Below are positions 1-64,000 of a stretch of 64,000 bases of DNA, piece by piece (within the stretch, counting starts at the first letter, position 1; every line of letters starts with the position of its first letter). Source of the DNA: an uncultured Chloroflexia bacterium (GTDB lineage: Bacteria > Chloroflexota > Limnocylindria > Limnocylindrales > CSP1-4); contig CAVVNQ010000010.1 of NCBI GenBank assembly GCA_963749705.1, positions 32,001 through 96,000 of the forward strand, in the 5' to 3' direction. Under the pieces are notes generated by a model that worked only from the letters and a program-made list of their open reading frames with translations, was not told the DNA's origin and searched no databases. The position numbers and the translations under genes are program-made.

Positions 1-549
1 CGCCATCGAGATCACGTTGGGATCGGCCGGGATCGATCGCGACGGCCAGGTCCCCGGACCCTCCGTCGCCGTCGCGCGAGCGACGAGCCCCCCCGGCCGG
101 TGCTCCCAGACGCCGACCAGCGCCGCCCCGGTCACGGAGCGGATCCGCTCGCACGCCTCATCCAGGGCCGGATCGAGGCCGCTCGGCAGCGACGCGACCT
201 CGGCCAGGTCCGCGAGCAGGTCGAACCCGGCCGGGCTCTCGGTGAGCGACGCGGGGACGGCGGCCTGCTGCCGCGGTTGGCGAAGGCCGGCGACGGACGC
301 CTCGGAGGGAATCTGGGGGCCGGACGCGGCCGCGGCAAGGAACCGCTGGAGATCTGCCTCGCGATACCGCCGGTCGCCGCGCTCGTTGATCCGGTAGTAG
401 CGCAGGCGTCCGGCGTCGCTCCAGGCACGCACGGTGTTCGCGTGCACGCCGAGGATGCGCGCCGCCCGCGTGACGGTCAGCGTGGCGTCCCCGGGACGTG
501 CGGCCCGGGGACTCGTGGTGGCGGTGTGGGATTTGTCAAGCTGCGCCAT
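1..549 (-). CDS. HTH_17/BldC-like (excisionase-type) DNA-binding domain followed by GAF-like sensor domain; runs off the window edge
   Basis: Not in ORF track. Hand translation from ATG 549: MAQLDK...LTVTRAARILGVHANTVRAWSDAGRLRYYRINERGDRRYREADLQRFL, then GAF-like LDEACERIRSVTGAALVGVWE; frame open to position 1. Confidence 0.8.
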   Translation of the reverse strand, partial: MAQLDKSHTATTSPRAARPGDATLTVTRAARILGVHANTVRAWSDAGRLRYYRINERGDRRYREADLQRFLAAAASGPQIPSEASVAGLRQPRQQAAVPASLTESPAGFDLLADLAEVASLPSGLDPALDEACERIRSVTGAALVGVWEHRPGGLVARATATEGPGTWPSRSIPADPNVISMA

Positions 550-679
550 CGGCTGCGACTCTCGCCTGCTTCACAGGAGTTGACAATAGGACCATGTTCC
601 CATGACGCGCCCGCGGCGCGCGCGCCAGGACACGGCGGGGTCGCGCCGGTGCCTCCGTCGCCGTCCGACGGCGCCTGCG

Positions 680-1609
680 TCAGGGCTCGGGCCGGTCCCG
701 CCGCGGACCGCCCGTCGCGCGCACGTAGAGCAGCGTCGCGACGAGGGCGAGTGCCGCGATCACCACGACCGCGACGATGGCCGCGAGCGGGTCGCCGACG
801 AGGCCCGGACCCTGGCCCGAGCTCCGGGGGTCGCCGAGCGCCGCGGTGGTGGGTACCGGCGATGCCGCCAGGACCGCCGGTGGCACGAGCGCGGTGCCCA
901 CGGCACCGACCAGGCCCCAGGCAACGGCGATGGCGATGAGCCCGACCCCGAGGGCCAGGAGCGCCGACGCGAGCAGGGTTGCTGGCCGGTGATCCGCCGC
1001 CAGCAGCCGCATCGCCTCGGCGCGCTCGAGGTTGGTCAGGATCAGGGGGCGACCGATGCCCGGCCGGAGCATCGGTCCCCGCTCCGGGTCGACCGTCGGC
1101 ACGCCCAGCGCCAGCGCATGCTCCACGCTGCTGAGCTGCTCGACGCGAAGTCGTACCGGCGTCTCGGGCGGCAGGTCCGCCGGCACCCGGTCGGGGATCT
1201 CACCCGCGGTGCCCTCCGCCTCACGGATCACCACGAGCAGCCCGTCGTCCAGGTCGCCGCCGTCGATCCCGATCGTGTCCAGGCCCTCGGAGAGCTCGAA
1301 TGGCACCGCCTCGCGGACGTCCTCCAGGGCCGTCCAGGTGGACCCGCCTCCGCGCTCCAGCCGGGTGCGGCGGTAGACGAGCGGCCGCTGGTGCTCGTCC
1401 TCGAACTCCGCGTCCGCCTCGATCCGTCCGGTGACCGCGACGTACCGCGGCCGCCCGCTCCCGGCAAGGGCGCGCGCATCCGCGATCCCGATCAGCGGCG
1501 TGGCCGCGAGGATCCGGCCAAGGCGAGCGTTGGGACCCAGGCGCCGCAACGCCACCCAGCCGCCGGCGAGCGCGACGACACCGGCGGCGATCAGGACCTG
1601 GGGGATCAC
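680..1609 (-). CDS. Hypothetical membrane protein (N- and C-terminal TM helices around a soluble, possibly GIDE-like domain)
   Basis: ORF 680..1669, start moved to GTG 1609 (VIPQVLIAAG); clear hydrophobic segments. Confidence 0.65.
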   Translation of the reverse strand: MIPQVLIAAGVVALAGGWVALRRLGPNARLGRILAATPLIGIADARALAGSGRPRYVAVTGRIEADAEFEDEHQRPLVYRRTRLERGGGSTWTALEDVREAVPFELSEGLDTIGIDGGDLDDGLLVVIREAEGTAGEIPDRVPADLPPETPVRLRVEQLSSVEHALALGVPTVDPERGPMLRPGIGRPLILTNLERAEAMRLLAADHRPATLLASALLALGVGLIAIAVAWGLVGAVGTALVPPAVLAASPVPTTAALGDPRSSGQGPGLVGDPLAAIVAVVVIAALALVATLLYVRATGGPRRDRPEP

Positions 1610-1872
1610 CCGGCGATCATACCGGCCGCCCCGGGCCGGAGCCGTGGCGAACCAAGCGCCGGGAATCAATACGCCCGAAGGAACCTACTCGACGCGTGGG
1701 CGTTGATGTCATCGCCGCCGTTAGCATCGCTCGGCCCCTTCGGGCTGCATCCAACGCTACGCTCGGCCGGTGCCGGGGTCAATGCGCTTATCCACCCCGG
1801 ACCGCCTCGTCCTCCCGATCTGTCCACCGGCCGTCCACAGCGCGGGCTCGACGGACAGCCGGGACGCACGCC

Positions 1873-2445
1873 TCAGCCGGCGTCGCGGCCCGTCCGCGGG
1901 TCGATCGCCCGGACCTGGTCGTCGAAGCTGGTCAGGACCAGCCGCCCGCCCACGAGCTCCGCGCCGGTCACGACGTCGGAGTGGGCGACTCGCCAGGCGA
2001 CATCCCCGTCAGCCTCGATGGCGAACGTCTCGATCTCCGCCTGCACGATCACGTGCGGCAGCCTCGACGATCCCAGGACGACCAGGATCGGCGTGGCGGA
2101 GCGATGGCTCCAGCGCAGCTCGCCCGACCGGGCCTCGAACGCGTAGGCGTGGAACCCGAACTTGACGACGAGCAGCGCCTCGGTGTCCCACAGCAGGCCG
2201 GCCGGCTCATCGCTGATGAGCGACGCGAGACGAACCGTCCAGGGCCCGCCCGGCGTCTCCACCCGGATCTCCGCGCGGCAGCGCGCGTCGGGGTCGGGCC
2301 CGGCAAGGTCGCCGAGATCGACCAGCGACCCGCCCGCCTCGGTCAGCGCGAACACCGCGGCGGACTGGCCGGAGCCCGCCCAGCGCATGCTCGCCCGGAT
2401 GCCACCGGGAAACTGGATGACCGCGTGGCCGGGCTCGGGAGCCAT
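1873..2445 (-). CDS. Hypothetical protein with PQQ-like beta-propeller repeats
   Basis: AFEARSGELRWSH and AIEADGDVAWRV repeats typical of PQQ-type blades. Confidence 0.6.
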   Translation of the reverse strand: MAPEPGHAVIQFPGGIRASMRWAGSGQSAAVFALTEAGGSLVDLGDLAGPDPDARCRAEIRVETPGGPWTVRLASLISDEPAGLLWDTEALLVVKFGFHAYAFEARSGELRWSHRSATPILVVLGSSRLPHVIVQAEIETFAIEADGDVAWRVAHSDVVTGAELVGGRLVLTSFDDQVRAIDPRTGRDAG

Positions 2446-2454
2446 GTCCGGCGC

Positions 2455-3027
2455 CTACGCGCCGGCGTTCTGCGCTGCGGGCGGGTTCCCGAGACCGGCT
2501 CCCTCGGCCAGGACGTCGGCCTGCCGGCGCTCCTCGCAGATGGGCGCGACGTGCGCGTTGGCCAGCATCCGCAAAGTCGCCGGCGGGACCGCGAACACGG
2601 CGGTCGGCGTGCCCGCGGCAGCCCACACGACGGGGAAGCGGCCGAGATCGGGATCCATGATCACGCGCAGCGCGCGGGGGTGGCCGATCGGGGGGATGCC
2701 GCCGATGACGTACCCGGTCAGCTCCCGCGCCTCGTTCGCCGTTGCACGCCGCACGTCGGGCTCGCCGGAGACGGCGGCCAGCCGTGCCAGGTCCACGCGG
2801 TTGGGACCAGAGACGAGGCACAGGATCGGCTCGATCGTGGCGTCCTCGCGCGGCGCGGCGAACACCAGCGACTTGACGATCTGGCCCAGCTCGGCGCCGA
2901 CGGCCGCGGCCGCTTCCTCCGCGGTGTGCGTCGATTCGGAGAAGACCCTGATGTCGAGCGCGACACCCTTGCGGGCGGCGGCATCGACGACCCGTTGGAT
3001 CGGCGCGTTGGGTGGGGTCTCGGGCAC
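2455..3027 (-). CDS. YbaK/EbsC family aminoacyl-tRNA deacylase
   Basis: THTAEEAAAAVGAELGQIVKSL and TGYVIGGIPPIGH motifs; GTG start 3027. Confidence 0.9.
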   Translation of the reverse strand: MPETPPNAPIQRVVDAAARKGVALDIRVFSESTHTAEEAAAAVGAELGQIVKSLVFAAPREDATIEPILCLVSGPNRVDLARLAAVSGEPDVRRATANEARELTGYVIGGIPPIGHPRALRVIMDPDLGRFPVVWAAAGTPTAVFAVPPATLRMLANAHVAPICEERRQADVLAEGAGLGNPPAAQNAGA

Positions 3028-3088
3028 GGCCGGGAGTCTACACGACGCGGCGTTCTGAACGCGCGGTCCGAGCGCTACGATCCGTTGC

Positions 3089-3835
3089 ATGCCCAACGGA
3101 GACCGGCGCGAAACAGCAGCCACGGGCGCGGCCCGGCATGTCGTGGTCGTCGCGGACGGCGATGTGCCCACCCGGGTGGAGCTGGACGCTGCGTGGCCCG
3201 GGTGGGCGGAGGGCATCGGAGAGGTGATCGCCGCCGACGGTGGCCTCGCCCGAGCGCCGGTCGCCGGGCTGACGCCCACCCTGCTGGTCGGCGACCTCGA
3301 CTCGCTCAGCCCCGAGCTCGTCGCGGAGGCAGCGTCCAGGGGTCTGCCCATCGAGCGCGCCGCCGTCACCAAGGACGAGTCGGATGCGGAGCTCGCGATG
3401 CTCGCCGCGGTCGCCCGCGGCGCCACCCGGATCACGGTGCTCGGCGCGTTCGGCGGCCCGCGGCTGGACCATGCGCTGGCCAACCTGTGGTTGCTCGCGC
3501 ACCCGGCGCTGGCGACGGCCGACGTCGTGCTGCTCGATGCGGGCTCGCGCGTCACGCTCATCGCCGCCCCGGGTCCGGAGGGGCAGCCGGTCACCCGCCG
3601 GCTGGCCGGGCGCCCGGGCGCGCTCGTCTCGCTGCTTCCGTTCGCCGGGGACGTGGACGGCGTGACGACGCGTGGCCTCCGCTACGCGCTCGTCGACGAG
3701 CCGCTGCTGATCGGTCCGGCGCGCGGCCTGTCGAACGTTCGCCTCCGAGCGGATGCCGCCGTGACGGTGCGCCGGGGACGGCTCGTGGTCATCGAGACCG
3801 CCGCAATCCGGAGCGGGCTATCCTCCGTGTCATGA
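3089..3835 (+). CDS. thiN: Thiamine diphosphokinase
   Basis: IAADGG, VGDLDS, KDESDAELA, GGPRLDHALAN, RGLSN motifs. Confidence 0.92.
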   Translation: MPNGDRRETAATGAARHVVVVADGDVPTRVELDAAWPGWAEGIGEVIAADGGLARAPVAGLTPTLLVGDLDSLSPELVAEAASRGLPIERAAVTKDESDAELAMLAAVARGATRITVLGAFGGPRLDHALANLWLLAHPALATADVVLLDAGSRVTLIAAPGPEGQPVTRRLAGRPGALVSLLPFAGDVDGVTTRGLRYALVDEPLLIGPARGLSNVRLRADAAVTVRRGRLVVIETAAIRSGLSSVS

Positions 3836-4317
3836 CCATGCCGACAGCCGGTGATCCGGCGCCCCCGCTCTCGCTCCCCGACGAGCATGGCACGATCCAC
3901 AGCCTTGCCGACCGGCGCGGCGCGTGGACCGTCGTCTACTTCTACCCCGCCGACGACACGCCCGGGTGCACCACAGAGGCCTGCCAGTTCCGCGACCTGT
4001 ACCAGGACGTGCTGGCCATCGGCGCCGAGATCTGGGCGATCAGCCCGGACGACGCCGCAAGCCACGCCGCATTCCGGGCGAAGTACACCCTGCCGTTCAC
4101 ACTGCTCTCGGACGTCGACCATGCGGTCGCCGAGGCCTACGGCGCCTGGCAGGAGAAGCAAAACTACGGTCGGACCTACATGGGCATCGTCCGCTCGAGC
4201 TTCCTGGTCGATCCGGATGGGAGGCTCGCGACCGTGTGGCCCAAGGTCAAGGCGGACGGCCACGCGGCGCTCGTCCTGACGGCGCTCCAGACGGCGATGC
4301 GCGAGCGCGGCGACTGA
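3832..4317 (+). CDS. bcp: Thioredoxin-dependent thiol peroxidase (BCP/PrxQ)
   Basis: YFYPADDTPGCTTEAC motif; ATGA overlap with thiN stop. Confidence 0.93.
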   Translation: MTMPTAGDPAPPLSLPDEHGTIHSLADRRGAWTVVYFYPADDTPGCTTEACQFRDLYQDVLAIGAEIWAISPDDAASHAAFRAKYTLPFTLLSDVDHAVAEAYGAWQEKQNYGRTYMGIVRSSFLVDPDGRLATVWPKVKADGHAALVLTALQTAMRERGD

Positions 4318-4333
4318 CCCACGGGCAGCAAAG

Positions 4334-4369
4334 AAGGCTTCGCTCGTGGGGGGAGACGAGCGAAGCCTC
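4334..4369 (-). ncRNA. Candidate tiny hairpin RNA, copy 1 (14-bp stem, CUCCCCCC loop)
   Basis: Minus strand GAGGCTTCGCTCGT-CTCCCCCC-ACGAGCGAAGCCTT-CTTTGCTGCCC, 6 nt after TG-n-TACTTT (-10 at 4376-4381); similar element at 26210. Confidence 0.5.
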
Positions 4370-4462
4370 GATCGGAAAGTAGCACAACAGGAACTGCAAT
4401 GCATCTGCAATCCCGACCGCCAGAACGGTCCCGCGGCATCGCGATCGCGAGGTCCCGCCGAC

Positions 4463-5263
4463 ATGCCCGATGACGCCCGCGCACGCTCCCACCCCTGGCG
4501 CCCGGCGCGCTTCATGGTCATCGTGGCACACCCCGACGACGCCGACTTCGGGCCGGCGGCGACGGCCGCCAGGTGGATCGATGAAGGGTCTGAGGGCTGG
4601 CTCGTGTGCTGCACCAGTGGCGATGCCGGCGCCGACGACTGGACGACCGATCCGCTCGAGCTGGCAGCGGTGCGCGAGGTCGAGCAGCGTGCCGCGGCGG
4701 CGATCATCGGCTACGCCGGCGTGAGCTTCCTCCACCAGCCGGATGGCGGGCTGGCCAACGACCTCGCCCTTCGCGAGCAGCTGGTGCGCGAGATCCGGAC
4801 CTTCCGTCCCGATGCCGTGCTTGCCGTCGACCCGGAGGCCCTGTTCCACGGGGACCATGGCGTCAACCACTCGGACCACCGGGCGGCGGGGATCGCGGCC
4901 GTGGATGCCGTCTACCCGGCTGCGAGGAACGCCATGGCCTTCCCGTGGCTGGCGCGCGACGGGCTTGCCCCGCACCGCGTCCGCCGGCTGTACCTGTTCT
5001 GGTCGAACCAGCCCTCGGCGTGGATCGACGTCAGCGGCACGCTCGAGCGCAAGCTCGACGCCCTGCGCGCGCATGCCAGCCAGCTCCGGCGCCCGGCGGA
5101 GCTGGAGCAGCGGATCCGGGAGTGGGCCCGCGAGGAGGGCGAGCCACTGGGCGTCGAGGCTGCCGAGGCGCTGCGCGTCATCGTGATCGACGATGACGAC
5201 GACACGACCCCGCCGGCGGGTGAGACATCGCCGGACGAGGCAACGGACGCGACCGGGGCCTGA
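4463..5263 (+). CDS. PIG-L/LmbE family deacetylase
   Basis: AHPDDAD, NHSDHR, KLDALRAHASQ motifs. Confidence 0.92.
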   Translation: MPDDARARSHPWRPARFMVIVAHPDDADFGPAATAARWIDEGSEGWLVCCTSGDAGADDWTTDPLELAAVREVEQRAAAAIIGYAGVSFLHQPDGGLANDLALREQLVREIRTFRPDAVLAVDPEALFHGDHGVNHSDHRAAGIAAVDAVYPAARNAMAFPWLARDGLAPHRVRRLYLFWSNQPSAWIDVSGTLERKLDALRAHASQLRRPAELEQRIREWAREEGEPLGVEAAEALRVIVIDDDDDTTPPAGETSPDEATDATGA

Positions 5264-5278
5264 CCAGGGGCGGCGGGC

Positions 5279-7096
5279 TCAGCCTTCGCCGATCAGCGCC
5301 GGACGGACCCGGCCCCACGCGTTCCAGACATCGGCGAGCTCGGCTGCTCGCCCGCCGAGCGCGTCGACCATCCGGCCGAGCGACAGGTCCCCGGCCTCGT
5401 CGACCAGCCATTCGTCGGCGGCCACCGAGGCCTCGGCGAACAGGCCGGCCAGCTCGGACTCCCGAGGCCAGTTCCGGATCCGCATCCGGTCCAGCCCCGC
5501 GTAGCCGACCGCGAGCGACAGATCCCGCTGCGCCGGGACGCGACCGTCGGCAAAGCCACCGATCCCGTCGAACCGGTACCCAAGCGCCGACAGCGCAGCA
5601 ACGATCTCTCGCTGCTCGCGGCGATTGAACAGGCCCCAGAAGCCGTCCTCGGGCAGCCGCAGGTACCCCGCTTCGATCGCGCGGGCGACGATCGCGTCCA
5701 CCAGGCCGGCGATCCGCAGCTGCCACTCGGGGGCGGTCTCGGGTCCCGGTTCCGCGAGCACCGCGACCAGACGCTCGAGCGCCTGCCGGTCGCCGCGCAG
5801 GATCCGGATCACGGGCGCCGAGTCGCTGTCGCTGGCGAGCACGTCGGCGGGCACCGGAAGGGGCTCCTCCCGCTCGGTCGGCCACACGCCGTCCAGGGTC
5901 GAGGCGACGCGTTCGGGAGCGGCCACGGCAGCCGCCGCGGCCGCCGACTGGCTGGCGGCGCGGATCGCCTGCTCCTCGCATCGGGCCAGCGCGGTCCGGG
6001 CGTCGTGGCAGGCCGCGTCCGCGGTCTCGGCGGTGATCCGCGCGACGTCCGCCTCGACCGCGACGCGATCCAGGCCGGGCAGCAGCTCGCGCAGCTGCGC
6101 ACCGCCCGCCTGGACGGTGTGGGCCGCGTCCCGCGCTGCGGTGTTGAGGCGATTGACCTGGGTGAGCCACTCGCGGGCCGCGGCCTCGGCCTGCTCGGGG
6201 CTCGTGGCGCTCGCCCTGGCCGACCGGAACGCCCGATGCAGCGCGTCCTTCGAGGCGCGGATCTCCCGCGGATCAGACTGGGTCTGCGCCTGCTCGACGC
6301 GCTCTCGGAGCTCGTCGTAGGCGCGCTGCGCCTCGCGCAGCGCCTCGGCGGCACGTCGTGCCTGCTCGCGGGCTGCATCGGCAAGCGCACACCGCTCGCG
6401 GACGAGATGCCGCTCGGTCGCGCAGGTCGCGCTGGCGTCGTCCCCCGCCTCGGGGCCGTCGGCAGGGGTGCTGGCGCTCGCAGACTCCCCTGGGGCGTCC
6501 CCGGGGGGCTCCTCGGCGGTCATCGCGACAGGCGCAACGCGTGCGCCCGAAGGGATGGCTGTTGCATTCGGCGCCTCCGGATCGATGCGAATCGCAACCG
6601 CAGTCTGACCGATTCCGGGCCTCACCGCCGCCGTCGGCCTCGCGCGCACGGCGACCCCCGCCGGCACGCGATCGGCGTCACGCGACACCCGATCCGGTGC
6701 GGCGGTGGCCTGAACGTCCGGCGGCGCGCCTCGGCCCACCGGGACCGCGACCGCCGCCGCGTGGATCTCGGCGGGGGCGGATGGAACACGCGTTCGAGCG
6801 GCGCGGTCGCGGCCGCTGCTGCTCGTGCGCTGCCGGCCGTCTCCGGTGAGGCCGGCAAGGCGGCGCTCGAGCCAGTCGTCGTCTCCCGGCGAGCCGGGTA
6901 TCAGGATCCGCCCGGCGGCAGGATCGGCGGACGCCAGGGTCGTCGCGCGACGCGGGACGATCGAGTTCGGGGAGACAGTGATCCGGACCTCCCGGCGACG
7001 GGCCGGATGGTTGCGTCGGACCCCGAACAGCGCGGCACCGAACGCGGCGCCGACCGCGAGGCCCATGGCGAGAAACGCGATCTCGGAGGGGCTCAC
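5279..7096 (-). CDS. Hypothetical membrane-anchored coiled-coil protein
   Basis: 605-aa ORF, AAGGAGG SD, N-terminal TM, low-complexity linker, Ala/Glu/Arg helical region, globular C-terminus. Confidence 0.75.
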   Translation of the reverse strand: MSPSEIAFLAMGLAVGAAFGAALFGVRRNHPARRREVRITVSPNSIVPRRATTLASADPAAGRILIPGSPGDDDWLERRLAGLTGDGRQRTSSSGRDRAARTRVPSAPAEIHAAAVAVPVGRGAPPDVQATAAPDRVSRDADRVPAGVAVRARPTAAVRPGIGQTAVAIRIDPEAPNATAIPSGARVAPVAMTAEEPPGDAPGESASASTPADGPEAGDDASATCATERHLVRERCALADAAREQARRAAEALREAQRAYDELRERVEQAQTQSDPREIRASKDALHRAFRSARASATSPEQAEAAAREWLTQVNRLNTAARDAAHTVQAGGAQLRELLPGLDRVAVEADVARITAETADAACHDARTALARCEEQAIRAASQSAAAAAAVAAPERVASTLDGVWPTEREEPLPVPADVLASDSDSAPVIRILRGDRQALERLVAVLAEPGPETAPEWQLRIAGLVDAIVARAIEAGYLRLPEDGFWGLFNRREQREIVAALSALGYRFDGIGGFADGRVPAQRDLSLAVGYAGLDRMRIRNWPRESELAGLFAEASVAADEWLVDEAGDLSLGRMVDALGGRAAELADVWNAWGRVRPALIGEG

Positions 7097-7140
7097 GTGC
7101 CTCCTTGGGGCGCCCGAGAGGGAGCCTGTCGAACGCGGCC

Positions 7141-7185
7141 AGCGTAGCTGCGGCCCGTGGCGTCGTCAACTTGACGACGCCACGG
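7141..7185 (-). promoter_or_regulatory. Sigma70-type promoter with -35 embedded in a 31-bp perfect palindrome
   Basis: Minus strand TTGACG-17 nt-TACGCT; palindrome CCGTGGCGTCGTCAA-C-TTGACGACGCCACGG at 7155-7185. Confidence 0.6.
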
Positions 7186-7610
7186 CGTCTGGATCGACCG
7201 TTGCCTGCGGCGCCACGAAACCGCCGTGCGGCCCGTGGACGAGGGATCTGGCGCCCGGATGCGGTCCGCGACCCTGCTGCAGCGGACTTCCGTTGGCTGT
7301 GAGGCCACGAATCCACCCGCATACCCGGCCGATCACCTGGGGATGGGCGTTCTCGTGGCCCGACAGGCCACAGACCGGTGCGCCCCGGTCCGCGGATGGC
7401 CGCGGACCGGTCGGGCGGTCGCCGCGCGGCACCTGGGACCGCCCGGCTGGCCAACCGACGGCCTGGTGGCCCTCTGAAACGGGCCGGTTGGCCTGCGCCG
7501 CCGTGCACGTGCGGCCGTGGCTTGGTAGATTCCAACGCACGGGCGGCGGCTGCGCCGCCTTCGTTTTCCGTCGCCCTGCCGAGCCATCGCTGGAAAGGCA
7601 CGTCCGCTTC

Positions 7611-9446
7611 GTGGCCATCGACCAGTCCCAGGAATTTCTCGTTCAACCGGTCGACGCGTCCTGGCTTCAATGCAACATCGAATGCCAGGAGGCATGCCCC
7701 GTCGGCACCAACTGCCGGGGCTACCTCAACCTCGCCGCCGAGGGACGCTTCGAGGAGGGGTACATCCTGTCGCGCGAGCCGAACCCGGTCGCTGCGATGT
7801 GCTCGTACGTCTGCTCCGCGCCGTGTGAGCGCGCGTGCCGCCGCGGTGACATCGATCGGCCGCTCGCCATCCGGGCCATGAAGCGGTTCCTGGTCGAATG
7901 GCACGAGGCGTCCGGGATCCCCGACGTGATGCCCCAGATCACGCCTCGTGACGAGCGCGTCGCGGTCGTCGGCGCCGGTCCGGCGGGACTTGCCGTCGCC
8001 CGCGAGCTGGCCACCCGCGGATACCGGGTGACCGTCTACGACAGCCTGCCGTTCGCGGGCGGGACGATGCTGGTCGGGGTGCCGGCGTTCCGGCTGCCGC
8101 GCGAGGCGATCGAGATGGACGTCCGCCTGGTCGAGCGGCTGGGCGTGCGGTTCGTGTTCGATACCAGCATCGGCATCGACATCCCGTTCGAGGATCTCCA
8201 GCGCGACCACGACGCGATCGCGATCACGGCCGGCGCGATGAACCCGGTGTATCTCGACGTGCCGGGTGCGGACCTCGACGGCGTCCAGTACGGCGTCGAC
8301 TTCATGAAGAAGGCGAACCTCGGCCAGGACCTGACCGTCGGTCGCAACGTGGTGGTCATCGGCGGCGGCTACACGGCCATGGACTGCTCGCGGACCAGCC
8401 TTCGCTACGGCGCCGAGAACGTGACCATCGCCTATCGCCGGACGCGGTCCGAGCTCGTCGTGGACGAGGAGGAGCTGGGCGAGACCGAGCGCGAGGGCGT
8501 GAACCTCGAGTTCCTGGTCAGCCCGATCGAGCTCACCGGCGAGGACGGCAGGCTGACCGGCGTGCGGTTCATCCGAAACCGGCTGGGCGAGCCCGACGCC
8601 TCCGGCCGCCGGTCGCCAATCCCCATCCCGGGATCCGAGTTCGTGGTCCCCGCGGACACGGTGATCCCCGCGGTCTCCCAGGCGGCCGACCTGAGCTTCC
8701 TCCCTGTCGAGGCGAACTTCGAGGTCAACCGCGGGCGGCTCAAGGTCGACCCCGCGACGTACGCAACGAACATCCGGGGCGTGTTCGCGTGCGGCGACTT
8801 CGTGACCGGGCCCACCACCCTGATCGAGGCGGCCGGCCACGGCAAGAAGGCGGCCTACGCCGTCGATCGGTACCTCGCCGGCCGGACCGACGTGACGGTC
8901 AGCCCGAACGTCAAGATCACCAGCTCCTGGCGCCATGACATGCCGGAGCTGTACGACGTCCTGCCCCGTCAGCACATCCCGATGGTGGAGCTGCCCGCGC
9001 GGATGCCGTCCACCGATCCGACGGTGAACTTCACGACCCCCGTCGAGCTCGGATACGACGGGACCGCGGCGGTGGCCGAGTCCACCCGCTGCCTGATGTG
9101 CAACTACAACATCTGGTTCGACCCGTTCCGGTGCGTGCTGTGCGGCGCGTGCGCCGACGTCTGCCCGGAGGGGGTCATCCACATGGTGGACGTGAACCAG
9201 CTCAAGACCGAGGGGCTGCAGCCCGAGATCGAGGAGTCCTACGGCTGGTCCCAGGGGGCCGCCATGATCCTCGACGAGGAGCGGTGCATCCGATGTGCGC
9301 TGTGCGTCAAGCGCTGTCCCTTCGATGCCATCACCATGGAGCGGTTCGAGCTCCAGGAGATCTCGAGCGACGGGCGGCTCTACAAGGAGTCGTACCGTGA
9401 TGCCCAACTCGCCGGAACGGCCGGCGTGGCAGGAGGAGCCAGGTGA
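7611..9446 (+). CDS. GltD/NfnB-like FAD/NAD(P) oxidoreductase with N-terminal Fe-S domain and C-terminal 2[4Fe-4S] ferredoxin domain
   Basis: CQEACP...[13 protein letters not shown]; VGAGPAG and IGGGYTA Rossmann motifs; [12 protein letters not shown] and [12 protein letters not shown]; GGAAAGG SD before GTG 7611. Confidence 0.9.
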
Positions 9447-10171
9447 GTTTCCTGGAGCGGGTCGATCAGAGCATCCGCCGCAGCCCGGTCTGGCGATCGC
9501 TGTTCCGCAACCCGTACCCCAACGACGAGCGGTCGCGGGCGTATGCGGTGATGAACAACGTGTTCCTGCACCTGCACCCGGTGCGCGTGCGGCAGCACGC
9601 GGTCAAGTTCGCCTACACGTTCTGCCTGGGCGGCCTGAGCTTCTTCCTGTTCCTCGTGCTCACCGTGACCGGCGTGTACCTGATGTTCTTCTACATCCCG
9701 TCGGAGACGCAGGCGTACTCGAACATCCTGGACATCCAGAGCCGGGTGGCGTTCGGCCTGCTGACCCGCAACATCCACCGGTGGGCCGCCCACCTGATGG
9801 TGTTCTTCGTGTTCCTGCACATGATGCGGGTCTTCTACCACGGGGCCTACAAGCCGCCGCGCGAGTTCAACTGGGTCGTGGGCGTCGTGCTCCTGTACCT
9901 GACCATCCTGCTCAGCTTCACCGGCTACCTGCTGCCGTGGGACCAGATCGCGTACTGGGCGATCACGATCGGCACCAACATGGCCGGCTACGCGCCGCTG
10001 TTCAACACCCCGACCAAGCTGCTGCTGCTGGGTGGGATCGAGGTCGGCCAGAACACGCTGCTGCGGTTCTACGTGCTCCACATCATGGTGTTCCCGCTGG
10101 TTGCGGCGGTGTTCCTGGCGGTGCACTTCTGGCGCATCCGCAAAGATGGAGGGATCTCGGGACCGCTATGA
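9443..10171 (+). CDS. petB: Cytochrome b6-type (split cytochrome b, N-terminal) subunit of a Rieske/cytb complex
   Basis: HRWAAH...[26 protein letters not shown], heme-ci Cys in FCLGG, C-terminal GGISGPL. Confidence 0.93.
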
Positions 10172-10291
10172 CCAGCCATCGCCGCGTTGTCGCCTCCGCC
10201 CCTCGCTCACGCACCACTGAGTGCGCTCGCTCGGGTGCTCCCCTGCGCCTTCGCTACTCGCCGGCTCCTAGCGGCCCAGAGGGCTCATTCG

Positions 10292-10909
10292 ATGACTGAG
10301 ACGAAGAAGCCGTCCGAGAGCCGGGTGGTCCTGCCGGTCGACCCGGCTCGAAGGACCGAGATCGACAAGCAGCGGGTGCCGATGTCGGCGCGCCCGTACC
10401 GCCTGCTGGCCCTGGTCAAGCAGGACGCCGTCGTGCGGGTCCAGAAGGAGCCCGACGACACGGTCATGACCTGGCCGCACCTGGTCAGCATCGAGTTCCT
10501 CGCGGCGGCCATGATGAGCATCCTGCTGCTGCTGATGGGCCTGTTCATCAACGCCCCGCTCGAGGACCTTGCCAACGGCAACGTCACGCCGGCGGTCGCC
10601 AAGGCCCCCTGGTACTTCCTCGGGCTGCAGGAGCTGCTCGCCTACTTCCATCCCACCGTGGCGGGCGTGATGGTGCCGACGTTCGTGGCCCTCGGCGGGA
10701 TCGCGCTCCCGTTCGTCGACCGGGGCAACATCCACGCCAACCGTCCCTCGGATCGGAAGACCGCCGTCGTGCTGTTCTCGCTGCTGTGCACGCTCGGGCT
10801 GTTCCTGACATTCGTCGCGATCTTCTTCCGGGGTCCCGGCTACTCGTTCGTCATCCCGTACCTCGAGTTCTTCTCGATCGGGACACCGGGCCTTCACTTC
10901 GCCCTCTGA
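10292..10909 (+). CDS. petD: Cytochrome b subunit IV (split cytochrome b, C-terminal half)
   Basis: TWPHL, APLEDLAN..TP...KAPWYFLGLQELL, three TM helices. Confidence 0.85.
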   Translation: MTETKKPSESRVVLPVDPARRTEIDKQRVPMSARPYRLLALVKQDAVVRVQKEPDDTVMTWPHLVSIEFLAAAMMSILLLLMGLFINAPLEDLANGNVTPAVAKAPWYFLGLQELLAYFHPTVAGVMVPTFVALGGIALPFVDRGNIHANRPSDRKTAVVLFSLLCTLGLFLTFVAIFFRGPGYSFVIPYLEFFSIGTPGLHFAL

Positions 10910-10925
10910 TCCGAAGGAACCGCGC

Positions 10926-11600
10926 ATGAGCAACTACCACGTCGAGCCCGTCCACAAGTCGCAGGCCCTCACGACCGAAGCCATCAAGGCCCTGCGCCAC
11001 GAGCAGGTCCAGGGCGTCTCCCGGCGCGAGCTGCTCCGCGGCTCGCTGGCCGCCGGCATGGGCCTGTGGCTGCTCGAGGTCACCGCCGGGACGATCGGCT
11101 TCCTGTGGCCCAACCTCGAGGGCAAGTTCGGCGGCGAGGTCAAGATCGGCACCTTCGACGACGTGAAGCTCGCCAACGCATCGCTGCCCGTCGACCAGGG
11201 GTTCCCCGCGTACTACTCGGAGGCCAAGGCCTTCGTGGTCCTGATCGACCCGTCGCAGCAGCGGTTCATCCCCGGCAGCGACACGACCGGCGACGGCACC
11301 GCCGAGAACGTCCGTGCGCTGTACCAGCGATGTCCGCACCTTGGCTGCAAGCCGAATCCGTGCATCAAGAACTTCTGGCTCGAATGCCCGTGCCACGGAT
11401 CGCGCTACGACCGGCTGGGCATCAAGGCCCTCGGGCCCCAGTACGGACCTGCCCCCCGGAGCATGGATCGCTTCGCGACCCGCGTGGATCCCGATGGCAC
11501 GCTGATCATCAACACCGGCAAGATCACCCTCGGTCCGCTGCCGGTCGCGGTCGGCCAGCCGGGGATCATCCCTCCGCGCACCCCGACCGGCTGCATCTGA
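10926..11600 (+). CDS. petC: Rieske [2Fe-2S] subunit
   Basis: Tat motif SRRELL; CPHLGC and CPCHGSRY; GPAPRSM. Confidence 0.93.
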   Translation: MSNYHVEPVHKSQALTTEAIKALRHEQVQGVSRRELLRGSLAAGMGLWLLEVTAGTIGFLWPNLEGKFGGEVKIGTFDDVKLANASLPVDQGFPAYYSEAKAFVVLIDPSQQRFIPGSDTTGDGTAENVRALYQRCPHLGCKPNPCIKNFWLECPCHGSRYDRLGIKALGPQYGPAPRSMDRFATRVDPDGTLIINTGKITLGPLPVAVGQPGIIPPRTPTGCI

Positions 11601-11636
11601 GCCGCCCGTGACCCCGCCCGCCCACCGAGGAGACCG

Positions 11637-12707
11637 ATGACCGACCAGCCCGGCCGCCCGCCCGAGGAGCGCCTGCCCGCCCCACGGCCGTCGTCCGCAC
11701 CGGTCCCGGCCGAGCGCTTCTCCGCGCCGCCGTCGGCCCACCGCAACGACCTGACGCCAGACCGCGCCGCGAGGATCGTCCGGCAGTCCGCCAACGCGCG
11801 CTGGGTCGGATTCCTCGCCGTCACGGTCGTGGCGCTGTTCGTCATCGCGTACTACTTCTATGAGCTCGGCCTGCCCGGCGGGCTGTCGGAGGCGCGCCTC
11901 CAGCAGCAGGCGGACGCCCAGCAGGTCACGTCGATCCAGCGCGGCTACAACATCTACCAGGCCAACTGTGCGCAGTGCCACGGGGTCAACGGCGAGGGCG
12001 GCAAGGGGCCGACCCTCAATCGGCAGGACAAGCTGTTCGCGCACCTGAACCCGGCCTACATCCACACGATGCTCCAGGTCGGCGGCCGGTACGCCTGCGG
12101 CAACCCGAACAGCATCATGCCCATCTGGTCCAACACCGGGAGCCCGCCCGGACCGCTCAACTACAAGCAGATCGAGGACCTGATCAACTTCATCCGGGCG
12201 TCGAAGGATCAGACCTACACGGTCCTCGACGCGTCGCTGTTCGAGCCCGTGATCGACCCCGCGACCGGCAAGGAGAAGACGTTCACGGGCTGGGTCGATC
12301 CCAACTACAAGCCGGACCCGGGCGCGACGCCGTTCCCGGCCTGCTGGTCCGACGAGTTCAGCCAGCCCGCCGCCTCCGCGTCGCCCGGGGCGTCCAGCGC
12401 GCCGGGAGCATCCGAGGCGCCATCGGGCACGGTCGTCAAGGAGAGCGCGCTCAACATCGCGTTCGAGAACGGCTCGCTGAGCGCGCCGGCCGACAGCGCG
12501 TTCCAGATCGAGTTCGAGAACAAGGACGCGGGGATCCCGCACAACATCGCGATCAAGGATCCGTCGGGCACGGAGGTGTTCAAGGGCGACATCGTCACCG
12601 GGCCGACGACCGTCACCTACGACGTCCCGGCGCTCCCCGCCGGCACCTACACGTTCACCTGCACGGTGCACCCGAACATGACCGGCACGCTCACGGTGGG
12701 GGGCTGA
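11637..12707 (+). CDS. Membrane-anchored monoheme cytochrome c fused to C-terminal cupredoxin
   Basis: TM helix, CAQCH, MPIW axial Met candidate; PHN...CTVHPNM type 1 copper motif. Confidence 0.88.
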   Translation: MTDQPGRPPEERLPAPRPSSAPVPAERFSAPPSAHRNDLTPDRAARIVRQSANARWVGFLAVTVVALFVIAYYFYELGLPGGLSEARLQQQADAQQVTSIQRGYNIYQANCAQCHGVNGEGGKGPTLNRQDKLFAHLNPAYIHTMLQVGGRYACGNPNSIMPIWSNTGSPPGPLNYKQIEDLINFIRASKDQTYTVLDASLFEPVIDPATGKEKTFTGWVDPNYKPDPGATPFPACWSDEFSQPAASASPGASSAPGASEAPSGTVVKESALNIAFENGSLSAPADSAFQIEFENKDAGIPHNIAIKDPSGTEVFKGDIVTGPTTVTYDVPALPAGTYTFTCTVHPNMTGTLTVGG

Positions 12708-12710
12708 CCG

Positions 12711-14153
12711 ATGACGCAGTCGCTGCTTCCGGCTCCGCGCCCCGCCGCGGCACCCCGCCGGCGCGCATTCTTCGGCGTGTTCGACGCCGACGGCTGGGGC
12801 TGGGCCTCGGTCAAGGCCTTCTTCTGGTTCATCATGCTCATCGTCCTGCTGGGCTACATCCCGGACCGCGCCTACTACTTCACGGTGCAGCGCACCGTCG
12901 ATGTCGGGCTGCTGGGCTGGTCGCCGATCAACTTCTGCCCGCCGGCGAACGAGACGCTGCCCTGCCCGGCCCCGGTCGGGGCCACCCTCCCATGGCATCC
13001 GTCGCCCACCGAGATCCAGCTTCCTGCCGGCCGGACCGACGGAGCGGCGGCGGCGCTGGGGAAGACCTACCTCTACGTCGGCGGCAGTGACGGGACCGCG
13101 GCAACGGACACCGTGTTCGTGTCGCACCCGGTCGGGGACGGCAACCTCGACAAGTGGACGGCCGGTCCGAGCCTGCCGGCGCCACGAACCGATGCGGCAT
13201 CCGTGGTCGTGGGCAGCACCCTGTACGTGATCGGCGGTGCCGATGCCACGGGAGCGCCGACGAATACGGTGTTCAGCATCACGGTCGACAACGACGGCGT
13301 GCTCGGCGAATGGACGCCGGAGGACGCCATCGCGCTCCCCGCGCCGCGAGCCGGGGCTTCGGCGGTCGCCGTGTCCGACGGGATCGTCGTGATGGGTGGT
13401 GCCGACGCCAACGGGCCGACCACGAATGTCTGGAAGTCGCAGCAGGACAAGAGCGGCGCGCTCCAGGCCTGGACCGACCAGTCGTCGCTGTTCGAGGAGA
13501 ACGTCGATGGCACCGCGATCCACGTGGGCGAGGTGATCTTCCTGATCGGCGGACGGAACGCGGCGGGCCCGGTGGCCACCGTCCAGCAGGGGCTGGTCGG
13601 CGGACCGTCGGCCACGACGGACGACCCGAACGCGATCTCGGCCGCGTGGCGTGCGAGCGAGCAGACCAACCTGCCGGCGGCCCGGACCAACGCGACCTCG
13701 TTCAGCGCGAATGGCGCGCTCTATGTCCAGGGTGGCAGCGATTCCACCGGCGCGCGCCCCGAGACGTGGTGGGCGACCCCCGACGCAGACGGCGTGATCC
13801 CCGAGTGGCATCACCTCTCGCAGCTCGACCTGGGGCAGGGCATCGACGGCGGCGCCGCGTTCACGGCCGGACCGTACGCGTTCATCGTGGGCGGCCGGAC
13901 GGCCTCCGGGTTGACGGGTTCCGCAGCCAGGGCGTACCTCGCGCCGGAGGAGCCGTTCTTCCAGCTGGGCGTCCTGGGCGCGACGATCCCGGCACTCAAG
14001 CTGAGTGGCGAGATCGGCCAGCAGCTCGGCTACCTCAGCGCCGCGGGAGCCGGGACCGTGAACTTCGTCGCGCTGCTGCTCATCGGCTGGGCGTTCGCGC
14101 ACAAGGAGCGCGTCCGGGAGATGATCGGCAACCGCCGGCGCCGCCGGACCTGA
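12711..14153 (+). CDS. Kelch-repeat beta-propeller protein with N- and C-terminal TM helices
   Basis: Repeated LYVGG/YVIGG/VMGG/LIGG/YVQGG/IVGG blades with LPAPR linkers; starts 3 nt after cytochrome c gene. Confidence 0.8.
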   Translation: MTQSLLPAPRPAAAPRRRAFFGVFDADGWGWASVKAFFWFIMLIVLLGYIPDRAYYFTVQRTVDVGLLGWSPINFCPPANETLPCPAPVGATLPWHPSPTEIQLPAGRTDGAAAALGKTYLYVGGSDGTAATDTVFVSHPVGDGNLDKWTAGPSLPAPRTDAASVVVGSTLYVIGGADATGAPTNTVFSITVDNDGVLGEWTPEDAIALPAPRAGASAVAVSDGIVVMGGADANGPTTNVWKSQQDKSGALQAWTDQSSLFEENVDGTAIHVGEVIFLIGGRNAAGPVATVQQGLVGGPSATTDDPNAISAAWRASEQTNLPAARTNATSFSANGALYVQGGSDSTGARPETWWATPDADGVIPEWHHLSQLDLGQGIDGGAAFTAGPYAFIVGGRTASGLTGSAARAYLAPEEPFFQLGVLGATIPALKLSGEIGQQLGYLSAAGAGTVNFVALLLIGWAFAHKERVREMIGNRRRRRT

Positions 14154-14265
14154 TCCGGGTGCCGCGGGGCTACCTGCGGCCGAGCCGGCGCACGGGCGAG
14201 ATCGGATCGCTCGCGGCCGAGACACCGCGACGCGTGCCGCAGCGTCCCGTCCGGCCGTCGACCCG

Positions 14266-14622
14266 CTATCCGTCCGCGGGTTGGACCGGTCCGCGCGCAA
14301 CGGGCAGCCCCATGCGCTCCCAGGTGCTGATGCCACCCGCGATGTTGGCAACGTCCGTCCAGCCGGACGCAAGCAGGTGGCCCGTGACGTTCGCCGACCG
14401 GTTGCCGGTCGCGCAGATCACCAGCACCGGCCGATCCCTGGGCACCTCGTCGAGACGGGCGCCGAGCTGCGACATCGGGATGAACAGCGATCCCTCGATC
14501 CGGACCTGGAGGTACTCGTCGCGCTCGCGGACGTCGAGGACGACCGCCGGTCGCACGGGGTCGCTGCGGCGGATGTCGGCATACAGCGGGTCGAGGGCGG
14601 GGATCCCCTGGGGACGGTTCAT
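14266..14622 (-). CDS. Rhodanese-like domain protein
   Basis: LDVRERDEY, CATGNRS, GGISTW. Confidence 0.88.
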   Translation of the reverse strand: MNRPQGIPALDPLYADIRRSDPVRPAVVLDVRERDEYLQVRIEGSLFIPMSQLGARLDEVPRDRPVLVICATGNRSANVTGHLLASGWTDVANIAGGISTWERMGLPVARGPVQPADG

Positions 14623-15053
14623 TCGGCTGCGGTCCTCCGGATGGCGGGTGGCGTTTCGGCGAGCTGCGGATCCGCGAGGCGTGCGTCCACGTCGGCGAGG
14701 AGGCGGGTGACGTCGACACCCCAGGCATCGGCCGCATCGACGGCCAGGGCGAGGTGGCGACGGGCCCCGTCGAGGTTCCTCGCGACGCCTGCGGGATTGC
14801 CGCGAACCGCGTGCACGTAGGCGGCCGCGACCTTGATCAGGCCCTGGTGAAGGGCCCGCTCCGCGAGGTCATCGCTGCCCATCCAGGCAGGCTCGAGGAT
14901 CTCGTGCGCCGCGAAGAAGTCACCCCGGGCATATGCCGCGAGGCCTGCCGTGAGGGCGTCCCGTCGCGTCTCCTCCGGCAGCGGGCGGTACGCCTTGTCG
15001 CGGTCCCCCTGCCGGATCGTGACCCGGCGATTGGAACGAGGCGCGGTCGGCAT
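14619..15053 (-). CDS. DUF309 domain protein
   Basis: GDFFAAHEILEPAW...QGLIKVAAAYVH...GN. Confidence 0.85.
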   Translation of the reverse strand: MPTAPRSNRRVTIRQGDRDKAYRPLPEETRRDALTAGLAAYARGDFFAAHEILEPAWMGSDDLAERALHQGLIKVAAAYVHAVRGNPAGVARNLDGARRHLALAVDAADAWGVDVTRLLADVDARLADPQLAETPPAIRRTAAE

Positions 15054-15109
15054 GCGCGCGAGTGTAGCGGCGCGGGTCGCGGAGGACCGACAAGCGCGTG
15101 CGGACGCGC

Positions 15110-15553
15110 TCAGGCGCGGGCTGCCTCGTCCGGCAGGTGCGCGAGCGGCCGGCGACCCGCGAACCCCTCGTCGTGCCGGTGCCAGAACCCGATGCTCGCC
15201 TCGCCGATTCGCCAGCACAGCCAGACCTGGCGGCCGCTCGCGAGCGCCGGGAAGTCGAGCAGCCCGGTGGAGATGTCGCGAAGCACGATCGATCGCTCGT
15301 CGAGCCACGCGACGTCGGCCTGCATCTGGTCGACGATGCCGCGCATCCGGAGCCGCAGCCGCCGCAGCTCGGCGTCGTCAGCCTCGGCATCGGGGGTCTC
15401 CGCGATCGTCTCGCCGACGACGATGCTCTCGCGCTCGCGGTAGGCATCGCGCAATCCGACCAGCTCGTCCCGCTGGTCACGGAGGCGCTCGACGACCACC
15501 GCAAGCTCGGGAACCAGGGCATTGGCGTCGTCGAGCGAGAAGAACCTTGACAC
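15110..15553 (-). CDS. DUF2203 domain protein
   Basis: FSLDDANALVP...RDISTGLLDFPA...LCWRIGE...WH...GFAGRRP. Confidence 0.88.
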   Translation of the reverse strand: MSRFFSLDDANALVPELAVVVERLRDQRDELVGLRDAYRERESIVVGETIAETPDAEADDAELRRLRLRMRGIVDQMQADVAWLDERSIVLRDISTGLLDFPALASGRQVWLCWRIGEASIGFWHRHDEGFAGRRPLAHLPDEAARA

Positions 15554-15687
15554 CCGGAGATTGTACCGGCGCTCGCCCGTACGCCCGTCTGTCCGCACCA
15601 TGACCGATGACCGGACGAAATGACCGGATCGGGGGAGTGGCCGTCGCCGGGACCTCGGGCACACTGGGGATCCCGCAGGGAGAGGCC

Positions 15688-17208
15688 GTGTTCATCCACC
15701 TTCGTCAGCCGTTCCTCGTGCGTCTCGCCGTCGTCGTCGCCTTCCTCGTGGCGGTCACGTCGATCCAGGCGATGGCCCCGGCACCCGCGTTGGCCGCGTC
15801 GACGATGACCACGGCGTGCTCCGGGGTCAATCTCCGGACCCGTCCGACGACCGCATCCACGACCAAGGTTCGCCTGGCCGCCGGGACCCGGGTGGTCGTG
15901 GTCGCCAAGGTCACCGGCGGCTCGTGGCGGACGAGCTGCGGCGGCCGAGCTGCATCAGGCAGGACGTGGTACCGGGTGTCATCGATCAACGGCCGCAGCG
16001 TGCGGTCGCGCTACGGGGTCTCGTATCTCTACGTGGCAACGAGCCTGCTCAAGGCGGTGTCGACCACGACCTCGTCGACCTCGAGCACCTCGACCACGCT
16101 GGCGGCGCGCTGCGATGCGGTGAACCTGCGGACCAGCGCCACCACGGCCGCGACGTCGAAGGCGAAGATCGCGTCGGGCACGATCGTCGTCGCCACGGCC
16201 AAGGTCAGCGGCGGAGCCTGGAAGACGTCGTGCACCGGCTCCACGGTCAGTGCGAGCACCTGGTACCGGATCACCTCCGTCAACGGCCGGTCCGTCTCGT
16301 CGCTGTACGGCGTGAGCTATGTCTACGCCGCGACGAGCCTGTTCAAGACTGCGACGGTCGCCCCGGCACCCACGCCCAGCCCGACCCCGACACCGAAACC
16401 AACCCCGACCCCGACGCCGAAACCAACCCCGACCCCGACACCGAAACCAACGCCCACGCCCACGCCCACGCCGACGCCAACCCCGACGCCGACTCCGACA
16501 CCCACGCCGACCCCGACACCGGCATCCACGCCCGGCCCGACGCCGACCGCGACCCCCACGCCGTCGCCCAGCCCGACGTACATCGAGGGCATCGACGTCA
16601 GCCACTGGCAGGGCCCGATCGACTGGGCCGCGGTTGCCGGGTCCGGGCGCACGTTCGCGTTCCTCAAGGCCACCGAATCGACCGACTTCTCGGACTCGAC
16701 CTATGCCGCCAACCGAGCCCAGGCCAATGCGGCGGGTCTCGTGATCGGTGCCTACCACTTCGCCCAGCCCGATGCCACGCCGGGCGATGCCGCCGCCGAG
16801 GCCGATCACTTCGTCGATACGGCCCAGCCCGCGAGCGGCGACCTGCCGCCGGTGCTCGACCTCGAGGTATCAGGCGGGCTGTCGGTCACGGACCTGACCG
16901 CGTGGGTCCAGGCATACCTCGACCGGGTGTACGAGCGGACGGGCGTGCGCGCGATGCTGTACTTCTCGCCGGCGTTCTGGACCAAGTACCTGGGCGGCAC
17001 CACGGTGTTCGCAACCGGCGGCTACCAGACGCTGTGGATCGCGCACTGGACGACCGGATCCGCGCCCACCGTGCCGGCCGAGAACTGGGGCGGCAACGGC
17101 TGGACGTTCTGGCAGTACACCTCGAGCGGGACCGTGCCCGGGATCTCGGGCAACGTCGACCTCGACCGCTATCGCTTCGACGACCTGGCGAAGGTCCGGA
17201 TCCCGTAA
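15688..17208 (+). CDS. Secreted GH25 muramidase with two SH3b-like repeats and Pro/Thr linker
   Basis: Signal peptide; two VNLRT...WYR repeats; [30 protein letters not shown]. Confidence 0.9.
16360..16578 (+). repeat. Coding Pro-Thr linker repeat
   Basis: Degenerate ACNCCN 6-nt repeats and 24-nt PKPTPTPT units inside the GH25 gene. Confidence 0.85.
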
Positions 17209-17315
17209 CGACCGTCGGGCGACTGCCGGGTCCCACCCGACATGACCACGATGGCCGGCACCGCGCCACGGCAGGGTACGGCCCGCTGCCGCCCATCCAA
17301 TAGACTGCTCCGCAC

Positions 17316-19088
17316 ATGAAGACGCCCGTCGACGCCGCATCCGCGGACCTCACCCGGCCGGGACCGGCCGAGGCGCGCCCCAACCCGCTGATCGACCTGG
17401 TCCGGGCGTCGATGATCGGCGACGACGAGGCTGTCGCCGGGCCCTACGGGGTCCGCCGGGTCACGTATGCGGACTACACCGCCTCCGGGCGGAGCCTGTC
17501 GTTCATCGAGGACTACATCCGCGACGCGGTCCTGCCCCTGTACGCGAACACCCACACCGAGTCGTCCGGCACGGGCCTCCAGACCACGCGCTTCCGCGAG
17601 GAGGCGCGCCGGCTCGTGCTCGACGGGGTCGGCGGTGACCCCGCACGGCACGCCGTGATCTTCTGCGGATCGGGTTCGACCGGTGCGATCAACCGGCTGG
17701 TCGACGTGCTCCAGCTGCGCATCCCGGCAGACCTCGACGACCGCTGGGACCTCCGGTCGCGCATCCCCGCCGAGCAGCGACCGGTCGTGTTCATCGGGCC
17801 ATTCGAGCACCACAGCAACGAGCTGCCATGGCGCGAGTCGATCGCGGACGTGGTGACGATCCGCGAGGATCGCGACGGCCTGGTGGACCTGGGACAGCTG
17901 GCCGACGAGCTCGCCCGGTACGCGGACCGGCCGCTCAGGATCGGCAGCTTCTCGGCCGCCTCCAACGTGACCGGGATCGTGTCGGACACGTACGCGATCT
18001 CGCGCCTGCTCCACGAGCACGGAGCGCTGTCGCTGTTCGACTTCGCCGCCGCGGCGCCCTACGTGTCGATCGAGATGGACCCGCCGGACGACCCGCTCGC
18101 GTACAAGGACGCGGTGTTCATCAGCCCCCACAAGTTCATCGGCGGGCCGGGGACCCCGGGCGTCCTCGTCGCGCGCCGCGAGCTGTTCACCAACCGGGTG
18201 CCGAGCGTCCCCGGCGGCGGTACGGTCCAGTACGTCAACCCGACCGAGCACGTGTACCTCGCCGACATCGAGCACCGTGAGGAAGGCGGCACGCCGGCAA
18301 TCGTCGAGTCCATCCGGGCCGGGCTCGTGTTCGGGCTCAAGGCGGCGGTCGGGGTGGATGCGATCCGCGACCGCGAGCACGCGTTCATCCAGCGCGCGAT
18401 GGAACGGTGGGAGGCGAACCCCTCGATCGAGATCCTGGGCAGCCACCAGGCCGAGCGGCTGTCGATCGTGTCGTTCGTCGTCCGCCCCGGGCACCGCCCG
18501 GGGCGCCGCCTCGACGGCCGGTACCTGCACCACAACTTCGTGGTCGCGCTGCTCAACGACCTGTTCGGGATCCAGTCCCGGGGTGGCTGCTCGTGCGCGG
18601 GACCCTACGGCCACCGGCTGCTCGGGATCGATGTCGAGACGTCGCACGAGTTCGAGCGCGAGATCGAGCGCGGCTGCGAGGGCATCAAACCGGGCTGGGT
18701 CCGGGTCAACTTCAACTACTTCATCAGCGACGCGGTGTTCGAGTTCATCCTCGATGCCGTCGACCTCGTTGCCCGGGAGGGCTGGCGGCTGCTGCCCGAG
18801 TACCGGTTCGAGCCATCGACCGGGATGTGGCGGCACCGCTCCGGGCAGCCCGAGCCGCCGCTGAGCCTGCGCGACGTGTCGTACGCGGACGGTCGGATGG
18901 CCTACTCGGCGCATCGCCACCGGGAGCCTGAGGCGCGGCTCGCCGACTATCTCGACCAGGCACGTGCGTTCCTGGCGGAGCCGCCGCGCGCGCTGGTCGA
19001 GCCGTCGATCGTCGAGGGCGATGTCGGCCCTGACTTCGAGGCGCTGCGCTGGTTCCTGCTGCCGGAGGACGTCGCGGCCGATGCCTGA
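17316..19088 (+). CDS. Aminotransferase class V (cysteine desulfurase-like) PLP enzyme
   Basis: YADYTASG, EHHSNELPW, ASNVTG, SPHKFIGG, RGGCSCA. Confidence 0.9.
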   Translation: MKTPVDAASADLTRPGPAEARPNPLIDLVRASMIGDDEAVAGPYGVRRVTYADYTASGRSLSFIEDYIRDAVLPLYANTHTESSGTGLQTTRFREEARRLVLDGVGGDPARHAVIFCGSGSTGAINRLVDVLQLRIPADLDDRWDLRSRIPAEQRPVVFIGPFEHHSNELPWRESIADVVTIREDRDGLVDLGQLADELARYADRPLRIGSFSAASNVTGIVSDTYAISRLLHEHGALSLFDFAAAAPYVSIEMDPPDDPLAYKDAVFISPHKFIGGPGTPGVLVARRELFTNRVPSVPGGGTVQYVNPTEHVYLADIEHREEGGTPAIVESIRAGLVFGLKAAVGVDAIRDREHAFIQRAMERWEANPSIEILGSHQAERLSIVSFVVRPGHRPGRRLDGRYLHHNFVVALLNDLFGIQSRGGCSCAGPYGHRLLGIDVETSHEFEREIERGCEGIKPGWVRVNFNYFISDAVFEFILDAVDLVAREGWRLLPEYRFEPSTGMWRHRSGQPEPPLSLRDVSYADGRMAYSAHRHREPEARLADYLDQARAFLAEPPRALVEPSIVEGDVGPDFEALRWFLLPEDVAADA

Positions 19089-20496
19089 GCGCATCCCCGC
19101 CGTCCTGGGCCTGGACCTCGGGACGACCGAGGCGAAGGCTGCGCTCATCGGGCTCGACGGCCGGCTCATCGGGCTTGGCCGGGCCGCCTGCCGCGTGGAC
19201 GTGGCGCCCGACGGCCGCGCGGAGCAGGATCCGCGCGACTGGTACGCCGCGATCACGGCGGCGGTCCGGGCGATCGACGTGTCGCACGCCGACGTCCTGG
19301 CCGTGTGCGGCGTGGGACAGGGCCCGACGCTCGCCCTCGTCGATGCGGCCGGGGACCCGGTGCGCGCCGCGATCACGTGGCAGGATCGCCGGGTCCGGGG
19401 AACCGGGTTCGGGCTGCTGCCGAAGATCGAATGGGTCGCGCAGCACGATCCGGTTGCCACGGCCCAGACGACCTGGATGCTCACGGCGTGGGACGCACTC
19501 GGCCTGTGGCTGACCGGCGTGGCGGCCACGTCGCTCCAGGCACACGAGGCCGCCATCGCGCCCGGCGACCTGCACACGGCGGGCGTGCGAGCGGACCAGG
19601 TTCCGCCGCCGAGGCCCGTCGGGTCCCTGTTGGGGCACCTCCGACCCGCCGCGGCCTCGGCGCTGGGGCTGGCGGCGGGCATTCCCGTCATCACCGGCGT
19701 GAACGACGGCGCCGCCAGCATGCTGGGCGCCGGGTTGCGCGTTGCGGGCGATGCGGTGGACACGGCCGGGACCTCGGGCGGGATCGGGATCTACGCGGAC
19801 ACGCCCATCGAGCTGCCGGTGGCCGGGCTGTACCGGGCGCCGGCACCGCTGCCCGGTCGCTGGGTCGTGGGCGGGGCGATGGCAGCGCTCGGGGCGTCGG
19901 TGGGCTGGCTCCGGGGTCCGGTCCTGGGTGACCGCAGGTCGGTCGACGAGCTGTTCGCGGAGGCGGCCGCCGTGCCCGCCGGATCGGACGGGCTGGTGTT
20001 CCTGCCGTACCTGGCGGGCGAGCGCGCCCCGATCTTCGACGACAGGGCGCGCGGAGCGTTCGTCGGGCTGACGCTGGCCCACGGCCGTGCGCACCTGTTC
20101 CGCGCGGTGCTCGAGGGGGCGGCGTTCGCGATGCGTCACGTCGCAGCGCCGCTCGCCGCCGCCGGGGCCCCGGCGCGCGAGCTCCGGCTTGCAGGCCGCC
20201 CGAGCCCGGGGGACCTGTGGGCCAGGATCAAGGCGGACGTGCTGGGGGTCCCGGCGATCATCCCGGTCGTCGCCGAGACGGCCGTGCTGGGCGCGGCGAT
20301 CCTGGCGGCAGCGGGCGTGGGCGCGGTCAGCGACCTCGAGGCTGGCGTGATCGCGATGACCGGGGTGGCCCGCAGGATCGAGCCGGATGGTTCGACCCGG
20401 GCCAGGTACGACGACCTGTTCGGGGTGTACCGGGATCTCTACCCGGCGCTCAGGCCGAGCGTGGACGCCCTTGGTCGATCGTCGGCGATCGGGTAG
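19081..20496 (+). CDS. FGGY family carbohydrate kinase (xylulokinase-like)
   Basis: GLDLGTT, FLPYLAGERAP, RAVLEG, GAAILA. Confidence 0.9.
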   Translation: MPERIPAVLGLDLGTTEAKAALIGLDGRLIGLGRAACRVDVAPDGRAEQDPRDWYAAITAAVRAIDVSHADVLAVCGVGQGPTLALVDAAGDPVRAAITWQDRRVRGTGFGLLPKIEWVAQHDPVATAQTTWMLTAWDALGLWLTGVAATSLQAHEAAIAPGDLHTAGVRADQVPPPRPVGSLLGHLRPAAASALGLAAGIPVITGVNDGAASMLGAGLRVAGDAVDTAGTSGGIGIYADTPIELPVAGLYRAPAPLPGRWVVGGAMAALGASVGWLRGPVLGDRRSVDELFAEAAAVPAGSDGLVFLPYLAGERAPIFDDRARGAFVGLTLAHGRAHLFRAVLEGAAFAMRHVAAPLAAAGAPARELRLAGRPSPGDLWARIKADVLGVPAIIPVVAETAVLGAAILAAAGVGAVSDLEAGVIAMTGVARRIEPDGSTRARYDDLFGVYRDLYPALRPSVDALGRSSAIG

Positions 20497-20586
20497 CCCG
20501 TCGGGCTCGTGGCCGCGTGGGGGAGCCCGCCGGGCCCAGGACCGCGCGGCGAGCCCGCCGCCGTGCTGGTGGTAGGATCGCGGGCA

Positions 20587-20750
20587 GAGCCTTCGGGGCA
20601 GGGTGCGAATCCCGACCGGTGGTAGGGTCCCGCGACGCGGGACGAGCCCACGAGCGGCTCCACGGGCGCAGGCCCGGGGAGTGCAGCAGATCCGAGGCGA
20701 GGGTCACCTCGCCCGCCGGAGCCGACGGTACAGTCCGGATGAGAGAAGGC
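20587..20750 (+). ncRNA. FMN (RFN) riboswitch
   Basis: CTTCGGGGCAGGGTG..ATCCCGACCGGTGGTA...AGCCCACGAGC...AGATCC...GGAGCCGACGGTACAGTCCGGATGAGAGAAG, upstream of an ABC transporter. Confidence 0.9.
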
Positions 20751-20830
20751 CAGGGCCGGCACGTCCCGCCCGGGATCGTGCTCGAGCGCCTCCTGCCCCG
20801 TTGCGACACGAATCGTGACGGAGGTGGCGA

Positions 20831-21781
20831 ATGGCGACGGCGAAGACGGCGGCCCCGACCGCGTCCCGCGACGCGCACGCCCCGCTCCCCGGTGCCGGCA
20901 TCCGCGTCGACGACGTCTCGCTGACGTTCCACGGCCAACGAACCGTCCACGTCCTGGACCGCGTCAGCCTCGAGGTGCGGCCGCGCGAGGTCATCGCCCT
21001 GATCGGGCCGAATGGCTGCGGCAAGAGCACGCTGCTGCGGGTGCTGGCCGGCCTGATCGCACCGGACGGCGGCCGGGTCACGCTCGATGGCGACCCCGTG
21101 ACCGGCCCGGATCCGCGCGTCGGGCTCGTGTTCCAGGAGCCGCGGCTGCTCGCCTGGCGCACGACCGAAGGCAACGTCCGGTTCCCGATGGACCTCGCGG
21201 GCTGGCCGCGCGACCGGCAGGCAGCCCGCGCGAGCGATCTCCTCGGCCTGGTCGGCCTGCGCGAGTTCGCGACGGCGAGGCCGACGACCCTGTCGGGCGG
21301 GACGCGCCAGCGGGTGGCCATCGCCCGGGCGCTCGCGCTCGAGCCCAGCGTGCTCCTGCTCGACGAGCCGTTCAGCGCGCTCGACGCGCTCACCCGCGAG
21401 CGGTTCAACGCCGAGCTGCTCCGCCTGTGGGAGCGAACCGGGACGACGATCGTGCTGGTCACGCACAGCATCCCCGAGGCCGTGTTCCTCGCCGATCGCG
21501 TGCTCGTGATGTCGCCCCGGCCGGGCCGCGTCGTGGCCGAGATCCCCGTCGACCTGCCGCGTCCGCGGCGCGTCGCGGACCTCAATTCGGCGTTCGTGTC
21601 GTCGGTCGCGGCAGATGTCCGCGCGCACCTGGTCGATACCACCGACGACCGGATCGCGATGGCCGAGCCGCCGGCCATGCCCGCCGGATCCCGACCGGCT
21701 GCCGTGGACCGTCACGCCGATACCGAGCCCGGGACCCCCGCCTGGTTCGATCCGTTCCGCCCAGAGGACGGCGGCCGATGA
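20831..21781 (+). CDS. NitT/TauT-family ABC ATPase (putative riboflavin transporter)
   Basis: GPNGCGKST, LSGGTRQR, LLDEPFSALD. Confidence 0.9.
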   Translation: MATAKTAAPTASRDAHAPLPGAGIRVDDVSLTFHGQRTVHVLDRVSLEVRPREVIALIGPNGCGKSTLLRVLAGLIAPDGGRVTLDGDPVTGPDPRVGLVFQEPRLLAWRTTEGNVRFPMDLAGWPRDRQAARASDLLGLVGLREFATARPTTLSGGTRQRVAIARALALEPSVLLLDEPFSALDALTRERFNAELLRLWERTGTTIVLVTHSIPEAVFLADRVLVMSPRPGRVVAEIPVDLPRPRRVADLNSAFVSSVAADVRAHLVDTTDDRIAMAEPPAMPAGSRPAAVDRHADTEPGTPAWFDPFRPEDGGR

Positions 21782-22653
21782 GCGACGCTCGCCCGGCCGT
21801 GACCGGCGCCGGTGCGCCGACGGTCGAGGCCCCGCCATCGGACGCGGTGACGCGGCCCGAGGCACGCCCGGAGGCACGCCCGGAGGTTCGGCCCGCGGGT
21901 GGCCGCCTCGTGGCCCGCGCGTGGCCGGTGGCCCTGAGCGCGGGCGTGTTCCTCGTCGCGTGGCAGCTCGTGGTCTTCGTGTCGGGCTTCAAGTCGTTCG
22001 TGCTGCCGGGACCGTGGACCGTCGCTGAACGGTTCGTGCGCGCCTGGGCGGAGGGCACGATGCTGCCCCACGTCGAGACGACCCTGGTCGAGATCCTGCT
22101 CGGCTTTGCCATCGGCGCAACCGTCGCCCTCGCCGTGGGCGTGCTGCTGGCTCGCTCCCATCTTGCCGAGCGGCTGCTGAGCCCCTACCTCGTGGCCGCC
22201 CAGGCCACGCCGGTGCTTGCCCTGGCGCCGCTGATCGTCCTGTGGTTCGGCAACGGGCTGATGTCGAAGCTCGTGATCACGACCCTGATCGTGTTCTTCC
22301 CGGTCGCCGTGGCGACCATGGTCGGCATCCGCTCGGTGGATCCGCGGCTGCTCGAGATGGCGCGTGGATTCCGGGCCACCGGCTGGCAGGTCATCGCCCG
22401 GGTCGAGATCCCGGCTGCGCTGCCCGCGATCCTGGGCGGGATGCGGGTCGGCGTGACGCTCGCGGTGATCGGCGCCATCGTGGGCGAGTGGGCGGGCGGT
22501 GAGAAGGGCCTGGGCGTGCTCATCAACATCGCGCGCGGCTCGCTGTTCGACACCCCGTTGATGTTCGCTGCCCTCGCCATGCTCGCGATGATCGGCGTGA
22601 CCCTGTACCTCGTGATGGTGCTCGTCGAGCGACGGCTGGTCGGCGATCGATGA
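21778..22653 (+). CDS. ribX: NitT/TauT-family ABC permease (RibX-like)
   Basis: QATPVLALAPL, GAIVGEW, GLG; FMN riboswitch context. Confidence 0.8.
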   Translation: MSDARPAVTGAGAPTVEAPPSDAVTRPEARPEARPEVRPAGGRLVARAWPVALSAGVFLVAWQLVVFVSGFKSFVLPGPWTVAERFVRAWAEGTMLPHVETTLVEILLGFAIGATVALAVGVLLARSHLAERLLSPYLVAAQATPVLALAPLIVLWFGNGLMSKLVITTLIVFFPVAVATMVGIRSVDPRLLEMARGFRATGWQVIARVEIPAALPAILGGMRVGVTLAVIGAIVGEWAGGEKGLGVLINIARGSLFDTPLMFAALAMLAMIGVTLYLVMVLVERRLVGDR

Positions 22654-22698
22654 GCCTCGACCCAAGCCCAACCGAACTCCCAGGAGGATTGCTCGCCC

Positions 22699-23727
22699 GT
22701 GCTCGCGCTTGATCGCCGCTCCATGCGGCCGTTCGCCGCCCTCGCTGCCCTGGCCATGATCGTCGTCGGCTGCGGCTCGGCGACCCCGACGCCCAGCCCG
22801 GCGACGCCGACCCCAACATCGGCGCCGGTGACCCTGACCGTCGGCCTGGGCTACATCCCGAGCGTCCAGTTCGCCCAGTTCTACCTCGCCGACCAGGCCG
22901 GCTATTACCGTGAGGCCGGCCTCGACGTCACGCTGCAGAACCAGATCGACCCCGACCTGATCACGCTGCTGGGGCAGGGTGCGGTCGACATCGGCAACGG
23001 TGACGGGACGTCCGTCATCCCGGCGGTCAGCCAGGGCATCCCGGTCGTCTACACGTCCACGATCTACGGCCAGTTCCCGTCGATCGTCGTCGCGCGGGCG
23101 GGGTCGGGGATCGCGTCTGCGGCTGACCTGCGCGGGAAGAAGATCGGGATCCCCGGCAAGTACGGTTCCTCGTGGATCATGCTCCAGGCCCTGCTCCAGT
23201 CGGCCGGGATGACACCCGACGACGCGGACATCGTGCTGTACCCGGACTTCGGACAGGCAACCGCGCTCCAGCAGGGCGCCGTCGATGCCGCCACCGGCTT
23301 CGCCAACAACGAGCCCATCCAGCTCAAGCAGGCGGGCATCGACACCGTCGTGCTGACCGTGGACAGCATCGTGCCGCTCCCCGGTCCGGGTCTCGTGACG
23401 GGGACGGCGACGCTGGCCTCGAAGGCGGATGCGCTGCGGGCGTTCACGGCGGCGACGCTGCGGGCGATGGACGAGATCGCCGCGGATCCCCAGAAGGGCC
23501 TCGACGCGACGTTTGCCGTGGTCCCGGACCTCGCGACCGACCCGGCGCTCCAGCGCCAGATCCTGGACGCAACGATCGCGACCTGGAAGAACACCCGGAC
23601 CGGCGCGCCGTACGGTGCCATCGATACGGCGGGCTGGCAGCAGTCGTTGGACTTCATGACGTCGCTGGGCCTGGTGCCCAACCCGGTCACGGTGGATCAG
23701 CTGGTCGACACCTCACTGCTGCCGTAG
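22699..23727 (+). CDS. ribY: NMT1/THI5-like substrate-binding lipoprotein (RibY-like)
   Basis: Lipobox VVGC, GLGYIPSVQFA, GIPGKYGSSW, GFANNEP; FMN riboswitch context. Confidence 0.8.
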   Translation: MLALDRRSMRPFAALAALAMIVVGCGSATPTPSPATPTPTSAPVTLTVGLGYIPSVQFAQFYLADQAGYYREAGLDVTLQNQIDPDLITLLGQGAVDIGNGDGTSVIPAVSQGIPVVYTSTIYGQFPSIVVARAGSGIASAADLRGKKIGIPGKYGSSWIMLQALLQSAGMTPDDADIVLYPDFGQATALQQGAVDAATGFANNEPIQLKQAGIDTVVLTVDSIVPLPGPGLVTGTATLASKADALRAFTAATLRAMDEIAADPQKGLDATFAVVPDLATDPALQRQILDATIATWKNTRTGAPYGAIDTAGWQQSLDFMTSLGLVPNPVTVDQLVDTSLLP

Positions 23728-23917
23728 CGGCTGGCGGCCCGTGCGGGACCGGCGGGTCTGCCGCCCGTGCGAGGGCGCTGCGCGATCGGGCCAGCCCGAT
23801 GTCGCCGCGTTGCTGCGAGGCAACGCAGAACGTGATCTCGGCCGCGGATCGGCCGGCCGCGATTGACAGGCACGCGCGCCTTGCGAGGTATGCTCGGGCT
23901 TGGAGGGTTCGCCACTC

Positions 23918-24883
23918 GTGCCTGCCGAAACCGCCCTGGTCATCATCGTCGCGCTCCTCTGGGGCCCGACCGCGATCTGGCTGATCGTTCGCGCCTCCCG
24001 CGGAAGCGAGCAGCGGTCCTTCGAGGCGGACGATCCCGGGTCTGCGTCGACCTGGCAGTTCGCGCCGGCGGATCGTGGGCCCCTGGTCGTCGACGAGGCG
24101 GCGACCTGGGTCTGTCGCGGTTGCAGATCGCTCAACCGTCGCGACGCCAAGCAGTGCTACAGCTGCCGAGGGCCGAGGGACGAGCTGGAGCTTCCCGTCA
24201 GGATGGCGACGCCGCAGCGGCCGCCGGTCCCGGTGATGGCGCAGGGGGCTGAGGCGCCGTCGGTCACGCCGCCGCCCCAGACCCGCCTTCCACTGCCGCC
24301 TCCCCCGGCCGTGCCCTCGCCGTTGGCCTCGGCAGGGCAGGCAGCGGACCGACCACACCTTGAGCGGGTCGGCGTACCCGTCATGGCCGACGCCGCAGCC
24401 GACCAACCTGCGGCAACGGACGGGCTGACGGTGTGTCCATTCCTGGGGCTACCGCAGGACCCCACGACGTGGTTCGACTTCCCGGCACCGGGCAACGTCT
24501 GCCACGCGTCGTCCAGCCAACAGGCGAGCCTGGTCCGTTCGATCGGGCGGCTCGTGTCCGGCAACCGTCCAAGGCAGTCGATCAGCCTCGCCCACCAGGG
24601 GGCCGCATGCCTCGCCGCCGCCCACGTCGACTGCCCGCGCTACGCGGCCGCCGGGGGTGCCTCGCGGACGGCGATACAGGCCCGCGCGGCCGCGGTCAAG
24701 CCGGTTCTGCCCCTGACTCCGCCTGTCGTGACCCCAGAGATCCACGACGAACGCTCGGTCCCGGCCATGGCGACCGTCGCGACGCGACAGGCGCGACAGG
24801 CGCGACAGGAGACGCCGCCCGCCCCGACGGACGACGCTCGGGCGCCGGCCCCAAAGCCGAGGCGGGCAAAGCGATCGCGCTGA
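23918..24883 (+). CDS. Hypothetical membrane-anchored protein with RanBP2-like Zn finger and second Cys/His domain
   Basis: N-terminal TM; WVCRGCRSLN...CYSC; CPFLG...C...C...HVDCPRY. Confidence 0.7.
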   Translation: MPAETALVIIVALLWGPTAIWLIVRASRGSEQRSFEADDPGSASTWQFAPADRGPLVVDEAATWVCRGCRSLNRRDAKQCYSCRGPRDELELPVRMATPQRPPVPVMAQGAEAPSVTPPPQTRLPLPPPPAVPSPLASAGQAADRPHLERVGVPVMADAAADQPAATDGLTVCPFLGLPQDPTTWFDFPAPGNVCHASSSQQASLVRSIGRLVSGNRPRQSISLAHQGAACLAAAHVDCPRYAAAGGASRTAIQARAAAVKPVLPLTPPVVTPEIHDERSVPAMATVATRQARQARQETPPAPTDDARAPAPKPRRAKRSR

Positions 24884-24984
24884 GCCACCCCGGTTCGTGA
24901 TGAGCCTCCGCGCATCACCGCGGGTCGGTGAGCTCGCCACGCGGGTCGGGTATCCGGGACGCGTCCGATGACCTCGGACCTCGA

Positions 24985-25185
24985 TCAGCGACCAAGGGCC
25001 CGACGGAGCCGACCGAGGATCGCGCTGGTCCGCCCGCGCCAGCGGACGCCGCGCCGCTGAGCGTCCTCGGCGTCCTCGGCGGCATGCGGTCGCGCTCTGG
25101 CGGCTCGCTCATTCGCACGTCTGCGCTCTTCTTCGGCCGACCACGCGGCCATTCGGGTCCCGTCGTTCCGACCGTACATCGTCAT
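24985..25185 (-). CDS. Small hypothetical protein (66 aa)
   Basis: GGGAGG SD before ATG 25185 (MTMYGRND...LRRALGR); TTGACC-18-CACCAT upstream. Confidence 0.5.
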   Translation of the reverse strand: MTMYGRNDGTRMAAWSAEEERRRANERAARARPHAAEDAEDAQRRGVRWRGRTSAILGRLRRALGR

Positions 25186-25374
25186 CGTCGGCCTCCCGCG
25201 CTCATGGTGGGCGGGGTGGTCCTGCCCGGTCAAGGGTCGATCGTCCGATCTTGACGTCGCGTCCCTCGTCCACTGGCGGAGCGCCGGTGCCGTCCAGGGT
25301 GGGCCGGTGGGAACGTCCACCTGGGACCTCGGAGCGTCGGGAACCGCCGATCCGGACGTGATACGGTCGCGGCC

Positions 25375-25449
25375 GGGCCCGTAGCTCAGTGGCAGAGCAG
25401 GGGACTTTTAATCCTCCGGTCCTGGGTTCGAATCCCAGCGGGCTCACCA
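25375..25449 (+). tRNA. tRNA-Lys (TTT)
   Basis: GGGCCCG/CGGGCTC acceptor stem, anticodon loop CTTTTAA, GGTTCGAATCC T-arm, encoded CCA. Confidence 0.96.
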
Positions 25450-25480
25450 GCGCTCGGTGGGTGGGGCGGCACCGGGCGGG

Positions 25481-26005
25481 TCAGCGCGGGAACCAGCCGT
25501 GCGCTGCGCCTCGGGCCGATCTCGCATCGACATGCGGTCGCAGCAGCTCTGCGGCCTGGGCTCGGGCGGCAAGGGCCGCGTCCACCTCGCGCTTGAACGA
25601 GCGGCCGATCGAGGTCCGGGTGAGCCACTCGAGGTAGTCGGGGTCGCTGATCGCAAGGCTCCCGATCGACCAGCCGGCGTAGCGCCCGAAGTCGAGGACG
25701 GTGCCGGTGCCCGGCGGCGGCTGGTGCGCGCCGGTCGGGCGGGCCGGACCCTGATCGGCGGTGGCGGGCCGGTCGTCCTGCCGATGCGCGGCCGCCCGCG
25801 CCCGCGCGCGTTCGAGGTCGTAGGCGTGCCGCAGCTCCGCCTGGCCCAGGATGTGCCAGGCTGCGTTCAGGGAGGCCATGACCCGCCCGTCGCCCCCCGC
25901 ATCTGGATGGTGCTTGCGGGCGAGGGCACGAAAGGCGGCGCGGACCACCTCGGGCTCGGCCGACGGAACCACCTGGAGCACGGCGTAGAGACTGACTCCT
26001 GGCAT
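25481..26005 (-). CDS. J-domain protein with small C-terminal FGRY-motif domain
   Basis: LYAVLQV...KHHPD...LNAAWHIL...YD; C-terminal LDFGRYAGWSI...DPDYLEWL. Confidence 0.85.
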   Translation of the reverse strand: MPGVSLYAVLQVVPSAEPEVVRAAFRALARKHHPDAGGDGRVMASLNAAWHILGQAELRHAYDLERARARAAAHRQDDRPATADQGPARPTGAHQPPPGTGTVLDFGRYAGWSIGSLAISDPDYLEWLTRTSIGRSFKREVDAALAARAQAAELLRPHVDARSARGAAHGWFPR

Positions 26006-26209
26006 CTGACCGTCCTCAGGACTTGCGATTGGCGATGCGGACGGCCTGGACGTGCCGGGCCGGCTGTGAGCGCTCAGGGCCTCGCGAGCAAACGGGTCGC
26101 GCGCCGCGGCGACGATCACGATCGCACCCCGCGCACGGGACCGCGACCCGTCAAAGGTCCGGCCGCGGTCGGCGAATGCGGGCCGACCCCACACGCTGGG
26201 CGAGCAAAT

Positions 26210-26245
26210 GCCCCTGATCGCTCGGGGGGATGAGCGACCAGGGGC
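26210..26245 (-). ncRNA. Candidate tiny hairpin RNA, copy 2 (14-bp stem, AUCCCCCC loop)
   Basis: Minus strand GCCCCTGGTCGCTC-ATCCCCCC-GAGCGATCAGGGGC-ATTTGCTCGCCC, 6 nt after TACATT (-10 at 26252-26257). Confidence 0.5.
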
Positions 26246-26318
26246 GAGGGCAATGTACACGGTGGACAGGGCCGTGACCAGTCGCGTTCCGGCGGCATGT
26301 CATGCCGACCCGAGCGGA

Positions 26319-27134
26319 TCAGCGCGCCTCGAACGACCGCTTGGAGAGCCCGATGAAGAAGCCGTCGATGGCCGTTCGCGGCGGCGCGTCGGGCGCCGCC
26401 GCCGCGCCCAGCGTCACGAACAGCGGTGCGAAGTGCTCGACGGTGGGATGCGCGAACGGCATCCCGGGTGCCTTCTCGCGGAACGCGAACAGCGTGTCGA
26501 GGTCGCCCCGCTCCAGCGCCTCGGCCGCCCACCGATCGAACTCGACCGACCATTGGGGCGCGCCGGCCTTGCCCGCGAAGTACTCGCCGATGAACGGCAG
26601 GCCATGGGTCATGAACCCGCTGCCGACGATCAGGACACCCTCGTCGCGCAGCGGTGCCAGCCGTCGGCCGACGTCGAACAGGTGGCGCGGGTCCAGGTCG
26701 GGCATCGACATCTGGAGCACCGGGATGTCCGCATCCGGGTACATCGCCATCAGCGGCACCCAGGCGCCGTGGTCGAGGCCGCGGGTCGGGCGATCGAGGA
26801 TCGACTCACCGGCGGGCATCAGCGATCGCACCGACGCCGCCAGCTCCGGGGCGCCGGGCGCCCGGTACTGGAGATCGTAGTAGCGCTGCGGGAAGCCGTA
26901 GAAGTCGTAGACCAGCGGCACGGTGGTCGTCGCGCCGATCGCCATCGGCGCGGTCTGCCAGTGGGCGCTCACGATCAGCACCGACGTCGGCCGCGGCAGA
27001 TCTCTGGCCCAGCCAGCGAGCTGGGCCATCCACAGCGGGTCGTCCAGCAGCGGCGGCGCGCCATGGCCGAGATAGAGGGCGGGCAGCGACGCCGGCGGAG
27101 GGGTGGGGGTGGCAGCGGGACGCGGGTTGGACAT
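26319..27134 (-). CDS. Class III extradiol dioxygenase (YgiD/DODA-like)
   Basis: LGHGAP, SAHW, YDFYGFP, RGLDHGAW, GSGFMTH, AHPTVEHFAPL. Confidence 0.92.
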   Translation of the reverse strand: MSNPRPAATPTPPPASLPALYLGHGAPPLLDDPLWMAQLAGWARDLPRPTSVLIVSAHWQTAPMAIGATTTVPLVYDFYGFPQRYYDLQYRAPGAPELAASVRSLMPAGESILDRPTRGLDHGAWVPLMAMYPDADIPVLQMSMPDLDPRHLFDVGRRLAPLRDEGVLIVGSGFMTHGLPFIGEYFAGKAGAPQWSVEFDRWAAEALERGDLDTLFAFREKAPGMPFAHPTVEHFAPLFVTLGAAAAPDAPPRTAIDGFFIGLSKRSFEAR

Positions 27135-27338
27135 GGGGCGCGGGAGCTCTCCGGTGGTGGGCTTGATGGTCAACGGTAGGGCCGGGGGCCGGAGGACGCA
27201 ACGGCTCGCCCGGTCCCCGGCGCCGGCCTCAGGCGACGGCGGCGGCGGGGGCGCCGACGAGGACGTAGGGCGATTGCCAGTCGCCCGCGCCGCTGGCGAC
27301 GCTCCACGGCCCAGGCACGCTGAGCGTCCGGCCCGCGA

Positions 27339-28589
27339 TCAACCTCGCCGGATCCGCCCCAGCAGCGACCGGGGCGACGACGGCTTCCGGAGCCGGTTCA
27401 CCAGCGTTTCGGCCAGGGCGGCGTACTCGTCCGGCCGGTTGTAGCGCTGTGCCGAGATGCGCAGGATGATCGATGCCGGGGCGGCGCCCGGCTCGAGCGC
27501 GGCGGGGACCGGAAAGGCGAACAGGGGCACCTCGATCCGGTCCTCGTCGAACAGCGTCGCCTGCAACCGGCGGGCGGCCGCGCGGCTGGGCGCGATCCCC
27601 GGCAGCGGGATCGCGGCCATCGATCCGAGCATCACGTCGGGGGCCGGGGCCGGCACCCCCAGGGCGGCGCAGATCACGTCGCGGCCTCGCCTGGCGAGCG
27701 TCGCGTTGGCCGCCATCAGGCCGCTCCAGCCCTCCTCGTGGAGGCCGCCCACGTAGCGGATCGCCGCCGGCAGGGCGAGGATCGCGGTCGGGTCGAGCGT
27801 GCCCACCCAGTCGAACAGCAGCCGGAAGCGCGTCCGGTCCTGACGCTCGTCGTTGAGCCCGTGGGAGATGACCAGTGGCCGGATCTCCGTCCGCAGGTCG
27901 GCGCGCACGAACAGCATCGCGGCGCCCTTCGGCGCGCACAGCCACTTGTGCCCGTTGCCGGTCCAGTAGGCGGCCCCGATGGCGTTGACGTCGAGCGGCA
28001 CCATCCCCGGGGCGTGAGCGCCGTCGATCATGGTGTCCACGCCGCGCCGGTCCAGCTCGCGGACGATCGCGGCGACGGGCAGCACCAGCGCCGTGGGCGA
28101 GGTGACCTGGCTCACGAGCGCGAACCGCGTCCGGGGGGTGACCGCTTCGACGTATGCCTCGACCACCTGCGAGGGGTCATGGGTCGGGAAGGGGATCCGC
28201 GCGATCACCAGGCGGGCGCCGTCGCGCTCGGCCGCCGCTCGCATCGCATTGAGGGTCGCGTTGTACTCGTGGTCGCCGGCCAGCAGCTCGTCGCCCGGCT
28301 CGAACCGCCGCGATGCGAGGACGGTCGACACGCCGGTGGTCGCGTTGGGCACGAAGGCGATGCCCTCGGGGTCTGCCCCGATGAAGGCGCCGACCAGACG
28401 GCGCGCCTCGTCCAGGTGACCCTCGAGCTCGCGGGCGAGGAATCGCTCCGGCTCCGCCTCCATTCGCTCGCGCCACACGCGCTGCGCTTCCAGCACCGGG
28501 GCGGGGCAGGCGCCGAAGCTGCCGTGGCTCAGGTAGGACACGGTCGGGTCGAGGTGCCACGGGGCACGATCGAAGGTCGGATGCGTCAC
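27339..28589 (-). CDS. Aminotransferase class V (isopenicillin N epimerase/EgtE-like C-S lyase)
   Basis: LSHGSFGACP, NATTG, DGAHAPG, GNGHKWLCAPKG. Confidence 0.88.
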   Translation of the reverse strand: MTHPTFDRAPWHLDPTVSYLSHGSFGACPAPVLEAQRVWRERMEAEPERFLARELEGHLDEARRLVGAFIGADPEGIAFVPNATTGVSTVLASRRFEPGDELLAGDHEYNATLNAMRAAAERDGARLVIARIPFPTHDPSQVVEAYVEAVTPRTRFALVSQVTSPTALVLPVAAIVRELDRRGVDTMIDGAHAPGMVPLDVNAIGAAYWTGNGHKWLCAPKGAAMLFVRADLRTEIRPLVISHGLNDERQDRTRFRLLFDWVGTLDPTAILALPAAIRYVGGLHEEGWSGLMAANATLARRGRDVICAALGVPAPAPDVMLGSMAAIPLPGIAPSRAAARRLQATLFDEDRIEVPLFAFPVPAALEPGAAPASIILRISAQRYNRPDEYAALAETLVNRLRKPSSPRSLLGRIRRG

Positions 28590-28705
28590 CCGCCGACGAT
28601 AGCGAGTTGGCGGGACGCCGTGCGGCCCGGTCGCCGCGAGCGGCGGGCAACGCGGGCGTTCGGCATGCGGCCCGTGCGCAGCGTGCGGGCGGGGAGGACC
28701 CGAGC

Positions 28706-29053
28706 TCAGCCCGTCGGCGGCTCCTCGTCGCGATCGGCCGGTGGCTCGGGCAGCCCCGGTGCGGGTCTGGGCGTGACATCGATGACGACCCCGCGCGGGC
28801 GCGGCCGCCCGTTGAGGACCCGCGACAGCCGCTCCGGTCCGGCCACGAACGGCGCCACGTAGGCGAGGACGATCACCGGGATCAGGACCCGGATCGGCCC
28901 CGGGAAGCGGATCGCGACGAGGATGCCGACGGCATACAGGATCCAGGCCGTGAACAGCGATCGCGGCGGCCACCCGGCGACGTGGAGCCGCCACACGGGG
29001 ATCAGCGCCACCAGGCCGGCGACGAGGAGGGTGAGCAGCAGGGCTGGCGACAT
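28706..29053 (-). CDS. Small hypothetical membrane protein
   Basis: Three hydrophobic segments and a VIDVTP tail. Confidence 0.6.
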   Translation of the reverse strand: MSPALLLTLLVAGLVALIPVWRLHVAGWPPRSLFTAWILYAVGILVAIRFPGPIRVLIPVIVLAYVAPFVAGPERLSRVLNGRPRPRGVVIDVTPRPAPGLPEPPADRDEEPPTG

Positions 29054-29155
29054 CGCCCTCGCATCATAGGGCCGGCGCAGTCCCGGGCGGTGGGCCGCAA
29101 CGGGATGGCGACCGTTGCTCGGATACCATGACCGCCTCCCCGTGATGGAGCGCCC

Positions 29156-30424
29156 GTGACCGACCGCGTCCGCACCTGGCTGGCCGCCTGGGGCCCGATC
29201 CTTCCCCTGCTGCTCGCCGAGGGGACGATCTGGGTCGGCTTCGGCGCACTGCTCCCGATCCTGCCCATCTACTTCACGACCCACGGCGTCGACCTGCCGA
29301 CCCTGGGGATCGTGGTCGCCGGCTGGCCGGCCGCCCGCCTGGTCGGCGAGCCGGTGTTCGGCTGGCTCGCCGATCGTGCGTCACGCAAGGCGCTGATGAT
29401 GCTGGGCCTGGTGCTCGCCGCCGCGTTCGCGGTCGCCCCGCTGTTCGTCGCGGGGCCCGTCGCGTTCATCGCCGTGCGCGCGCTGTCGGGCATGGCGGCC
29501 TCGATCTACGACCCGGCCGCCCGCGGCTACCTGGTGGATGCGAACGCGCCCGAGCGCCAGGGCGAGACGTTCGGGCTGTACGGCGCGGCGCAGATGGGCG
29601 GCCTGATGATCGGGCCCGCGATCGGCGGGCTCGCGGCCGCGCTGACCAACGAGCCCACGGTGGTGTTCTGGGTCGCCGGCATCGCGCTGGTGGTGTCGGC
29701 GGTCCTGGTCGGTGCGCGTGTCCCGGACCTGGAGCGAGGCATCCACACGGCCGCGGAGGCCGCCAGGGAGCCGGACGCCGCCACGCGGCCGCCGAGCATC
29801 CTCAACCTGCTGCTCGTGGCGGCGATCGCGTTCAATGTCGGGAGCTTCTTTGCCGGCGGCTCGTACGAGGTGGTGTGGAGCCTGTACCTGACATCGCTGG
29901 GCGCCGGGATGGCCGCGATCGGCCTCACCTTCTTCACGTTCGCGCTGCCCATCCTCGTGCTGTCGCCGGTCACGGGCCGGTTCATCGACCAGCAGGGCGG
30001 GTTCGTCGCGCTCGTGGTCGGGATGGCCGGCGTCGCTGCGTGCGGAGTGCTCTACCCGCTCGTGCCCGAGGTGTGGTGGATGGTCGTGCTGGGACTGGTC
30101 GAGGGAACGGCCTTTGCGTTTGCCTCGCCGGCCCTGTACCTGCTCGTTGCCCGTGCGTCGCCACCCGGCCGGAGCTCCACGGCGCAGGGACTGTTCGGGG
30201 CCGCGGGCACGATCGGCACGATCGTCGCCTCGTTGCTGGCCGGCGTCCTTGCCGAGGCGGACCTCCGCTACCCGTTCCTCGCGGCCGGGATCGGCACGGG
30301 CGTGGCGCTGCTGCTCGGCCTGCTGCTCGGACGTCGAGCGCTCTACGCCGCGATGCAGCCTCGCCACCCGAGCGCCCCGGCGTCGGCGAACGAGCCCGGC
30401 GCGACGATCGCCGGCGAGGCATGA
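29156..30424 (+). CDS. MFS transporter
   Basis: 12 TM pattern, GWLADRASRK motif A, GPAIGG. Confidence 0.92.
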   Translation: MTDRVRTWLAAWGPILPLLLAEGTIWVGFGALLPILPIYFTTHGVDLPTLGIVVAGWPAARLVGEPVFGWLADRASRKALMMLGLVLAAAFAVAPLFVAGPVAFIAVRALSGMAASIYDPAARGYLVDANAPERQGETFGLYGAAQMGGLMIGPAIGGLAAALTNEPTVVFWVAGIALVVSAVLVGARVPDLERGIHTAAEAAREPDAATRPPSILNLLLVAAIAFNVGSFFAGGSYEVVWSLYLTSLGAGMAAIGLTFFTFALPILVLSPVTGRFIDQQGGFVALVVGMAGVAACGVLYPLVPEVWWMVVLGLVEGTAFAFASPALYLLVARASPPGRSSTAQGLFGAAGTIGTIVASLLAGVLAEADLRYPFLAAGIGTGVALLLGLLLGRRALYAAMQPRHPSAPASANEPGATIAGEA

Positions 30425-30470
30425 ACGGGCTCGCGCCCGGAGCGGCGCACCTCGTCGGCTCGGGTCGACT

Positions 30471-30499
30471 TTGACGGAATCCCCGATCGCCGGTAGAGT
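30471..30499 (+). promoter_or_regulatory. Sigma70-type promoter of tRNA-Met
   Basis: TTGACG-17 nt-TAGAGT, 10 nt before the tRNA. Confidence 0.75.
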
Positions 30500-30509
30500 G
30501 TTAAGCCTT

Positions 30510-30584
30510 CGCGGGGTGGAGCAGCGGCAGCTCGTCGGGCTCATAACCCGAAGGTCGGAGGTTCGAATCCTTCCCCCGCAACCA
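30510..30584 (+). tRNA. Initiator tRNA-fMet (CAT)
   Basis: C1:A72 mismatch, GGG/CCC anticodon stem, CTCATAA loop, encoded CCA. Confidence 0.96.
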
Positions 30585-30597
30585 ATCCGATTCTCCT

Positions 30598-30634
30598 GAA
30601 CCCCGGGACCCGACCACCCCGGGGTTCTTCTTTT
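30598..30634 (+). terminator. Intrinsic terminator after tRNA-fMet
   Basis: GAACCCCGGG...CCCGGGGTTC followed by TTCTTTT. Confidence 0.85.
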
Positions 30635-30735
30635 GTCCCGCTCACCCGGCGGACGATCGCGGCATTGACCGACAGACGGGTTGGGCGCCACCCTATGGAC
30701 ATGGCATCCGGCGTCCCGCCTCGCCAGCTCGTCCG

Positions 30736-32814
30736 GTGACCCGCGCCGCGCCCCATCACGCGCGCTCGGCGAGTCGACGTCCGGCACGTCTCGTGCGCTG
30801 GCTGGCTCCGCTGCTCGCGCTGGCGTTCGTCCCGATGGGCAGCCATGTGACCGCTGCCGCGACCCCGCCCGCATCGGTCTCGATCGAGCGGGTCGCAGGG
30901 CCGGACCGCTACGCGACCGCCGTTGCCGTATCCACCCGGCTGTTCCCGGACGGCGGCGCGCCGATGGTGGCCCTGGCCTCCGGTGCCCAGTTCCCCGACG
31001 CCCTGTCCGTCGGTCCGGTCGCGGGCCGCGACGGCGGGGTCGTCCTGCTCACCCGACCCGACGGCCTGCCGTCGGTCGTCGAGGCCGAGCTGGTGCGGCT
31101 CCATCCCGGGCGGGTCGTGGTCGCCGGCGGACCGTCCGCGGTGAGCGAGGCCGTCATCGACCGTGCCCGGGAGCTGCTGGGGCCCGACGTTCCGTTCGAG
31201 CGCCTGTCGGGTCCCGATCGGTATGCGACCGCGGCCGCGATCTCGGCCGCTTCGTTCTCGCCGGGCGTTGCGATCGCGTTCGTCGCCCTGGGCGGCAACT
31301 TCCCCGACGCCCTTGCGGCGGGCGGCGTCGCGGGCACGCTGGGCGCGCCGATCCTCCTCACGCGAACCACCAGGCTGCCCACGCCGACCCGGGACGAGCT
31401 CGTGCGGCTCCATCCCGAACACGTCGTGATCGTCGGCAGCACGGGCGTGGTGAGCGCGAGCGTTGCGACCGCGATCGCCGCATTGGGGCCGACGGTCGAG
31501 CGGGTCTCCGGCCCTGACCGGTTCGCCACGGCCGCGGCCGTCGCCGCCCGGTTCGCCCCCGACGCCGCCGGCGTGATCCTCGTCAGCGGGCTGGAGTTCC
31601 CCGATGCCGTGGCCGCGGCCCCGCTGGCGGCGGTCGACGGGCGCCCGATCCTGCTGGCCCGGCCGGACTTCCTGCCCCCGCCCACCCGGGACGCGATCAT
31701 CAGCGCCAGGCCGTCCAGCATCATCGTGGCCGGCGGTCCCAGCCGCGTGCCCGATGCGCTCACCCTCGAGGCCGCGGCGTGGTCCGACGGCCGGCTCACG
31801 CTCCCACCCCCGGGGCCGACCTACCCCGCCTACGACTCCCGGTACCACGATCCGGGCGAGATGCTCCTTGCGCTCCAGACGGCCGAGGTCTCGTACCCCG
31901 GGTTCGTCCGCGTGTTCTCGATCGGTCAGAGCTACCAGGGCCGCGAGATCTGGGCCGCCAAGATCTCGGACAACGTCGACACCGATGAGGCCGAGCCCGA
32001 GGTGCTGGTCGACGCCCTCCACCACGCCCGGGAGCATCTGACCATCGAGCAGGCGCTCTACCTGCTCCACGTGCTGACCGCGGACTATGCCTCCGACGCG
32101 ACCGTGCGCCGGCTCGTGGACACCCGCGAGATCTACATCATCTTCGCGGTCAATCCAGATGGCTGGGCCTACGACCTGCTCCCGACCGGCTACCGCGGCT
32201 GGCGCAAGAACCGGCAGCCGACCCCCGGTTCGAGCGCGATCGGCACCGACATCAATCGCAACTACGACTACCGCTGGGCCTGCTGCGGGGGGTCATCCGG
32301 CAGCCCGTCCGCGTGGAACTACCGGGGCCCGTCGGCATTCAGCACGCCGGAGGCCCGGGCGGTGCGGGACTTCGTGCTCAGCCGCGTGGTCGACGGCAAG
32401 CAGCAGATCCGGACCCACGTGACGCTCCACACCAACGGCGAGCTGATCCTGTGGCCGTACGGGTACACGTACACCAACGTCCCGTCGGACATGACCGCGG
32501 ACGACCACGCGACGTTCGTGGCGATGGGTCGCGCGATGGCACGGACGAACGGCTACACGGCCGAGCAGTCGAGCGACCTGTACCCGACCGACGGCGACGA
32601 GATCGACTGGATGTACGGCCGCCAGCACATCTTCTCGTTCACGTTCGAGCTGTATCCCACCGAGCAGGTGAGCTCGCATGCGGACCACGAGCCCCCCGAC
32701 GAGAAGATCGCCTCGCAGACGGCGCGCAACCGCGCGGCCCTTCTGTACCTGATCGACATGGCGGACTGCCCCTACCGGGCGATCGGCAAGCAGGCGCAGT
32801 ACTGCTCGGGCTAG
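30736..32814 (+). CDS. Secreted M14 zinc carboxypeptidase (carboxypeptidase T-like) with three cell-wall-binding-2 repeats
   Basis: 3x [11 protein letters not shown]...FPDAL...ILL; HHAREH, NPDG, WRKNR, DINRN, TFE motifs. Confidence 0.9.
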
Positions 32815-32824
32815 GCCGCGACGG

Positions 32825-35182
32825 TCAGCGGCGATCGGGGATGCCGACGTAGGCCGCGAGGTGCTCGCCGGTGAGCGTCGACCGGGCGGCGACGAGATCG
32901 GCCGGGGTGCCCTCGAACACGATCCGGCCGCCATCGTGGCCGGCCCCGGGTCCGAGGTCGATGATCCAGTCGGCATGCGCCATCACCGCCTGGTGATGCG
33001 AGATGACGATGACGGACTTGCGGGCGTCGACCAGCCGATCGAGCAGGCCCAGCAGGTGGTCGATGTCGGCGAGGTGGAGCCCGCTCGTCGGCTCGTCGAG
33101 GACGTAGATGCCGCCTCTCTCGGCCATCCGGGTGGCCAGCTTGAGCCGTTGTCGCTCGCCGCCGGACAGGGTCGGCAGCTGCTGGCCGAGCTTGAGGTAG
33201 CCGAGCCCGACGTCCTCGAGGCGTGCCAGGATCGCCGCCGCCGCGGGTGTCCTCGCGGCGCCCTGGGCGAAGAACGGATGCGCCTCGGCGACCGGCAGGT
33301 CGAGCACCTCGGCGATGTTCAATCCACCCAGGCGGAGCTCCAGGACGGACGGCTGGAAGCGCTTGCCCCCGCAGTCCTCGCACGGCGTCGCCACGGTCTC
33401 CATGAAGCTGAGCTCGGTGTAGATCATGCCGTTGCCGTTGCAGGTCGGGCAGGCGCCCTCCGAGTTCGACGAGAACAGCGCCGGCTTGACGTCGTTGGCC
33501 TTGGCGAACGCGGTCCGGATCGGGTCGAGCAGGCCCGTGTACGTCGCGGGGCTGCTCCGGCGCGAGCCCTGGATCGGGCCCTGGTCGATCGACACCACGT
33601 TCGCCCCGGCCGGGATCGACCCGTGCACGAGCGAGGACTTGCCGGACCCGGCGACGCCGGTCACGACGCACAGCACCCCGAGCGGGACATCGACGTCGAC
33701 GTGCTGGAGGTTGTGCGTGTCGGCGCCGCGGATCTCGAGCCGCCCCGTCGGCGTCCGGACCGTGTCCTTGAGCATGGCCCGCTGGTCGAGGTGACGGCCG
33801 GTGAGGGTGGCGGAGGCCCTGAGCTCCTCGACGGTCCCCTCGAAGCAGACCGTGCCCCCGCCGGTGCCCGCACCGGGCCCGAGGTCGACCACGCGGTCGG
33901 CGATGGCGATCGTCTCCGGCTTGTGCTCGACCACGAGCACGGTGTTCCCCTTGTCGCGCAGCTCGAGGAGCAGGCTGTTCATCCGCTGGATGTCGTGCGG
34001 GTGCAGGCCGATGGTGGGCTCGTCGAACACATAGGTGACGTCGGTCAGCGCCGACCCCAGGTGGCGAACCATCTTCGTCCGCTGCGCCTCTCCTCCGGAC
34101 AGGGTGCCCGAGGGGCGGTCGAGCGAGAGATAGCCGAGGCCGATCTCGATGAACGAGTCGAACAGGTGGAGGAGGCCGGCGACCAGCGGCGCAACGCCCG
34201 AGTCGTCGACGGCGCGCAGCCACTCGGCCGCGTCCGTGATCTGCATGGCGCACACGTCGGCGATGCCGAGGCCGTTGATCTTCGACGAGCGCGCCGCCTC
34301 GTTGAGCCGGCTGCCGCCACAGGCCGGACAGGTCTTGAACACCGCGGCCCGCTCGACGAACGCCCGCTTGTGGGGCTGCAGGGCGTCGACGTCCTTGCTG
34401 AACATCGACTTGCGGAGCTTCGGGATCAGGCCGTCGTAGGAGACGTTGATGCCCTTGGCCTTGATCCTGACCGTCTGCTTGTAGAGGAGGTCGTGACGCT
34501 CCTTTGCGGAGTAGTCCTTGATCGGCTTGCTCGGGTCGAAGAAGCCGGACTCGATGAACGTCGCCACCATCCAGCCATCCGGGGTGTAGCCCGGCACCAG
34601 GATGGCGCCCTCGGCGAGCGACTTCGACTCGTCGAGGATCACGGACAGGTCGAGGTCGGAGACGGTGCCCCGTCCCTCGCACTCGGCGCACATCCCGCCG
34701 AGGTAGACGGCGTCCTGGATGATCTTCCGCTCGCCCTTGGGGCCGGTCATGACGCCGCTCGCCCGCGTGGTGGGGATGTTGAACGAGAAGGCGGTCGGCC
34801 CGCCGATGTACGGCTTGCCGAGACGGCTGAACAGGCTGCGCAGCATCGCGTTGGCATCGGTGACGGTGCCGAGCGTTGAGCGCGGGTTCGCGCCCAGCCG
34901 CTCCTGGTCGACGATGATCGCCGTCGTCAGCCCATCGAGGACGTCGACGTCGGGCCGTGCCAGCGTGGGCATGAACACCTGGACGAACGTCGAGTAGGTC
35001 TCGTCGATCAGCCGTCGTGACTCGGCGGCGATCGTGTCGAACACCAGCGAGCTCTTGCCCGAGCCGGAGACGCCGGTGAACACCGTCAGCCGGCGCTTCG
35101 GGATCTCGATGCTCACGTTCTTGAGGTTGTTCTCGCGCGCGCCGTGGACGCGGATCACGTCGTGGCTGTCGGCGACATCCAT
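32825..35182 (-). CDS. UvrA-like ABC ATPase, class II (DrrC-like)
   Basis: [19 protein letters not shown], two LSGGE motifs, Zn-finger Cys pairs; 785 aa, shorter than canonical UvrA. Confidence 0.88.
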
Positions 35183-35229
35183 GCGATCACTCCAGCTGTG
35201 GTGGGCGTCAGCGGTGGCGGGTTTCAGGC

Positions 35230-36045
35230 TCAATCCCAGCGGAACTTGCGCGCGGCCAGCACCACCAGCAGCACGGCCCAGCCGGCGAGGATGACCAGCG
35301 GCTCGGTGGCGTCTCCGGCAACCGATCCCAGCCCGATGCCCAGGGTTCGCGTGAGCGCGGCCGCCGGCAGTACCTCGGACACCGAGGCCACCGCCCCGGG
35401 CAGCCGTTCGAGCGGGAGGACGATCCCGCCCAGGACGAGCGCGACCAGGAACAGGAGGTTGGCGAGCGCGAGGGTCGCCTCGGCGCGGAGCGTGCCGGCC
35501 ATCAGCAGCCCGAGGCCGGCGAACGCCATGGTCCCCAGCACGAGCGCCAGGAGCGTCAGCGGGACCGACGCCCCGGGCCCGGCGGTCCAGCCCAGCGTCG
35601 CGACCGCGATGCCGACCAGCAGGATCATCTGCACGACCTCGACCGCGATGACCGATGCCGTCTTGGCTGCGACGACGACCCCAGCCCCGGCGGGGCTGCC
35701 GCCCAGCCGCTTGATCACGCCGTACTGGCGCTCGAAGCCGGTCGAGATGGCGAGCGAGACCAGCGACGCGGCGATGACCGCGAGGGCGATCGAGCCCGGC
35801 AGCAGCCGGTCGACCGGCCGCCCGGCGTCGACCCCGCCGCTGGTGTCGAACGCGCTGAACACCAGCAGCACGCCGGCCGGGATGACGAACGTGATCAACA
35901 GTCCCTCGCCGCGGCGCAGCACGAGCCGGAGCTCGTAGGCCGCGAGGGCCGACGCCATCCGCAGCCACGACGCCGGACGCGCCGGCGTCCCGGCACCGAC
36001 GACCGACGGGGCGGGTGCCGGGCGGGTCCCGTGCAACCCGCTCAT
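35230..36045 (-). CDS. ABC-2 type permease
   Basis: Six TM, GFERQYGVIKRLGGSP. Confidence 0.88.
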   Translation of the reverse strand: MSGLHGTRPAPAPSVVGAGTPARPASWLRMASALAAYELRLVLRRGEGLLITFVIPAGVLLVFSAFDTSGGVDAGRPVDRLLPGSIALAVIAASLVSLAISTGFERQYGVIKRLGGSPAGAGVVVAAKTASVIAVEVVQMILLVGIAVATLGWTAGPGASVPLTLLALVLGTMAFAGLGLLMAGTLRAEATLALANLLFLVALVLGGIVLPLERLPGAVASVSEVLPAAALTRTLGIGLGSVAGDATEPLVILAGWAVLLVVLAARKFRWD

Positions 36046-37175
36046 TCGCCGTTCCCCTTCGCGCCGTCCCCGGTTGTGCCGCCTGCAGACGCGCCGTCCT
36101 CAGACGCGACGTCCGCGCCCACCAGCTCGAGATAGCGCTCCTCCAGGCTGGCGGCACCGACGCGGAGCTCGGTGATCAACAGCCCGCGCTCGGCACACCA
36201 TGCGGCGAGCGCGGCAACCAGCTCCGGGCGGGGCGGTCCGTCGAGGCCGGCCAGCTCGTATGCGCCACCTGGCCCGGCTGCCACGACCCGCGGCGCACCG
36301 CCATCGGGGCGGACCTCGCCCGCGGGGCCGCCGCCTGTCGCGCCACCGTGCGGCGCGGTCGCCGCGGCCAGGGCTGCCGCGGCCAGCGACGCCGCGTCGC
36401 CGTCGCGCAGCGCGGACGACAACCGGAACCTCACCCGCGGCGCGCCGGCGCCGGTGAGCTCGGCGGGCGTCCCGTAGGCGACCAGGCGCCCGCGATCCAG
36501 GACGGCCACGTGATCGGCGAGGCGTTCGACATCGCCCAGCTCGTGGGTCGTGAGCAGGATGGTCGTGCCGGCCTCACGCAGCGACGCGATCCGCTCGCGG
36601 GTCGCCTGCTTCGCGGCCGGATCCATCCCCGCGGTGGGCTCATCGAGGACGAGCAGCTCCGGGCGCCCGAGCAGCGCGAGGGCCAGGCCCAGCCGCTGCT
36701 TCTCGCCGCCGGACAGCCGGCGGTACCGGGTGGTCGCGACCTGCCCGAGGTCCACCAGCTCGAGCAGCCGGTCTGGGCTCTCGGGGTCCCGGTAGAACCG
36801 CGCGTACAGCCGGAGTGCCTCGCGCGGGGTGGTCCGAGGATCGATCCCGCCGTTCTGCAGCATCAGCCCGATCCGGGGCCGGAGCCGCGCGCCGTCACGG
36901 ACGGGATCCAGGCCCAGCACCTCGACCGAGCCGGTGTCGATCCGCCGGTACCCCTCGAGGATCTCGACCGTGGTCGTCTTGCCGGCCCCGTTGGGACCGA
37001 GCAGCGCAAACAGCTCGCCCCGGTGCACCTGGAACGAGACCCCGGTCAGCACGTCCCGGCGCCCGTACGCCTTGCCGACATCGACCGCGCGGACCGCGAC
37101 GTCGCGCGCGGCGGGCTCGCGCGCGACGGTGTCGCTGGTCGCTGGCGTCGCGCCTGCCCCGGGCACGGCGTTCAC
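36042..37175 (-). CDS. ABC-2 type ATP-binding protein
   Basis: GPNGAGKTT, LSGGEKQR, LDEPTAGMD. Confidence 0.92.
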   Translation of the reverse strand: MNAVPGAGATPATSDTVAREPAARDVAVRAVDVGKAYGRRDVLTGVSFQVHRGELFALLGPNGAGKTTTVEILEGYRRIDTGSVEVLGLDPVRDGARLRPRIGLMLQNGGIDPRTTPREALRLYARFYRDPESPDRLLELVDLGQVATTRYRRLSGGEKQRLGLALALLGRPELLVLDEPTAGMDPAAKQATRERIASLREAGTTILLTTHELGDVERLADHVAVLDRGRLVAYGTPAELTGAGAPRVRFRLSSALRDGDAASLAAAALAAATAPHGGATGGGPAGEVRPDGGAPRVVAAGPGGAYELAGLDGPPRPELVAALAAWCAERGLLITELRVGAASLEERYLELVGADVASEDGASAGGTTGDGAKGNGE

Positions 37176-37636
37176 GGCCGGATCTTCGCGTACTGGGTGT
37201 CGAAGTCCGACGCGAGGACCTGGCCGACCTGCAGGCCCCGCAGCACTCCCTCGGAATCGATGAAGTACGTCTGCGGCGGCGCCACCACGTGGTACTCGGC
37301 CGCGAGCTTGCCGTCCGGATCGGGGAGCGTCGGCCAGGTCGCGCCAAAGTCATCGAGGAACTGCTGCGCGAGGTCTGCCTGGTCCTTGTACATCACCCCG
37401 ATGATCGCCAGCCCGTCCGTCGGGCCGAGGGTGTCGAGGCGCTCCTTGAACAGCGGGAACTCCTCGCGGCAGGGGGTGCACCACGACGCCCAGAAGTTGA
37501 CGATCACCGGATGGCCCCGGTACGAGGCGAGGTCGACGTGCGTGCCGTCAAGCGCGGTGCCCGTCACCTGCGGGGCGGGGTCGCCCGTCGTCGCCCCGCG
37601 GGAGCCACCGCCGCACGCCGCGACCACGAGCAGCAT
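37172..37636 (-). CDS. TlpA/ResA-like thiol-disulfide oxidoreductase lipoprotein (start uncertain)
   Basis: VAAC lipobox, VNFWASWCTPC, PQTYFID. Confidence 0.88.
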   Translation of the reverse strand: MLLVVAACGGGSRGATTGDPAPQVTGTALDGTHVDLASYRGHPVIVNFWASWCTPCREEFPLFKERLDTLGPTDGLAIIGVMYKDQADLAQQFLDDFGATWPTLPDPDGKLAAEYHVVAPPQTYFIDSEGVLRGLQVGQVLASDFDTQYAKIRP

Positions 37637-37691
37637 GACCGCGAGACCCGCGGTGAGGGTTCGTGTGGTGGTTGCCCGGGACGTGGTGGGC

Positions 37692-38804
37692 CTACTGGGC
37701 CGTGACGGTCCCGGTCATGTTCGGGTGCACCGAGCAGACGAACGTGTACGTGCCGGCCGGCAGGGCGGGAACCTGGTACACGATGACCTTGGGACCGGTG
37801 ATGATCTGGCCCTTGAACAGCTCTGCGCCCGAGCTGTCATGGATCGCGACGTTGTGCGGGATCCCCGCGTCGCGATTGTCGAAGGCGAGGGTGAATGGCT
37901 TGCCGGCCGGGACGGTCAGCGTGGTCGCGTCATAGGCGATGCCTTCTGCCCCGATGGACGCGTCGGCCGCGGGCAGGCTCGGGCCCGCGGGTGCGCCGGC
38001 CGACGCGCCCGCGCCGCCTCCGCCGCCGCCGGCCGCGGGCGCTCCGCTGGCGGTGGCGCCCTGGTTCGAGTTGGGGAGCACGCCGGAGCTGAGCAGCAGG
38101 CCGCCGGCGACGATCAGCGCGAGGGCGGAGAACGTCGCCTTGGGCCACGTGGGTGCCCCGCCCAGGTCGAGGTGCCCCGTCCGGTCGGCGGTCTCGACGG
38201 CGACGTACTCGCGGCGCGCGTCGCGCAGCCAGCCGAGCAGGGTCAGTGCCAGCGCGATGATCCCGGCCAGCAGCGCCCAGCCGCCGATCACCATCCCGCC
38301 GACCAGGATCGTCATCGAGATCGCGAGCAGCAGCGGCCGGAAGGACGGCGGTGGCATGTGGACCCCCGCGGGCGGCACGCCATCGGAAGGCGCCGGGAGG
38401 GCGCCGATCGCGGCGTGCGCGGTCGGCGCCGACGCGACATGGTCGTAGTCCCGGAGCGCCTCACGACCCCAGTAGAGGAGCGTGATCGCCAGGATCAGCA
38501 CGCCGACGGCGAGCCAGATCCCCCCGGCGAACAGCCCGAACATCAGCATGAACACGCCAAACGCCGCCAGCGGCGGTGCGAACGTCGGGCCCGGCATGTG
38601 AACGCCGTCGGGCGCGACCGGCGCCACGCGCCGGATCCCGCGCCGGGTCGGCGCCGCGGTCGCGAAGCGATACGCCGTCCAGCTCACGTACAGGCCGACG
38701 AACCCTGCGAGGAACACCGGCAGCAGCTGGATCAGCGATCCCCAGTCCGGGACCACGAACGGCTGCGTGAACTCGATCAGGCCGTTCCAGAGTTCCTCGA
38801 GCAT
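37692..38804 (-). CDS. Membrane protein with duplicated oxidase subunit IV (CtaF)-like segments and C-terminal cupredoxin
   Basis: Two GVHMP-x-P-S/T-F-x-P helical hairpin repeats ending W..E/D; PHN...CSVHPNM. Confidence 0.75.
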   Translation of the reverse strand: MLEELWNGLIEFTQPFVVPDWGSLIQLLPVFLAGFVGLYVSWTAYRFATAAPTRRGIRRVAPVAPDGVHMPGPTFAPPLAAFGVFMLMFGLFAGGIWLAVGVLILAITLLYWGREALRDYDHVASAPTAHAAIGALPAPSDGVPPAGVHMPPPSFRPLLLAISMTILVGGMVIGGWALLAGIIALALTLLGWLRDARREYVAVETADRTGHLDLGGAPTWPKATFSALALIVAGGLLLSSGVLPNSNQGATASGAPAAGGGGGGAGASAGAPAGPSLPAADASIGAEGIAYDATTLTVPAGKPFTLAFDNRDAGIPHNVAIHDSSGAELFKGQIITGPKVIVYQVPALPAGTYTFVCSVHPNMTGTVTAQ

Positions 38805-38814
38805 CGGTTGTGCG

Positions 38815-39000
38815 TCAGCTCCGCTTCAACCCGGCGAACAGGACGTACGCCATGATCGACATCGCGGCGCCCAGGGCGATCAGCATCGTGAGCCCGGCGT
38901 AGTCGACACGATCCGGCTCGACGATCGTCGGGAACACCCAGTAGAAGGCGGCGATCACCAGGAACAGGATACCGACGGCGGCGGCGCGGCGGGGTTTCAT
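38815..39000 (-). CDS. Small 2-TM protein, CtaF N-terminal-like
   Basis: 61 aa, GAAGGA SD, FYW...DYAGLTMLIALG; lies directly after subunit III. Confidence 0.65.
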   Translation of the reverse strand: MKPRRAAAVGILFLVIAAFYWVFPTIVEPDRVDYAGLTMLIALGAAMSIMAYVLFAGLKRS

Positions 39001-39020
39001 GGGTCCTTCTCCGTCGCGGG

Positions 39021-39686
39021 CTACAGCAGGTACAGGGTGGAGAACAGCAGGATCCAGACGACGTCCACGAAGTGCCAGTAGATCGACGTCGCCTCGACCA
39101 TGTCGTGGTGGCGGGCCGAGAACTGCCCGGCCATGCCCCGGTAGAGCACCACCGACAGCATCAGCACGCCGCCGAACACGTGCGCCCCGTGGAAGCCCGT
39201 GAGCGTGAAGTACGTGGTGCCGAACGTGCCCGAGCCCATCGTCATGCCCTCGTGGAACAGGACGCCGTAGTCGTACGCCTGCAGCAGCAGGAAGGTCGCG
39301 CCGAGGATCACGGTGGCGGCGAAGTTGCGAATGAAGCCCCGCCGGTCGTCACGCCCGATCGCCCACAGGCCCATCTGGCAGGTGAACGAGGAGGTGATCA
39401 GGATCAGGGTCGCCGGCAGGATCAGGTTGAGATCGCCGTGCTCGGTGGTCAGGCGGAACGGGTTGAGGATCCCGGCGAACTCGCTCGGCGGCCAGCGGTG
39501 GATCCCGTCGGTGTCGATGAAGCTCGCCCGGATGCTGAAGTAGGCGGCGAACAGCCCGGCGAAGAACATCACCTCGGAGGTGATGAACAGGAGCATCCCC
39601 AGGACCGGGATGCCGATCCCGCCGGACCCATGGGCGTCGGCCGGGGCGTGGTCCGCGGTGGTGATCACCTGCGCGTCTGCGGTCAT
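39021..39686 (-). CDS. ctaE: Cytochrome c oxidase subunit III
   Basis: SEVMFFAGLF, TGFHGAHV, YWHFVDVVW. Confidence 0.95.
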   Translation of the reverse strand: MTADAQVITTADHAPADAHGSGGIGIPVLGMLLFITSEVMFFAGLFAAYFSIRASFIDTDGIHRWPPSEFAGILNPFRLTTEHGDLNLILPATLILITSSFTCQMGLWAIGRDDRRGFIRNFAATVILGATFLLLQAYDYGVLFHEGMTMGSGTFGTTYFTLTGFHGAHVFGGVLMLSVVLYRGMAGQFSARHHDMVEATSIYWHFVDVVWILLFSTLYLL

Positions 39687-39699
39687 CGTCTCGCCCTCC

Positions 39700-41322
39700 T
39701 CAGTGATCCGCGACCCGGCCGTGCCGGGCATCGAACACCGGGCGCTCCGAGCGGATCTCGGGCAGGTGGTCGAAGTTGTACGGGGGCGGCGGCGACGAGG
39801 TCGCCCATTCGAGCGTGTTCGCTCCCCACGGGTCGTCGCCGGCGATCTTGCCGCTGCGCAGCGAGACCAGCACGTTCCAGAAGAACGGCAGCATGCTGGT
39901 GGCGATGACGAACCCGCCGATGGTCGCCGCGAGGTTGAGCTCGCTCCAGCCCGCGTTGGCCGCGTAGTCGGCGATCCGCCGCGGCATCCCGGCCAGGCCC
40001 AGCTGGTGCATCGGGAAGAACGTCAGGTTGAAGCCCACGAACATGAGCACGAACTGGATCTTGCCCAGCGTCTCGTCGAGCATCCGGCCGGTCATCTTGG
40101 GGAACCAGTAGTAGATCCCGGCGAACACCCCGAACACGGAGCCGCCGAACAGCACGTAGTGCAGGTGCGCGACCACCCAGTAGGTGTCGTGGAGCGCAAA
40201 GTCCACCGGTACCGCCGCCGAGAACGCGCCGTTGAGGCCACCGATCAGGAACAGCGTCAGGAAGCCGATCGCGAACAGGAGCGGGGTCGCGAAGGTGAGC
40301 TTGCCCCGCCACAGGGTCGCGATCCAGTTGAACATCTTGACGCCCGTCGGGACGGCGATCAGGAACGTCATCAGGCTGAAGAACGGCAGGAACACCGAGC
40401 CCGTGGTGAACATGTGGTGGGCCCACACCGAGAAGCCGAGGGCGCCGATGCCGACCGTCGCGAACACGAACGCCTTGTAGCCGAACAGCGGCTTGCGCGA
40501 GAAGACGGGCAGCACCTCGGACACGATGCCCATCGCGGGCAGGATCATGATGTAGACCGCCGGGTGCGAGTAGAACCAGAACACGTTCTGGTACAGGACC
40601 GCCTGGCCGCCGTTCGCCGGATCGAAGAAGTTGCCGCCGTAGTTGCGGTCGATGAACAGCATGATCAGGGCGCTGGTGAGCACCGGCGTCGCCATCAGCA
40701 CGAGCACGCTCGTGACGAGCACCGTCCACACCAGGATCGGCATCCGGAACAGGGTCATGCCCGGCGCCCGCATCTTGAAGATCGTGACCAGGAAGTTGAC
40801 CGCGCCCAGGATGGAGCTGGTCCCGATCAGGGTGAGCCCCACGATCCACAGGTCCGTGCCCGCTCCGTTGAACTTCGCACCGGCCAGGGGCGGGTACTCC
40901 GTCCAGCCGGACGCCGCGGCGCCGCCCGAAGCGAGGAAGCCCGAGGCCATCAGGGCGCCACCCAGCGGCAGCAGCCAGAACGACAGCGCGTTGATCCGCG
41001 GGAACGCCATGTCCGGCGCCCCGATCTGGAGCGGGACGGCGTAGTTCCCGAACCCCGCCAGGATCGGGATGATGAACAGGAACAGCATGAACGAGGCGTG
41101 CATCGTGAACGCCTGGTTGTAGAACGACTCGCTCACGAGCTGCATCCCGGGCTGGGCGAGCTCGAGCCGGACGACCAGCGCGAGGATCCCTCCGGCCAGG
41201 AAGAACAGGATCGAGTTGACCAGGTACATGATCCCGATCTTCTTGTGATCGGTGGTCGTCAGCCATGCGTACAGGCCGCTTCGATAGGCTGGAGCGGCGG
41301 GGTTGAGGGTCGTCGTGGCCAT
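39700..41322 (-). CDS. ctaD: Cytochrome c oxidase subunit I, type A2
   Basis: TDHKKIG, AFPRIN, YSHPAVY, WAHHMF, VAHLHY, GMPRR. Confidence 0.97.
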   Translation of the reverse strand: MATTTLNPAAPAYRSGLYAWLTTTDHKKIGIMYLVNSILFFLAGGILALVVRLELAQPGMQLVSESFYNQAFTMHASFMLFLFIIPILAGFGNYAVPLQIGAPDMAFPRINALSFWLLPLGGALMASGFLASGGAAASGWTEYPPLAGAKFNGAGTDLWIVGLTLIGTSSILGAVNFLVTIFKMRAPGMTLFRMPILVWTVLVTSVLVLMATPVLTSALIMLFIDRNYGGNFFDPANGGQAVLYQNVFWFYSHPAVYIMILPAMGIVSEVLPVFSRKPLFGYKAFVFATVGIGALGFSVWAHHMFTTGSVFLPFFSLMTFLIAVPTGVKMFNWIATLWRGKLTFATPLLFAIGFLTLFLIGGLNGAFSAAVPVDFALHDTYWVVAHLHYVLFGGSVFGVFAGIYYWFPKMTGRMLDETLGKIQFVLMFVGFNLTFFPMHQLGLAGMPRRIADYAANAGWSELNLAATIGGFVIATSMLPFFWNVLVSLRSGKIAGDDPWGANTLEWATSSPPPPYNFDHLPEIRSERPVFDARHGRVADH

Positions 41323-41332
41323 CCCTGTTCCC

Positions 41333-42463
41333 TTACTGGACCGTGAGCGTGCCGGTCATGTTCGGATGAACGGTGCACTGGAAGGTGTAGGTGCCAGCCG
41401 TGAGGGCCGGGACGGAATAGTTGGTATCCGACGGGCCGGTGATGATGTCGCCCTTGAACGCGACCTTGCCGCTCCCGTCCTTGATCTCGACATCGTGCGG
41501 GACGCTGGCGTCGTCGTTCTTGAAATGGATCGTGAACGGCTGGCCGGCCGGCGCCTGGAGATCGCCCGTCGAGAACGCGATGTTCTGCGCGGCGAGCTCG
41601 ACCACGGGTCCCTCGGCGGCGCCCGACGCGGCCGGCGCCGGCGTCGCGCTCGCCGCCTCGATCTGCTGCTGGAGCCAGGTGTCGAAGTCCGCCTTCGGGA
41701 TCGCGTGGACGTCGAACACCATCGAGCCGTGGAACGGGCCGCACAGCTCCGCGCACTGACCTCGATACGTGCCGGCCTCATCCACGGTGAAGTCGAACGT
41801 GTTCGTCTTGCCCGGGATCACGTCCCGCTTGAACAGGAACTTGGGGACGTAGAACGCGTGGATCACGTCCAGGCTGCGGAGGCTCACCTGGACGGGCTCG
41901 CCCACGGGCAGGAACAGGCCGCCGGTGTCGCCCACCGGAAGCGCCTGCGAGAACAGCACCTTGGCATCGGGGCCATCGGGCCCGTCGAGGTAGTCGAACG
42001 ACCACTGGAACCGCGCGGCGACCGCGCGCACGTAGATGTCGCTGGGCGTCTTCGCATCGACCGTGTTGAGGGTCTGCCACGACATCACGAACAGGAACGC
42101 GACGATGACCGTCGGGATCGCGGTCCAGATGATCTCGACCAGGTTGTTGCCGTGGATCTGCGGCGGCAGCTCATCGTCGCCCGGCTTGCGTCGATAGCGG
42201 AAGACCGTGAACACGATCACGCCTTCGACCAGGATGAAGATCGCGGCCGCGATATAGAACACGATGTCGTACAGGGACTTGGTGCTGTGCGATCGATCGG
42301 TGACCCCGTCACCGCCGGCCACCGGGAAGAAGCTGTCCCAGACCCCGGACAGCGTCGCGCCCGACGCGTACAGGACGATCACGGCGACCGCGATGGCCAA
42401 CAGGATGAGCAGTCCGGCAACAAGGGCGCCGGACCCGGTCCTCGACCGGGGGGGCATCGACAT
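41333..42463 (-). CDS. ctaC: Cytochrome c oxidase subunit II with C-terminal cupredoxin fusion
   Basis: EIIWT, DVIHAF, CAELCGPFHGSM CuA site, then PHD...CTVHPNM; no CxxCH. Confidence 0.95.
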   Translation of the reverse strand: MSMPPRSRTGSGALVAGLLILLAIAVAVIVLYASGATLSGVWDSFFPVAGGDGVTDRSHSTKSLYDIVFYIAAAIFILVEGVIVFTVFRYRRKPGDDELPPQIHGNNLVEIIWTAIPTVIVAFLFVMSWQTLNTVDAKTPSDIYVRAVAARFQWSFDYLDGPDGPDAKVLFSQALPVGDTGGLFLPVGEPVQVSLRSLDVIHAFYVPKFLFKRDVIPGKTNTFDFTVDEAGTYRGQCAELCGPFHGSMVFDVHAIPKADFDTWLQQQIEAASATPAPAASGAAEGPVVELAAQNIAFSTGDLQAPAGQPFTIHFKNDDASVPHDVEIKDGSGKVAFKGDIITGPSDTNYSVPALTAGTYTFQCTVHPNMTGTLTVQ

Positions 42464-42497
42464 CGGGTTCCTCGTATGTTCTTGCCGCGATCAACGT

Positions 42498-42511
42498 TTG
42501 ACCGCGGTCAA
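42498..42511. promoter_or_regulatory. FNR/Crp-family-like palindrome upstream of ctaC
   Basis: TTGAC-CGCG-GTCAA; TATGAT -10 candidate on minus strand at 42573-42578. Confidence 0.5.
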
Positions 42512-42685
42512 GCAGCTGGAGGTCGCCGTCCGGGGACGCGCGCCGCCCGGAAAGGGGGCGCCGGACGCGCGCATCATACAAGAGGATCGCGGCGCGGGGG
42601 GTCCGGATGGACCATCCACCCCTGCCGAATGGCAGGTGGGGCGCCCGCGGCGGGGTCGTGTCGCGAATCGCGGGACAATACGGGC

Positions 42686-43797
42686 GTGATTCCTCATCTG
42701 CAGCGACCGCCCGATCGCCCCGCCCGCGCCCTCACGTCCGTCGCGCGACCGGCCCTGGTCGTCGTCCGGTCGGCCGGGTCGGTCGGCGCGCGCGTCATCG
42801 GCCTCCTGCTCGCGGTCGCGAGCGGCCTGCTGCTCGCCGTGCCCGTCGCGCTCGCCCACGGAGGCCGGCAGCTGGGCGAGCCGACGGCGCTCTCGTTCCT
42901 GCTCGACTGGTCGTTCGATCCCACCGTGTGGCTGCCGGCGCTGGCCGCCATCCTGCTGTGGCGGGCCGGCGTCAGCCGTGTCAACCGGGCGCATCCCGGA
43001 ACCCGGTGCCGCGCGCCCGCACCGTTGCCTGGCTCGCGGGGATCGGCACCATCCTCTTCGCGCTGGACTCGGGGGTCGGCCTGTACGACACGACGCTGTT
43101 CTCGGACCACATGGTCCAGCACCTGCTGCTGACGCTGATCGCCCCGCCGCTGCTCCTGTACGCGGGGCCGATCACGCTGATCCTGCGCGCGACCTCGGCC
43201 GAGACGCGGCATCGCTGGATCCTGCCGGTCCTGCACTCGCGCGTGCTGCGGGCACTGTCGTTCCCGGTCGTCGCCGCGGTCCTGTTCGCGGCGGTCATGT
43301 GGGGAACCCACTTCTCGCCGCTGTTCGACCTGTCGCTCGAGAACGTGCCGGTCCACATGCTGGAGCACGCCCTGTTCCTGGGTTCGGCGCTGCTGTTCTG
43401 GTGGCCGATCGTCGGCCCGGACCCGTCACCCTGGCGGATGAGCTCCGCGGTCCGGATCATGTACGCCGGCATCCAGATGCCACAGATGACGTTCCTCGCG
43501 GTCGCCGTCTACATGGCGTCCACCCCGCTCTACCACCACTACGCGACGATCGTGCGCGCGTGGGGCCCGACGCCGCTCGAGGACCAGCAGCTGGCGGGCG
43601 CCATCATGTGGCTGGGCGGCGACTTCGCGTTCCTCGCCACCGTGCTCCTGCTGGTCGCGGTCTGGATGCGTGACGAGGAGCGGCGGACGGTCGGCGAGGA
43701 GCGCCGCCTGGAGCCGCAGCGGGCCGCGATCCGGGAGCGCGAGATCGCGCTTGCGGCGCGTCGGGCCGCGGAAGCCGGGGAGCGGGGCGGTTCCTAG
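42686..43797 (+). pseudogene. ctaG: Cytochrome c oxidase assembly factor CtaG, frameshifted near 42998 (likely assembly indel)
   Basis: N-part AHGG...WSFDP...VNRAHP in one frame, NPVPRAR...HMVQHLLL...DQQLAGAIMW in another. Confidence 0.8.
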
Positions 43798-44801
43798 GCG
43801 TTGCGCGGGATCGGCGCCTCGAGGTAGGCCCGGTACCGGTCGGGATCCACGTTGCCGCCGGACACGACGCCGACGATGGATCCATCGATCCCCGTCAGCC
43901 CGGCCTCCCGTGCATGGAACCGCATCGCGGCGATGGACAGGGCGCCGGACGGCTCGACCACGAGCCGGGCCTCCTCCGCGGCCAGCCGCACGGCGGCGGC
44001 AATCTCGTCCTCGCTGACCACCACGACCGCATCGAGCTGTGCGCGCAGGTGGGCGAAGTTGAGGCGGCCGATCGACTGCGTCCGGGTGCCGTCGGCGATC
44101 GTGCGGCTCACCTTCTCGGCCGGCCAGGCGACGATCCGGTCCTGCGCGAGCGAGTCCCGTGCGTCGGCGGCGAGCGCCGGCTCGACGCCGATCAACCGTG
44201 CAGCCGGGGCGAGCGCGGTGATCGCCGCGCACACGCCGGCGGCAAGGCCGCCGCCACCGATCGGCACCAGGACCGCCGCCACGTCGGGCATGTCCTCCGC
44301 GATCTCGAGGCCGACCGTGCCCTGGCCGGCCACGATGCGAGCATCGTCGTAGGGCGGGATGATCGCCAGGCCACGCGCCGCGGCAATCTCCTCCGCGATG
44401 CGCCGACGCTCCTCGCTCGCCGTACCGACGACGACGATCTCGGCGCCGTCCGCCTCGACCCTCGCTCGCTTGAGCGCGGGAGCGTCCGACGGCATCACGA
44501 TCACGGCCGGGACGCCGAACAGCCGCGCGGCGCGGGCGACGCCCTGGGCATGGTTGCCCGATGAGTAGGTGATCAGCCCGTTCGCCCGCTCCTCGGTCGA
44601 CAGGGCGGCCGCCGCCGCATAGGCCCCGCGCAGCTTGAACGCGCCGATCGGCTGGAGCGACTCGGCCTTGAGCCACTGGCGCAGCTCCGGGCGCCCGAAC
44701 GGCACCAGCGGCGTCCGGAGCGCGACGCCCCGCAGCGCCTCGGCGGCGGCGCGGATGGCGGGCAGCTCGACGAGGTCCGGCAGGGGACGCTCGTCGGTCA
44801 T
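43794..44801 (-). CDS. Threonine/serine dehydratase (PLP)
   Basis: KAESLQPIGAFKLRG, SSGNHAQG, PIGGGGL, SGGN. Confidence 0.93.
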   Translation of the reverse strand: MTDERPLPDLVELPAIRAAAEALRGVALRTPLVPFGRPELRQWLKAESLQPIGAFKLRGAYAAAAALSTEERANGLITYSSGNHAQGVARAARLFGVPAVIVMPSDAPALKRARVEADGAEIVVVGTASEERRRIAEEIAAARGLAIIPPYDDARIVAGQGTVGLEIAEDMPDVAAVLVPIGGGGLAAGVCAAITALAPAARLIGVEPALAADARDSLAQDRIVAWPAEKVSRTIADGTRTQSIGRLNFAHLRAQLDAVVVVSEDEIAAAVRLAAEEARLVVEPSGALSIAAMRFHAREAGLTGIDGSIVGVVSGGNVDPDRYRAYLEAPIPRNA

Positions 44802-45142
44802 CGACGTGGGACGGCGCGCTGGCACTCGATGCACAGGGCGGCCCAGGGCAGCGCGTCGAGCCGCTGTTCACCGACGGCCCGGTGGCACGAGGTGCAGCGT
44901 CCGAAGGTGCCGGCCTCGAGGCGCTCGAGGGCGGCCTCGACGGCCGCCAGGTGCTGCTCGTTGCGATCGCGCAGGGCGAGATCGCGCTGCTGGTCGACGA
45001 CGTGGCTGGCCGCCGCGGCCTGCGAGCCGTAGGTCATCGGGCCCGGCGCCTCGATCCGGAGCTCCCTGAGCTCGCCGACGACCCGGGCCCGCTCGGCCAG
45101 GAGCGCGGCGCGGCGGTCGGCGATGGTGGTCGGATCGTCCAT
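44798..45142 (-). CDS. TraR/DksA C4-type zinc finger protein
   Basis: ALERLEAGTFGRCTSC...RLDALPWAALCIEC. Confidence 0.88.
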   Translation of the reverse strand: MDDPTTIADRRAALLAERARVVGELRELRIEAPGPMTYGSQAAAASHVVDQQRDLALRDRNEQHLAAVEAALERLEAGTFGRCTSCHRAVGEQRLDALPWAALCIECQRAVPRR

Positions 45143-45260
45143 GGTGGCCGATGCTACAACCCGGCCGTCCGCACGGTGGAGGGCCGTTCGGCCGATCCAT
45201 TCGGGCTGCGGTAGCCTCGATGCCAGCATCGACAACCGACTGAACCCACTGGAGATCGCG

Positions 45261-45434
45261 ATGGCCATCGTCAAGGACCCTGTATGCGGCATGGACGTCG
45301 ACACCGAGACGTCGCAGCTGTCGCTGGAGCACGACGGCAAGACCTACTGGTTCTGCGGCAAGGGCTGCCTGCTCGAGTTCAAGGACGATCCCGAGAAGTA
45401 CCTCGATCCGGCGTACGAACCCCAGGGCATGTGA
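45261..45434 (+). CDS. YHS domain protein
   Basis: KDPVCGM...GKTYWFCGKGC...F..DPEKY; GGAG SD. Confidence 0.88.
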   Translation: MAIVKDPVCGMDVDTETSQLSLEHDGKTYWFCGKGCLLEFKDDPEKYLDPAYEPQGM

Positions 45435-45464
45435 CACCGGCATCGTAGGAGGACGACCCCTCGC

Positions 45465-47252
45465 ATGTGCGGTGTCTTTGGCTACGTCACGAACCGGGAC
45501 GTGGCTCTCGGGCCGATCCTGGTCGAGGCCGCCCAGCGGCTCACCTACCGCGGCTACGACTCGGTGGGAGCCGCCACCTTCCGCGACGGCGCGATCGACC
45601 TGCGCAAGGACGTCGGCAAGGTGGATGCGGTGGCCGAGCGCCACGGCCTGCGCGAGATGCGTGGCAGCCGCGGGATCACGCAGCTGCGCTGGGCCACCTT
45701 CGGCGAGCCGTCGCCGCGCAACGCCCAGCCGCACCTCGACTCGGACGGCGGGATGTGCGGCGCCCACAACGGCAACGTGGTCAACAACCTCGAGCTGATG
45801 GCCGAGTTCACGGCCGAGGGCATGACCGTCCGCTCCGAGAATGACGGCGAGACCTGCGTCCACGCGGTGGAGCGCTACCTCCGGCGCGGCGAGGCGCCCA
45901 TCGACGCGATCCGCCATGCCTACGACGACCTCGCGGGCGACTACGCCTTCGTCATCGGCCGGGCGCAGGACGATCGCCTGTACGCGTTCAAGAAGGGCTC
46001 GGGGATGGTCGTCGGCATCGGCGACGGCTTCACCTGCGTGTCGTCGGACCTGCCGTCGATCCTGCCCCTCACCCGGCGTGTCGTTCGTCCGCGCGACGGC
46101 GAGATCGTGACGCTGTGGGCGGACCGTGTCGAGGTCCGCTCGGTCGCGGACGGGGGCCTCGTCGACCGACCGGTCGAGCTCGTCACCGAGACCATGGAGG
46201 CGGCCCAGAAGGGTGGCTACCCACACTTCATGGCCAAGGAGATCCACGAGCAGCCGCAGGTCGCTCGCGAGCTGCTCCACCTGCTCGACGCGAGCGCCGA
46301 TGTCGCGCCGCTCGTGGAGCAGATGCGGAGCGCGCGCAATCTCTTCCTCGTCGCCTGTGGCACCAGCTACCACGCAGCGATGCTCGGCTCGGTATACCTC
46401 GCGCAGCTCGCCGGGCGCGTGGCGATCCCGGTCCTCGCGCCCCAGTTCATCGCCCAGTACGCCCCGGGGGTCGGGCCGGGCGACGTTGGCATCTTCGTGA
46501 GCCAATCGGGCGAGACCAAGGACGTGCTCAACGCGCTCGAGGCAGCGGAGCGCCGGGGGATGACCAGCTTCGGCCTGGCCAACGTCGTCGGCTCGGCGCT
46601 GACGCGCGAGACGCGCCTGTGCCTGCCGCTGGGCTGCGGCTTCGAGATCAGCGTGCCGGCCACCAAGACGTTCACCAACCAGGTGATCGCGTTCCTGTAC
46701 CTCGCCCATCGGCTGGCGGAGCGCGACCTGGCGCCGCTCGCGAGCGTTCCGGACCTGATCGAGGCGACGATCGCGTCAGTTGCGGCGCAGGTCGAGGCCC
46801 TCGCGGCCGAGCTGGCCGACCACGACGATCTCTACTGCCTCGGCTACGGAGCCACCTACCCCATCGCGCTCGAGGGCGCCCTCAAGCTCAAGGAGGTCAC
46901 CTACGCCCACTGCGAGGGGATGCTTTCGACCGAGTTCAAGCATGGACCCCTGTCTGCCGTGAGCGCGGGCTACCCGATCCTGTTCGCGGCCGGCCCCGAC
47001 GACGTCCAGCTCATCGTCAGCGGCATCAACGAGGTCAGGGTGCGCGGGGCGCGGACGATCACGATCGCCCAGGAGGATGCGCGCCTCCGTGCCAACGGCG
47101 ACGACCTGATCCCGCTCCCGGCCGCCGACCCCCAGGTGACCGCGCTGCTCGCCGTGCTGCCGCTCCAGCTGCTCGCGTACCACATGAGCGTGCTGCGCGG
47201 CTTCGACCCCGATTTCCCGCGCAACCTGTCCAAGACGCTGACCGTCGACTGA
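45465..47252 (+). CDS. glmS: Glutamine--fructose-6-phosphate transaminase (divergent)
   Basis: MCG start, YRGYDS, HNG, SQSGET, EGALKLKE, KHGP, PRNLSK. Confidence 0.9.
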   Translation: MCGVFGYVTNRDVALGPILVEAAQRLTYRGYDSVGAATFRDGAIDLRKDVGKVDAVAERHGLREMRGSRGITQLRWATFGEPSPRNAQPHLDSDGGMCGAHNGNVVNNLELMAEFTAEGMTVRSENDGETCVHAVERYLRRGEAPIDAIRHAYDDLAGDYAFVIGRAQDDRLYAFKKGSGMVVGIGDGFTCVSSDLPSILPLTRRVVRPRDGEIVTLWADRVEVRSVADGGLVDRPVELVTETMEAAQKGGYPHFMAKEIHEQPQVARELLHLLDASADVAPLVEQMRSARNLFLVACGTSYHAAMLGSVYLAQLAGRVAIPVLAPQFIAQYAPGVGPGDVGIFVSQSGETKDVLNALEAAERRGMTSFGLANVVGSALTRETRLCLPLGCGFEISVPATKTFTNQVIAFLYLAHRLAERDLAPLASVPDLIEATIASVAAQVEALAAELADHDDLYCLGYGATYPIALEGALKLKEVTYAHCEGMLSTEFKHGPLSAVSAGYPILFAAGPDDVQLIVSGINEVRVRGARTITIAQEDARLRANGDDLIPLPAADPQVTALLAVLPLQLLAYHMSVLRGFDPDFPRNLSKTLTVD

Positions 47253-47433
47253 CGGCGGCGGCAGGCGGACCCGAGACCGGCGACCCTGGCACATTCGAGC
47301 AACGGTCCAGCACGCGTAAGTCGCAGATAAGCGGCGCGCGCGATGCTGCCAGCCCGCACCCATCGATCGGGCACTCCTCGGAGGGATCGGCGCGTGCGGT
47401 CGATGCCTGGCCCGCCGGGTGGAGGTTGTGCCC

Positions 47434-47532
47434 ATGGACGCCGTTGTGCGCCGTGTCCTCGCCGTCCGAATTGGTGCGCCGGCGCTCGCGCTCGCGCTGG
47501 CCGTCCTCATCGAGGGAGCCAAGCGATGGTGA
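47434..47532 (+). CDS. 32-aa hydrophobic peptide ending GAKRW (copy 1)
   Basis: GGAGG SD; MDAVVRRVLAVRIGAPALALALAVLIEGAKRW-stop; similar peptide at 57518-57616. Confidence 0.65.
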   Translation: MDAVVRRVLAVRIGAPALALALAVLIEGAKRW

Positions 47533-47625
47533 CCGCCAGTCCTGACCTGGGTCGCTGCGAGCACGGCCGCCGCTGGTAGCCCGGCGCCATCGCTCGGGCT
47601 CGGGCCCGCCGCCGGTGTCCCCGGA

Positions 47626-48423
47626 TCAGCCGCGCCCGCCCGCGATCGCACCGCCGTCGGACGTGATCCGCGAGGCGAGGTAGACCGGGATCACGGACAG
47701 CAGGATCGCGACCATCCCGGCGACGTTCACCAGCGGAACCTGGTTGGCGAGCCGGAAGCTCTGGAAGATCCAGATCGGGAGCGTCCGGGTCCCGCCAGCG
47801 GTGAAGATCGTCACGATCACCTCGTCGAAGGAGAGGGCGAACGCCAGCAGGCCGCCGGCGATCAGCGCGCTGCGGATCGCGGGAAACGTGATCTTGCGGA
47901 AGGTCATGAACGTGTCCGCGCCCAGGTCCGCGGACGCCTCCTCGAACGAGCGCGAGACCCGCCGCAGTCGGGCGATCACGTTGTTGTAGACGAGCACGAT
48001 GCAGAACGTCCCGTGGCCGACCACGATCGCCGCCATGCCCAGCGGAAAGCCCACCGTCGCGAACGTCGTGCTGAGCGCCATCCCGGTCACGATCCCGGGC
48101 AGCGCGATCGGGAAGATGACGACGAACGAGATGGTCTCGCGACCGAAGAACCGATACCGGGCCACCGCGAGCGCCGCCAGCGTCCCCAGCACGAGCGCGA
48201 TCGCCGTGGCGCCCAGGGCGACGGTCACCGACGTCATGAACGCCTCGCGCAGGCCGGTGTTCGCCAGCGCATCGAGCAACCAGGTCGTCGTGAACCCGGA
48301 CGGCGGCCACGCGGACGTGCCGCTCGAGTTGAACGCATAGACGACGACCAGCAGCAGCGGCACGTAGATGAACGCGAGCACGAGGGCGGTGATCGAGCGG
48401 AGCAGGAACCTTGCCGCCATCAC
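47626..48423 (-). CDS. potC: Polyamine ABC permease
   Basis: FEEASADLGA, SFDEVIVT, TLPIWI. Confidence 0.88.
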   Translation of the reverse strand: MMAARFLLRSITALVLAFIYVPLLLVVVYAFNSSGTSAWPPSGFTTTWLLDALANTGLREAFMTSVTVALGATAIALVLGTLAALAVARYRFFGRETISFVVIFPIALPGIVTGMALSTTFATVGFPLGMAAIVVGHGTFCIVLVYNNVIARLRRVSRSFEEASADLGADTFMTFRKITFPAIRSALIAGGLLAFALSFDEVIVTIFTAGGTRTLPIWIFQSFRLANQVPLVNVAGMVAILLSVIPVYLASRITSDGGAIAGGRG

Positions 48424-49328
48424 AGCGCCTCGAACGCGCCCAGCCGGCGGGCCACGACCAGGTACACGGTCATGATCAGCAGGGGCACCAGCGCGAATGC
48501 TGCGGCCAGGGGGAAGTTGCCCGCGCCGAAGTTCGCGTAGATCACGTTGCCGATGAACTGCGTCGTCGAGATCAGTCCCGGCACGATGTAGTCACCGAGC
48601 GTCAGGCTGAACGTGAAGATCGAGCCCGCGACGACGGCCGGCAGCGTCAGCGGCAGGATGACCCGGCGGAACGTCATCCAGGACCGGCCGCCGAGGTCGG
48701 CGGACGCTTCGAGCAGCGAGGTTGGGATCCGCTCGAGGCCGGCATACACCGGCAGGATCATGTACGGCAGCCACAGGTAGGTGAACACGAGCCACGGCCC
48801 GATCAGGTTGTCGCCCAGCCCCGGCCCGCTCAGCCCCAACGGCCGCAGCAGCCAGTTGAGGACGCCGTCGTTGGACAGGATCAGCCGCCATGTGTACGCC
48901 TTGACGAGGTAGCTCGCCCACAGCGGCATCAGGACCGCGACGACCAGCAGCCCGCGCGTCCGCGGCGATGCGATGCGGGCCATGTAGTAGGCGATGGGGA
49001 ACGCCAGCACGGCGCATGTCGCCGTGACCGCGGCGGCCATCCCGACCGTCCGCAGCGTGACCAGGCGGTAGGTGTCGCTGGTCAGCAGCTCGGTGAAGTT
49101 GTCGAGCGTGAACTCACGGATCACGAGGCTCGTGAACGGATCGCGACCCCAGAACGCGTTGAGGAACAGGATCAGCAGCGATCCCAGGTAGGCGATGCCC
49201 AGCCAGGCGAGGGGCGCAGAGAGCAGGCCGGCCAGGCGGGCGCCGGCGTGATGGTGCAGCCAGCCGGCCAGCCGGCGTCGCGGTCCGGTGGCCGGCGGGG
49301 CGGGCGCGGAAGCTTCCTGGTTGGTCAT
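48420..49328 (-). CDS. potB: Polyamine ABC permease
   Basis: LLEASADLG, WLPYMILPVY, LGDYIVP. Confidence 0.88.
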   Translation of the reverse strand: MTNQEASAPAPPATGPRRRLAGWLHHHAGARLAGLLSAPLAWLGIAYLGSLLILFLNAFWGRDPFTSLVIREFTLDNFTELLTSDTYRLVTLRTVGMAAAVTATCAVLAFPIAYYMARIASPRTRGLLVVAVLMPLWASYLVKAYTWRLILSNDGVLNWLLRPLGLSGPGLGDNLIGPWLVFTYLWLPYMILPVYAGLERIPTSLLEASADLGGRSWMTFRRVILPLTLPAVVAGSIFTFSLTLGDYIVPGLISTTQFIGNVIYANFGAGNFPLAAAFALVPLLIMTVYLVVARRLGAFEAL

Positions 49329-49348
49329 CAGCTGGTTCGCGGGGATCC

Positions 49349-49383
49349 GCGACCCGGGGACCTGCGAGGGGACCCCGGGTCGC
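49349..49383. terminator. Intra-operon stem-loop after the binding-protein gene
   Basis: GCGACCCGGGG...CCCCGGGTCGC inverted repeat. Confidence 0.55.
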
Positions 49384-49403
49384 TGGGGTTCATGACGAGG
49401 CTC

Positions 49404-50579
49404 TCAGCCCTTGATGTCCGTCCAGGCCTTCACCCAGTCGTCGAAGCCCTTGCACGTCACGTCGGTGCGTCCGTCGACGCAGGTGGTCTCGGGGGTCTGC
49501 CAGTACCACACGTCCTGCCAGAACGCGTCGTCGTTGGCGTGGTACGCGTCGCAGAAGCTCGGGTCGGACGTCTTGCCGCACGCCTTGCTGTTGGCCGGTG
49601 CCTCGCCGAACCATTCCGCGACCTGCGCGTTCACGTCCGGCGACACGATGTGGTCGAGGAACTTGTAGGCGCAGTTGATGTGCTTGGTCTTGCTGTTGAT
49701 CATCCACGTGTCGGACCACCCCGTCGCGCCCTCGACGGGCTTGACGATCTCGACCGGCACCGCGGGGTCCTCCGCCTTGAGCAGGTTGGTGATCACCTCC
49801 CAGGTGGTTCCCATGACCGCGTCGCCGTTGCGGAACGCGTCCATCTGCTTCGTGTAGTCGACCCAGTACTGGCCGATCAGCGGCTTCTGCTGCTTGAGCA
49901 GGTCGACCGCGGCGCCGAACTGCGTGTCGTCGAGCGCATACGGGTTCTTGATCCCCAGGTCGGGCTTGGTGGCCATCAGGACCACCGCAGCGTCGGCGAT
50001 GTAGATCGGCGCGTCGTAGACGGAGATCTTGCCCGCGTATGGCGAGCTCGGGTCGAACATCGCGGTCCACGAGCTGGGGGCCGACGTGACGACGTCGGTC
50101 CGCCACATCAGGAGGTTCGACCCGCGGCCGTGGGGGATGCCGTAGTGGACGCCGTCGACGGTGTTGTACGGCTTGTTCTTGAGGGCATCGAAGATGTCCG
50201 CGTAGCTGGGCACGAGGTCGACGTTGACCGGCTGCACGAAGCCCGCCCGGACGAGCCGCAGGCTCGCGTCACCGGACGCCGAGATCACGTCGTACTTGTC
50301 GGGGTTGGTCGAGAACAGCGTGTATGCCTCGTCCGACGTGCCGAACACCTGGATGTCGACCTTGCACCCGGTCGCCTGCTCGAACGGGGTCGTCCAGTCC
50401 ACGGTCGGGTCCGTGCCGCCGTTCTCCACGTAGCCGGGCCAGGCCAGGACGGACAGCGCGCCCTCGCCATCGCCCACCGATGTGGGCAGGCTGGGCGCCG
50501 GCGTGCCGCTCGATCCGCCGCACGCCCCGACGATCAGGGCGGCGACCGCCCCGAGGGCCAGGATCCTTCGCTTGGTCAT
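49404..50579 (-). CDS. potD: Polyamine ABC substrate-binding lipoprotein (YdcS/PotD-like)
   Basis: VGAC lipobox, WPGY, FEQATGCKV, PVEGATGWSD. Confidence 0.85.
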   Translation of the reverse strand: MTKRRILALGAVAALIVGACGGSSGTPAPSLPTSVGDGEGALSVLAWPGYVENGGTDPTVDWTTPFEQATGCKVDIQVFGTSDEAYTLFSTNPDKYDVISASGDASLRLVRAGFVQPVNVDLVPSYADIFDALKNKPYNTVDGVHYGIPHGRGSNLLMWRTDVVTSAPSSWTAMFDPSSPYAGKISVYDAPIYIADAAVVLMATKPDLGIKNPYALDDTQFGAAVDLLKQQKPLIGQYWVDYTKQMDAFRNGDAVMGTTWEVITNLLKAEDPAVPVEIVKPVEGATGWSDTWMINSKTKHINCAYKFLDHIVSPDVNAQVAEWFGEAPANSKACGKTSDPSFCDAYHANDDAFWQDVWYWQTPETTCVDGRTDVTCKGFDDWVKAWTDIKG

Positions 50580-51694
50580 TCGGTCCTCTCCTCCTCCGCT
50601 GGCCGCCCATCCGCGATGGGCAGGCAATGGTCCCGCTTCCAGACCAGCGCGACCTCGCGTCCCTGGGCCGCCAGGGCCTCCATCGACGAGGTCGCGAGGT
50701 TCTGCTGGGTGACGACGAGCTCGGCGCCCTGGTCGAGCGCCACGATGTACCGCGTGTCCGACCCCACGTAGATCACGTCCCGGATCCGGCCCCGGGCCAC
50801 GATCTCGTCCGCGCCGGCTGCCTCCTCGGGGCCGGCGATGTGGATCTTCTCGGGCCGGACGGTGAACGTGCCCCGACGGCCCACGATCGCCTCGGCGGCG
50901 TCGCCGCGGAGCAGGTTGGACGTGCCGACGAACCCGGCGACGAAGCGCGTCGCGGGGCGCTCGTAGACGTCGGCCGGGGTCCCGACCTGCTCGATCCTGC
51001 CATTGCTGAACACCGCGATCCGGTCGCTCATGGTGAGCGCCTCTTCCTGGTCGTGGGTCACGTACACGAACGTGATCCCGACGTCCGACTGGATCCGGTG
51101 CAGCTCGAGCTGCATCTCCTCGCGCAGCTTGAGGTCGAGCGCCCCCAGCGGCTCGTCGAGCAGCAGCACCCGGGGCCGGTTGACGAGCGCTCGCGCGAGC
51201 GCCACCCGCTGGCGCTGACCGCCCGACAGCTGCCCCGGCTTTCGCCGGTCGTAGCCCTCGAGGCGGACCATGCCGAGCGCGTCCGCGACGCGTCGTTGGC
51301 GCTCGGGCTTGGGCACCTTGCGCACCAGGAGCCCGTAGGCAAGGTTGTCGGCGACCGACATGTGGGGGAACAGCGCGTAGTCCTGGAACACGGTGTTGAC
51401 GTCGCGCTCGAACGGCGCGAGGCGGGTGACGTCGCGGCCCTGGAGCAGGACGCGGCCGGCGGTCGGGACCTCGAAGCCCGCGATCATGCGCAGGGTCGTG
51501 GTCTTGCCGGAGCCGGATGGACCGAGCATCGAGAAGAACTCGCCGTCCGCGATCTCGAGGTCGATGCCGTTGACGGCCACGACGTCGCCGAACCGCTTCT
51601 CGACCCGCTCGAGCTGGACGGCCAGACCCGCATCGCCGTGCCGCGACCCGTCATCCCGCTCGGTCTGCGCCATGTCCGCTGGCTGCGTGGTCAC
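50576..51694 (-). CDS. potA: Polyamine ABC ATP-binding protein
   Basis: GPSGSGKTT, VFQDYALFPH, LSGGQRQR, THDQEEA; TTGACA-18-TAGCGT promoter at 51792-51821. Confidence 0.9.
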   Translation of the reverse strand: MTTQPADMAQTERDDGSRHGDAGLAVQLERVEKRFGDVVAVNGIDLEIADGEFFSMLGPSGSGKTTTLRMIAGFEVPTAGRVLLQGRDVTRLAPFERDVNTVFQDYALFPHMSVADNLAYGLLVRKVPKPERQRRVADALGMVRLEGYDRRKPGQLSGGQRQRVALARALVNRPRVLLLDEPLGALDLKLREEMQLELHRIQSDVGITFVYVTHDQEEALTMSDRIAVFSNGRIEQVGTPADVYERPATRFVAGFVGTSNLLRGDAAEAIVGRRGTFTVRPEKIHIAGPEEAAGADEIVARGRIRDVIYVGSDTRYIVALDQGAELVVTQQNLATSSMEALAAQGREVALVWKRDHCLPIADGRPAEEERTE

Positions 51695-51871
51695 GCTGGG
51701 TCCGGTCTCCTGGTCCGCCGCCGGGCGGAGCGGCGGGTTGTGACGGATGCGGTGCCGCTCGTGGACCCGGCCGCCGCTGGAGGTGGCGCGCACGCTACGG
51801 GCCCCCGCCTCGCAGTGTCAAGCGCAATCCCGCGGGGTGGGCATCGGCGCAACCTGACGCATCATGGCGCG

Positions 51872-52441
51872 ATGCGTTCGTCACCCGCCCGATTCCCGCT
51901 GCTGCTCCTGCTGGCCGTCGCGGCTGCGCTCGGAGCCTCGTCCTGCGACGCGGCAGCACCGCCCGGCACGCCGCCCATCACGCCCGGGACGAGCGCATCG
52001 CCGCGCGAGATCAACATCGTTGCCCACGACTACGCGTTCGTGCCGTCGGTGGTCGATCTCGTGCCCGGCGAGACCGTGCTGCTCCATGTCGTCAATGGCG
52101 GGCTGGAGACGCACGAGGCGATCATCGGGGATCTCGGCGAGCAGCTCGCCTGGGAGGCGGCGGAGGACGCCACCGCGGGCAGCCCGCCGGGCCCCACGCC
52201 ATTCGTCGCGGCGCCGCCGGGGTTCCGCGGGGTCCGCGTGGTGGTGGGCTCGGGCCAGCGGGTCGACGTGACCTGGACCGTCCCGGCCGACGCCGCCTCC
52301 ACGGCCGCCGGCTGGTTCGTCGGCTGCCACATCCCCGGCCACTGGCAGAAGGGGATGGTGGTCGCGGTCCGCTTCGTGGACGCTGCCGGTGTGCCGCTCG
52401 CGAGCCCGCCCGCGCTGCCCGTGCCCAGCCCGGGTGGCTGA
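51872..52441 (+). CDS. Cupredoxin-family lipoprotein
   Basis: Signal with ASSC lipobox; THE...GCHIPGHWQKGM type 1 copper motif. Confidence 0.8.
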   Translation: MRSSPARFPLLLLLAVAAALGASSCDAAAPPGTPPITPGTSASPREINIVAHDYAFVPSVVDLVPGETVLLHVVNGGLETHEAIIGDLGEQLAWEAAEDATAGSPPGPTPFVAAPPGFRGVRVVVGSGQRVDVTWTVPADAASTAAGWFVGCHIPGHWQKGMVVAVRFVDAAGVPLASPPALPVPSPGG

Positions 52442-52613
52442 CGCCGGCCCGTTTCCGGCGACTCACTCCGACGGCGGGGCGACGTAGGGCGGCTGGCGGC
52501 CCTGCGCGCGCTCACGCGATGCCCGGTTCCGGCGTGCCGGTGTACCCTCTTGTGCGTTGCGCGGTCGCTCCCGCGCCTCGAGCCCTCGATCTTCTTCCAG
52601 GAGAGCTTCTGAC

Positions 52614-52901
<288 letters not shown>

Positions 52902-52986
52902 TCGTCCGCGGCACCCCCCTGGCCCGGAGCCCAGCCCCCACGGCGCACCCGGCAGCGGTTTCGTGGCGCGCCCGTAGACTGATCGC

Positions 52987-53914
52987 GTGCGAATCGTCTC
53001 CCTCCTGCCTTCGGCGACCGAGACCGTGTTTGCGCTCGGGCTCGGAGGCGAGCTCGTCGGCATCAGCCACGATTGTGACTACCCGCCGGCGGTGCGCGAT
53101 ATCCGCGTGGTCACGACGGCAGCCCGTGACCTGTCGGTCGCCTCGTCGCATGCGATCCACCGGCAGGTCGAGGGATCGGTCGCGGCCGGCGAGTCGCTCC
53201 ACGTGCTGGACGTGGCCGCCCTCGAGGAGCTCCGTCCGGACCTGATCCTGACCCAGGACCTGTGTCGCGTGTGTGCCGTCGGCTACCGCGAGGTCAGCGA
53301 GGTCGCGAGGCGGCTCGAGGGCGAGGTGAGCGTCGTGAGCCTGGAGCCCACGTCGATCGAAGGCATCCTCAACTCGATCCAGACGGTGGGCGCGATGACG
53401 GAGGCGGAGGACGAGGCCGTGGGCCTGGTCGAGGAGCTGCGCGAGCGCCTCCGGGCGGTCGAGGAGATCGTGGGCTCGCGGCGGCAGGGCGGCTTCGTCC
53501 CGCCTCGCGTCGTGGCCGTCGAATGGCTGGACCCGCCGTTCGCGGTCGGCCACTGGGTTCCCGAGCAGGTGCGGCGGGCCGGCGGCTGGGAGCTGCTGGG
53601 CCACGAGGGCGACCACTCGGTCAGAGACGAGCTGGGACGCCTTGCGCGAGGTCGACGCCGAGATCATCGTCCTCATGCCGTGCGGGTTCGACCTCGAGCG
53701 CACCGTCCGCGAGTGGGGCGAGCTGCCGCGCCCGGCCGGGTGGCACGACCTGCGCGCGGTGCAGGACGGGCGCGTCTATGCGGTGGATGGGTCGGCCTAC
53801 TTCTCGCGCCCGGGTCCCAGGGTCGTGGACGGGATCGAGGTCCTGGCGGAGGTGATCGACCCGCTCGCGTTCGACGGGATGGCGCCGCCCGACAGCTGGG
53901 CCAGGGTCGGCTGA
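52987..53914 (+). pseudogene. BtuF-like cobalamin/Fe-siderophore binding-fold protein, frameshifted at ~53623 (likely assembly indel)
   Basis: MRIVSLLPSATE...GHWVPEQV; removing one A near 53623 gives HSVETSWDALREVDAE...MPCGF...FSRPGPR. Confidence 0.78.
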
Positions 53915-53940
53915 GCCGGCGCCCGGCGTACTCTCCGGCC

Positions 53941-54843
53941 ATGCCCCACCGCACCCGGTTCGACTGCCTGTGGTGCGGTACGACCTGGTCGGTGCGCGGC
54001 GCCGACGATCTCGAGGGCTGGGCCCAGCTGTGCCCGGATTGCCTCGGCAAGGCCGGCACGAACACCTTCCTCCGTGGACGCCTCCGGACGGCGATCGAGC
54101 AGCGCGCGGCGGCCGGCGCCGCGGATCCCGCCGCAGCCCCCGCCGCGGCCTCTGCCGTTGCGCCCGCCGTGGCCCCCGCCGTGGCCCCGGTGCCGGCATC
54201 AACAGGGCCGCGCGCGCCGCACCGCGCGCTGCGCCCGCCGGCGATGGCCCTGCCCGACGACTGGTTCCTGCGGCGGGGCGAGTTCGAGCGGGGCGCGATC
54301 CACGATGCCGCCTGGAACGCGGAGCTCGACGTCGTCACCCGGTGGCTGGACGAGGCGCCCATCTCGGGGCAGATCGAGGAGCCGGCCGCCGGCGTCGGCT
54401 TCTTCTCGCCCCTCCTCGCCGGCAGGGGCGAGCTGCATGCCTCGGACGCCGACGGCGATGCCCTCGACCGCGCCCGCGAGCGGCTCGTCGCGCATCGCCT
54501 GCTTGCGCACCTCCATGTCGAGGATCCGTGGGCGCCCGCCGATGGCCATGCGGAAAGCACGGGCCCTGCGGATGCGGTCGTCGCCGCGTTCCTGCTGGGG
54601 CGCGTGCGGGGCGCCGGGCTCGATGCCGCGGTCCGGTCGCTGCGGTCCCGGCTGCGCCGCGGGGGGCGGCTGGCGGTCATCGACCTGCGACCGGATCCGG
54701 CTGCCGGCCTCCCCGCGGGTCTCGACTGGACCTGGCACGATCCGGCCGTGCTGGAGGCGGCCCTCGCACGGGCGGGGTTCGCGGGCATCGAGCTCACCAC
54801 GACCGGTCGGTTCTTCGTGCTCGTCCGCGCGGTCGCCGCCTGA
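53941..54843 (+). CDS. SAM-dependent methyltransferase-like protein with N-terminal Zn ribbon
   Basis: CLWC...CPDC; degenerate motif I EPAAGVG; LRRGGRLAVID. Confidence 0.7.
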   Translation: MPHRTRFDCLWCGTTWSVRGADDLEGWAQLCPDCLGKAGTNTFLRGRLRTAIEQRAAAGAADPAAAPAAASAVAPAVAPAVAPVPASTGPRAPHRALRPPAMALPDDWFLRRGEFERGAIHDAAWNAELDVVTRWLDEAPISGQIEEPAAGVGFFSPLLAGRGELHASDADGDALDRARERLVAHRLLAHLHVEDPWAPADGHAESTGPADAVVAAFLLGRVRGAGLDAAVRSLRSRLRRGGRLAVIDLRPDPAAGLPAGLDWTWHDPAVLEAALARAGFAGIELTTTGRFFVLVRAVAA

Positions 54844-54875
54844 GCGGCGGGAGCCCGGTGCTATCCTCCGGCGCG

Positions 54876-55757
54876 ATGTCACCGCTCGCGAATCGGACGA
54901 TCGCCACGGTCGGCTCGGGCGTCATGGCCGAGGCGATGATCGTCGGGCTGCTCCGCGGCAAGCTGGTGACGCCGGACCAGGTGATCGCCAGCCACCCGCG
55001 CCCCGAGCGCCGGGACTCCCTGTCCGGCACGCACGGCATCCGGACCGTGGCCTCGAACGTCGAGGCGGTGTCCGGCGCGGACGTGGTCATCCTGGCGGTC
55101 AAGCCGCAGATGCTCGCCCGCGTGGGACGCGAGATCGGGCCGCACCTCAGGGCAGGCCAGCTGGTGCTGTCCGTGCTCGCGGGCCCGACCACCCGGGCGT
55201 TGACGGCGACGCTGGCCCACGACCAGGTCGTCCGGGCAATGCCCAACACGCCGGCCCGGATCGGCAACGGCATGACCGTGTGGTATGCGACCCCCGCCAC
55301 CACCGCCGACCAGCGGGCCCAGGCGGAGGCGTTGCTGGGTGCGCTCGGCGCCGAGCTCGAGGTCGACGACGAGCGCTGGGTCGCGATGGCGACCGCGGTC
55401 TCGGGCACCGGACCCGCGTACGTGTTCCTGGTCATGGAGGCGCTGATCGATGCGGCCGTCCACCTCGGCTTTCCGCGTCACATCGCCCACGACCTCGTGA
55501 TCGAGACGCTCGAGGGCAGCACCCGGTTCGCGAAGCAGTCCGGCGATCATCCCGCCGTGCTCCGCAACATGGTCACCTCGCCCGCCGGAACCAGTGCGGC
55601 GGCCATCCACGAGCTCGAGTCCGGCCGGTTGCGCACCGTCCTGAGCGAGGCGGTCTGGGCGGCCTACCGGCGCACGGTCGAGCTCGGGGACCAGATCGAG
55701 GCGCAGGTCGCGGAACCACCCTCGAAGCCCCGCGAACGGCGGTCCAAGGGCAGCTGA
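54876..55757 (+). CDS. proC: Pyrroline-5-carboxylate reductase
   Basis: VGSGVMA, LAVKPQ, RAMPNTP, SGTGPAY, VTSPAGT. Confidence 0.95.
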   Translation: MSPLANRTIATVGSGVMAEAMIVGLLRGKLVTPDQVIASHPRPERRDSLSGTHGIRTVASNVEAVSGADVVILAVKPQMLARVGREIGPHLRAGQLVLSVLAGPTTRALTATLAHDQVVRAMPNTPARIGNGMTVWYATPATTADQRAQAEALLGALGAELEVDDERWVAMATAVSGTGPAYVFLVMEALIDAAVHLGFPRHIAHDLVIETLEGSTRFAKQSGDHPAVLRNMVTSPAGTSAAAIHELESGRLRTVLSEAVWAAYRRTVELGDQIEAQVAEPPSKPRERRSKGS

Positions 55758-55792
55758 CCTGGCGGCCGCCGGTGCGCGGCACGAGTCCCTCG

Positions 55793-56284
55793 CTACCCGG
55801 CCGGTGGCGTGCCGTCCGTCTTCGGGATCACGCTGATCGAGCCGTTCGTCTCGAGCACCGCGACCGCGGCCTCGTTGATCCGCAGCAGTCCGTGCTGGCG
55901 GAGGGCCGACAGCAGCTCCGCCTCGCTGATCGACTCCTCGCGCATCGCGCGGCGCAGGGCCACCCCGTCCCGGATCAGCAGCCGCGGCTCACCTTCCACG
56001 GTCCTTCGGAACCACGTCCAGCGATTGCGCAGCTCGCCCAGCCCACGGTCGATGACGACCAGGGTCGCCGCGGCCGTCAGGCCGCCGATGACCGTGACGT
56101 TGGAGCCGACCATCGCGTTCTGGACGCCGTTGGCGATGAGCAGCAGGAGCACGAAGTCGAGCAGCGACAGCTGGGCCACCTCGCGCTTGCCGGCGATGCG
56201 GAGCAGGACGACGATCGCCACGTAGACGATCGCGGACCGCGCCACCACGTCGAGGACGCCGGCGCCGAGGTCGGGGACCGTCAT
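55793..56284 (-). CDS. DUF421/YetF family membrane protein
   Basis: GKREVAQLSLLDF, EGEPRLLI, LETNGSISV. Confidence 0.9.
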   Translation of the reverse strand: MTVPDLGAGVLDVVARSAIVYVAIVVLLRIAGKREVAQLSLLDFVLLLLIANGVQNAMVGSNVTVIGGLTAAATLVVIDRGLGELRNRWTWFRRTVEGEPRLLIRDGVALRRAMREESISEAELLSALRQHGLLRINEAAVAVLETNGSISVIPKTDGTPPAG

Positions 56285-56389
56285 CGCGGGCAGGATCCAG
56301 AGGACCGCATGGCCCGGAATCTAGCGTCCATGCTCCCTTTCGGCGCGACGGCTCCGCGATATCCTCGCCCGGATGGACACCACCCGACA

Positions 56390-57361
56390 GTGAGCGACCT
56401 CGCCGAGCGCGCGATGCGCTCCACGCTCCTCAGCCTCTCCCACCGCCGGTCCCTCGGCCGGCTCGCGACCCGTATTCCGATCACCCGCCCGATGGTCCGC
56501 CGGTTCGTCGCCGGTGAGACCCTGGACGAGGTCCTGCCCGCGATCGAGCGCCTGCACGCGCAGGGGATGCGGACGACGGTCGATGTGCTCGGCGAATCCG
56601 TGACCCGCGAGGAGGACGCGCGCGCGGCCGCCGGTCGGTACCTGGACACGCTCGACGCGCTCGCGGCGCGCGGCCTCGACCGCAACGTGTCGCTCAAGCC
56701 CAGCCAGATGGGGCTCGCGCTCGACCCCGCCCTGGCCCGCGAGAACATCGGCGCCATCGTTGCCCGGGCGGTCGAGACCGGCGCATTCGTGCGGATCGAC
56801 ATGGAGGACCACACGACGACCGACGACACGCTCGCGCTGTGGCGAGATGTCCGGCCGGCGGACGCCGGCGGTGGCGGAGCGGCGTCGCCTGCCGACGTCG
56901 GGCTGGTGCTCCAGTCCGCCCTGCGCCGGACGGCCGACGACGTGGAGTCGGTGATCGCAGCCGGCGGCCGGGTGCGGCTGTGCAAGGGCGCGTACAAGGA
57001 GCCCGCCGGCGTCGCGTTCCAGGACAAGGCCGAGGTCGACGCCTCGTACGAGACGCTGATGCTCCGCCTCATGCGTGCCGGACGCTACCCGGCCATCGCC
57101 ACCCACGACGTGCGGCTGATCAAGCGGGCGATCGAGGTCGCGACGGCCGAGGGGATCGCGCGCGACGCATTCGAGTTCCAGATGCTGTACGGCGTGCGAC
57201 GCGACCTGCAGGAGCAGCTGGTTGCCGCCGGCTGGACGGTGCGGGTCTACGTGCCGTTCGGGGACAAGTGGTACCCGTATTTCATGCGTCGCCTGGCGGA
57301 GCGCCCGGCCAACGTGTCGTTCCTGATCCGGAACCTGTGGCGGGAGCGCGGCCGGGGCTGA
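56390..57361 (+). CDS. Monofunctional proline dehydrogenase
   Basis: RFVAGE, DVLGE, IDMED, RLCKGAY, ATHD, FQMLYG, RRLAERPAN. Confidence 0.95.
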   Translation: MSDLAERAMRSTLLSLSHRRSLGRLATRIPITRPMVRRFVAGETLDEVLPAIERLHAQGMRTTVDVLGESVTREEDARAAAGRYLDTLDALAARGLDRNVSLKPSQMGLALDPALARENIGAIVARAVETGAFVRIDMEDHTTTDDTLALWRDVRPADAGGGGAASPADVGLVLQSALRRTADDVESVIAAGGRVRLCKGAYKEPAGVAFQDKAEVDASYETLMLRLMRAGRYPAIATHDVRLIKRAIEVATAEGIARDAFEFQMLYGVRRDLQEQLVAAGWTVRVYVPFGDKWYPYFMRRLAERPANVSFLIRNLWRERGRG

Positions 57362-57465
57362 CCGAGCGCCGGCGCTGACCGACCGCCGGCGCGGCTGACC
57401 GATTGCGCCTCGGCCCGATCGAGCCGCAATCGACGACCGATCGAGCGCCGCCCCCGGGAATCCAA

Positions 57466-57493
57466 GAGCCGCCGGGTGGGCCCCCGGCGGCTC
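57466..57493. terminator. Hairpin between convergent proline dehydrogenase and peptide genes
   Basis: GAGCCGCCGGG-TGGGCC-CCCGGCGGCTC. Confidence 0.65.
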
Positions 57494-57517
57494 AGGCCTC
57501 GGCGGTGAGGCGGATGG

Positions 57518-57616
57518 CTACCAGCGCTTGGCGCCGTTGATCACGAAGGCGAACGCGGCGAGGCTGCCGAGGAAGAGGGTGGCGCGGTGCGCGTACCACT
57601 TGAGCGTGGGCTTCAT
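57518..57616 (-). CDS. 32-aa hydrophobic peptide ending GAKRW (copy 2)
   Basis: AAAGGA SD; MKPTLKWYAHRATLFLGSLAAFAFVINGAKRW-stop; GC-ending codons; downstream hairpin. Confidence 0.75.
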   Translation of the reverse strand: MKPTLKWYAHRATLFLGSLAAFAFVINGAKRW

Positions 57617-57811
57617 GATGTTTCCTTTTCCCATGAGTGCGAGGTGGGCCCCTCGCGAGGAGGGATCCGAACGTACGCGCTCCGCGGTACCAGGAGGAAT
57701 GACCCGTTGGTACTGGTACCCACTCGCCTTAAGGCGGAGTTGCGGCGCCGCACCACGTCCGGGCGGGCCGGCGGGGAACCGTGACGCTGCTCCAGGTGGA
57801 CCGATCGCGAC

Positions 57812-59200
57812 TCAGGTCGTCGCGTCCGCCCCGGGTGCGGCGGGGATGCGGAACCAGAATGTGCTGCCGGCGCCCACGACCGACGAGACGCCCATCGTCC
57901 CGCCGTGCGCCTCGACGATCTGCTTCGAGATCGGCAGGCCAAGCCCGGTGCCCTTCGGGCCGTCGGCAAGCGTGTCCGACGCCTGGCGGAACGGCTCGAA
58001 GATCCGCTCCTGGTCGGCCTCCGGGATCCCGCGACCCGAGTCCGCCACCTCGACCCGAACCTGGTCGCCATCGGGCGCCACCCGCACCCGGATCGTCCCG
58101 GCCGGCGTGAACTTGACCGCGTTGGATACCAGGTTGATGAGCACCTGGACCAGCCGGTCGCGGTCGCCCTCGATGGCCGGCAGGCCGTCCGCGACCACGA
58201 CCTCGGGCGTCAGCCCGCTCACCTCGAACAGCGAGGCCGTCGCCGCGAGCCCCTGGCGCACGACATCCTCCAGCTGGATCCGCGCCATGCGCCACTCGAG
58301 CCGCCCCGCCTCGATCTTGGCGAGGTCGAGCAGGTCGTTGATCAGCACCGTGAGCCGGTCGCCCTCGGCGGCGATGATCCCGAGGTTCTCGCGGACCTGC
58401 CGCAGCGCACGCTCGACCTTCGGCTCGCCCAACGGGACCACCGGAGCCACCACCTCCTCGAGGCGTCGCCGGCTCAGCTTCGCAAACCCGACGACGGACG
58501 TGAGCGGCGTCCGCAGCTCGTGCGAGATGTTGGCCAGGAACCGGCTCTTGGCATCGTTCGCCGACTCCGCCGCCGCACGCGCCTCCTGCGCCTCGGCCAT
58601 CGCCTCGACGAGGTTCCGGGTCCGCTCGGCCACGCGGTCCTCGAGGGCCCGGTTCTGCGCCTCGAGCTGCGCGTACAGTCGGGCGGACTCGATCGCGCCG
58701 GCGAACAGCGAGCCGACCGTGTACAGCAGCGGCCCGTCCGTCGGCTCGAGGGCCCGGCCCTCGCGGCGGTCGTCGACGAGCAGGACCCCCACGACCCGCC
58801 CCTGGGTGACCATCGGCGTGCCCATGAAGCCCGTCGCGCCGAGCACCGCCGCGAGCCGCCGGGTCGTATCGTCGACGTCGTGGTCCGCGTCGTGGAACCG
58901 CAGCGGACCGTCGGCTCGCGCCAGCCGGGCCAGCGCGGCGTCCTCGTCCCCGATGGCGACCCGCAGGTCCGCGACCAGCACCCCGACGCCCGGCGGCCCG
59001 CCCGCGACGCGGCAATCGCCGACGGTGCCGCCGGCCGGGTCCACCAGCGCCATCAGCCCGCGCGTGAAGCCGAGGCGCCCGACGATCTCGGCCAGCCCGC
59101 GATCGACGAGCGTCTCCAGGTCCAGCGTCGACCCGAGCGCGATCCCGATGGCATTGATCCCGGACAGCTCGGCGAGACGCCGGCGCAGGTCCTCCTGCAC
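57812..59200 (-). CDS. Cytoplasmic GAF-domain sensor histidine kinase (start may be CTG 59278)
   Basis: SHELRTPL, NLVSNAVKFT, DSGRGI, GTGLGL; no TM. Confidence 0.92.
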   Translation of the reverse strand: MQEDLRRRLAELSGINAIGIALGSTLDLETLVDRGLAEIVGRLGFTRGLMALVDPAGGTVGDCRVAGGPPGVGVLVADLRVAIGDEDAALARLARADGPLRFHDADHDVDDTTRRLAAVLGATGFMGTPMVTQGRVVGVLLVDDRREGRALEPTDGPLLYTVGSLFAGAIESARLYAQLEAQNRALEDRVAERTRNLVEAMAEAQEARAAAESANDAKSRFLANISHELRTPLTSVVGFAKLSRRRLEEVVAPVVPLGEPKVERALRQVRENLGIIAAEGDRLTVLINDLLDLAKIEAGRLEWRMARIQLEDVVRQGLAATASLFEVSGLTPEVVVADGLPAIEGDRDRLVQVLINLVSNAVKFTPAGTIRVRVAPDGDQVRVEVADSGRGIPEADQERIFEPFRQASDTLADGPKGTGLGLPISKQIVEAHGGTMGVSSVVGAGSTFWFRIPAAPGADATT

Positions 59201-59274
59201 CGGCAGGTCTGCCTCGCCGCCACCTGGCGCGCGGCGCCCGCGCGGGATCGGAGCCGACCGTTCGGCGCGGAAGC

Positions 59275-60060
59275 TCAGTGGTTGGCTCCGCGCGACGCTC
59301 CCGCGCCGGCCGCCAGCGCGCGGCCGATCGCCGGTCCGGCGAGCGCGGCGATGGCCGTCACCACCTTGAGGTCGGCGGCCCGGAACGCCGCGCCGGTCCC
59401 GGTCGCCCCGACGACCCCGATCGTCCGGTCGTCGGCGCGCAGCGCTGCCGCGACCACCGTGTGCGCCCGACGCTCGGCGTCGTTCGCCCGCGGATCCGAC
59501 GCGATGTCCTCGACCACCTCGGCGGTCCCCGTGGCGGCGACCGTGCCGACGATCCCATCGCCGAGCCGGCCGGCGAGGACGGGCCCGTCTCCCGCATCGA
59601 CGCCCTCCGGTGGCCGAAGCGCGCCGTCCGCACCGACCAGCAGCAGGAACCCCCGGGCGTCGCCGGGCAGCCGCGACAGCTCGGCGACGGCGGTGTCCAC
59701 GATCGGCTCGAGATCGGTGTGGCCGCCGATGATCGCCGCGAGGTCGTAGATCAGCGACAGCTCGCGGTACCGCTCCAGCGCCTCGGTCGCGAGCGCCCGC
59801 TTGTCACGCTCCCGCGCCGCCGCGTACGACAGCACGGCCGCGACGCCGCGGGCGGTGCGCCCGCCCTCGACCCAGCCCAGCGTCTCGCCGTCGACGGTCA
59901 CGGCGTGGCGCGCCTCGCCGGCGGCCGCGCCGGCACGTTCCAGGACCACCTCGCCGTCGGCGTCGAGGATGCGGACCCCGGCGTCCATGCCGGCCAGCAG
60001 CGCCGACACCATGGGCGCGACGTGTCGGTGCCGGACGATGAGGCGGCGCAGCTCGGTCAT
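59275..60060 (-). CDS. GAF domain protein without output domain
   Basis: LERYRELSLIY coiled coil, GIVGTVAATG...DPR...FRAADL GAF motifs. Confidence 0.8.
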   Translation of the reverse strand: MTELRRLIVRHRHVAPMVSALLAGMDAGVRILDADGEVVLERAGAAAGEARHAVTVDGETLGWVEGGRTARGVAAVLSYAAARERDKRALATEALERYRELSLIYDLAAIIGGHTDLEPIVDTAVAELSRLPGDARGFLLLVGADGALRPPEGVDAGDGPVLAGRLGDGIVGTVAATGTAEVVEDIASDPRANDAERRAHTVVAAALRADDRTIGVVGATGTGAAFRAADLKVVTAIAALAGPAIGRALAAGAGASRGANH

Positions 60061-60437
60061 GCCTCGCCCAGGACCTCGCGTGCGATCGTCATCAGCTCAT
60101 CGGGGTCGAAGGGCTTGGTCAGGTAGCGGTTGGCACCCGCGGCGATGCCGGCCTCGCGATCGTCGGCCTGGCCCTTCGCCGTGAGCAGCACGATATGCGG
60201 GTCGTGCATGCCGAGGTCGCCGCGGACCGCGCGGCACACGTCGAGGCCGTTGCGGCGCGGCATCATCACGTCGAGGAACACGAGGTCGGGGCGCTGTGCC
60301 TCGATGACGGCGAGCGCCTCGTCGCCGTCGGCCGCCGTGTACAGGTCCACGCCGTCGTCCACCAGGTCCTCGAGCGCCTGTTCGATCAGCAGCCGGATGT
60401 GCTGCTCGTCGTCGACGATGAGGACGCTCCGGGACAT
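60057..60437 (-). CDS. Single-domain response regulator (receiver only)
   Basis: LIVDDE, FLDVMMP, LTAKG, TKPF. Confidence 0.92.
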   Translation of the reverse strand: MSRSVLIVDDEQHIRLLIEQALEDLVDDGVDLYTAADGDEALAVIEAQRPDLVFLDVMMPRRNGLDVCRAVRGDLGMHDPHIVLLTAKGQADDREAGIAAGANRYLTKPFDPDELMTIAREVLGEA

Positions 60438-60527
60438 GGGCCCTCCGGGCTGTGGCTGGACCCCGTCACCTTGCCCGATGCGCAGACCCGGCGCAAGGCG
60501 GCGGCGCACGACGCGTATCCTGCCGGC

Positions 60528-61646
60528 GTGCCCGATGTCCGCTCGCCCAAGCCGATCCCGCTGCCCGCGCTCCCGCCGGGGCTCGACACGCCGGCCGTGG
60601 TGGTGTTCGTGGACCGGGTGCAGGCGAACATCGAGCGGCTCCAGGCGACGCTCGATGCCCGCGACGTTCGGCTGCGGCCGCACGCCAAGACCCACAAGAG
60701 CGTCCGCATCGCCCGGATGCAGCTCGAGGCCGGGGCCGCGGGGCTGACGGTCGGGACGCTGGGGGAGGCCGAGGTGTTCGCGCTGGCGGGTCTGCGGGAC
60801 CTGTTCATCGCCTACCCGGTCTGGGCCGACGGCCCCAAGGCGGCCCGGCTGCGGGCGCTCCACGACACGTCGGACGTGCGCGTCGGCGTCGATTCGGCGG
60901 CGGGCGCGGAGCGGCTCGCGGCAGCGGTCCGCGGATCCCGCCGCCGGCTGCGGGTCCTCGTCGAGCTCGACTCGGGTGGTCACCGGACGGGCGTCGCGAC
61001 CCCCGGCGACGCCGTCCAGGTCGCGATCGCCGCCAGCCGGGCGGGTCTCGATGTCGAGGGCGTGTTCACGCACGGCGGCCATGGCTACCGTCCCGGTGCC
61101 GCGGGCGCCGCCGCGCTCGACGAGTCGACCACGCTCGAGGCCGGGGCGCGAGCCCTGGAGGCCGCCGGGTTCGAGGTGCGGACGATCAGCGCCGGATCGA
61201 CCCCGACCCGGACGCTCGCGGCGCAGGGGCGGGTCAACGAGATACGCGCCGGAACCTACGTGCTCGGCGATCGCCAGCAGTGGGCCCTCGACGCGATCGA
61301 TGCCGACGGCATCGCGGCCGTGGTCGCGGCGACCGTCGTCTCGGCCGGGCGGGAGCGGCTCGTGGTCGACGCCGGGGCCAAGGCGCTGACCAAGGACCTG
61401 CCCTCGTTCGTCGAGGGCTACGGGCTCCTCGCCGGCTGGCCGGGTGCCGTGATCGAGCGCGTCAACGACTATCACGGCGTCGTATCCCTGCCGGCCACGA
61501 CCGCCGCTCCGGTGCCGGGCGATGTGATCGCGATCGTGCCGAACCACATCTGCCCCGTGATCGACCTCGTGGCGTCGTTCGTCGCGGTCCAGCCGGACGG
61601 GCGCGCGGAGCACTGGGCGGTCGACGCCCGGGGCCGCAACGGCTGA
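60528..61646 (+). CDS. Alanine racemase-fold PLP enzyme (D-threonine aldolase/D-serine dehydratase family)
   Basis: LDTP, RPHAKTHK, GSTPT, EIRAGTY, DAGAK, PNHIC. Confidence 0.9.
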   Translation: MPDVRSPKPIPLPALPPGLDTPAVVVFVDRVQANIERLQATLDARDVRLRPHAKTHKSVRIARMQLEAGAAGLTVGTLGEAEVFALAGLRDLFIAYPVWADGPKAARLRALHDTSDVRVGVDSAAGAERLAAAVRGSRRRLRVLVELDSGGHRTGVATPGDAVQVAIAASRAGLDVEGVFTHGGHGYRPGAAGAAALDESTTLEAGARALEAAGFEVRTISAGSTPTRTLAAQGRVNEIRAGTYVLGDRQQWALDAIDADGIAAVVAATVVSAGRERLVVDAGAKALTKDLPSFVEGYGLLAGWPGAVIERVNDYHGVVSLPATTAAPVPGDVIAIVPNHICPVIDLVASFVAVQPDGRAEHWAVDARGRNG

Positions 61647-61671
61647 CCTGCGGTTGCGGCATCATCAGGCC

Positions 61672-62472
61672 ATGTCCGATCCGACCGGTCTCGAGCTCAT
61701 CCCGCCGCGCGCGGCGCTGCGCCATCGCGTGCTCGCCGGCGAGGCGACCATCGGCGTGTTCGCGTCGCTCGGGTCCGCGGTTGCCGCGGAGCTGCTGGGC
61801 CGCGGCGGGTTCGACTGGATCATCGTCGACCTCGAGCACGGCATGGGGTCGGAGGCGGAGCTCCATGGGCAGCTGCTCGCCATCCAGGCAACGCCGACCG
61901 CCGCCCTGGTGCGCGTCGCCTCGGCCGAGCGGCTGCGGGTCGGCCGGGCGCTGGACCTCGGGGCCGACGGCCTGATGATCCCGCGACTGGAGCGCGTGGC
62001 CGATGTGGCCGAGACCGTCGGCTGGATGCGCTATCCGCCCGACGGCATCCGCGGCGTCGCACCGGCCACCCGCGGAGCCGGCTACAGCCAGCGACCCCAC
62101 CCGACGCTGAGCGAGGTCAACGACCAGGTGCTCGGGGTGTTCCAGGTCGAGTCGATGGTTGCGGTCGAGGCGGCGGGCGAGCTCGCGTCGATCGAGGGGG
62201 TTGACGTGCTGTTCGTGGGCCCGGCGGACCTGTCGCACTCGATGGGGATCCCGGGCGAGATCGACGATCCGGCGTTCGTGGCCGCGCTCGACCGTGTCGT
62301 GGCCGCCTGCCGGATGCACGGCAAGTCGGCGGGGATCCTGCTGCGCGACCCGGCCGCCGTCCCGGCGGCGTTCGCCCAGGGGTTCACGTTCCTGGGCGTC
62401 GCATCGGACTCGGGGATGCTCATCTCCGGCGTCCGGGCCGCGGCCGCCGAATCGCGCGCCGCGCTCGGCTGA
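61672..62472 (+). CDS. HpcH/HpaI aldolase family protein
   Basis: DLEHG, LDLGADG, YPPDGIRG, QVES, FVGPADLS. Confidence 0.92.
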   Translation: MSDPTGLELIPPRAALRHRVLAGEATIGVFASLGSAVAAELLGRGGFDWIIVDLEHGMGSEAELHGQLLAIQATPTAALVRVASAERLRVGRALDLGADGLMIPRLERVADVAETVGWMRYPPDGIRGVAPATRGAGYSQRPHPTLSEVNDQVLGVFQVESMVAVEAAGELASIEGVDVLFVGPADLSHSMGIPGEIDDPAFVAALDRVVAACRMHGKSAGILLRDPAAVPAAFAQGFTFLGVASDSGMLISGVRAAAAESRAALG

Positions 62473-62486
62473 GCCCGGGGCGCCCG

Positions 62487-63479
62487 CTACTCCTCGGACA
62501 GCCGCACGATCGGCTGCGGCAGCGGCGGGCGGCGGTCGCGCCCGGCCGTGCTGCCGCTGGCGTGCGTCTGGGACAGGATCACGCCGGCCAGGATCAGCGC
62601 ACCGCCGACCAGCTGCACCGGCTCCAGGCGCTCGCTGTACAGGACGGCCGCGGCCGCGATCGTCCACAACGGCTCGACCGTGGACACCAGGCTTGCCTGG
62701 GCGGCGCCAAGTCGCTGCGCGCCGGCGTAGAACGCCTGGACCGGCACGAACCCGGCGATCACGGCGACCGCGATGATCCCCGGCCAGGCGTCGCCGGGGA
62801 TCGCGGCCGGCAGCACCGGATGCCCGATCGAGAGCGTGACCACCCAGTACACGGTCGCGGTGGACGTCAGCATCACGGCCCCGATCGCCGAGGCGGCCGC
62901 TCCGTCGTCCGCCTGCCTGCCGACGCGATCCCGGCGCTCGCCCGAGAGGCGGGCGGCGAGGATGATCCAGACCGCGTAGATCAAGGGCGAGACCACGATC
63001 TCGATCAAGCCGTCGGCCGGCGGCATCGTGCCGCTGTCGATGCCGCCCACCGCGAGCAGGACGCCCAGGACCGCGATGCCCAGCGCCGCCCATGCGCGCC
63101 GCCCCTCGAGGCGCCGGCCCAGCCGCAGCGCGAGCACCGCGACGACCGGCGGGTAGAGGTAGACGATCAGGGCTGACAGCCCGAGCGGCACGGTCTGGAT
63201 CCCGGCGTAGTACGTCGCCGTGTTGCCCACGTACAGCACGCCCAACGCCATCGTCGCGAGGATCGTCCGGCGCGGCAGCCGGGCAAGCGCGCGGCGGGCG
63301 GCCGGCCGCGCCAGGAGCACGACCCACGCGAGGCCGCCGGCGATCGCGAACCGCCACGCCATCAGGGTCAGCCAGTCGACTCCGCTGGCATACACGGGCT
63401 TTGCGAACAGGCCGCCCGAGCCGAACGCGATGGCGCTGACGACGACCAGCATGATGCCGGTGAGGCGGGTTCGGTCCAC
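62487..63479 (-). CDS. EamA/DMT family transporter
   Basis: Ten TM, YLYPPVV, STVEPL. Confidence 0.88.
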   Translation of the reverse strand: MDRTRLTGIMLVVVSAIAFGSGGLFAKPVYASGVDWLTLMAWRFAIAGGLAWVVLLARPAARRALARLPRRTILATMALGVLYVGNTATYYAGIQTVPLGLSALIVYLYPPVVAVLALRLGRRLEGRRAWAALGIAVLGVLLAVGGIDSGTMPPADGLIEIVVSPLIYAVWIILAARLSGERRDRVGRQADDGAAASAIGAVMLTSTATVYWVVTLSIGHPVLPAAIPGDAWPGIIAVAVIAGFVPVQAFYAGAQRLGAAQASLVSTVEPLWTIAAAAVLYSERLEPVQLVGGALILAGVILSQTHASGSTAGRDRRPPLPQPIVRLSEE

Positions 63480-63573
63480 GCGCCGAGGGTACCCAAGCGG
63501 AGACCCCGGTGCCGCCCGTCGCGGGCGCCGACCGCGGCCGCGAGGTATCGGCACTCCGCGTACACTGGGGACC

Positions 63574-64000
63574 GTGGCTGAGCTGATCAAGCGCGCCGGA
63601 CTGGCGCGTGTTCCCGCCCTCGCGGCAGAGCCGCTCATGGTCGTCGGACGCCGGGAGCCCGTGACCGTCGGGCCCGGCACGACGCTGGCCGTCTGCCTGC
63701 TCGCGATCCAGCGCACCGGCACCGGAGACTCCGTGTTCATCACGGATGCGGACGGTCGCCTGGTCGGCGTCCTGACGGAGCGCGATGTGTTCGGGCGCCT
63801 GGTCGGCCCCGATGTCGCGGCCGGCGTCGACGTCGATGCGCCGGTCGAGGACTACATGACCACGAACCCGCATACGCTCCACGTCGATGGCACGGTTCGC
63901 GACGCGCTGGTGCTGATGCAGCAGGGCCGCTATCGGAACGTCCCGGTCGTGGACGACGACGGGAAGCTCACCGGGGTCGTGCGCCAGATCGACATCCTCA
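63574..64000 (+). CDS. CBS domain pair protein (partial, runs off edge)
   Basis: Hand translation: GRLVGVLTERD...VEDYMTTNP...VPVVDDDGKLTGVV. Confidence 0.82.
   Translation, partial: MAELIKRAGLARVPALAAEPLMVVGRREPVTVGPGTTLAVCLLAIQRTGTGDSVFITDADGRLVGVLTERDVFGRLVGPDVAAGVDVDAPVEDYMTTNPHTLHVDGTVRDALVLMQQGRYRNVPVVDDDGKLTGVVRQIDIL

Follow-up and report, generated by a model that had tools for sequence, protein, structure and literature searches.

In the window (the whole 64,000-nt stretch of DNA analysed here), a gap of 373 bp lies between the end of a GATase+SIS ORF ('glmS-like' by its Pfam domains) at 47252 and the end of a convergent ABC-permease ORF at 47626. The first-pass annotation had placed a 32-codon ORF preceded by GGAGG in this gap after glmS; direct reading confirms it, and the translation matches the quoted peptide exactly. 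The gene (copy 1) starts with ATG at 47434 and stops with TGA at 47530-47532, and in its product a hydrophobic helix stands between a basic N-terminus and the tail EGAKRW. We show here that copy 1 opens a micro-operon of two cistrons, in which a short second ORF, ORF2, overlaps the end of the first one, ORF1. The elements of the locus are:

47316..47336, plus strand: tandem (G/A)TAAG-N5-6-(A/G/C)TAAG boxes, a candidate regulator site or promoter-upstream element (regular expression, 17/18 copy-1-type loci)
47342..47347, plus strand: -10-like hexamer GATGCT, with A at position 2 and T at position 6 ((G/C)AnnnT follows the boxes in 17/18 loci)
47364..47389, plus strand: leader block CGATCGGGCACTCCTCGGAGGGATCG, which includes GGGCACTCCTC (GGGCA(C/A)..GGAGG in 14/18 copy-1-type loci)
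47421..47425, plus strand: Shine-Dalgarno sequence GGAGG, with an 8-nt spacer to the ATG of ORF1 (SD-like motif in 18/18 copy-1-type loci)
47434..47532, plus strand: ORF1 (copy 1), 32-aa micro-protein MDAVVRRVLAVRIGAPALALALAVLIEGAKRW (direct reading; orthologs at 18 loci of the genus)
47512..47518, plus strand: SD-like GAGGGAG within ORF1, 7 nt before the ATG of ORF2 (direct reading)
47526..47579, plus strand: ORF2, 17 codons, MVTASPDLGRCEHGRRW, with its ATG inside CG-ATG-G of the R-W codons of ORF1 (ATGGTGA overlap)

ORF2 ends in CEHGRRW and hence carries the same kind of tail (EHGRRW) as ORF1, without the hydrophobic helix: its best 15-residue Kyte-Doolittle mean is -0.59, compared to 2.13 for copy 1 and 2.25 for copy 2, the paralog described below. 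An ATG ORF of 17-20 codons that ends in (G/A)RRW-stop is found in 16 of the 18 copy-1-type loci; length and N-terminal part vary among these orthologs, and the Arg codons change synonymously. Codon choice in ORF1 reflects the overlap. The rare Gly codon GGA is retained in 13/18 copy-1 loci (4/25 Gly codons at the same position in copy-2 loci) because GAGGGAG serves as SD-like sequence for ORF2, and CGA is retained in 17/18 copy-1 loci because the ATG of ORF2 overlaps the R-W codons. This bicistronic arrangement is new here.

A second peptide of the same length and with the same tail had been reported at position 57518, and it is indeed present, on the minus strand at 57518-57616. Immediately upstream of this paralog (copy 2) is a GAF histidine kinase gene, a neighbourhood that recurs, since a GAF-HisKA-HATPase kinase (Pfam) is found upstream of copy 2 in 14/20 loci. 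The elements of this locus are:

57696..57734, minus strand: upstream blocks CCTTAAGG .. GGTACCAGTACC .. GGGTCATTCC, candidate regulator sites upstream of the -35 region (GTAC and GGG..AT invariant or nearly so in 36 sequences)
57670..57675, minus strand: -10-like TACGTT (the T, the A and the last T do not vary among 36 sequences)
57639..57656, minus strand: 5'-leader hairpin GCGAGG-GGCCCA-CCTCGC (hairpin at the same place in most of 35 folded orthologs)
57620..57627, minus strand: SD-like AAGGAAAC ahead of copy 2 (SD-like motif in 36/36 copy-2-type loci)
57518..57616, minus strand: copy 2, 32-aa paralog MKPTLKWYAHRATLFLGSLAAFAFVINGAKRW (direct reading; 36 orthologs aligned)
57466..57507, minus strand: terminator-like 3' element, CACCGCCGAGGCC, then the hairpin GAGCCGCCGGG-GGCCCA-CCCGGCGGCTC, then TTGGATT

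All 32 codons of copy 2 have G or C at the third position. The stem of its leader hairpin differs in sequence among orthologs (e.g. TAGGG/CCCTA or CTGCAGGA/TCCTGCAG), and the mean z-score against shuffles is only -1.08. The stem of the 3' element shows compensatory changes (CG to UA in 5, GC to AU in 3 and CG to UA in 1 of the 36 sequences); the element is not spaced from the stop codon by a multiple of three, which marks it as non-coding, and the terminator scan misses it because the T-tract is too weak. Upstream, GGGYYAT-N18-26-TAnnnT is found in 35/36 copy-2 loci. By eye, the arrangement GTACC..GGGYCAT..TAnnnT can also be recognized in riboswitch-less loci of other genera, as well as upstream of the riboswitch in two further loci (L174 and L064).

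Sigma-70 promoter and terminator consensus scans gave no call at either copy, and the consensus may not fit the host phylum; the promoter and terminator labels used here are therefore drawn from conservation. The tandem TAAG boxes of copy 1 may act as a regulator site or as a promoter-upstream element. Words shared by the two upstream regions had been pointed out before, and this holds in part: GGGCACTCCTC is part of a block kept in 14/18 copy-1 loci and GGGTCATTCC part of a copy-2 block kept in 35/36, whereas GCGCGTGCGGTCGAT is not conserved among copy-1 orthologs. A likeness of the two upstream regions in the sense of homology is unsupported; the GGGCACTCCTC and GGGTCATTCC blocks differ in position relative to the -10-like element. 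Both the copy-1 leader block and the copy-2 upstream blocks occur a single time in the source genome. A whole-genome search for the conserved upstream boxes returned partial look-alikes only, on contig C3 ahead of a small Zn-ribbon-like ORF and a ComEA-like ORF, and we do not regard the boxes as a regulon signature. The copy-1 leader block matched no Rfam family at E<=10 except for a 12-bit rydB fragment, which gives no support to a decayed riboswitch. At the copy-2 locus Rfam gave weak matches only (Rhizobiales-2, mir-383 and sR23); we take them as chance, Rhizobiales-2 scoring 28 bits and hence below its gathering score of 40. RNAalifold proposed five pairs between the upstream GGTACCAGTACC and CUGGUA at the end of the copy-2 ORF, with changes that are one-sided and G-U-preserving only. 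This pairing was set aside; the box lies upstream of the -10-like element and is not kept in other genera.

Several lines of evidence bear on whether these short frames are protein-coding. Among the 52,053 stop-to-stop frames of at least 25 aa in the 3.6-Mb assembly only two end in GAKRW, namely copy 1 and copy 2, against 0.02 expected from positional residue frequencies. All 54 genus loci examined retain the start codon, the SD spacing, the frame and the stop. In the DNA alignment of 36 sequences, indels within the ORF are all 3 or 6 nt long, while those in the flanks are arbitrary; the reading frame, whose conservation had been proposed as a check, is thus kept. The R-W of the tail is invariant, and adjacent codons vary synonymously (Gly GGC/GGG/GGA/GGT, Ala GCC/GCG/GCT/GCA, Asp GAC/GAT, Glu GAG/GAA, and likewise Lys). 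In the copy-1 alignment the A-K-R-W columns are all invariant. As a whole, pN/pS is not low, at 0.52 in 19 copy-2 and 0.80 in 12 copy-1 sequences, and outside of the tail the clear constraint is on composition only. Members from other genera diverge widely in DNA and keep the same peptide architecture, and gene callers have already predicted 30-38-aa products of the family in other genomes, labelled just 'hypothetical protein'. Judged from its sequence, the 47434-47532 frame is a real gene that encodes a protein, and it is one of two paralogs in the source genome.

The family to which both copies belong comprises peptides of about 30-36 residues in which a basic N-terminus precedes one hydrophobic helix, about 15-17 residues long and rich in small ones, and a nearly invariant tail [D/E]-[G/A/S]-[A/G]-[K/R/Q]-R-W, followed by 0-3 further residues. 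The tail is present in 36/37 representative clusters, and the helix is kept in every member of copy 1, copy 2 and the two groups of other-genus members, termed type A and type B. With copy 2 as single query we found a match in 21/24 same-genus genomes (E<=1e-3), and with the family profile in 23/24. The earlier proposal of a dispersed micro-peptide family under selection at its C-terminus is borne out by this distribution together with the invariant R-W, its synonymously varying neighbours and indels in threes. The additional members that it called for exist as well: the family is carried by 60/137 and 10/153 genomes of two taxonomic families of the same class. It is seen only in these two families of one Chloroflexota class, a lineage known only from metagenome assemblies. 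Each genome has 1-3 family places; the genes are multicopy, sometimes tandem, and form stand-alone units rather than parts of operons with larger genes, and the synteny of their position extends through the genus and to several other genera. It was fair to call the N-terminal halves of the two window peptides unalignable, for profile-profile comparison aligns the C-terminal 18 columns only. The copy-1 profile matches the type B profile at 91.8% (hhalign, E=7e-7) and the type A profile at 5.7%, and hence ORF1 is not the counterpart of type A, the first cistron of riboswitch-linked tandems.

None of copy 1, copy 2, a 37-aa GTG form, type A and type B matches a Pfam-A or NCBIfam family at E<=10. 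A literature search for 'GAKRW' found only unrelated antimicrobial-peptide work. No RNA sequencing run was listed as containing the locus, and five soil-metagenome DNA runs contain at most 0.37 of the sampled words. With 32 codons, a ribosome-binding site and a conserved frame, each copy has the make-up of a small membrane protein, and the Kyte-Doolittle maxima of 2.13 and 2.25 fit a membrane-spanning or membrane-embedded segment. A segment of 15-17 residues is short, and in-plane association with the membrane may also occur. The topology is not obvious because positive charge is found at both ends of the peptide.

The genomic context in related bacteria links the family to cyclic-dinucleotide signalling. 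A riboswitch at the Rfam gathering score is located directly upstream in 14/20 loci of other genera. These riboswitches belong to c-di-GMP-I (RF01051) and c-di-GMP-I-GGC (RF03167), mostly fitting the GGC variant model; in sister genera the spacing between riboswitch and family member is 26-62 nt, and the members are often a coupled tandem pair. In one draw of 151 genomes (which includes genome G248, and for the DUF5317 count also G599), a riboswitch lies no more than 350 nt upstream of at least 47 of the 113 micro-ORF places, and a same-strand gene for a DUF5317 protein is found no more than 1.3 kb upstream of at least 47 of the 113. G248 and G599 are unpublished, and none of the conclusions depends solely on these two genomes. 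Conversely, 37 of the 150 riboswitches among those listed in this draw are followed by a family member. Family members in other genera are often found downstream of genes for DUF5317 membrane proteins and GAF-GGDEF-EAL proteins (Pfam). At roughly half of the places in relatives, neither a listed riboswitch nor a DUF5317 gene is close to the micro-ORF. DUF5317 itself is found in 146/151 genomes sampled, and we found no literature that names it. Further neighbours in other genera (Pfam) are DinB, an S9 peptidase (convergent, in 8/22 loci), an HPPD-like protein, P5C reductase and a TPP enzyme, besides DUF5317 and GGDEF-EAL. In the window the neighbours are a YHS protein, a DksA-like protein, the glmS-like gene, an ABC importer, proline dehydrogenase, the GAF kinase and a YetF-like protein.

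Hydrophobic micro-ORFs are a common sight behind these riboswitches. For the 30 riboswitch loci of the lineage that score best, a hydrophobic ORF of 28-41 codons follows in 17 of the 28 that have downstream sequence. Part of these targets is a second micro-ORF family of 31-36 aa with a signal-peptide-like look, and secreted proteins are targeted as well. The second family is not related to the GAKRW family (profile comparison 1.9% and 0.2%) and, being an unrelated hydrophobic micro-ORF family, serves as control for the 91.8% match between copy 1 and type B. To our knowledge there is no validated ligand for the c-di-GMP-I-GGC variant. In the literature that we found the variant is mentioned only in passing, and the main text of PMC5737381 has no passage on it.

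The two window copies are organized differently. Neither has a riboswitch at the gathering score or at E<=10 in Rfam, and each is preceded by conserved promoter-like and leader blocks of its own. Neither copy adjoins DUF5317 in the source genome, whose one DUF5317 gene is on another contig, and a search for a third family member near this gene or near the riboswitches of the genome found none. The signalling link for the source genome is therefore borrowed from relatives. Both modes of control can occur together: riboswitch-linked and riboswitch-free paralogs coexist in one genome (e.g. G055, G129 and G104), and two same-genus genomes (G059 and G104) have third copies behind a riboswitch.

We consider it fairly likely that the family product is a membrane micro-protein with a single helix, that it forms an output of cyclic-dinucleotide signalling and that the tail is the surface through which it functions. 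Because relatives place family members behind c-di-GMP riboswitches, the peptide probably helps to carry the c-di-GMP signal at the cell membrane. The peptide is predicted to insert into the membrane as a single helix and would then be a small regulatory subunit or output of the signalling system. Its conserved basic-Trp tail might touch a partner at the membrane surface, DUF5317 being the best candidate, and paralogs without a riboswitch would put the same function under other inputs. Of the three functions that the first-pass annotation had offered, the context (c-di-GMP riboswitches, DUF5317, GGDEF-EAL and the nearby GAF kinase) favours a membrane regulator tied to signalling; a type I toxin and an exported peptide are retained as alternatives. 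A more far-reaching version of this model, which we regard as unlikely, would treat the tail E/D-x-G-[K/R]-R-W as a portable recognition tag that the membrane peptides of copy 1, copy 2, type A and type B share with the soluble ORF2. The family and the second, unrelated family of 31-36-aa micro-ORFs would then be the main output of c-di-GMP-I-GGC riboswitches in Chloroflexota. The second messenger would act largely via tiny membrane peptides that dock on DUF5317-type proteins or bind the nucleotide themselves, and ORF2 would be a soluble competitor for the docking site.

It is rather improbable, though it deserves most weight among the alternatives, that the peptide is type I toxin-like and damages or depolarises the membrane, restrained by an antisense or leader RNA, with the conserved leader and 3' elements governing translation. 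An antisense RNA silences one paralog of an analogous C. difficile family (PMC13724677). A 32-aa product that has a single hydrophobic helix and a tail with charged and aromatic residues would suit such a function, as would multicopy and sometimes tandem genes in their own transcription units, a conserved structured leader with a very conserved 3' element, and a narrow taxonomic range. Consensus scans found no antisense promoter or RNA, being blank on both strands, but they miss the sense promoter too and may not fit the phylum. The syntenic position across the genus and several other genera argues against a toxin, and riboswitch control and the linkage to DUF5317 and GGDEF-EAL suit a signalling output better than an addiction module. 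Furthermore, the soluble ORF2 keeps the tail, which a pore or toxin model does not need.

Doubtful to a greater degree is an exported or processed peptide (a pheromone, RiPP precursor or signal-peptide-like product), in which the hydrophobic part would be an export leader and the tail the released or modified product. The layout of basic N-region, hydrophobic core and short conserved C-terminus does resemble a signal peptide, tandem copies exist, and the same riboswitch also targets secreted proteins and the signal-peptide-like micro-ORF family. Trp-containing C-terminal cores are common in modified peptides, which counts in the same direction. Yet Pfam assignment of the neighbours reveals no recurrent peptidase, modifying-enzyme, export or receptor genes adjoining the loci. 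If a cut fell before K/R-R-W, position -3 would be occupied by Asp or Glu, which agrees badly with the usual preference of signal peptidase I, and the released product would have just three residues. ORF2, moreover, is a tail without an export-like segment.

Of very low probability is a translation-dependent cis-element, in which ..G-[KR]-R-W-stop would arrest the ribosome or modulate termination and the peptide would have no later role. Strict conservation is limited to the last 5-6 residues while the remainder drifts, and ORF2, which fits wholly inside the exit tunnel, keeps the same end. Stop usage is also skewed: copy 2 uses TAG 22, TAA 8 and TGA 6 times (n=36) and ORF2 TAG/TAA 16/16, compared to TGA 941, TAG 490 and TAA 21 in the long ORFs of the genome. 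In addition, the Arg codon preceding Trp is CGC in 36/36 copy-2 orthologs, which hints at an extra nucleotide-level constraint that the membrane-peptide model does not account for. Against an arrest peptide, there is no same-strand downstream gene to regulate, as copy 1 (with ORF2) faces the convergent ABC permease and copy 2 a convergent proline dehydrogenase, and the hydrophobic helix kept in all members would not be needed. We also know of no arrest motif that resembles the tail. Finally, the frames might be no genes at all and arise, in a GC-rich genome, as a side effect of non-coding DNA or RNA that is conserved for another role, such as a promoter, a terminator or a small RNA. This notion can draw on the abundance of long spurious frames in GC-rich genomes, on the strongly conserved non-coding blocks in the flanks and on pN/pS values of 0.5-0.8, but is hardly credible given the start codon, SD spacing, frame and stop kept in 54/54 loci, ORF indels in multiples of three, tail residues that survive synonymous codon changes, a peptide architecture that persists where the DNA of other-genus members is widely different, and two frames seen where 0.02 are expected by chance.

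A membrane micro-protein under c-di-GMP control has a counterpart in the CD1980.2 family of C. difficile, which we treat as the closest analogue of the GAKRW family and not as a homologue. Some CD1980.2 paralogs are located behind c-di-GMP-I riboswitches and others are riboswitch-free and under a two-component system, and no homologues are reported outside C. difficile (PMC13724677). Both families consist of multicopy small hydrophobic proteins missed by annotation. The CD1980.2-like layout with a riboswitch ahead of the gene is seen in the relatives and not at the window copies, and the mixture of riboswitch-linked and riboswitch-free copies is seen in the GAKRW family as well. The riboswitch-free CD1980.2 paralogs are described with a site for the two-component regulator RgaR; here, copy 2 adjoins a histidine kinase and has conserved upstream boxes. 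The same source gives the CD1980.2 proteins 58-60 aa and a predicted four-helix bundle plus a C-terminal hydrophobic helix, in contrast to 30-36 aa, one helix and a K/R-R-W tail, and the host is a member of the Bacillota with sporulation as output, while the GAKRW family belongs to Chloroflexota. The GAKRW-family riboswitch is mostly the GGC variant, and the ORF1/ORF2 overlap has no counterpart in the CD1980.2 family as described there.

Other small proteins offer looser parallels. The enterobacterial MgrB, AcrZ, KdpF, MgtS and CydX have fewer than 50 aa and one transmembrane helix, bind a larger membrane protein (a sensor kinase, transporter or oxidase) and are often missed by annotation. They have no sequence relationship to the GAKRW family, for which Pfam and NCBIfam gave 0 matches at E<=10. 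MgrB-type genes usually lie in or beside the operon of the partner, whereas the GAKRW gene is a separate unit whose nearest recurrent neighbour is the uncharacterised DUF5317. The type I toxins Hok, Ldr, TisB, Fst and Ibs are small, with a single hydrophobic helix, a charged or aromatic C-terminal tail, multicopy or tandem genes and structured leaders. The GAKRW family differs from them in its stable synteny, riboswitch control, signalling neighbours and a soluble companion ORF with the tail.

New here are the riboswitch linkage of family members in other genera, ORF2, and the riboswitch-free window copies with promoter-like blocks of their own. An unannotated and uncurated micro-protein family and an overlapping 17-codon companion gene are thereby added to a phylum known almost only from metagenomes. 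The c-di-GMP-I-GGC variant riboswitch gains a specific target, in a class of 28-41-codon ORFs to which standard annotation is blind. That small membrane proteins behind c-di-GMP riboswitches matter was shown in C. difficile only in 2026; an unrelated Chloroflexota family that shares the regulatory layout points to a recurring design. For the uncharacterised DUF5317 membrane-protein family, the GAKRW peptides provide a testable candidate partner.

We show here that copy 1, one of two paralogous micro-ORFs of the GAKRW family in the window, is a conserved 32-codon ORF (ORF1) preceded by a Shine-Dalgarno (SD) sequence, encoding a peptide with a hydrophobic core and a tail under selection, and coupled to an overlapping second frame, ORF2. 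At the family level, these micro-ORFs are linked to cyclic-di-GMP riboswitches, to genes for the uncharacterised membrane-protein family DUF5317 and to GGDEF-EAL genes. Copy 1 occupies a 373-bp gap between an ORF of 595 aa carrying glutamine-amidotransferase and SIS domains (end at 47252) and a convergent ABC-permease ORF (stop at 47626). The first-pass annotation had described a 32-aa peptide gene preceded by GGAGG here, and we read the same in the window.

Features of the two loci in the window
47316-47336, +, copy 1: tandem TAAG boxes (conservation)
47342-47347, +, copy 1: -10-like GATGCT (conservation)
47364-47389, +, copy 1: leader block (conservation)
47421-47425, +, copy 1: Shine-Dalgarno sequence GGAGG, 8 nt 5' of the ATG
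47434-47532, +, copy 1: ORF1, ATG at 47434 to TGA at 47530-47532, 32 codons, product MDAVVRRVLAVRIGAPALALALAVLIEGAKRW
47512-47518, +, copy 1: SD-like GAGGGAG of ORF2, within ORF1
47526-47579, +, copy 1: ORF2, ATG at 47526 (inside CG-ATG-G) to TAG at 47577-47579, 17 codons, MVTASPDLGRCEHGRRW
57696-57734, -, copy 2: upstream blocks (conservation)
57670-57675, -, copy 2: -10-like TACGTT; T, A, T invariant in 36 sequences
57639-57656, -, copy 2: leader hairpin; stem sequence differs among orthologs
57518-57616, -, copy 2: ORF with an SD in front, peptide MKPTLKWYAHRATLFLGSLAAFAFVINGAKRW
57466-57507, -, copy 2: 3' element, conserved CACCGCCGAGGCC, then GC hairpin

The assembly of this genome (G000; 3.6 Mb, 22 contigs, 71.5% G+C; the window is C10:32001-96000) contains 52,053 stop-to-stop frames that are 25 residues or longer; two of them end in GAKRW, while 0.02 are expected from positional residue frequencies. 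The wider search for frames ending G-x-[KR]-[KR]-W that had been proposed returned 16 frames from G000, including both copies; the remaining 14 are arginine-rich off-frame products without a hydrophobic stretch.

Copy 2 as a single query finds a match in 21 of 24 same-genus genomes (E<=1e-3), and a profile of both paralogs in 23 of 24 (E<=0.01). Copy 1 is the more diverged; alone it reaches E<=0.1 in 8/24. In 12 of 20 fetched loci, direct reading revealed a copy-1-type ORF with GAKRW at its end, followed by 0-2 residues; with six further genomes, 18 copy-1-type loci were compared, next to 36 of copy-2 type. The start codon is kept and the tail R and W are invariant throughout both sets, and an SD-like purine run precedes every start (36/36 and 18/18). 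Gaps within the ORF measure 3 or 6 nt in the 36-sequence DNA alignment and those in the flanks are of any length. Tail codons vary synonymously (Gly GGC/GGG/GGA/GGT, Ala GCC/GCG/GCT/GCA, Asp GAC/GAT, Glu GAG/GAA, Lys AAG/AAA), and the N-terminal and hydrophobic parts preserve character, not sequence. Public gene calls include 13 clusters of 31-38 aa, nameless or termed 'hypothetical protein', and a HMMER scan of 1.84 billion representatives gave 37 clusters at E<=1e-3, 36 of them with the tail; Pfam and NCBIfam profile searches gave no family match at E<=10. Copy 1 is very probably a real gene.

In 16/18 copy-1 loci an ATG opens a frame of 17-20 codons that closes with (G/A)-R-R-W-stop; of the two exceptions one has lost the ATG and the other extends 5 codons beyond the motif. 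Length and N-terminal part of ORF2 are variable and its Arg codons vary synonymously. Within ORF1, 17/18 loci use CGA for the Arg 5' of the Trp and 13/18 use the rare GGA for Gly, both of which ORF2 explains. ORF2 has no hydrophobic segment (Kyte-Doolittle mean -0.59), and it ends in E-H-G-R-R-W, a hexapeptide very similar to the E-A-G-R-R-W tail that the family carries in other genera. The retention of the tail on a soluble peptide argues that it is recognised in its own right. ORF2 also has a conserved Cys-x-His, a YHS metal-binding-domain gene (45123-45434) adjoins copy 1, and about 5 kb away are cytochrome oxidase subunits I and II (39700-42463), the latter with an additional cupredoxin domain; a link of the locus to metals would be pure speculation.

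Downstream of the leader block, copy 1 is ordered as SD, ORF1, internal SD, ORF2 and convergent permease. The locus lies between a YHS-domain or DksA-like gene and an ABC importer. Among 12 copy-1 loci compared, only G000 has a match to the glmS-like GATase+SIS gene (45465-47252), which is flanked by the YHS gene and copy 1; elsewhere YHS or DksA-like genes adjoin the micro-ORF directly. Copy 2 is convergent with proline dehydrogenase in 18/20 loci and has a GAF-HisKA-HATPase kinase upstream in 14/20. Neither copy was picked up by consensus scans for promoters and terminators, so such labels rest on conservation. The 3' hairpin of copy 2 carries compensatory changes at three stem positions (in 5, 3 and 1 of 36 sequences). 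CACCGCCGAGGCC (13 nt, 57495-57507, -) and the hairpin (57466-57493) are more conserved than the N-terminal half of the ORF, and the loop GGCCCA(C) reappears in the 5'-leader hairpin; the element might be a small RNA derived from the 3' UTR, or else a site where a protein binds. Upstream, the box GGTACCAGTACC (57709-57720, -) is complementary to the ORF end CUGGUA (57518-57526). RNAalifold pairs the two, with changes that are only one-sided and G-U-preserving, in 6-7 of 36 sequences. Rfam gave no match at either copy; a sub-threshold Rhizobiales-2 RNA over the 3' hairpin and ORF end (57466-57553, -; 28 bits, gathering score 40, E=0.26) was taken as chance.

Draws of 401 genomes each, comprising, like the smaller draw below, related and non-independent genomes, were searched with a single short profile, so that no match does not equal absence. 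Within the class, matches were found in two taxonomic families, f1 (60/137 genomes) and f4 (10/153), and none in f3 (0/92), f2 (0/16) or f5 (0/2). Across the phylum, f1 (8/23) and f4 (1/16) were matched and 80 other families were not (0/361). Among named records, the nearest are 'uncultured Chloroflexia bacterium' metagenome assemblies (L080, L081), in which the kinase neighbouring the micro-ORF is 94% identical. Outside the genus two forms occur, type A (VKANLARFTWALxLLASMALSxGAGMRW..) and type B (MKxxxKxQAFRVLLALxALASSALVLEAG(R/K/Q)RW plus 0-3 residues), type A often 5' of type B on the same strand, 0-10 nt apart or overlapping in GTGA. In hhalign, type B matches type A over the full length (probability 95.4%, E=1.8e-8) and the copy-1 type over the last 18 columns (91.8%, E=7e-7); copy-1 type against type A gives 5.7% (E=0.0067). 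An unrelated hydrophobic micro-ORF family, the control, reached 1.9% against type B (E=0.026) and 0.2% against copy-1 type (E=0.26), and kinship was rejected.

Fourteen of 20 other-genus loci, picked by peptide score, carry a riboswitch at gathering score directly 5' of the micro-ORF(s), 11 of class c-di-GMP-I-GGC (RF03167) and three of c-di-GMP-I (RF01051). A draw of 151 f1 genomes, with the unpublished G248 and, for DUF5317, also G599 among them, matched the riboswitch model in 106, the peptide profile in 71 and DUF5317 in 146. Here at least 47 of 113 micro-ORF places have a same-strand riboswitch no more than 350 nt upstream, and at least 47 a same-strand DUF5317 gene no more than 1.3 kb upstream; both are lower bounds, since 47 riboswitch and 126 DUF5317 matches lie beyond those listed. 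Among the matches listed, 2 of 12 places within the genus are riboswitch-linked, both of them third copies (G059, G104), against 45 of 101 outside it, and 37 of 150 riboswitches have a family member 3' of them. The riboswitch typically lies 26-62 nt from the first ORF and 115-156 nt from the second. By Pfam, the recurrent upstream genes are GAF-GGDEF-EAL and DUF5317, the latter a multi-helix protein of about 185 aa on which no literature was found. In most of the six loci that lack a riboswitch, proline dehydrogenase is convergent, as it is at copy 2; by eye, the six share a GTACC..GGGYCAT..TAnnnT arrangement that also stands 5' of the riboswitch in L174 and L064. The control family (31-36 aa, signal-peptide-like, ..R..(hydrophobic)..ALAG(V/S)AS(A/F)(H/R)x, no Pfam or NCBIfam match) follows a c-di-GMP-I-GGC riboswitch in 15 of the best-scoring 30 loci (L186, L195, L197-L201, L204-L207, L209, L211, L212, L214; other genomes, same taxonomic family).

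G000 has two c-di-GMP-I-GGC riboswitches, both outside the window (C4:311944-312018 and C10:147484-147558; L181, L182). They lead into membrane proteins starting MFWDGTRWI, then a hydrophobic helix, and not into GAKRW-family micro-ORFs. One of these ORFs has 83 aa; the other, of 452 aa, combines linkers rich in Pro and Thr with a weak match to a pectate-lyase-like adhesive domain. Similar MxxW(D/T)GxxW starts follow the riboswitch elsewhere in 3 of the best-scoring 30 loci. The sole DUF5317 match (C5:16900-20343, L180) heads a long frame, 673 aa to the locus end, that runs on into a many-helix, transporter-like region. It is adjoined by an HD-GYP-type phosphodiesterase-like ORF, read from HD..GYP motifs in translation, not Pfam. 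Sequences that partly resemble the upstream boxes of copy 2 and copy 1 lie about 5 kb apart at C3:639258-639272 (+) and C3:644730-644745 (-), where a small Cys-rich ORF follows one and a ComEA-like ORF follows the other; the resemblance is possibly chance. Elsewhere in the window, an FMN riboswitch scores 67.5 bits against a gathering score of 66.2, and there are two tRNA genes (20585-20754; 25375-25446; 30510-30581).

Taken as a whole, the peptide would probably be embedded in the membrane as one helix and regulate or complete a membrane protein, its tail making a specific contact at the membrane-water boundary. Expression of riboswitch-linked copies would be set by the second messenger, and copies 1 and 2 may be under other regulators. 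A type I toxin, a role raised by the first-pass annotation, appears unlikely, and an exported or processed peptide, where that annotation had thought of pheromone precursors, more so. A translation-level element is slightly more doubtful again; the membrane-peptide reading leaves two observations unaccounted for, a stop-codon usage skewed to TAG and TAA and an Arg codon at the CUGGUA end of copy 2 that is always CGC (36/36). That there is no gene at all is very improbable, although whole-ORF pN/pS (0.52 for 19 copy-2 and 0.80 for 12 copy-1 sequences) counts against a gene.

The closest described system is, as an analogue and with no homology claimed, the CD1980.2 family of C. difficile. These are 58-aa membrane-associated proteins that promote sporulation via an unknown partner; five paralogs lie behind c-di-GMP-I riboswitches, and three have RgaR two-component sites instead, one of them silenced by antisense RNA (PMC13724677). 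The regulatory layout is alike, whereas protein, host phylum, riboswitch variant and bicistronic overlap differ.
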